Part shown: piece by piece, positions 1 to 33,266 of the stretch
Position numbering within the stretch: the stretch's first letter is position 1
Layout of the letters: each line of letters begins with the position of its first letter
Source: Octopus bimaculoides
Taxonomy: Eukaryota
DNA length: 33,266 nt
NCBI RefSeq assembly: GCF_001194135.2
Contig: NC_068989.1
Location: 30,415,873 to 30,449,138 of the forward strand
Direction: 5' to 3'
Notes under the pieces: generated by a model
Database searches by the model: none
The model's input: the letters and a program-made list of their open reading frames with translations, nothing else
What the model was told of the DNA's origin: nothing
Made by a program: the position numbers and the translations under genes

Positions 1-5
1 TATAT

Positions 6-11
6 ACACAT

Positions 12-53
<42 letters not shown>

Positions 54-60
54 ACATACA
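6..60. repeat. (CA)n microsatellite
   Basis: Uninterrupted CA run at about 13-48 with degenerate flanks. Confidence 0.95.
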
Positions 61-249
61 TTATGTTGGACTATATTTTCAATCGAGATGGTACAACTGT
101 ATTTCATTCTTCAAGTGCTTCATTTCTGTGTATGTACATATATTTACTAGATTACTGACATTTAGCAATGGTTTCTCCCATTGTGTTAATGTGCTCTTTT
201 TTATCATTAGTAAAACTGTCGGTATTTTTTGACAACACGGGTATGTCAT

Positions 250-1322
250 AGCAGACAGGTCATCTTGAGCACAGAAAATTACCAATCATCTAGGCTCAAC
301 ATGTTGAAATCAGCCTTCACTACTTCATTTTGTGTCTTCTTGGGTCTCTTTCCTCTGCAAGTTCCATCCACTTTCAGCAATTGGCACTTTTTCATACAGC
401 TGTCCTTATCCTTAGACATCACATGACCATCTTAATGCAGTCTTCTCTCTTGCATGCTATATCTGATTCCTCTTAAGCCAAGTTTCTTGTCAACACATTC
501 ATACCGTGTTGTTTACAAACACTGATTGTGCACATCCAATGAAGTATACTAGATTCATTCCTTTCTAGTCTTTGCATGTTCTCTGCATTCAGGGCCCATG
601 TCTCACTGTCCTGTAACACTGCTATTCACACACAAGCATCATACAATCTGCCTTTTACTGTGAAAGAGAATTTCTGTTACCAACAGAGGTAATAACACTA
701 AATTTTCATCATCTTGTCCTTATTCTAGTAATTATCCTTTATGAACAATCTCTTTTGCTGCAAATTTGGTCACCTAAATAACAAACACAATTACATTTAG
801 TGAACCTTCAGGACAATCAAGAAAATCTAATTCCTATGTGTTCCCAAGCATCTGCCCTATACAAAGTCTACTTTCTGTGTTAGTCTTCATATGATTCTTC
901 TAGCATATCCACAACTTGCACTGGGTATAAATCCTAAACACTATATAGGATTTTTACCCAACCTTTCCTAGTCAAAGGGAGTAGAGTCCTTCCCTTTTCC
1001 TGCTTGCTAAATCTTAGATTTTTGTTAAGTAATCTTTAAGACTCTTTAATTTCATGCTCTACTTCCACACCTGGATTTTCTGTTCTAAAGTTACCATAGA
1101 GTCTGCTATAAGAATGAGATTATCAGCATTGACTGTTCTCAAGGCAGCTGATCTTAAGTTCTGTTATGACCTAGAAGACGATAATGAATAGGAGGTGACT
1201 GAGTATGAAGCCCTGGTAAACTCCCATCTGTAAATCAAATTTATTGCTGTACTCACTAACTTTCACCTTACTGAGAACACCTCTATACATGGCTTGTATG
1301 GCTCTCTCAAGCCATTTATCTA
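250..1322 (-). mobile_element. RTE-clade LINE, decayed RT and C-terminal part (PHD-containing family)
   Basis: Minus-strand translation gives KWLERAIQAMYRG, YLGDQI and RLYDACV..ETWALNAE-like motifs matching the cleaner copy at 28.7-29.85 kb. Many stops and frameshifts. Confidence 0.9.
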
Positions 1323-2810
1323 CAGACGAGTGTGTCTGCATATGCAGACAACGTCAACGTCATTGTGTCTAGCCAGAAGCACATTGAGCTGATTGGTGAG
1401 ACACTGAAAGACTACAAAGCGGTAACAGGAGCGAAAATCAACCAGGAAAAGTNNNNNNNNNNAAGACTACAAAGCGGTAACAGGAGCGAAAATCAACCAG
1501 GAAAAGTCAGTGGGCTTGCAGCTCGGCACCTGGAGAAGCAAGCCCATGCCATTCACCAGCGCCTCCGGTCAAGTTGCTCGGGTTTGAACCAGACCTCCAA
1601 ACGGAGTAGAACTGGAACGAGATAATGAGTAGGGTGGTCACTCTCGCCCGGCAATGGGCTGAGAGGAAGCTGTCCCTAAAAGGTCAGGTGAAGGTGGTGA
1701 ACACATACATCGCATCTGTCATCTACTACCGCCTGACCGTCGTGCCTTGTCCCGACCCTACCATCACCAAACTAGAACGCATTCTCTTCCACTTCTTGTG
1801 GAAAGGCTGCGTTCCAATGGTCTGATGATCTGTTTGCTGCCAACACCCGTTAAAAGGAGGGCTGGGCATGCTGTGGTTGATGATGCGCAGACACGTGCTG
1901 AGACTGTGATATCTCCGGCTCTACATAGATGACGGTGAACAGGTGTGGTTGCTGTTTGTGATGCGCACTTTCCTGCAGCTTGTCTCCATGACTGAACTGC
2001 AGTCATGAATCAAAAAGAGGCCAAGGAAGGGCGAATGACTCTGCGAGTGTCGTGTTGCTCTCGAACAACTATGCCATCCGGGGTCGACCTTGAGCGACTT
2101 CAACACAACCAAAGCATTCTATAGGGGATTAGTGGGGGGGGGGAGGTACAACAACGATCTCAGGGCGAACCTGCTATCACGTGTGGGATGAGTCAGTTTA
2201 TCAACCGAGTCTATCATGAATATTGTCATGCCTCCTTCCTTGAAATGGGAAGGAAGAGCCATTTTCATCGTACTTGTGACTATGGCAAAAGAATGTGTAT
2301 GGTGGATGCATCTGAAATGTCTAGAGACAAGCACTTTCCTCTCTGGTGAATCTCTCATCAACTTCTTCAAGTATCACTGGAAGAGGAAGGTGAGAGTAGA
2401 GAGGGAAGTTTTGTCTGGTGAATGTTTCAAAAAAGATGGGTGAATGTAGCAAGGATGGTATGTGCGAATGACAGAGTCACCTTGAGCATAATCCTATGAA
2501 CCAAAAAAAGAAGGGAAAAAAAGAGAGCCATTTACTGTAATGCGTTTTTTTGCATGACATTATTGCCCGAGGTTACGTGGTCTTTTCCATAGGCTTTTCC
2601 TTCCACAGATAAACCTAATCTGTTTCCCCTTTTACACTATGACATTTCTGTGATACACGATCCCTATTGATCAGCTTTATTTTTTTAACGATCCCTTTTG
2701 ATCAAATTCTTACCCCCCCCCCTTTTTTTTTCTTCTCTTTCCAAAAAGAAAAACTCTACTTTGTATTTTGTCTCCTCTGTGTTCAGCCTTGTGTGGCCAA
2801 TAAAGAAACA
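1323..2810 (+). mobile_element. 5'-truncated L1/Tx1-clade LINE (RT C-terminal half and 3' UTR) nested in the RTE
   Basis: SAYADNVNVIV..KINQEKS and RKLSLKGQVKVVNTYIASVIYYRLTVVPCP..LERILFHFLWKG are typical of L1/Tx1 ORF2. AATAAA at 2799-2804. TATCTA direct repeat at 1317-1322 and 2811-2816. Confidence 0.9.
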
Positions 2811-2925
2811 TATCTACCCTTAGCTTCCTCAGAGAAGCTTTCTGCAGGTTGACAAATGTAACACACAATGCTTATTTTCTGTGAAATACTTCTGCAGTTA
2901 CCTTGCGAGAAAGTAACATTATTGA
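2811..2925 (-). mobile_element. Continuation of the RTE copy at 250-1322 (RT motifs 2-3)
   Basis: TFLAR(Q)LQKYF.ENK..TFVNLQKA..LRKLRVDK; joins in frame across the Tx1 insertion. Confidence 0.85.
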
Positions 2926-2939
2926 GTAACATTACACCA

Positions 2940-4640
2940 GTTTCCTTGAGAGGATAAGTGTCTTGGTCATCATGGTACACATTTTCATTCCTGCCGAGCA
3001 GCACTCAGCAGCAAGTCTATTAAGTACATGTCAGAGATCACCTTCTGATGAGTCAAGTAGCATCACACTGCAAACTCCAGCTGAGTGATCCTACACTTGC
3101 CAGTTTTAATATTTCTTTCAATCCAGCTGTGCATATCAATCCTGCTCATTAAGATTATGAATAGGAAAGGTGATAGTACACACCCTTGATGGAGTCTGAC
3201 ACTCACACTTAATGGTTTTAACTTAGCATCATTTATCCAAACACAACTACTAGGACATTTATAAATAGACTTCAAGGCAACAAGAAGCTATCCATTGATC
3301 CCATGCTCTTGCAGAACCTTCCACAAGGCCCATGGAATATGGTTGAGTATCTTCTTGAGGTCTACAAAATAAACATACACCTCTTGACCATACTCCCACA
3401 TTTCTCAAAAACCTACCACAGAGTGAATGTTTAGTTGACTGAGCTGTGTTCAGGGTGAAAACAGTACTTTGTTAGCCAGCTTGGATTCAGCAATATCCCT
3501 ACATTTCTTCCCCAAGCCATCCAGCATAGACTTTACGAAGTAGGCTTAACAAGGTGATTCCTCTATAATTAGAGCACTAACTCATGTCTCCCATTTTGAA
3601 ACTTAAGATTATCATTTTCGAATGCTATTACTTAGGTCCCTTTCTTGAGATCCAAGCCACCTACCATACAGAAATCAGTTAATAAAGATGTTACTAGCCT
3701 TAAACAAAGAATACCATCTCTGTTTAAGGCTATTAACATCTCAAGCTGAATTTTATCTCTTCCAGGAGTGTTAAGGCTCTTTAATTGCTTTTGTGACCTC
3801 AGACTCAGAGAGTTTTGTCATTGCTCCTAAATGCACCTCATGTATATTAGAATATGTTGTTGTGACTAGGTTTAGAAGATAAGCAAAATATTCTCTCCAC
3901 CTCTTAAGAGTACACCTCTCTTTAAGGAGAAGGACTCCCTGATAGCAGGCATGGAGAGAGACTTATTACAAAGTCATCAGATGGTCTGCTAGAATACTTT
4001 ATTTGCTGATCTAATGTCAGAATCCAGCTTAACTCCAAAACTTAATCTTAGCCTCGTAGGCTTTTACTGTCTCTGCTTACTATATCTGCTTGTACCAAAT
4101 GTGCAAGAAAGAGGACTTATTTCCAAGCCAAGTTTTGTAAGCCTCCTTCTTTGCTCAGACAGCATCTTTAACCTCTAAGGGGTCCTCCTGCCACCCAGTA
4201 CCACAATGAATTACTTTCACCTGCAGCATTTAACAGCTAAAGCAGAAACTGCCAAGCTGAACAGTCTCCACTTTGTTTCAATGTCTTTAGTTTATTCAGG
4301 GAGTTCATACCTGGCCCTGATCTCCTTATTAGCCAGCATTTCCCACTTTATCCTGTAGGTCAAGCTGGACCTGTTCATCTCGTGGGTTTTCTTTGCTTTG
4401 GATAGTCTCAAATAGATGGTGATTGGTTGACAGCTCAACCCCTCACTTAACACAAACATCTAGCATAGAATTGAAGAGATTAAAGACAATGATAAAATTA
4501 ATTATTGATCTCTGACTCCGATCTCCTCTATACCATGTATATTTCTGGATGTCTTCATGCTGGAAGGAAAGGTTCATAGTAGAAAGCCCATTACTAGAAA
4601 ATAAATCAAATAAGGCCTCTGCCAGCAAAATCGCCATGAC
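2940..4640 (-). mobile_element. Rex3/Expander-like RTE LINE relic (endonuclease C-terminus and RT to motif 6)
   Basis: KYTWYRGDRSQRSIINFIIV..LSTNHHL (EN), SVSVRLHQGCVLSPFLFIILM (RT4), LEFAV..LDSSEGDL..AAECCSAGMK (RT5-6). Distinct from the other RTE family. Confidence 0.85.
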
Positions 4641-4688
4641 TACCCACATTTCAGAAAAGAGGTTAGAAGTGATTGTTTGGATCTGGAA

Positions 4689-4712
4689 TGTGTGTGTGTG
4701 TGTGTGTGTGTG
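4689..4712. repeat. (TG)n microsatellite
   Basis: 12 TG units. Confidence 0.95.
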
Positions 4713-5145
4713 TATTACCATTTATCTTTTTACTTGTTTCAATTACTGAACTGCGACCATGCTGGGGCACCGTCTCAAAAGATTGTAGTTGAATGAATTG
4801 AACCCAGTCCTTATTTTCTCTTCTAAAGCCTTTGTCAAACTTCTAAGTTATGGGAAGGCAAACAAACCATCACTAGTTTTCAAGTGATGGTGGGGAACAA
4901 ATAAAAGATACACACACATAGTTATGCACATATTTATATATACATTATATATGCATATCTATATATCTGTCTATATGACAGTTATATATATGAGAGTCTT
5001 CTTTTCAGTTTCCATCTACCAAATCCACTCACAAGGCTTTGGTCAACCTGGGTCTATAGTAGGAGACATTTGTTAAAGGTTCCACACAATGGTACTGAAC
5101 CCAAAGTCATGTGGTTGGGGAGCAAACTTGTTACAACACAGCAGT
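4713..5145 (-). mobile_element. tRNA-derived SINE, family A (head GGAGTGGCTGTGTGGTAAG, internal TA/TG tract)
   Basis: Reverse complement of the better-preserved copy at 15088-15858: CAGTTTCCATCTACCAAATCCACTCACAAGGCTTTGGTC block and TTTTACTTGTTTC tail. Confidence 0.85.
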
Positions 5146-5149
5146 GTTG

Positions 5150-5700
5150 AATGAAATATAGATATGAATGATCGTATTTAACATGTACATGTACACTGGA
5201 AATGATAAGACATACACTGAAGAAATTATTCTGAGAAAAGAATTTTCCTTTGTGTGCAAAACACACCATTGGGCTATGAATAGCATCACTGGACTGTAAG
5301 ATAAATGTTTCTGCATAATTGTGTCTCATCAGCTACAGACACCAACTTGTTATATATGTGGGTGTGTGTACTGACATATCTAACAAAATATTTCTTTCAA
5401 CACTGCTTAGTACACCTCTAATTTATTTAGTCTAGCTTGACAAAACTTTACAGAATGTCAACAAATATAACAGGAAGTCCTTAGTGACTTTGAATGATGA
5501 ATAGGTAACCGTAGCTGATGATGTGCAATGAGACAGAAACACGTGCAATACACAGTCCATTCATAGGTCAATTCTGTGATTTGCACATATATTGTCAATA
5601 AGAATTTTTCACTCTCGGGACAATTTCTGCAGCATATGTCTTTCTATGACCAAGTGTGCACAAACATGTTAGATATGATTGTTCAGAACTATATATACAT
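5150..5700. mobile_element. Foldback element: about 190-bp imperfect inverted arms (5150-5345 and 5503-5700), each with a hammerhead-like core
   Basis: Colinear shared blocks between the + right arm and the reverse-complemented left arm: GTAGCTGATGA-N14-GAAACA, ACAGTCCA, TTCATAG, TTTGCACA, AATTTCT.CAG..TATGTCTT, ACATGTTA.ATA.GAT..TTCA. Confidence 0.8.
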
Positions 5701-5985
5701 GACTTAGTGGTTAGGGTGTTGTACTCATGATCTAGCAATCATGGTTTCAATTCCTAGACTAGGTGGTGCATTGTGTTTTTGAGCAAAACACTTCATCTCA
5801 CATTACTCTTTGATCACTTTGACACCTGATGCATGACACATTGTGTACCTGTTCAAACAGTATTGATTTGATAGAGAGAGTGAATTAATGTGTGGCACAA
5901 ACATTTGATTCCTATAAACAAATCAGTTGGGCAGGTCATTTAGCAAAAGCTGAATGCTCATACATCATTTTCGATGGAGAGTCCA
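5701..5985 (+). mobile_element. tRNA-derived SINE, family B-like (decayed)
   Basis: A-box-like GACTTAGTGGTTAGG, B-box-like GGTTTCAATTCC, then GCATTGTGTTTTTGAGCAAAACACTT. Confidence 0.7.
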
Positions 5986-5986
5986 T

Positions 5987-6010
5987 CACACACACACACA
6001 CACACACACA
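5987..6010. repeat. (CA)n microsatellite
   Basis: Direct observation. Confidence 0.9.
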
Positions 6011-6634
6011 TATACATACATTTGTAGATACAAACATGCATGCATACATAGTAACCAAATAAGAATGGAAAGCTCAAAACATCACTACATTAACAATAGA
6101 GTACATTACATTTTGCATAATTCAAATTATTATATAATTAGAGTATAACCATTCCATTTCATCAGGTTATATTCAGCCTTCAGTTAATAACATACAATTG
6201 ATCTATGAGAGTAACAATTAAGCAAAATTGAATGAAAAGCAAGATTTCTAAGAAACAGTGATTTTCAAAATGGGAAAGAGGTATTAAGGCTTGTGACAAT
6301 TAAACATCATATTTGCAAAGGCATACAAGTTAATGGAGATACATGCTAGAAGGGGAATGGCGTAAGGTTATATCACTTTTCAGATATTGGATTTTTTTAC
6401 TTAAATAATTTTTGATGGGCAGCTATATCTTGTAATAAATAATACAACTGCAGATTGGCTGAGTGACCAATACAGTGATACAAACTTAAACACTATTCAA
6501 GATAATTGATAAGAAATATGGCTAGTTGCTCTGAATGATGTGCACAAAATATATCATGCACATGTATGTATACACACATATATATGCCAAATAAACCATA
6601 CACACTTGATAGTAAAGATAATTAAAACCTTATA

Positions 6635-7684
6635 TGAGGTGGTATCAAAAAGTTCCCAGACTAGTTATATTAAATTTTAAAAAATAACTTATTTACCTCA
6701 GTTTTAACATCATCTCTTTCGAAATAGTCACCTTGCACATCAATACACCAGTCCCAGCATTTCTGCTACTTTTGGAATTTGGCCTGGAAGTCGTTTTCTG
6801 TAGGCAAGTTGAGAACCTGTGATTCACTCTGGACCTTGAAAACGGTGACCTTTGTGCTGCCTTTACATCTTGAGGAAAAGATGAAAGTCTACAGGAGCTA
6901 AATCTGGTGAATAGGGTGGGTGAGAAACACGAGTGAGGAGAGCTTACTTACGGGGTGTATTGTCATCTTGAAGAATCCAATTCTTCGTGCTCCACAGATT
7001 TGGTCACTTTCACTGAATTTCCTTCCTTAAATGCTTCAAAATGTCACGGTAGAACTCTCAATCGATGGTCTGACTCTGGGGGACATTCTTGACAGACTTC
7101 AATCTGATGTTCTTTCTGCTCAGTGGTCAGCAGGCAGGGGACAAACTTGGCAGAGACATACTGCTGCATGTTCAATTCAGATATTAGAATTGACTGCACA
7201 GACCCATACAACATCAGCAATGTTAGTGATTGTCCTCTGATGATCCTCATGCACCAGCTGATGAATTTTCTCCATATTTCCAGGGGTGAACTTGTAGAAA
7301 GGTCTTCCAGATCACTTGTCGTCTTCCAGGGATATTCTTCCACTTTTGAAGTACCTGTGCCACTTGAAACATTGTGTTCAACCTATTGCCTCATTGATGT
7401 AAGCTTGCTGAAACATGCTCAATGTCTTTATAGCAGACTTCCCAAGTTTAATGCAAAATTTCATGTTGTTCCTTTGTTCCAACTTCCTGTCCTTGACAAG
7501 ATTGCAGACTACAGCATACACCTGATCACAGAAACACAAATTTTACAACTTGTGAAGTAAACACACCAATGTCACTCAGCACACTGCCTCATAAAGGTCA
7601 CTTCTCTCACTGGACATACAACTGTGTGCTGCCATCTGTTGGCGCACTGCAGAACTAGTCCAGGAACTGTTTGATGCCACCTTG
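6635..7684 (-). mobile_element. Mariner DNA transposon, internally deleted
   Basis: 32-bp TIRs (6635-6666, 7653-7684; 26/32 identical) with TA on both sides. Minus-strand transposase remnants VSAKFVPCLLTTEQKEH, WILQDDN, HPPYSPDLAP. The region around the first catalytic D is deleted. Confidence 0.93.
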
Positions 7685-8220
7685 TACATACATACAACAA
7701 AAAAATATATACATCTACTACATTATTGAGTATAAACATAAACATACACCAACAGTTATTTAGGTATACATATATATACAAACATACCTACAAATAAATA
7801 TCTGTACTTTAAAACCTGCTATCATGGCAGTGCCAAATATGCTCATACATATATGCATAGGTACATCAATTTATATATGTCAACACATTCATGCACATGC
7901 ACAATCTAATATATACATACACATACACACATACAAACAATAGTGTAAAAATACTGACGTGCATATACATACAATTGGAAATGTTTTGGGTAAGAGAATT
8001 TGGGTAACGTGCACACATATATGCACAAATAAATATAAAGGTACACATATGCACACACACTAGGTTGAAAAATGAAAGGTAGCATCATACAACTATATAT
8101 GAGCACAAGAATGTATCCATGCACATGAACTCATCTACCATGTCCTCATATAAACTCTGAAATACAATAAATCTATATACATGGAAACATAGCTATGTGC
8201 ACACATGCATACACATGGAA
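7685..8220. repeat. Low-complexity (CA/TA)-rich degenerate microsatellite field
   Basis: Interspersed CATA/CACA/TATA runs. The overlapping ORFs are compositional artefacts. Confidence 0.7.
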
Positions 8221-8944
8221 AAGAAATGTTCAGTTACGTTGAACTCTGTTTTCTTTCCTATTAATTGTAGTGTCATTTTATTCCATTTCAACTTGCTATA
8301 TCTATAGCTACACTGTCTTCGAGTTAAATGTTATGTAAATTAATTCTAGTAAAAATGTGCTGTCTTGTCTCTTCATTATGATGGGCAGCTTGCTTCAATA
8401 CTATCCTGAAAACATGTATATCCTATCCTCTTATGTTTGCTTACATTAGACATTCAGTTTTTGCTTGTTGAATATCTATATCATCACTATGTCTCTACCA
8501 TGGGATAGCCATGTGACTTGATCAGTCATGGTGCACCTTTCCATCCCACCCACACCACCTATACCAGAAATCTCTCTTTTGTACAGGAAACCTTTCCTTT
8601 AAACCAGAAACCTCTGTAGAGTGCTTTCTTCTCTCTACCCTCTCTCCTGCTGACTATCAGTAACAGTATTACAATGTAAGAAGAGACTTAGCAAGCCCAC
8701 TCACACTAGAAATATGACAAGTGTAATCACCAGTGGATTAATTATCAGCACTATGTATCTTTGTATAAACAATGGCATATACTGCACCCTCTTCTGGTAG
8801 ATGCAGCAAACATAAAATGAATGAACAATGGTAAATTGAATGCAGGGTGAAACTTATATGAATGGCCTGTTGGCAAGCATCCATGCAAACCTTTTCTGAT
8901 GCTGAATGCTGTACTTCATTCCCCTGCTCCCTCTTACCATCCCT

Positions 8945-10438
8945 TCTTCACCCTTAACATTGGTACACTCAATATAGGCACATTGAAAAGTAGGTTTGGT
9001 GAGATTGCTGAGATGTTGGGACAGAGGCGCATATATGTGTGTTGCATTTGAGAAGTAAGGTGGAGGAGAGCTTCTGCCTGTTTCCTCACAAGCAAAGCAC
9101 ATAGCTAGAAAATCTTCTTGGTAGACAATAATGATGGGGTTGGTGGTATGGACATACTTCTTGCTGAGAAATGGGTTGATAAGGCAACTGAGGTAGTCAG
9201 ATGATACTTATGCTTAGACTAGTTTTGCAAAGTAGTATACCAACTATCATTTCTGCTTATGTTCAACTGATACTACCAGATGAAAAGAAAGATCGGTTTT
9301 ATGAAACCTTTTTGCAGCTTACTTCATTGAGAAATGACAGTGACGTTCTCTTCATGGTTGGTGACTTTAATAGGTAAGGTGTGCAGCAGCTGGATGACTG
9401 CCATGGAGTGCATGGAGGTTATGGAGTTGGTTCCCACAATGAGGAGAGAATTAAGAGTTCTGTAATGCAAATGACCAAATGTTCATCAACACTAACTTCA
9501 GGAAACCAACAAGTCACCTTTTCACCTATCAACCTGGTTGGAACACAAGCCAGATTGACTACATTCTCACCAGAAAATGGGGAAGGTGGTTATTCATAAA
9601 TGCAAAGACCTTTCTGAATGAAGAGTGCACTCCTCAACACAGGTTAGTCATTAATGACTTCAGACTTCAGGCAAGAAAGATTCCAAGAAACAAACTAGTC
9701 TAGAAAGGGAAGATTTGGAAGTTTAAGGATCCTCTAACAGAAGCCATTAATGAAAAGGAAGAGGAGATAGTGACATATAGCAATGAGGACAACCAGAACT
9801 TCATACAAATGATATAATGAAGGCCATTAACCAAATTTGTGGCTGGTGCAAAGTACCAAAGTGGTGGAACAATGTAGTTGACAGCGAAGAAATGTGCCTG
9901 GAAAGACTAGAAGAGTGGTGGTAGCTGAGAACTATATCAGAAAGCTAGAAGGAAAGTTAGGAGACAGGTATATTTAGCTAGAGGAGAAGCAGAAAGGAAA
10001 AAGTTTGCTAATATTCTGTGATGCAAGGACCAGAGGCTTGAAGTGTTTTGGATTTACAAGACAGTGTATTAGGGAAATTCATGATGTAGGAGAGAAGTAT
10101 GTTCGCATGGTTGACAATTCACTTGCATTTAGTGATTCTGCAAAGAAAGAGGATTGGAAGTGCCACTATGAAAGGCTATTAAATGTGGAGAATGCATGAG
10201 AGGAGGAAAGCCTACCAACAGAGGAAGCAGCTATCTGAATTGACAGTAACTTGATAAATAAAGCAATTAAGGATATGAAGACAGGGAAAGCACCCAGCCC
10301 ATCAAGAATCACCACTGAGATGCTTCAAATATCTAGTGGAGATGGATATGGTGTAGTCACCTGTACAACAAATCAGGATGTCCCCAAGGGAGTCATACCC
10401 CAACAGCTGGCGTAGCAGCATTATAGTAAACTGCTACA
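8945..10438 (+). mobile_element. RTE LINE 5' half (APE endonuclease to start of RT), decayed
   Basis: TLNIGTLKSRFGEIAEMLGQRRIYVCCI*EVRW (EN motif I), VGDFN, SQIDYILTRK, ECTPQHRLV, MKTGKAP.PSRIT.EML, WRSSIIVNCY. Confidence 0.9.
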
Positions 10439-10440
10439 CT

Positions 10441-10745
10441 GGCACTCCATTAATTGCAATGACAAGTGTTCCAGTTGATCTGATGAATGGAACAGCTTGT
10501 AATAGCTGAGCACTCCACAAACATGTGTAGCCTTCATGTAGTTCTCAGGGAGATTAAGTGTGACACAGAATGTAATAAGCCTGGCCCTTTGAATTACAGG
10601 TACTACTCATTTCTGCCAGCTGAGTGGACTGGAATAATGTGAAATCAAGTGTCTTGCTCAAGGACACAACGTGCCACCAGGAACTGAACTCACATCCTTA
10701 TGATTGTGAGCTGAATACCCCAACCACTAAGCCATGCACTTTCAC
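10441..10745 (-). mobile_element. tRNA-derived SINE, family B
   Basis: Reverse complement reads GCATGGCTTAGTGGTTGGGGTATTCAGCTCAC..GAGTTCAGTTCCTGG..GTGTCCTTGAGCAAGACACTT. Homologous to 13423-13655. Confidence 0.88.
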
Positions 10746-10869
10746 ATATGGCTAGATTAAAAGAAGTTTTAGTTGATAAAACAATAAAATAGCAATATGT
10801 CTTAATCCAGATCAAAGAAAAGGAGCCTTATATGGTAGCTCAATGATCAAGGAATAGCTGCTAGATTGT

Positions 10870-11135
10870 CTAATCACCAATATAGTAAGTCAGGTTGTTC
10901 ACAAGGGAATCATACTCAATGATTGGTGTCGCAGCATTATAGTCAACTGCTACAAAGGAAAAGGTGTGGCTGTAGACAGAAATAATTACAGAAGTTTCAA
11001 ATCATTGAATCAGGTGATGAAAGTTACAGAGAGGGTCATAGCTCAATTAATTAGGAAGCGAGTTAGCTTAGATGAGAAGCAGTTTGGTTTTGTGTCAGGG
11101 AGAAGCACTACTGATGCTATCTTCCTAGTAAGAAA
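10870..11135 (+). mobile_element. RTE LINE RT motifs 0-2 fragment
   Basis: NDWCRSIIVNCYKGKGVAVDRNNYR..KVTERVIAQLIRKRVSLDEKQFGFVSGRSTTDAIFLVRK. Confidence 0.9.
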
Positions 11136-11610
11136 AAATTACATTTTAAAATTTACATGGTCACAATTTCATATCTAGAAAAAAATTTTATAGTAAAATA
11201 ATTATTTCATATGTAAAATATAGGGGGCACAATTTCATGAGGGTAAAAATTTAATGCAACGTGGTATACTCTGAAAACCACATTGTTGGTCACACAAAGC
11301 ATTACCAATGGGCTAAGTAACGTAATGACAAGCAGAATTATTATAAGATGAGAGCTATGACGTGACATTGTCATCATTTACTGGTGTATATATATACATA
11401 TATATATATATATAAGTTTTGTGGTGCAAACTGTTAAAATAGAACTCAGACATGAGTATATATATTTTTTATTAAGAATTGACAGAAGTTACAGAATGAG
11501 TCAAGGATCAAGAGTTTTGTGCATTTGATAAAGTGCCAATGCATGAAAAAACTCTTGGCCCATGAATCACTCTGTAATTTCTACCCATTATTAACAATAT
11601 ACATTTATAT

Positions 11611-11704
11611 NNNNNNNNNNNNNNNNNNNNNNNNNNNNNNNNNNNNNNNNNNNNNNNNNNNNNNNNNNNNNNNNNNNNNNNNNNNNNNNNNNNNNNNNNN
11701 NNNN
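11611..11704. other. Assembly gap (94 N) between TA-rich sequence and (GA)n
   Basis: N run followed by (GA)n at 11706-11731. Confidence 0.99.
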
Positions 11705-11957
11705 TAGAGAGAGAGAGAGAGAGAGAGAGAGATATCCCTTGGCCTCTCTCCTGTGTTTAAAAGAGTAGAGCCAAAGGAGTATTTTTGAGGAGCAATAATC
11801 AACTTGTTTAGAGCTAATAATTCCAAAAAGTCAACATTATGGACACCCAGGTTCTCAAGATCTAACCTTATAGCTTACATGTGAGTGATACACGATAAAT
11901 GTGTCTTAGGAAGGATGCTATAGTGGACATTGTGATTTTGAATCTGAGACTGAACTG

Positions 11958-12160
11958 GTTGTTGTTGTTTACCCCAAGGTCAATTCTGATCAAACAGACT
12001 TATGTGCGAAAAGCTTTCTATAACAACTTTTGTTTTAAGTCTTTGTTTATCTAGAAGTATTTACGCAAAGTATCCTTCCCTTTTTGAGTTGGTATGGTGT
12101 GATTTGAGAGATTTGCCTGCTATTTCAAGCAAGTTGAACAACCACTGAAGAAGCTCCCTC
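11958..12160 (+). repeat. Dispersed repeat family D (SINE-like, GTTGTTTAGCCCCAGGTCA..GAGATTTGGCTGCTATTTC)
   Basis: Related copies at 26262-26455 (+), 31107-31290 (+), 31630-31808 (-) and a short piece at 16190-16230 (-). Confidence 0.6.
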
Positions 12161-12984
12161 CTTCTTTTTGAGGGACATATAAAATATATATTGGAAAGGT
12201 AGATGTATCAGGTGTAATTGGGAAGAAGTAGTGTGAAAATTGCTAGTTCAGGAGCAGAAGAGATACAGAGAATCACATATCTGTGAGTTAGTATTAGAAG
12301 TGTGTTAATGAGTGACACAGTTGAATGACTTTCCTTTGGATATAGCCAAAATTGTTTGTCTATAGCAACAGTACTAGGCTCATGAACAGTGTTTCAGTGT
12401 GCATTGTACTTGAACTTTGTGAAGGGTTGGAAACTACTAGGTTTTATATATTTCATTAAATATATAATTTGTATTAGATCTGCTTATCCTAGAGAACAGA
12501 TTCAGTCATATTGTTTTAAGACAGAAAAAAAAAGAGAATGTTGAATATGTCTTATAAATTAAAATATCAGTAATATTAATGCTCCAACCTTTCGTTTTTG
12601 TACATATGTACCTGTGGTGTGTGTCACACTTCAAAGAAAGAAGTGAGTGGCAAAACGGGAGAGAGGAGGACAAAGATAAAGTGAGAGAGAAAGAGAGAGA
12701 GTGACAGAGACAGTGAGTGGTGACAGTGTTCGTTTTGTGTTTTTAAATGTTTATTAGTATTTTCAGAGTAGACTGATACATAGATAGCAAGAAAAGTAGA
12801 TACATAGATACATACACACATTGTTAAATTAAAAGTGGGAGAGAGGAGGAACAGTAGATACATAGATCGAAAGTAAAATTGATACATAGATACATAGACA
12901 CAGTGTTAAATCAAAGACAACTACAGCAAATATTGGATGTCACTTTTCATTACCACACAAGGATAAAATTAACTCACAAGTGGC

Positions 12985-13110
12985 AGAGTACTCCACACAC
13001 ATGAATACCATTAACGTAGTTCTCAGAGAGATTCAACCTCACACAGAATATGACAAGGCTGGCCCCTTTGAATTATAGCTATGACTCATTTTGGCAAGCT
13101 GAGTGAACTG
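12985..13110 (-). mobile_element. SINE family B internal fragment
   Basis: GTAGTTCTCAG.GAGATTCA..ACAGAAT.TGACAAGGCTGGCCC.TTTGAATTA shared with the 10441-10745 copy. Confidence 0.8.
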
Positions 13111-13422
13111 GTTGGAAAAAAGTGGTTGGAAAAAAAATGAAAACAGATCCTATATAGGGGTAGGAAAATCTTTTTAGGCATTAGGGTCACTATAAGTGTT
13201 AATCCAGTGGCATTTGTGGGTCTCACAAATGTGGAGGCCCAACCACCAGATAAACACCAATGTGCAGGCTGTTGTTATCAAACTGAGCATGAATCGAGGG
13301 TGAAGTCACTACACAACGGAATAACAATCATTTCATCTTAGATTTCACTGCTTATACTAAATGCATGACGTTTTTGTCATACAATATGGAACATTTTCTT
13401 TCTTCCACTCTTTTTTAAAAAT

Positions 13423-13655
13423 GGCACTCTGTTGGTTACGATAAGGTAGTTCTCAGGGAGATTCAGTCTCATACAGAATGTAACAAGGCTGGCCCTTTTG
13501 AATTACTGCTACAACTCATTTTTGCCTGCTGAGTGGACTGCAGCAAGGTGAAGTAGAGTACCTTGCTCAAGAACACAGTGCGCCACCAGGAATCATGCTC
13601 ATGACTTTATGATCGTGGGCTGAATATCCCTAACCACTGAGCCAAACACCTTCAC
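13423..13655 (-). mobile_element. tRNA-derived SINE, family B
   Basis: Homologous to 10441-10745, with the tRNA-like head at the right end. Confidence 0.85.
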
Positions 13656-14165
13656 TCTCTTAACCGTAGGGAAAAGGAATGAAGCAATAGAGACAGAGAA
13701 AGGAAAGCACCTGTCATTTGAAATTTCAGTTGGACTGAAACATGATCGATCTTTTCTAGCTTCTTTACTTTTAACAATGAAGAAGAGGAAAAGACACTTA
13801 GTAATGAATAGAGGGAAAGTCTTTCAGGTGTTTACATTTTCATTCTGGGAGCTCTAGAAGGAGTGAGTGTCAGTTCTCTCTGCTTTCCCCCACCCCTGGT
13901 ACTTATTCACTTTCTTTGATAATTCCTCATGTCTTTTAGTTGGCGGAAAGACCATGTCTTTTTTCAGGAACGTTTAACATTTTCTCTACAAACTACAAAC
14001 AAGCTCCCCTCTTTTACTTTTTTTCATACAAAAACTAATGCAAATTTCAAACGAGGTACAGCTGTGAAAAGAGCCCACAAAAATAGGCAAAACCCCCTAC
14101 AAAATGGGTGGGGGAGAAAAGTTGCCAACAGGTGGCTACACGAAATTCAACTCTATACTTTAAAG

Positions 14166-14238
14166 AGTGTCTTCTATTATAGCCTTGTGAGTGGATTTGG
14201 TAGATGGAAACTGAAAGAAGCCTGTCATATGTATATAT

Positions 14239-14285
<47 letters not shown>
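14166..14285 (+). mobile_element. SINE family A fragment ending in (CA)/(TA)n
   Basis: AGTGTCTTCTATTATAGCC..TTGTGAGTGGATTTGGTAGATGGAAACTGAAAGAAGCC. Confidence 0.85.
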
Positions 14286-14286
<1 letters not shown>

Positions 14287-14346
14287 TGTAGGAATACATA
14301 AATCCGGTAGAGAAGCACACTCTAAGATGTAGATTAGTTTATATTA

Positions 14347-15054
14347 TAATGGGAAGGCCAGTTTATGGGGTTACCCTGGGTTTCTCGCTTATATGGGGTT
14401 TGTCCTTATGGCATATCTTCAAACCCCAAACATGCTGGCCTAAGATCTCTTCAAATATGGAGGGGGGAAATGCCTCACTATAAAGGTAAACAATAGGTGA
14501 TTAGCTCCTTCTACCATTGGTTATCAAGTTTCGGCCATGCCACCTTCTTGCAGTCACCAAAAAACCCCAAAGGTAAACATTTGTCTCACCTTGGCCTCAG
14601 TTATTGGGTTCTGGCTGTAATATTGCTTTACGGATTCCAAAAGGCCAGCAGTAATCTTCTAAAATGCAGACATGGTCCGAAAGTTTCCATCCTGGAGTTC
14701 AGGATGCTCCCTGCTATGAGAGAGCTTTTTAGGATTCTTGCGCATTTGGCAATGCATAACTTGCAATGTTTCATTCTGTTGCTGTAGGGGCCATGTGACT
14801 GAGTATGGTATTCCATCATCTCTTAATTGCCAGGCGTGGCTGGTCAGTGATGTTACATATGCGTGGTCGAAACTTGATAGCCACTGGCAAAGGGAGGTAA
14901 TCACCTATTGTTTACCTTTATAGTGAGACATTTTCCCCTACATATTTGAAGAAGTCTTAGGCTAGCGTGTTTGGGGTCTGAAGATTTGGCATGAGGACAA
15001 ACCCTTTATGAGTAAGAAACCCAGGGTAACCTCATAAATTGGCCTTCCCCACTG
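14347..15054. mobile_element. Non-autonomous Tc1/mariner-type element with about 194-bp TIRs
   Basis: Arms 14347-14540 and 14861-15054 are reverse complements (about 85% by eye). Terminus CAGTGGGGAAGG, TA at 14345-14346 and 15055-15056, 320-bp spacer with no recognisable transposase. Confidence 0.88.
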
Positions 15055-15087
15055 TAATTATATATATATATATATCCCACATTTATA

Positions 15088-15620
15088 GCGCAGGAGTGGC
15101 TGTGTGATAAGTAGCTTGCTTACCAACCACATGGTTCTGGGTTCATTCCCACTGCGTGACACCTTGGGCAAGTGTCTTCTACTATAGCCTCGGGCTGACC
15201 AAAGCCTTGTGAGTGGCTTTGGTAGATGGAAACTGAAAGAAGCCCATCGTATATATGTGTATATAAATATACATATATGTGTGTGTGTGTGTGTNNNNNN
15301 NNNNNNNNNNNNNNNNNNNNNNNNNNNNNNNNNNNNNNNNNNNNNNNNNNNNNNNNNNNNNNNNNNNNNNNNNNNNNNNNNNNNNNNNNNNNNNNNNNNN
15401 NNNNNNNNNNNNNNNNNNNNNNNNNNNNNNNNNNNNNNNNNNNNNNNNNNNNNNNNNNNNNNNNNNNNNNNNNNNNNNNNNNNNNNNNNNNNNNNNNNNN
15501 NNNNNNNNNNNNNNNNNNNNNNNNNNNNNNNNNNNNNNNNNNNNNNNNNNNNNNNNNNNNNNNNNNNNNNNNNNNNNNNNNNNNNNNNNNNNGACTGAAA
15601 CAAGTAAAAGAGTAAAGAGA

Positions 15621-15661
<41 letters not shown>

Positions 15662-15858
15662 TGTCTGTGTTTGTCCCCCCACTACCATCACTTGACAACT
15701 GATGTTGGTGTGGTTGCGTACCCGTAACTTAGCTATTTGGCAGAAGAGACTGATAGAATAAGCACCAGGCTTACAGGGAATAAGTTCAGGAGTCGATTTC
15801 TTTGACAAAAGGGCTGTGCTCCAGCATGGCCACCGTCAAGTAAAAAAATAAAAGAATA
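15088..15858 (+). mobile_element. SINE family A, composite (probably a younger copy nested in the TG tract of another), spanning a gap
   Basis: tRNA-like head at 15088, SINE 3' terminus GACTGAAACAAGTAAAAGAG at 15593, then (TG)n and a second 3' half to 15858. Confidence 0.85.
15295..15592. other. Assembly gap (298 N)
   Basis: N run. Confidence 0.99.
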
Positions 15859-15954
15859 CCAAATGAACGTTCCGTACCACTAAACCATGAAGGTTCTTTG
15901 AATATGTACAATGTATTTTAAGGCTAAATAGTAATTCTGTCTATGTTAGAATCC

Positions 15955-16571
15955 GGAGAAAAGCCCCCTAGGACAAAGCCCCCTGGACAAAAGCCCCATA
16001 ATTAAAATGTGAAAGTGGACAAAAGCCCCTTGGACAAAAGCCCCATGGTTATATTTTTCAGCTACTTTTTGTTTTTTCACCTTTTACTGGTTTGTCATTA
16101 GGCTGTGGCCATACTGGGGCACCACCATGAGGAATTTTTAGTTGAATGTATTGACCCCAGAATTTTTTTTAATGATTTTCAACCAGCGCATGAAGTTAAG
16201 CCTGGAAGGTCTCTCCACATGCTAGAAATAACAGCCTAAAAGAATTTTTAGTCACAGAAACATCAGCATTTTAAAATTTAAATTTGAAGTCTTTTGTTTT
16301 CTTCTCTTAGCACTCACAGATTAATGAGAATGAGCTGACCTTTTGAACTTGCTCTAACTGTTGAAGGTCTAATAACTGGAACAAATAAAAATGAAAAACC
16401 TTATGGGGTCGATACATTCAACAAAAAATTCTTCAAGGCAGTGCCCCAGCATTGCCACAGCCTAATTAATGACTAAAACAAGTAAAAGGTGAATAAAACA
16501 AAAATAACCAAAAAATATAACCATGGGGCTTTTGTGCACTTTCACACTTTAACTATGGGGCTTTTGTCCTA
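15955..16571. mobile_element. Foldback/MITE with GGACAAAAGCCCC subterminal repeats and SINE 3' ends inside both arms
   Basis: Five motif copies on the left (15955, 15971, 15985, 16017, 16032) and two inverted on the right (16525, 16557). Arms 15984-16160 and 16404-16571 align continuously. Confidence 0.82.
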
Positions 16572-17029
16572 CACTTGTTTACGTTTGCATAACTGAGATA
16601 TTTTGGTTGGATTATATAGTTATCGGTTTTACACTTCTTTCTATATTCTGTAACCGTCACAATATAGAAACATTTCTCATGGCACCAGCACACAATTTAC
16701 AGATGCTTACAATTTTTGAAGGGTCCAGCTAGTATATATAAGTATATAAATATGTTTTATAAATTAAAATCAAGAATCAAAGAGGAATTTGTGCTGTTTT
16801 GATTTTGCTGTCATCTGTCTTTCTCTGTTTACATTTTCTTCTAAATAAACAGTATTTCCAAGGAGACTCATCAGAATATGAGGAGTCTCATCAGAAGAAG
16901 TATTAAACCACATTTCTGTAAGATGTATATTATGCAGACCTAGCTTAGATGAATTATAACTGTATATAAAGTTTGGGGGATTGATGGTATAAAACACCTT
17001 CAAGAATAATAATTAAATGTAATTCAAAT

Positions 17030-17235
17030 TTTGACACAAGGCCAGCAATTTTAAGGAAATGGGCAAGTTGATTATATCGACCCTAGTGCTCAAATTGTAC
17101 TTATTTTATCAACCCCAAAAGGATGAAAGGCGATGTTGACTTTGGCAGAATTTGAACTCAGAATGTAGAGAGCCAGAAGAAAGGTTACTAAGCATATTGT
17201 GCTATGCACTAATTATTCTGCCAGCTCACCACCTT
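17030..17235 (-). mobile_element. tRNA-derived SINE, family C
   Basis: TTATTTTATCAACCCCAAAAGGATGAAAGGC..GAATTTGAACTCAGAA..TCTGCCAGCTCACC (head GGCGAGCTGGCAGA on the minus strand). Confidence 0.8.
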
Positions 17236-17599
17236 AATATTAAGCAAATATTTATTTGAAAAGAAAAAAAGGACAGTATTTGAAGTGAGTGTGATGTAGT
17301 ACCACATTAGACTGAACCATGACATATATAGGGACTTAGGTTTATTGAGCAAAGTTTCAATTATAATAAAACTAGACAATAAAACTTATATAGGACAAAG
17401 GAAGCATTCAGTAAAAACAGAGTACCATTAGCTGAAAAGTCCCACACCTTTAGATCTTATATGAAATCAGATTCCAATAGTATATACAAAAGTAAAAATC
17501 TTCACTTCTTACTGCCTTGTCCAGGCTATTTTAGAGTAATAAATAAATAGAATAAAATAAGTAAGCCAAATAAAACAGTAGTTTAGAACAACAATAACG

Positions 17600-17960
17600 T
17601 TAGATATTGGAGTTTACAATTGTTACCTTATGTTAGAGATCATTCAGGATAGTAGGAGTTTGGCACTTTGATAGAAGAGCTAACCAGTAAGTAAAATTAT
17701 ATTTGACTCTGTATAGTGTTGTAAGGGTTGTTTGAATTTATGAAGGCAAGGTAGAGCAAGTGTGAAGTGGGTTGGAGAATGTCATTTGAAATAGTTGGTG
17801 CTAATGTAGGACAAGCTGAGTGAGAGGTGTATAGATCAGAATGTGCATGATGACAAAGGAACAGTTGAAAGAGAATGGGTGAGGCATGGCTGTAATAGAT
17901 GATGGATTACAAGAGCAATTAAACAAGGTAGTCAATGAGTGCAAATACAAACATTAATAC
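17600..17960 (-). mobile_element. Highly decayed CR1-like LINE 3' end
   Basis: Minus-strand remnants LIDY..FQLFLCHH..HFTLALP..HYTES parallel the CR1 C-terminal motifs seen at 24000-24250. Confidence 0.5.
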
Positions 17961-18597
17961 TCATTTTATCAAAATTTAATGTTGAATGAAGACATACTGG
18001 ATCATACTGGAAGGATTGGCAGAAGTGAAATAGTCCAGTAGATTCAATGTGAACCTTCATATTATGAATACTTGATAATTGCACCTGTATTCAATTGCAC
18101 TTATTTTATTGTGTTATTGAACAAAGCAGTTGGCTTTATTTATTTTAGAGAATATCTAATTGATGGTATGTACAAGTAACTGAAATAATTGGACAGCCAA
18201 TCTATGTGGTTGTTAGCTTTCATGTGGTTGCTAGCACTGTCTTGTGTCTGTGGACCAACCATAACTCTGGTCCACTCCCTATGGATAAATGTTACTAAGT
18301 AGAACAACTTAGTGCTGTAAGCAGTGGTAGTATAAAATTGTCAAGTGTCTAACATGCAGTGTCAAGTTCAACTTCTACTTAGAGAATGATGGACTCTCCC
18401 AAGGTGACATGTCCTGGACACATATATGTATGATGATAAATTCTTCAACAGTGGTGTCCCTAATACCCAATCAGTGACAGAGCTCAACACCATCACCTAT
18501 CAGGAAAATTTTTTCCAATACTTCTTTTAAATTACTCTGAAACAAACTAGCAATTTACTCCAGTTGATACTTTTCCTTTATTGTTTTTCATGAATTA

Positions 18598-20947
18598 CAG
18601 ATCGTTGTCGACTTAAGACCACAATTGGTTCTGACTGACTGGTTGTAAGTCGATTTAGTCATAAGTTGGCTTATAGGCCTACGTAGCTTTGTTTTATATT
18701 TTTACATTCTTAAGGTATATTCTCAGGTAAAAGTCACATACAGCATTCTGTATTATACTACAACAGTGTTATTTGTTCAAAGGAAAGTACCAAAGAATGC
18801 AAATACAAGAAATACACAATGTAGTGTAAGAAACAGTTGCAAAACTTACATAAAAATTTATTGTAGACTGGTGCTTGGTTGTGGATCTTTGATGTTGTTT
18901 ACTGAGGCAACAGTTGTAGAAGCCAGAGTTGGTTTTCTGATAAACATGGTAAGCTTTGTCTGAATTGTTTGTTTCTTTTTCTCTTCATAAATTTCACGGT
19001 ACGGACAAAACACATTGTGTGCCATCCATTCAATCGTTCAATGATTGGGTCCATTGCTTCAAAGTGTGCAAGAGGTTTATTCAGTTGAAATAAACCTTCT
19101 GATAATCCTTTTGCAGTGTAACTCCTTTCTGGCACCTCCTCTTCTTTCTTCACTTCCATCCTTCCTTCTTCCACAGTTTCTTTTTCAAATTCAATAAGCC
19201 CTTCATTTGTAAGTTCTTCAGATTCTTGGTGAAGCAAATCTTTGATATCTTCCACTTCAAAGAAAGGTCTTTAGCCAGTTTTACTATTTTCCCACAAAAC
19301 ATCTTAAGTTCATGTTCATTGTTAAATCCATCAAGAGTGTCATCAAAGTGTTTTCCAACACAATTTTTCCTGATGCCTTTCATGAATTTCTTTGTCACAG
19401 CCTCCCAAGTGGTAGTGGTATTCTTGATACATGTCAGGATATTGTACTTTTTCCAAAATTTTTGAAGTGATAGCTCTTTGGTCAGAGGCTATGGCTTGAG
19501 TGATGGTAGTTCAAAGATAGTTAGCCTTCAGTGTAGCGATCGAACCTTGATCCATTAGCTGGATGAGTGGAGTCATGTCCGATGGGAAAAACACCACTTT
19601 CTCGTTGGGATGAAAATCCGATAGATGAGATGGATGTCCAGGCACATTATCCAGAAGCAATACAGTCTTGAAAGGAATTCCTCACTCCAAACAATACCCA
19701 TGAACCTGAGGAATAAAACAATTCAGAAACTGGTCTTCAAACAGTCCTTGTGTCATCCATGCTTTAGGATGAGAACAAAAGTAGATGGATAATATGTGCT
19801 TACCTACATTCTTGAACACATGCAGGTTTTCTGAGTGGTAAATTAAGAAAGGTTTCAGCTCAAACCCTACAATGTTCCTGCCAAGCAGCAGAATCAATCT
19901 GTCCTTCAATGCTTTAAATCCAGGCATGCATTTGGCTTCTTTGTTGATGTAAGTGCATACTGGCATGCATTTCCAAAACACCTGTTTCATCCACGTTAAA
20001 AATCTGCTCTGCAAGATAGCCTTCATCCATAATTATTTCATTCAAATAGCTAACAAACTTACCAACTGCTTCCTCATCTGCACTCACTGCTTCTCCAGTC
20101 ACTGAAACATTATGAACTTGGAATCTTTCTTTAAATCTTTTGAACCAGCCAGTATTTGCTAAAAATTCTTGACTCTACTTTTCTCTGGAACACATCTTTA
20201 GAGCCTGAAACACACTTCAGGCCTTCGACTGCAGAATTAAATGACTTAATGGTGCCTGTTTTTGGATCTGATCTTCAACCCAAATTCATAGCAATTTTTC
20301 CATTTTATGGATGGGCCCAGTCCACTGTTTTGCTATAACTGTAGATTGCATGGATGCTGAACTTTTCACAGCTTCACAAATCCTTTCTTTATCCTTCAAA
20401 ATTGTTGAAACAGTAGAGTGTAATAACTTCACTTCATGTGCGATCTCATTCACTTTCTTTCCTCCTTCATACTATCTAATCCCCATCATTTCTGTGTTGA
20501 GGTCAATGGCTGTTCTTTACTTCTTGGCAGTTTGAGGAGCAGATGAAGACAACTTCCACTTTGCAGACATTTTAGGGGATATTTAAAAAAAAATATGAAA
20601 GACAAGACATACAGAGTCACCGGAAGAGTTGTGCTCTATAGAGTCTGACATTAGTCAAAAATTTCAGAGTCTCAAGCAGTAATCTTATAAACAAATACAA
20701 GGTTGCCTCAATATCTTCATGACAAGATATTCATCCAACACTTGAGATAACAACAGTGGCAATCGATAACCAAACCTAAGGTAAGCATTTCTTAGCTGAC
20801 GTCATCTGTAGACAGGTTAATTTCTAAGAAATTAAGCCTATTAAATTTCAACTGGACTATTTATTATTACTGCTGGGAACTGGCGTGCCAATCATCATAA
20901 AGTCGACTGGTTGTATGTTGGATAGGCCATAAGTCAATGACGACCTG
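18598..20947 (-). mobile_element. Full-length pogo/Tigger-like DNA transposon (2350 bp), decayed
   Basis: TIRs CAGATCGTTGTCGACTTAAGACC and (reverse complement) CAGGTCGTCATTGACTTATGGCC, TA on both sides (18596-18597, 20948-20949). Confidence 0.95.
18930..20570 (-). pseudogene. Tigger/TIGD-type transposase pseudogene (HTH-psq/CENP-B and DD32D)
   Basis: ATG at 20570. HSTVSTILKDKE, MEKLL*IWVEDQ, QIFNVDETG, LLLDNVPGHP-(32 aa)-MDQG, acidic C-terminus. Several stops and frameshifts. Confidence 0.92.
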
Positions 20948-22229
20948 TATAATGATTAAGTTTATGAAGTGTCAACCAGTCAGCGGATGAGCTATGAACT
21001 GTATCTAGTCAAGGATATTGCACTTAATGTATTTATTCTGATAAATGCAACTTATATTTTTCTTCACTTTCCCAACAGAATAGCAGGCTAATGACTGTAT
21101 GTGGTAGACAAGCAATCAGTTAGATAACCAATAACTAGAATATAACTGGTGGTGTCAAAATATAACAACACAATTGCTAACACATAATCATTTAATTTTG
21201 CATACACTCAAGTAATTTCTTCAGCATAAACGTTATAGAGTGAGATGACTCCTGGGAACCAAGTCTACTTATAATCCCTGGATGAAGCTATTTCACGGTT
21301 TATAAATTGCTAATGACTTCCATATAAAATTCTGATAAAATTGGTTTGATTATAAATATGACAGCAATTGGCTGGTCAATTGAGTCAGAAGAATATATTT
21401 TGAACCAGGTTGAAATTATTCTAAATAACTGCCTTTGTTCAGGATTATTTATAAGATTTCCAATTCTTTTACTACACTTCTAAAGAAGCTAGTATTAAAT
21501 TTACAAAATACCCTTCAAATCTATAACTTAAAACTTTAAAAAAAATTTTAGAATTATATATCAATAATTTCCTTGTAATAAAAACCATTAAATTCCCTCA
21601 AGAGCATATATAAAGCATTAATAAAAGATTTATTACTCACTAAATACCAATACTAGATAAAAAAAAATATAAAGTTATGAAAATACTGTCATCTAAAATC
21701 TTCCAAACATTCATGGTTCTGCCAATATTTACAAAAGCCTTCACTCCAATCATCAGTTAGTATTTACTACCTCCAAGCATTCTACCATATGAAGTGATTT
21801 CAGATATCATCCATTCCAAATGATAAAATTTTTATTTTAGTGGCAAACCAAGACAATTAGAAATGATCAAAAACCTTTCTTCAGCAATGTAAATATTAAT
21901 TTGTTTCTTAATAATTTTTAGTCAGGATGTAGTGAAAAGAAGTACTGAAAGTAGCCTTCTGAGATTTAAATTAACACAAGTTAATAATGGGAGAGTCAAC
22001 ATGAGAAGTAAGGGAGTTGCAAAGGGAAGCAGTTTTGAAGAGGATTTATTTTTTTATTCATTTATTTCATGTTATGTCATAATTTATGAAGAGTAGCCTT
22101 ATTGTTACATGTTTCCAATTAGTCACTAGTTCACTGCAATTCAGATAGTGAGAAGGGCCAGAGAATATCTGTAAGTCAGTGGATGTCATTTGAAGAGCTG
22201 ATAAGCAATAAAAAATATAAACACATACG

Positions 22230-22913
22230 CACAAATCTTAAAAGGTAACAGAGATAGCCCATTAACAATGATGTTTTCTAACACCTTGGATTTCTCTCAT
22301 CCCTTAATGATCACCAGTATGATTTCAGTTACACCAGATCCATTGAAGACCTATTTTCCTGTGTTATTTGCCCAGAGAAAGTTGGTGAAGTTCCTTTCAT
22401 CTCTCATCTCTTGGATCAGTAGCTTATTAGATCACACTGTTGCAGTACATGCTGATAAAGATCTTTTTGTTTCACACTATCAATCTTTGTGTGTCCCCAA
22501 TATTTGGTTTTGATCCCCACTCACTTATTTCAATACACCAATAACCTATTTGCCATCATCTCCAGTAATGCTCAGTCTTACACAGATGATACTCTTCATT
22601 TTCCCAAAAACCTTCCACAACAAATTATCATCCATCTCCAGCTTACATATCATACTCCAAATCTGCAGTGATTCCATAAACAGAGATCTTAAAAGCATCC
22701 GCCATTGGAAACATCAATCTTGACACAAGCACTCTTCATGACACAAAAATATCAGCAAACTTCACTCCACTTAAAACATCTACTGTACACAAGTACTTTT
22801 ATGATAGACTTCACAATCACCAAGAAATTTCCACTGCAAAAGGCCTTAACATAGCTAGAACAGCATCTTGAAGACTAATTTGTTTCTTCAGAGCCAGAAA
22901 ATATTCTAGCCCC
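22230..22913 (+). mobile_element. CR1-like LINE RT fragment, left part
   Basis: LISWISSLL.HTVAV, NNLFAIISSNAQSYTDDTL (YADD-like), INRDLKSIRHW, IARTAS*RLICFFRARKYSSP. Confidence 0.8.
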
Positions 22914-23858
22914 GAAAATAAGATTAGGCTGGGCAAAGTTCAGACAGCTCCTACACCTGCTAGCAACAAAGGGCCTCTCTCTCAGTGTGAAAGGCAGATT
23001 GTTTGATGCCTGTGTACAAACAGCTACACTGCATGGCAGTGAAACATGGGCTATAACAGCTGAGGACATGTGTAGGCTTGAGAGAAATGAAGCCAGTATG
23101 CTTCACTGGATGTGCAATGTTAGTGTGCAGAGTGTAAGCATCTTGAGAGAAAAGTTAGGCATAAGAGGAATCAGATGTGATGTGCAAGAAAGTCGACTGT
23201 GCAGGTATAGTCATGTGATGCATATGGACAAGGACAGTTGTATAAAGAAGTGCTGATCTCTAACTGTGGGGGGGGGGGACCTGTGGTAGAGGTAGACCCA
23301 AAAAGACATTAGGACAAGGTAGTGAAGCATGACCTTCAAACTTTGAACCTCACGGATGCAATGACTAGTGACCAAGACCTTTGGCGATGTGCTGTGCTTT
23401 AGAGGACCCATCAAGCCAAGTGCACCCACGCAGGTGGAACATATAAAATCAACCTCTGAACGTTGGGCCTCATGGAAGTGAAATAGCTGAGTTCATTTCA
23501 AGCATTGGGCCTCATGGAGGCATAGTAGCTGAGTTCCTTTCGAGCATTGGGCCTCATGGAGACAATGATCAAGACCTTTGGCATTATGTCATGCTTGAGA
23601 AGAAGACCCATCAAGCCAAGCAAAATCACAGCTATGGCAGATACCGGTGTCATGCAAATGGCACCAGTGCCAGCGGCACGTAAAAGCACCCATTACACTC
23701 TTGGAGTGGTTGGCATTAGGAAGGGCATCCAGCCATAGAAAACCATGCCAAATCAGCCTAGAGTCTGGCACAGCCTTCTAGCATGCCAACCCAGTCAAAC
23801 CATCCAACCCATGCCAGCATGAACAATGGACATTAAATGATGATGATGATGATGATGA
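22914..23858 (+). mobile_element. 5'-truncated RTE LINE with 3' UTR and (GAT)n tail, inserted into the CR1
   Basis: IRLGWAKFRQLLHLLATKGLSLSVKGRLFDACVQTATLHGSETWA. 42-bp tandem repeat at 23463-23560; (GAT)n at 23839-23858. Confidence 0.93.
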
Positions 23859-24280
23859 TTCTACAAAGCTCAGATGAGGCTCACAATAGAGTAATATTCT
23901 TTACATCCAGGTTGGTGCTGTTGATGCTGCACACAGAGACATCATTGACTGCATCTGGAGAATGACTACTTGGTTGATGGGTATAAACTTTGTCATAGAT
24001 ACACTTCACCCTCTCATCAACTGTCTACCTTCTCTACTTTTCCCACCATTACTATAATACCCTCTGCTCCTTGGAATTGGCTGGTCTCATGCCTCCTCCA
24101 CTTGGGTACAGCTAATTTACTTGCTTTTTGCTTTGCATTACTCTTGCTGTGTCTAATCCCAGCAGCTCTTGTTCTAGCAGCCAGGCCCAAATCTTCCTTC
24201 CCAGAAAGTTTGGAAGTCCATCTTTGCAGGTGTTAACATGTGACAGATTAAGCAAAATGTTAATAGTATTAATCTCAGTA
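23859..24280 (+). mobile_element. CR1-like LINE, right part
   Basis: YKAQMRLTIE follows on from RARKYSSP; HHYYNTLCSLELAGLMPPPL. Confidence 0.8.
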
Positions 24281-24324
24281 GTCTTGGATGTGGACTATCC
24301 ATTCCTCCAAACCTAGCAAGTAAA

Positions 24325-24510
24325 CACACACACACACACACACACACACAATGGACTTCTGCATAATTTCCATTTAGCAAATTCCATTAATAAGTACAGG
24401 TAAATTTGGAGCAATAGTAGAAGACACTTGCCCAAGGTGCTATATAGTGGGATGGGCTTTGAACGAAGTGATTGTGAAGTTAACATTTTAATCACTCAGC
24501 CCTGTCTATA
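24325..24510 (-). mobile_element. SINE family A 5' half with (CA)n
   Basis: ATAGTAGAAGACACTTGCCCAAGGTGC block; CA run at 24325-24349. Confidence 0.8.
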
Positions 24511-24639
24511 CTCAAATACAAAGTTTTATTATTACATCTAAGGTTTTAGTCAACAAGAGGAAAGTAGAGGGGAATACTATAACCAGCTCATTATGTAGAC
24601 CTGAAAAGTGTCTGAATATTTATTTTTCAGGCAAGAAGA

Positions 24640-25110
24640 AATATTTAACACATTTGTAATACTTTGCAATAAACCTGCCACTGGAAATTGGATTGGACAG
24701 ATATGTTGACATCCTAATTAGAGATTTCAACTTGAAGGTCAGTAGGTGGCATGTTCAAATGAAAAGAGGAGTATCAATCAACAAATAAAAAAATTGAATG
24801 AAGTGAAAATTTGTTTGCCTGACTAATACAAATTTTGTTGACATCAAGAGTTGTCAGATTCTGAATGATAAAGGTAGTTGAATGAATTAGAATAACACAG
24901 TGTAAACATTTTTCTCTGCATATCTTGAGATGTTAATTGAAGAGAAGTACAAAAGAATGGTACAAAAGAAGTGATGGCTAGCTGTGAGATAAGCTAGTAA
25001 TTGAATCAGACAGGTAGTATTGGCTAAACAGTGAATGCAACTTCAAATTTCTGAGGAGTTTTTCCATAGAAGGCAGAGGGAGAAATGGGTAAGTAGAGAA
25101 AGAGAGGTGA
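24640..25110 (-). mobile_element. Highly decayed CR1-like RT fragment
   Basis: Minus-strand remnants PSLLL..NISRYAE (YADD-like) and LG..SNFQWQ. Confidence 0.45.
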
Positions 25111-25284
25111 GAAGAGGAAGTTATTATATATTGTGTAATTTAATGGTGCAGTTAATTTTGTTATTAAATCACATCTGCTTTGACCAATAGTTTAAGATTA
25201 CAATCAGATATAAGGTAGCAGATTTTATAATAAGAGAAACTATGGAAAATTGATTTGGTGACAAAAACTCAACATTTTTTACAT

Positions 25285-26142
25285 TGAAGAAAGTTCAGAG
25301 AGCTTTTAGCTCTGTTGGCAACCAAAAGTCTCTCTCTCCAAGTGAAAGGAAGATTGTATGATGCATGTGTATAAACTGCAATACTACATGGTAGTGAGAC
25401 ATGGGTCCTGAATGCAGAAGACATGCAAAGACTAGAGAGGAATGAAGCTGGTATGCTCCACTGGATGTGCAATGTCAATGTACATGTATGACAGGGCACG
25501 AGTGTATTGAGAAAAAAGTTTGGCATAAGAGGAATTAGATGCTGTGTGCAAGAGAGAGAGTTGCACTGGTTTGGTTATGTAATGCAGATGGATGAGGACA
25601 GTTGCATAAAGAAGTGCCAATCACGCAAAATGGAGGGAAGTTGTGGAAAAAGGAGACCCAGGAAGATATGGGCTGAAGTATGGAAGACTGATCTCAAAAT
25701 GCTGAGCCTTACAGAGGTGACAAAGAACTGATATATGTGATGCATTGCTATACTCAAGAGGACCTGCCCACCACATCAGAACTGATATTCTAAAACCAAG
25801 GAGCTACAAAAATGCATTGGTGCTGGTGCCACATAAAAAGCACTGGTACTAGTGCTACATAAGAAGCACTGATGCTGGTGCCATGTAAAAAGCACTGGTT
25901 ATGGTACTATGTAAAAAGGACTGGTGATGGTGCCACATGTCAAAAGCACTGGTGATGGTGCCACATAAAAAGCACTCAGTAAAGTGGTTGGCATTAGGAA
26001 GGGCATTCAGCTGTAGAAACCAAGCCAAAACAGACTATTGAACCTGGTTCAGCCCCTGACTTTACCAGTTTCTGACAAGCCATCCAACCCATGCAAGCAT
26101 GAAAAACAGACGTTAAATGATGATGATGATGACGACGACGAC
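25285..26142 (+). mobile_element. 5'-truncated RTE LINE with minisatellite 3' UTR and (GAT/GAC)n tail
   Basis: KFRELLALLATKSLSLQVKGRLYDACV..LHGSETWVLNAED, ERELHWFGYVMQMDEDSCIKKC. Confidence 0.93.
25814..25975 (+). repeat. 26-bp minisatellite, 6 copies (GCACTGGTGCTGGTGCCACATAAAAA)
   Basis: Units start at 25814, 25840, 25866, 25892, 25918 and 25946. Confidence 0.92.
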
Positions 26143-26261
26143 ATTTAATTTAGAATATTAAAAAAACATTGAAAATTCTTGTGATTGAACTTTAAAACAG
26201 TGGGACTCACTACTAAAGAACAAAGGACATTAGTTGTAAAATGAAATACTAGAATGTTCAA

Positions 26262-26455
26262 TGATATTTAGCTCTAGGTCAACCCCAATTGAGCAGACCT
26301 AAATCAGAGGCATTCCAGTCATGACCATTCAGTCTTCTTAGATGTATGTAAGACTACATCATCTAATGTACTTTCTTCTAATTTATAATGGGTGTTATTT
26401 GAAGAGTTTTGGCTGCAATATCTAGCAAGTCAAGCAATCATATAGCAGCTCCTTT
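26262..26455 (+). repeat. Dispersed repeat family D copy
   Basis: TTTAGCTCTAGGTCAACCC..GAGCAGACC..GAGTTTTGGCTGCAATATCTAGCAAGTC. Confidence 0.6.
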
Positions 26456-26493
26456 GTGATACAAAGAGGTTGAATGATTAAAGGCATGGTTAT

Positions 26494-26655
26494 GGGTGCA
26501 AGCATGGCTGTATGGTTAAAAGTTTGTTTTGCAACTACATAATTTTGAGTTCAATCTCCTGTACAGCGTCTTGAACAAGTGTCTTCTCCTACAACTTCAG
26601 ATCAACCAAAACCTTATGGAATTAATTTGGTGAATAGAAACTGTATGGAAGCTTG
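26494..26655 (+). mobile_element. SINE family A 5' half, decayed
   Basis: GCATGGCTGTATGGTTAAAAG..GAGTTCAATC..TTGAACAAGTGTCTTCT. Confidence 0.75.
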
Positions 26656-27249
26656 CTAGAAAAATGCCTGTCCTTGAATAGTAGACAAAATTTGTTGCCT
26701 GGTTTAACACTATATCTAGCCTATGGTATCTCGAGTACATTGAAACCAGATTTCTAGTCTGTAACTAACTCTCAAGCCCTCTCACTGAGCCACCGGGAAA
26801 ATAAAATTTAACAAACAGAATACAATTCTTCATAACTTGGTAATTTGAAATTTCTAGACAATTCTTTATTTTACTTGTTTCTATGTTCCACTCTACATTT
26901 TGATCAATCCATTCTCCAATCATCTTCGTATGTCAAATTCTTAGACTGGCATTAAACCTAGATTTTTATTTCAATGACTCCTACATGAATAAGATACGGT
27001 GCTTAAAAGCATTGTATGAAGTAAATGAAGACAATCAAACAATAGGTCTATTTCAGTATGCATAAAAAAGGGACTCAGGTATGACTATGATTCAGAACTA
27101 CAATTTACTTTGCAAATATGTGAATCTGGATTCTATTTCACTGTGCAGCACCCTGGGCATGTGTCTTGTGCTATAATTTGGGGTTGATTAATGCTTTGTG
27201 TGAAATTTGGTTGACAGAAAGGGTGTTGCAGTTTGTCAAAGTTACACAG

Positions 27250-27580
27250 TTCCCTTTGTAATCATAAGGTCATGGGTTCAATCTCACTGTTCAGCATCTT
27301 GAGCAAATGTCTTTTGTTTATTGTCTCAGATTTACTCAAGTAAATATTGACTCAGATTGACTTGCGGTTAAATATAAACTGCGCAATAGCCCATTAGATA
27401 GGTTGTGCCTGTAACTCAAAGATACAGTCTTGTTTTATACTGTGTCACTGATTCTACTTGAGCATTTCATTAATGGCACATATGTCTGAGTAAATGCTCA
27501 GCCACTAACACACTAATTCAATGAGTAATTCAGTTTATTGAGCAAATGAATTCTATTCATCAAAGCTAATGGTGGAGAAC
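27250..27580 (+). mobile_element. Decayed family B-like SINE
   Basis: ATCATAAGGTCATGGGTTCAATC..CTTGAGCAAATGTC..GCCTGTAACTCAAAG..TGCTCAGCCACT. Confidence 0.55.
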
Positions 27581-28194
27581 TATTTATTTATATCCATTTG
27601 CCTGTCTGTCCGTATGTACATATGTATGTATGTGTGTGTGCGTGTTTACTAAGATGTGTTACGTAATCTTTCAGTTTAATGTTAAAGCCTGACATAAAAA
27701 CAAACACTACGGGTGTACATTGGCAAGGGATGGTTGAACAAAGATTAACACTTTGAACAAGATCAGGTTATGTTCTTTACATAAAGGTGGACTTCTCTTT
27801 TAATGAAATTGATATAAGTACAAAATAAAATACTGGAGTTGATATAATCAACTTAAACCATTGAGAGCAGAACTACAATATGACTGCATTTAAAGACTAG
27901 TTAGAGAATATCAAGTATAAAACAGGAGTTTAATAGTCAGGACGTTTACATGTATTCTATCAATAATTCTGCTCAGAAATTAAGGTAAACATCTGTTTTA
28001 GCATGTAGCTTTCAAATATGAGAAAGCAAAAATTAAAACTGAATGATGAAAACTATTATATATGATAAATATGAGTGTTATACAAAAGAAAAATTATAAA
28101 CATATATATTAGTCAAGTGTCTCTCAAATTCATGAATTTATAGTGTGTTATAGATATTTTGATAAATAGATCATGAATGTGTGTGTTATTGATG

Positions 28195-28420
28195 TCATCA
28201 TTATCATTTACATGTTCAGTTTTCCATGCTTGCATAAGCCAGACAAAATATTTTAAGGCAGATTTTCTATGGTTGGGTTTTTTCCAGTCGCCAATTCTCA
28301 CCTGTTTTCAAGTAAAGTAGTACTTCCCCCAGTCCTTCATGAATGAACACAATTGCTGGACAAAGAATAATGCAAACAAAGGACACCATTTGTATGGATG
28401 ACAGCTTTGTTTACAGTCAG
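28195..28420 (-). mobile_element. Non-autonomous element sharing the RTE 3' module and (GAT)n tail
   Basis: Reverse complement: GGGGAAGTACTACTTTACTTGAAAACAGGTGAGAATTGGCGAC..CATAGAAAATCTGCC..GCAAGCATGGAAAA..ATGATAATGATG. Homologous to 31992-32210. Confidence 0.7.
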
Positions 28421-28519
28421 CATGCAAATATGGAAGATAAAACACACACATATGGAGAAGATAAAACATACTCATATTCATGCATGCATACTTGTATATA
28501 TATATAAGATGGATTTCTA

Positions 28520-28650
28520 ACATTTTCTGTCTACCAATTCACTCACAAAGAATTGGTTGGTTCATAGCCATAATAGAATACACTTGCAGAACATGCAGTG
28601 CAGTGTGACTGAACTTGAAACTATGTAATATTGAACTACGTAGTCATGTC
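28520..28650 (-). mobile_element. SINE family A 5' half, decayed
   Basis: TTTTCTGTCTACCAATTCACTCACAAAG..ATAATAGAATACACTTGC. Confidence 0.7.
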
Positions 28651-28698
28651 TGCATCAAATGGTATGAAATTTATATATCAAAACTAATGTACACTGCA

Positions 28699-30415
28699 GC
28701 AACGAGTACAGTGAAGAATTTCGGGTAGAGGTAGGAGTCCACCAAGGTTCAGTCCTCAGCCCCCTCCTATTTATCATAGTCCTCCAGGCAATAACACAGG
28801 AATTCAAGACAGTATGCTCCTGGGAGCTCCTCTATGCTGATGACCTTGCTCTAATTGCTGAGTCACTATCAGAACTAGAGGAGAAGATTCAGGTTTGGAA
28901 ACAAGAATTAGAATCGAAGGGCCTTAGAGTCAACCTAGCTAAAACCAAAGTCCTAATAAGTAGGAAGGCAGACAACCACAAACCCTTCAGGTAGATGGCC
29001 CTGCTCGATCTGTAGAAAAGGCGTAGGCAGAAATGCTATAAGATGTACCCAGTGTAAGCTATGGACACATAAGAGGTGCAGCAATATCAAAGGAAAGCTA
29101 ACTTGCAAGATAGTTTTTGTATGTGGCAGGTGCTCAGGAGTAATAAATACTGAAAATGTGCAGAGAACAACTTCTGCCACATTCCAGGGAGAAAATCTAG
29201 ATGTAGTTGATAGCTTTCGTTACCTAGGTGACCAAGTCAGTAGCAGAGGAGGGTGCACTGAAAGTGTAGCTGCTAGAATAAGAATAGCCTGGGCAAAGTT
29301 CAGAGAGCTCCTACCTCTGCTGGTGACAAAGGGCCTCTCGCTCAGAGTAAAAGGCAGACTGTATGACACNNNNNNNNNNGCTGGTGACAAAGGGCCTCTC
29401 GCTCAGAGTAAAAGGCAGACTGTATGACACATGTGTACGAACAGCTATACTACATGGCAGTGAAACATGGGCTGTGACTGCTGAGGACATGCGTAAGCTT
29501 GCAGAGAATGAAGCCAGTATGCTCTGATGGATGTGTAATGTCAGTGTACATACTTGACAGAGCGTAAGTACCTTGAGAGAAAACTTGGACCTAAGAAGCA
29601 TCAGCTGTGGTGTGCAAGAGAGACGACTGCGCTGGTATGGTCATGTCGTGAGAATGGATGAGGATAGCTGTGTAAAAAAGTGCCACACCCTAGTGGTTGA
29701 GGGAACCTGTAGAAGAAGTAGACCCAGGAAGACTTGCGATGACATGGTGAAGGACGACCTTCGAATATTAGGCCTCACCGAGGCAATGACTATTGACCAA
29801 GACCTTTGGAAATATGTTGTGCATGAGAAGACCCGGCAAACCAAGTAAGACCATAACATGTGGCCTATGCCAGGGGTGTAACCAGCCCACTTACGTATAT
29901 CTTTCCTTCATTGGACACTAAAGTCAGCTAGCGAAGACCTGTTGAGGCAAGTGAAATCGAAATCAAATCAAATTCGCAAATTCGATGACTGGCACCTGTG
30001 CCAGTGGAGCTCTAAGAGCACCATCCGAGCATGACCGCTGTCAGAGCAGCTGACTGGCTTCCATGCTGGTGGCACATAAAAAGCACCATTCAAACGTGTT
30101 CATTACCAGTGTTGCTTTACTGGCACTTGTGCCAGTAGCACATGAACAAAACATTCGAGCAAGGTCGTTGCCAGTGCCACTGGACTGGCTCCTGTGCAAG
30201 TGTCATGTAAAAAACTTCACTTTAGCATGGCCGTTTCCAGTATCGCTTGACTGGCCCTTGTGCCGATGGCACGTAAAAGCACCCACTACTCTCTCGCAGT
30301 GGTTGGCATTAGGAAGGGCATCCAGCTGTAGAAACTCTGCCAGATCAGATTAGAGCCTGGTGCAGCCATCTGGTTCGCCATGCTAGCATGGAGAGCAGAT
30401 ATTAAACGATGATGA

Positions 30416-30446
<31 letters not shown>

Positions 30447-30470
30447 TGTGGTGGTGATGATGATGATGAT
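28699..30470 (+). mobile_element. Best-preserved 5'-truncated RTE LINE (RT motifs 4-7 with PHD insertion, C-terminus, 3' UTR, (GAT/GGT)n tail)
   Basis: GVHQGSVLSPLLFIIVL, LLYADDLAL, FRYLGDQV, ERRLRWYGHVVRM; stop at 29846-29848; tail at about 30407-30470. One 2-nt frameshift and two TGA stops. Confidence 0.96.
29002..29133 (+). other. PHD-type zinc finger (C4HC3) coding segment within the RT
   Basis: CSICRKGVGRNAIRCTQCKLWTHKRCSNIKGKLTCKIVFVCGRC = Cx2C-x10-Cx2C-x4-H-x2-C-x14-Cx2C. Confidence 0.85.
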
Positions 30471-31106
30471 GCTAGAGCTCACTTTGCTGTAGGGAATAAG
30501 TGTCAAATGTTCTTAGAATTTTAGTTAGTATTGGCCAATTTAAGAGGCATTTTGATCTTCATCCACTTTAAAATGAGACCTAGTGGTGTTAGACATAATC
30601 CATCACTCAGTTTAACACCCCTACCTGGTTCTTGGGTGCTTTAGTGAGGTCCACTTGCAAACATTCAGATCAGATCCCTGATTTGAGGATAACTTCTTCT
30701 CTTCCTCCCAGAAGCCCCGAAAAAGGTCATGAATACTGCCCTTTTTCCTCGGATTAAGCAATTAAGAGCTAAGCACCAGCTTAACTTTTGATATTTTATT
30801 GGCAATAATAATTCTAACAGTTGTTAATTTAGTCAACTTCATAAGGCAAGTAAGATTGTGGAGCCAACTGTCACAACAATGTAGACATAATTAAAACAGG
30901 TGCAAAATCATAAGGTAACTAGTATATACTATACAGCTTATGCAAAACATTAAGATTATATACAACAAAATCAATAATGCAAAATGGTAATGTGGTGTGT
31001 AATGTACTCAGCAAGGTAAATGGTACTTACAATTACAAGTGGTGTATTATGTAGATATTAAAACAAAGATTTGCTGAACATTATATATAATAGGTTAAAC
31101 TTCAAC

Positions 31107-31808
31107 GTTGTGGTTTAGCCCCCAGTTCAGCTCTGTTCAAACAAACTTATGAACAAAGGCTTTCTGTTCTTTTCTACCACTTCTTTGCAAGAACAGTGAA
31201 TCTGAGACAACATTATTCAATGTATTTTTTTATGTTAAGGCAGTAGTGCATAAATTAAGAGAAATTTGACTACTATTTCAAGCCAGTCATATGGTCACTT
31301 TGTGACTTCCACTTTGGTTCATCTTGAACATTGTATCCTGAAGTATATGCTATAAGTTTAAATGACACAGTAAAATAGTTATAAATAGTGAAGAAGTGTC
31401 AGAGTAAAAAATCTGAATATATGACCTGTATAGAATAGACTCAAGATAACTAATATTAGGAAAGAGATTCAACAAAACAAATACTGCTGTCAAAGTCTAT
31501 AAACTTAACCTAAATATTATATCTATTTCCTTATCAATTTTGATAAAATTTAGCTATTTAATAGCATTCCTGCTTAATCCTCCTTTGCCACTATCACCAA
31601 TAAAACAACTATAGTTATAATGAGTCAACAAGGTGGACTATGTAGTCACTAAAAATATCAGTCAATTCTCCCTTAAATTATATGCAGCTGTCTTTAAAAA
31701 GTGGGGGACACTGTGGACAATGAGGTTCCAAATAGACAAAAAGACAAGCATGTCTTTTATTATATATCTCAGTCAGGGCTGATTTTGTGTAAACTAGAAC
31801 AATAATAA
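31107..31808. repeat. Two family D copies in inverted orientation (31107-31290 +, 31630-31808 -)
   Basis: GTTGTGGTTTAGCCCCCAGTTCAGCTCTG versus reverse complement GTTATTATTGTTCTAG..AATCAGCCCTGACTGAG; shared GA.ATTTG(A/G)CT.CTATTTC block. Confidence 0.5.
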
Positions 31809-31991
31809 CTCATTTTTATTTACATATATACCTTATTTCCAAATATTTAATTAAAACTAGTTTACTAACCATACACAGTTATTCTGACAAAGTAGTCTCA
31901 TGGTAAAAATAAAATATAAAGTTGTGTTGTGTTTGACAAAAGTTACGGGATGTAAATACAGTGCAGAATGCACAATCCATTGAAAAGCAGC

Positions 31992-32210
31992 TCATCATCA
32001 TCATCATCATTTTAACATCCACTTTTTCAGGCTTGTCAAGATTCACCAGAATTTTGCTGAGGTGGATTTTCTACAGCTGGATGTCCTGGTCACCAACTCT
32101 CACCTGTTCCCAAATAAGGTAATATTTCCCCATTAGGAACAAAGGATACTACTTGCATGATGGTGACTCTTGTTTTACAACTATCACATGATGTCAAAGC
32201 AAGGAGACAT
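31992..32210 (-). mobile_element. Non-autonomous element sharing the RTE 3' module and (GAT)n tail
   Basis: (CAT)n at 31993-32010, TTTTCTACAGCTGGATGTCC, CTCACCTGTTCCCAAATAAGGTAATATTTCCCC. Confidence 0.75.
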
Positions 32211-32927
32211 AAGAATTTTAAAAATTTCTGTAGTGTACACTCTAGTGAAAATCCTCTCCCCTTTATTATATATACGGGCATTTGAACATAGCAGATAACA
32301 GCTAACTTTTGGCCGCTATTTGGACCCCATTGTGTCAACTACTCTGATTAGTTGGTATTGGCACAATTTGTTTCTTACTCTATTGTGCCAATATGCAGCA
32401 TATAACCAATTGAAGTTCTAAATAAGATCATGTGAGACAACCTGTTCTTAACTCAGTTTGAGCCTACAGCTCCTTATAAAAAAAGCCAGCTACTCCTCAT
32501 CTCAAGATCTTTGGTTCCAGACCTTTTAGGGTCCAGTCACTGACCACACAAGATACAGCAAGTTCCAGTGACAATGCCAACAACATTACAGTAACCTCTG
32601 TCTTCATTGCCTCCATCATCTTATTAACATCCTCTACGTACACAGCTTAAGCAACAATGCACAGATTTAAACATAGCAATGTTTGTAAGTTACTTCACCA
32701 TGGTTAACAGCAAATATACAGTCTGTGAGAACTCTTGTACAAGTGACCCAGGCATTACAGCCACAACTTCATTTAACATGTGCCTCACTGACTTTGCATC
32801 ATTACCATAACTTCTTGATACAGTATTTCAACTACCGCGTACAATTGACGACAAACTGATATTTCTCATTCTTGTGTCTATGAATATTCATCTAACTTTT
32901 CATTAGAGACTCTTTCACTTTCTCCTT

Positions 32928-33266
32928 CATCATCATCATCATCATCGTTTAACGTCCGCTTTCCATGCTAGCATGGGTTGGACGATTTGACTGAGGACTG
33001 GTGAAACCGGATGGCAACACCAGGCTCCAGTCTGATTTGGCAGAGTTTCTACAGCTGGATGCCCTTCCTAACGCCAACCACTCAGAGAGTGTAGTGGGTG
33101 CTTTTACGTGTCACCCGCACGAAAACGGCCACGCTCGAAATGGTGTCTTTTATGTGTCACCCGCACAAGCCAGTCCAGGGGCACTGGCAACGATCTCGCT
33201 CGAAAATCCTACGGGAGCCAGTCAGGCGGTACTGGCAACGGCCACGCTCAAAATGGTGCATCTCAT
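32928..33266 (-). mobile_element. Young, CpG-rich RTE-type 3' UTR with (GAT)n tail, running off the window end
   Basis: (CAT)n at 32928-32946, GTTTAACGTCCGCTTTCCATGCTAGCATGGG, TTTCTACAGCTGGATGCCCTTCCTAACGCCAACCAC, tandem GGCAACGGCCACGCTCGAAA-like units. Confidence 0.88.

Follow-up and report, generated by a model that had tools for sequence, protein, structure and literature searches.

A predicted PHD-type zinc finger inside the reverse transcriptase of an RTE-type LINE lineage found in Octopus bimaculoides

LINE copies in the window

The DNA analysed here, called the window, is a stretch of 33,266 nucleotides from Octopus bimaculoides. On its plus strand lies a LINE copy that is 5'-truncated at ~28683 and decayed (Table 1). 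Its reverse transcriptase (RT) matches Pfam RVT_1 with an E-value of 5e-15, aligned up to HMM position 193 of 205, and the copy is 77% identical to P0001 by tblastn.

Downstream of RT motif 6, the copy encodes the ligand pattern C-x2-C-x10-C-x2-C-x4-H-x2-C-x14-C-x2-C. An earlier reading of the window from its sequence alone had described YADD and, after it, a complete C4HC3 pattern with W-x-H and F-V-C. The pattern holds, but YADD and the finger lie in different frames. One extra base at 28990-28994 leads to a TAG in frame 3, and reading resumes as GRWPC in frame 1; the corresponding stretch of intact relatives is ..PSG[KR]WPC... Further downstream, at 29370-29430, the frame seems to change a second time, but this is an artefact of the assembly: a 10-N gap (29370-29379) is flanked by two exact copies of one 51-base segment, at 29319-29369 and 29380-29430. 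In-frame stops follow at 29525-29527 and 29555-29557.

An older and more decayed copy lies on the minus strand. It keeps a long motif 5 to motif 7 spacing and remnants of the finger, TQCKLW at 909-926 and DFV*GRC at 848-868, exactly where the sequence-only reading had placed them. Its 3' part has ~70% nucleotide identity to the copy at 28683-29860. Alignment of the 3' ends of four window copies revealed no common 3' terminus because their subfamilies differ.

Table 1. Features of two LINE copies, in window coordinates
Feature	Position	Strand	Basis
RT palm, motifs 3-6, frame 3	28683..28991	+	translation; Pfam RVT_1; tblastn
GVHQGSVLSP	28734-28763	+	translation, RT palm of window copy
YADD (motif 5)	28833-28844	+	translation
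Motif 6, NLAKTKVLIS	28932-28961	+	translation
Frameshift site, linker before finger	28990..28994	+	translation vs intact relatives
PHD-type C4HC3 core: CSIC, 10 residues, CTQC, KLWT, H, KR, C, 14 residues, CGRC	29002..29133	+	pattern, Pfam PHD, predicted fold
First ligand pair, C-x2-C	29002-29013	+	translation
Second ligand pair, C-x2-C	29044-29055	+	translation
W-x-H-x2-C	29062-29079	+	translation
F-V-C-x2-C	ending 29133	+	translation
Variable post-finger linker, then beta-hairpin (..FQGENLDVVDS) into motif 7	29134..29214	+	alignment with and without finger
RT motif 7, FRYLGD	29215..29232	+	translation
RT thumb and C-terminal region (..RLRWYGHVVRMDE..RSRPRKT..) to stop codon	29233..29848	+	translation, tblastn
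Short 3' UTR, microsatellite-like repeats at end	29849..29984	+	tandem repeat finder
(AAATC)x3.8	29954-29973, 106 nt past stop codon	+	tandem repeat finder
CAAATTCG x2	29969-29984	+	tandem repeat finder
Interval between motifs 5 and 7 in the older copy (related subfamily, stronger decay)	766..1127	-	translation, tblastn

Host lineage and conservation of the finger

Intact natural relatives served as the basis of the family-level ORF analysis. Three full-length members (P0124, P0126 and P0128), on contigs of 3.2-4.5 kb, encode single ORFs of 1004-1042 aa with an N-terminal Exo_endo_phos domain followed by RVT_1 and PHD. At another locus, L001, the only copy is 5'-truncated and adjoins a Helitron. 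No other Pfam domain was found in the full-length members; in particular, a Pfam search of them found neither a C-terminal zinc knuckle nor an RNase H after the RT, and their C-terminus lies ~190 aa past motif 7. RTE elements have one ORF with an APE-type endonuclease followed by the RT, without ORF1 (PMC13295347), and a short 3' UTR with a microsatellite-like tail is typical of RTE LINEs (PMC9115989; PMC13295347). The same layout was found here: a single APE-RT ORF that lacks both zinc knuckle and RNase H, followed by a 3' UTR that is short and ends in repeats, (AAATC)n in the window copy. By its layout the element is an RTE-type LINE, the family to which the sequence-only reading had assigned it. 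Octopus LINEs that resemble it in general type, and by type only, have been assigned to RTE by other authors (PMC9115989).

The closest relatives without a PHD finger (P0143, P0153, P0163 and others) are collinear with the PHD-bearing elements over their whole length. When finger-bearing and finger-less elements are aligned, the insert stands out as one clean block with collinear flanks. The finger itself comprises ~45 residues and the block with its linkers ~65-70 aa. The hairpin ahead of motif 7 is found in the finger-less relatives as well. The distance from YADD to YLG is 126-139 aa in elements with the finger (~129 codons in the window copy), compared with 66-73 aa in close relatives without it; the earlier estimate of about 130 codons, roughly twice the usual spacing, was thus correct. 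A neighbour-joining tree from which the insert was left out, and which has neither bootstrap nor outgroup, groups the PHD-bearing elements as monophyletic. Their hosts are cnidarians, molluscs and a cephalochordate.

The insert is present in all of the 120 best database relatives, and the full C4HC3 pattern occurs in 109 of the 111 sequences from which the YADD-to-YLG segment was extracted. The PHD finger is a lineage-wide trait, as had been supposed, and not peculiar to the window copy. The frameshift just before the finger, and the Pfam PHD score of the window-copy finger alone (21.9 bits, E 1.7e-4, below the curated cut-off of 24), could hint at a chance cysteine-rich stretch or at a sequence captured by this decayed copy alone. 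The chance of this is negligible. A block with invariant ligands recurs in 120/120 best relatives from several phyla, in intact full-length ORFs and in the older second copy of the window; the identical pattern at the identical place in all of these relatives excludes chance.

We aligned 69 intact relatives, which share 44-72% identity with the reference sequence. All eight zinc ligands are invariant and account for 8 of the 31 invariant columns; the F, Y, L, G and D of motif 7 are invariant too. Variability, expressed as column entropy, amounts to 1.42 bits for the finger, 1.36 for motifs 5-6 and 1.43 for motif 7, and it rises to 1.84 in the thumb and to 2.6-2.75 in the linkers flanking the finger (2.75 in the post-finger linker). 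The finger is therefore as conserved as RT motifs 5-7.

The ligand pattern, the family-profile match and the predicted fold all place the finger in the PHD family (Pfam PF00628). PHD fingers follow the pattern C-x2-C-x(9-21)-C-x(2-4)-C-x(4-5)-H-x2-C-x(12-46)-C-x2-C, to which the window copy conforms. Pfam PHD matches all 69 relatives at E <= 0.01 (best 2.9e-7), and P0001 scores 24.7 bits against the cut-off of 24. When a profile of the insert was compared with PDB sequences, the Pygopus PHD finger came first (E 7e-8), followed by KDM5B, SET3, PHF13, BPTF and TAF3. AlphaFold2 models, built without zinc, gave the finger a pLDDT of 91-95 within the RT and 84.6 alone. The top 50 PDB matches of the finger model in Foldseek are all PHD fingers, with TM scores of 0.44-0.66 and probabilities of up to 0.99; the E-values are weak (0.04-0.2) because the model has only 57 residues. 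Of the checks proposed with the sequence-only reading, Cys/His conservation, PHD and RVT_1 HMMs and structure prediction agree with its assignment.

Two other zinc-binding folds were considered. Weak Pfam matches to C1_1 and C1_2 were obtained, but the final pair, C-x2-C after 14 residues, is that of a PHD finger. It does not fit a C1 domain, which has a single Cys there and an N-terminal His; this reading was rejected, the structural matches being all PHD fingers as well. A RING finger was weakly matched (zf-RING_16) in just 4 of the 69 relatives and was rejected on the same grounds. A finger-only profile search found no donor host gene; its matches were short ORF fragments of decayed copies.

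Sequence comparison and modelling make it very probable that the insert is a predicted two-zinc C4HC3 finger of PHD fold, that it arose by one insertion in the RT of an RTE-type sub-lineage and that it has been kept by purifying selection. The block in all likelihood entered once, directly after RT motif 6 and ahead of the hairpin into motif 7, and purifying selection has very probably preserved it since then, in cnidarians and molluscs as well as in a cephalochordate.

Position in the reverse transcriptase and possible functions

Profile alignments to R2 (9NL2, 8GH6) and L1 ORF2p (8SXT) run through motif 6 and stop where the insert starts. Motif 7 follows the insert, and the block thus lies between motifs 6 and 7, consistent with the earlier claim that the finger is inside the RT. 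The whole model, with the finger within the RT, matches the RTs of R2 and LINE-1 ORF2p. Judged from the alignments, the insertion point matches the position of R2 'motif 6a'. In cryo-EM structures of R2 (8GH6, 9NL2, 9DOU), motif 6a occupies the same place just past motif 6, where it protrudes from the RT and contacts and distorts the upstream target DNA (PMC11601368, PMC11204384), into which it wedges in the course of target-primed reverse transcription (TPRT). Motif 6a is a loop within the RT and not a folded zinc-finger domain as in the lineage described here. R2 is site-specific, and its targeting involves a restriction-like endonuclease together with N-terminal zinc-finger and Myb domains. 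The R2 endonuclease differs from that of APE-type LINEs, which may grip target DNA in another way.

The finger core is strongly basic. Its net charge averages +6.8 among the relatives (range +3 to +10) and is +11 in the window copy, compared with -6 in Pygopus1. Positions 207 and 208 each hold Lys or Arg in 88% of the relatives, and such basic residues are likewise conserved at 181, 213, 215 and 226. A column analysis of the 69 relatives found no conserved acidic position in the finger. Since the finger is basic and has no such position, the reading we favour, tentatively and at somewhat less than even odds, is that it most likely adds a nucleic-acid or target-site grip to the polymerase rather than acting as a classical histone-tail reader. 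From the 6a position, the finger would hold the target-site DNA or the RNA/DNA substrate beside the active site, and this grip would act as reverse transcription starts. It may supply a zinc-finger grip comparable to the zinc knuckle of the R2 and L1 proteins, a substitution suggested by the lack of this knuckle in RTE elements. The VIN3/VEL PHD superdomain provides a parallel. Like the LINE finger, it combines a PHD fold with a surface that is unusually positive; it has been shown not to bind H3 tails, and its interactions with DNA, RNA and heparin are weak (PMC9640981). VIN3 belongs to the accessory proteins of Polycomb in plants. Its PHD finger is part of a tripartite superdomain, and neither common descent nor a polymerase links it to the LINE finger. 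A point against the grip is that the nearest solved relatives of the finger are almost all H3K4me2/3 readers.

These relatives (Pygopus, KDM5B, SET3, PHF13, BPTF and TAF3) raise the alternative that the finger recognises a histone tail such as H3K4me2/3 by means of a half aromatic cage. It would thereby tether the LINE particle to certain chromatin and bias its landing sites, much as chromodomains act for chromoviral integrases. Guidance of integration by reader domains carried by transposable elements has already been proposed (PMC6673714; PMC4120745). The Pygopus finger (2VPE, 4UP0; PMC2726290) is the best match both in sequence and in fold, where it reaches the TM score of 0.66, and it shares with the LINE finger a YPCGxC start and a KW[FV]H core. 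As in H3K4me readers, whose aromatic cage consists of 2-4 residues, a Trp lies two residues before the zinc-binding His. This residue, W204, is present in 99% of the relatives, and position 182, ahead of the first Cys, is aromatic (Y/W/F/H) in 68/69. The two align with W366 and Y341 of Pygopus and form only a two-wall half cage for methyl-lysine. Four of the five residues lining the K4me cavity of Pygopus are conserved or conservatively replaced, the other two pairs being V350 with the conserved V191 and A356 with the conserved S195, which align with the cavity floor.

The surface of the finger argues in the other direction. In canonical PHD fingers that bind histones, the surface is negative and frequently includes an acidic Arg2 pocket (PMC9640981, PMC3241642), and readers of H3K4me0 carry an acidic cluster before the first Cys (PMC3241642, PMC9640981). 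Neither an acidic surface or Arg2 pocket nor such a cluster is seen in the LINE finger. Pygopus, with its acidic core, uses D352 at the lip and E360 as an anchor, and its pocket is buttressed by BCL9; the counterparts of D352 and E360 in the LINE finger are variable and non-acidic. The failure of the basic VIN3 PHD domain to bind H3 tails points the same way. A histone-tail reader therefore appears unlikely. The sequence-only reading had suggested a chromatin or nucleic-acid reader. The nucleic-acid wording fits better; the aromatic walls speak for the chromatin part, and the basic charge and the missing acidic position speak against it. Beside a grip, the two conserved aromatics may have a role in reading methylated lysine.

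The finger might also be a built-in sensor of chromatin or nucleosomes on the polymerase that couples the initiation of TPRT to local chromatin state and biases insertion, although we consider this quite improbable. Its half cage and basic face would then recognise a histone mark, the acidic patch of the nucleosome or, at the nick, nucleosomal DNA. If true, a chromatin-reading module would be described for the first time within a LINE reverse transcriptase, and RT-based insertion tools could take the finger as a natural template for their steering.

It is likewise doubtful that the finger serves another ligand or a structural purpose, by binding the element's own 3' UTR RNA, by recruiting either a protein of the host or a second subunit of the ORF protein, or by stabilising the palm-thumb junction. 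Most LINEs are 'stringent', with an ORF2 protein that recognises the 3' tail of its own RNA (PMC4176376), and a basic finger near palm and thumb could contribute to this recognition. Partner binding has a precedent, as PHD fingers also bind non-histone proteins; the rear face of the Pygopus finger, for instance, binds BCL9. A near-invariant GVGxNSI loop in the LINE finger, missing from the aligned Pygopus sequence, takes the place of the EVND/Pygo loop and may indicate a lineage-specific ligand, the comparison being with Pygopus only. A purely structural role would require no conserved surface lysines, arginines and aromatics. The PHD-less sister elements keep intact full-length ORFs of the same layout, so the RT fold is apparently independent of the finger.

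Related systems and implications

PHD fingers of CR1/L2 LINEs were reportedly treated by Kapitonov and Jurka in 2003. CR1/L2 elements, which belong to the Jockey superfamily, resemble the lineage described here in that an APE-type non-LTR retrotransposon carries a C4HC3 PHD finger, and in both cases a help in chromatin targeting has only been proposed (PMC4120745). In CR1/L2, the PHD finger is a separate module, located in ORF1 or else N-terminally in ORF2 or in a single ORF (Metcalfe and Casane 2014, PMC4120745). In contrast, the finger of the present lineage lies inside the catalytic RT, between motifs 6 and 7, of an RTE-type element putatively without ORF1. The sequence-only statement that PHD fingers of LINEs are known mainly from CR1/L2 ORF1 agrees with the searchable literature (PMC4120745).

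A closer parallel in placement is found in the Chlamys Penelope-like elements of Chlamydomonas, in which a PHD finger is likewise inserted inside the RT or endonuclease and not appended (Craig et al. 2021, PMC8557442). These belong to a different class, with a GIY-YIG endonuclease, and occur in green algae, whereas the present element is a metazoan LINE. Their PHD finger lies between RT2a and RT3(A), or in the endonuclease, and was described in five families only (PMC8557442), whereas the finger keeps to a single fixed site throughout the large metazoan LINE lineage studied here. Among LTR elements, the integrase chromodomain of chromoviruses and the MBD of CopiaMBD are host-type readers of chromatin or the epigenome that a retrotransposon enzyme has acquired and for which a part in directing integration has been proposed (PMC6673714). 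They are appended to integrase or Pol, unlike the RT-embedded PHD finger. Their binding or targeting was tested (PMC6673714), whereas the role of the LINE finger is proposed here from sequence and model.

PHD fingers in LINEs and PHD insertions in retroelement RTs are therefore known, and the RT-embedded, RTE-type layout was not found in the literature. A full-text literature search found no paper that describes a PHD finger inside an RTE RT. Octopus RTE-2_OV was reported to contain a 'C2H2 zinc finger, rare in RTE' (PMC9115989).

The findings also bear on annotation. Genomes of marine invertebrates and metagenomes contain thousands of predicted 'RVT_1 + PHD' proteins that represent this LINE and not host chromatin factors. 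Some 'RVT_1 + PHD' LINE proteins are filed under bacterial MAGs.

The structure of LINE ORF2 is regarded as highly constrained, with accessory domains mainly in ORF1 (Metcalfe and Casane 2014, PMC4120745). A finger inside the palm-thumb junction of the RT contrasts with this picture. The 6a position accommodates a folded domain of 65-70 aa, which could be of use in engineering insertion tools derived from retrotransposons. A folded zinc finger has been maintained across several animal phyla at a loop that in R2 touches the target DNA. Sister elements that carry or lack it occur in the same kinds of genomes, and their comparison constitutes a natural experiment on the way in which APE-type LINEs grip the target site or sense chromatin.

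The PHD finger as a conserved insert

The studied copy carries RT motifs 3 to 6 in frame 3. Past a frameshift, frame 1 continues with GRWPCSICRKGVGRNAIRCTQCKLWTHKRCSNIKGKLTCKIVFVCGRC, followed by a linker, a hairpin and FRYLGD. The finger has the canonical C4HC3 spacing, C-x2-C-x10-C-x2-C-x4-H-x2-C-x14-C-x2-C. The sequence-only reading had counted about 130 codons between RT motifs 5 and 7 and had seen remnants in an older minus-strand copy (TQCKLW at 909-926, DFV*GRC at 848-868); its count and all these coordinates are correct. A second apparent frame change in the ORF was rejected as an artefact of an assembly repeat around ten Ns.

At a threshold of E <= 1e-5, a protein search with the conceptual translation of the studied copy retrieved 2067 proteins. 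Identity ranges from 38 to 77% among the best 120, which mostly have precomputed RVT_1 and PHD annotation. All 120 contain the insert between motifs 6 and 7, bearing out the earlier proposal of a family trait. For 111 sequences (110 matches and the window copy) the segment from YADD to YLG was obtained, nearly always spanning 131-134 aa; the C4HC3 pattern is complete in 109, the remaining two being internally deleted copies. Few matches have named sources, among them Hydractinia (Cnidaria), Branchiostoma (Cephalochordata), the clam Mercenaria and Octopus vulgaris, whose protein is 77% identical to the studied copy. An alignment of 69 intact relatives has just 31 invariant columns. All eight zinc ligands are among them, as are the FxYLGD motif and the aspartates of the catalytic site. 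In the same alignment, the finger core has a mean column entropy of 1.42 bits; the values are 1.36 for motifs 5-6, 1.43 around motif 7 and 1.84 for the thumb, rising to 2.6-2.75 in the two linkers flanking the finger. This profile marks a folded module that purifying selection maintains between free linkers. Two relatives carry internal tandem duplications, P0004 of part of the RT and P0046 of the finger itself; rearrangement of the copies or faulty assembly probably accounts for both.

Pfam PHD matched 69/69 relatives (best E 2.9e-7) and PHD_2 matched 46/69; with 21.9 bits, the window copy falls slightly below the curated cut-off of 24. Against solved structures, a profile of the insert alone matched the Pygopus PHD finger best (E 7e-8), with YPCGxC and KW[FV]H in common, and further matched KDM5B, SET3, Alfin-like, PHF13, PHF23, BPTF, PHF2 and TAF3. 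The zinc-free AlphaFold2 model of the RT-PHD-thumb segment is confident (mean pLDDT 89.3, pTM 0.84; finger 91-95), as is that of the isolated finger (pLDDT 84.6, also zinc-free). In Foldseek the whole model matches the R2 and LINE-1 ORF2p reverse transcriptases. The best 50 matches of the isolated finger are all PHD fingers (TM 0.66 for Pygo2, 0.63 for TAF3 and 0.60 for BPTF), with weak E-values, as expected at 57 residues. Judged by these profiles and predicted folds, the insert is a PHD finger. C1 domain and RING readings gave weak profile hits and were rejected. Many relatives carry a further Pfam entry, PF27108.1. Because fragments of 60-100 aa holding nothing but the finger also have it, the entry maps onto the PHD segment; PF27108 might be a newer family covering this type of finger.

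Host element and position in the enzyme

Searched exhaustively with a profile, a set of 1.84 billion representatives yielded 8148 proteins below 1e-30. Three full-length PHD-bearing relatives (P0124, P0126 and P0128; 1004-1042 aa, on contigs of merely 3.2-4.5 kb) consist of an N-terminal APE-type endonuclease, RT, finger and thumb, with no other domain. The host element has an RTE layout (criteria from PMC13295347 and PMC9115989), with a single ORF, a microsatellite-like tail and neither ORF1 nor a zinc knuckle; the family is placed in the RTE clade by architecture alone.

Five close relatives that lack the finger (P0143, P0153, P0163, P0174 and P0185) are collinear with the PHD-bearing elements over their full length. 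The two groups differ by one clean block of ~65-70 aa, the YADD-to-YLG span being 126-139 aa with the finger versus 66-73 aa without. The block lies after the strand that succeeds motif 6 and before a hairpin common to both, x-I-x-V-D-G-x-x-L-x-x-V-x-x-F-K-Y-L-G. The match to Pfam RVT_1 (205 positions) ends at 204-205 in PHD-less and at 193-194 in PHD-bearing elements. In a neighbour-joining tree of the insert-stripped RT, computed with no bootstrap and no outgroup, 17 PHD-bearing sequences form one clade adjoining P0143 and P0146. This pattern points to a single acquisition of the finger. Two proteins of this eukaryotic LINE, P0090 and P0299, are filed under bacterial MAGs (Herbaspirillum sp. 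and Candidatus Thiodiazotropha sp.), most likely through host or eukaryotic contamination of the metagenome bins. On the ENA contig L001, a 5'-truncated PHD-bearing copy (P0005) lies ~1.5 kb from a Helitron-like gene with Helitron_like_N and PIF1 helicase pieces, in a neighbourhood rich in TEs.

Profile alignments to R2 (9NL2, 8GH6) and LINE-1 ORF2p (8SXT) cover the fingers subdomain and all that follows up to motif 6, and are interrupted precisely at the start of the insert. In R2, the element after motif 6 is named 'motif 6a' (PMC11601368, PMC11204384). These comparisons show the PHD finger to be positionally equivalent to motif 6a. The finger is therefore located where the RT of R2, the best-studied LINE-like enzyme, makes contact with target DNA. 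By analogy, we infer that this position may also contact DNA in RTE elements.

Related copies and repeats in the window

The region is dense in copies related to the PHD-LINE. At least five additional fragments lie within the 33 kb; three come from the 3' part of the element and share the strand of the studied copy. One decayed element contains its RT motif-0 peptide (SWRSSIIVNCY / NDWCRSIIVNCYKGKG) twice, ~500 bp apart with unrelated sequence intervening, pointing to either a nested insertion or a duplication within the element. Three copies of a 16-mer, G[GC]CACATAAAAAGCAC, are present where 0.08 would be expected by chance. Each lies downstream from the 3' end of a LINE, at a distance of at most a few hundred bases, among GGCAC..GTGCC palindrome-like repeats. 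The 16-mer may belong to another short repeat family or be part of a 3' tail.

Features of the studied LINE copy, related copies and repeats (window positions, except the L001 row)
Feature	Position	Strand	Basis or remark
Dead LINE copy, 3' two-thirds	28683-29984	+	translation
Motif GVHQGSVLSP		+	frame 3, translation
YADD	28833-28844	+	frame 3
NLAKTKVLIS (RT motif 6)	28932-28961	+	frame 3
Frameshift, one extra base	28990-28994	+	yields TAG; frame 1 takes over
FRYLGD (RT motif 7)	29215-29232	+	frame 1 translation
Assembly duplication, 51 bases	29319-29369 = 29380-29430	+	exact, flanking 10-N gap; sequence comparison
In-frame stops	29525-29527; 29555-29557	+	translation
ORF end of studied copy	29848	+	
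Short 3' UTR, terminal (AAATC)x3.8	29954-29973	+	tandem repeat search
Related LINE fragment	258-1323	-	search with relative's protein
Related LINE fragment	3138-3380	-	search with relative's protein
Decayed 5' part of related element	~8945-11136	+	APE endonuclease and RT motifs 0-2; terminal QFGFVSGRSTTDAIFLVRK; doubled motif-0 peptide
Related LINE fragment	10023-11136	+	search with relative's protein
Related LINE fragment	22906-23426	+	search with relative's protein
Related LINE fragment	25291-25764	+	search with relative's protein
16-mer G[GC]CACATAAAAAGCAC	25828-25843; 25960-25975; 30071-30086		three occurrences
(GAT)x21 microsatellite	30408-30471		~430 bp downstream of studied LINE 3' end
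PHD-bearing LINE copy and Helitron-like gene (L001)	2136-4472; 6001-7860	-; +	

Known relatives and possible function of the finger

PHD fingers in transposable elements are well known from ORF1 of CR1 and L2 LINEs, as the sequence-only reading had noted, and also occur N-terminally in certain L2 ORF2s or single ORFs (PMC4120745). Chlamydomonas retrotransposons and DNA transposons also carry them, and in five Chlamys families of Penelope-like elements the finger interrupts either the RT, between RT2a and RT3, or the endonuclease (PMC8557442). In chromoviruses and CopiaMBD elements, reader domains have been captured and may direct integration (PMC6673714). The finger described here differs from these in a combination of features: its host is an RTE-type LINE, its site after motif 6 is fixed, it is conserved across phyla, and it is basic instead of acidic. 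Full-text literature searches gave no description of a PHD finger inside an RTE-type RT; Repbase Reports and subscription journals, outside our search, may note it. The RVT_1 and PHD architecture is already visible in precomputed database annotations. For an octopus RTE element, a zinc finger classed as C2H2 and 'rare in RTE' was reported (PMC9115989), which might be this finger. According to PMC4120745, no LINE PHD finger has been studied functionally.

As to function, two lines of sequence evidence point in opposite directions. The nearest solved PHD fingers read H3K4me2/3, suggesting that the LINE finger could be a histone-tail reader. The Pygopus K4me2 cavity has W366, Y341 and D352 as walls and V350 and A356 as floor (PMC2726290), and four of these five residues have conserved counterparts: W204 (99%), an aromatic at 182 (68/69), V191 (97%) and S195 (96%). 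However, the lip residue D352 and the anchoring E360 of Pygopus align with variable, non-acidic positions. Canonical histone-binding fingers have a negative surface and either an aromatic cage by an often-acidic Arg2 pocket or an acidic cluster preceding the first Cys (PMC3241642, PMC9640981), whereas the LINE finger core has a mean net charge of +6.8 (range +3 to +10 in relatives; +11 in the window copy), compared with -6 in Pygopus. No position of the core holds a conserved acidic residue in the 69-relative alignment, and six positions conserve Lys or Arg: 207 and 208 (88% each), 181, 213, 215 and 226. The positively charged PHD superdomain of VIN3 does not bind the H3 tail and interacts weakly with DNA and RNA (PMC9640981). 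We consider a histone-tail reader unlikely, and another ligand, such as 3' UTR RNA or a protein partner, slightly less likely still. Taking into account both the charge of the finger and its position in the RT, we tentatively favor a nucleic-acid-binding role, which has somewhat less than an even chance of being correct: the PHD finger would act as an extra nucleic-acid or target-site grip on the polymerase.
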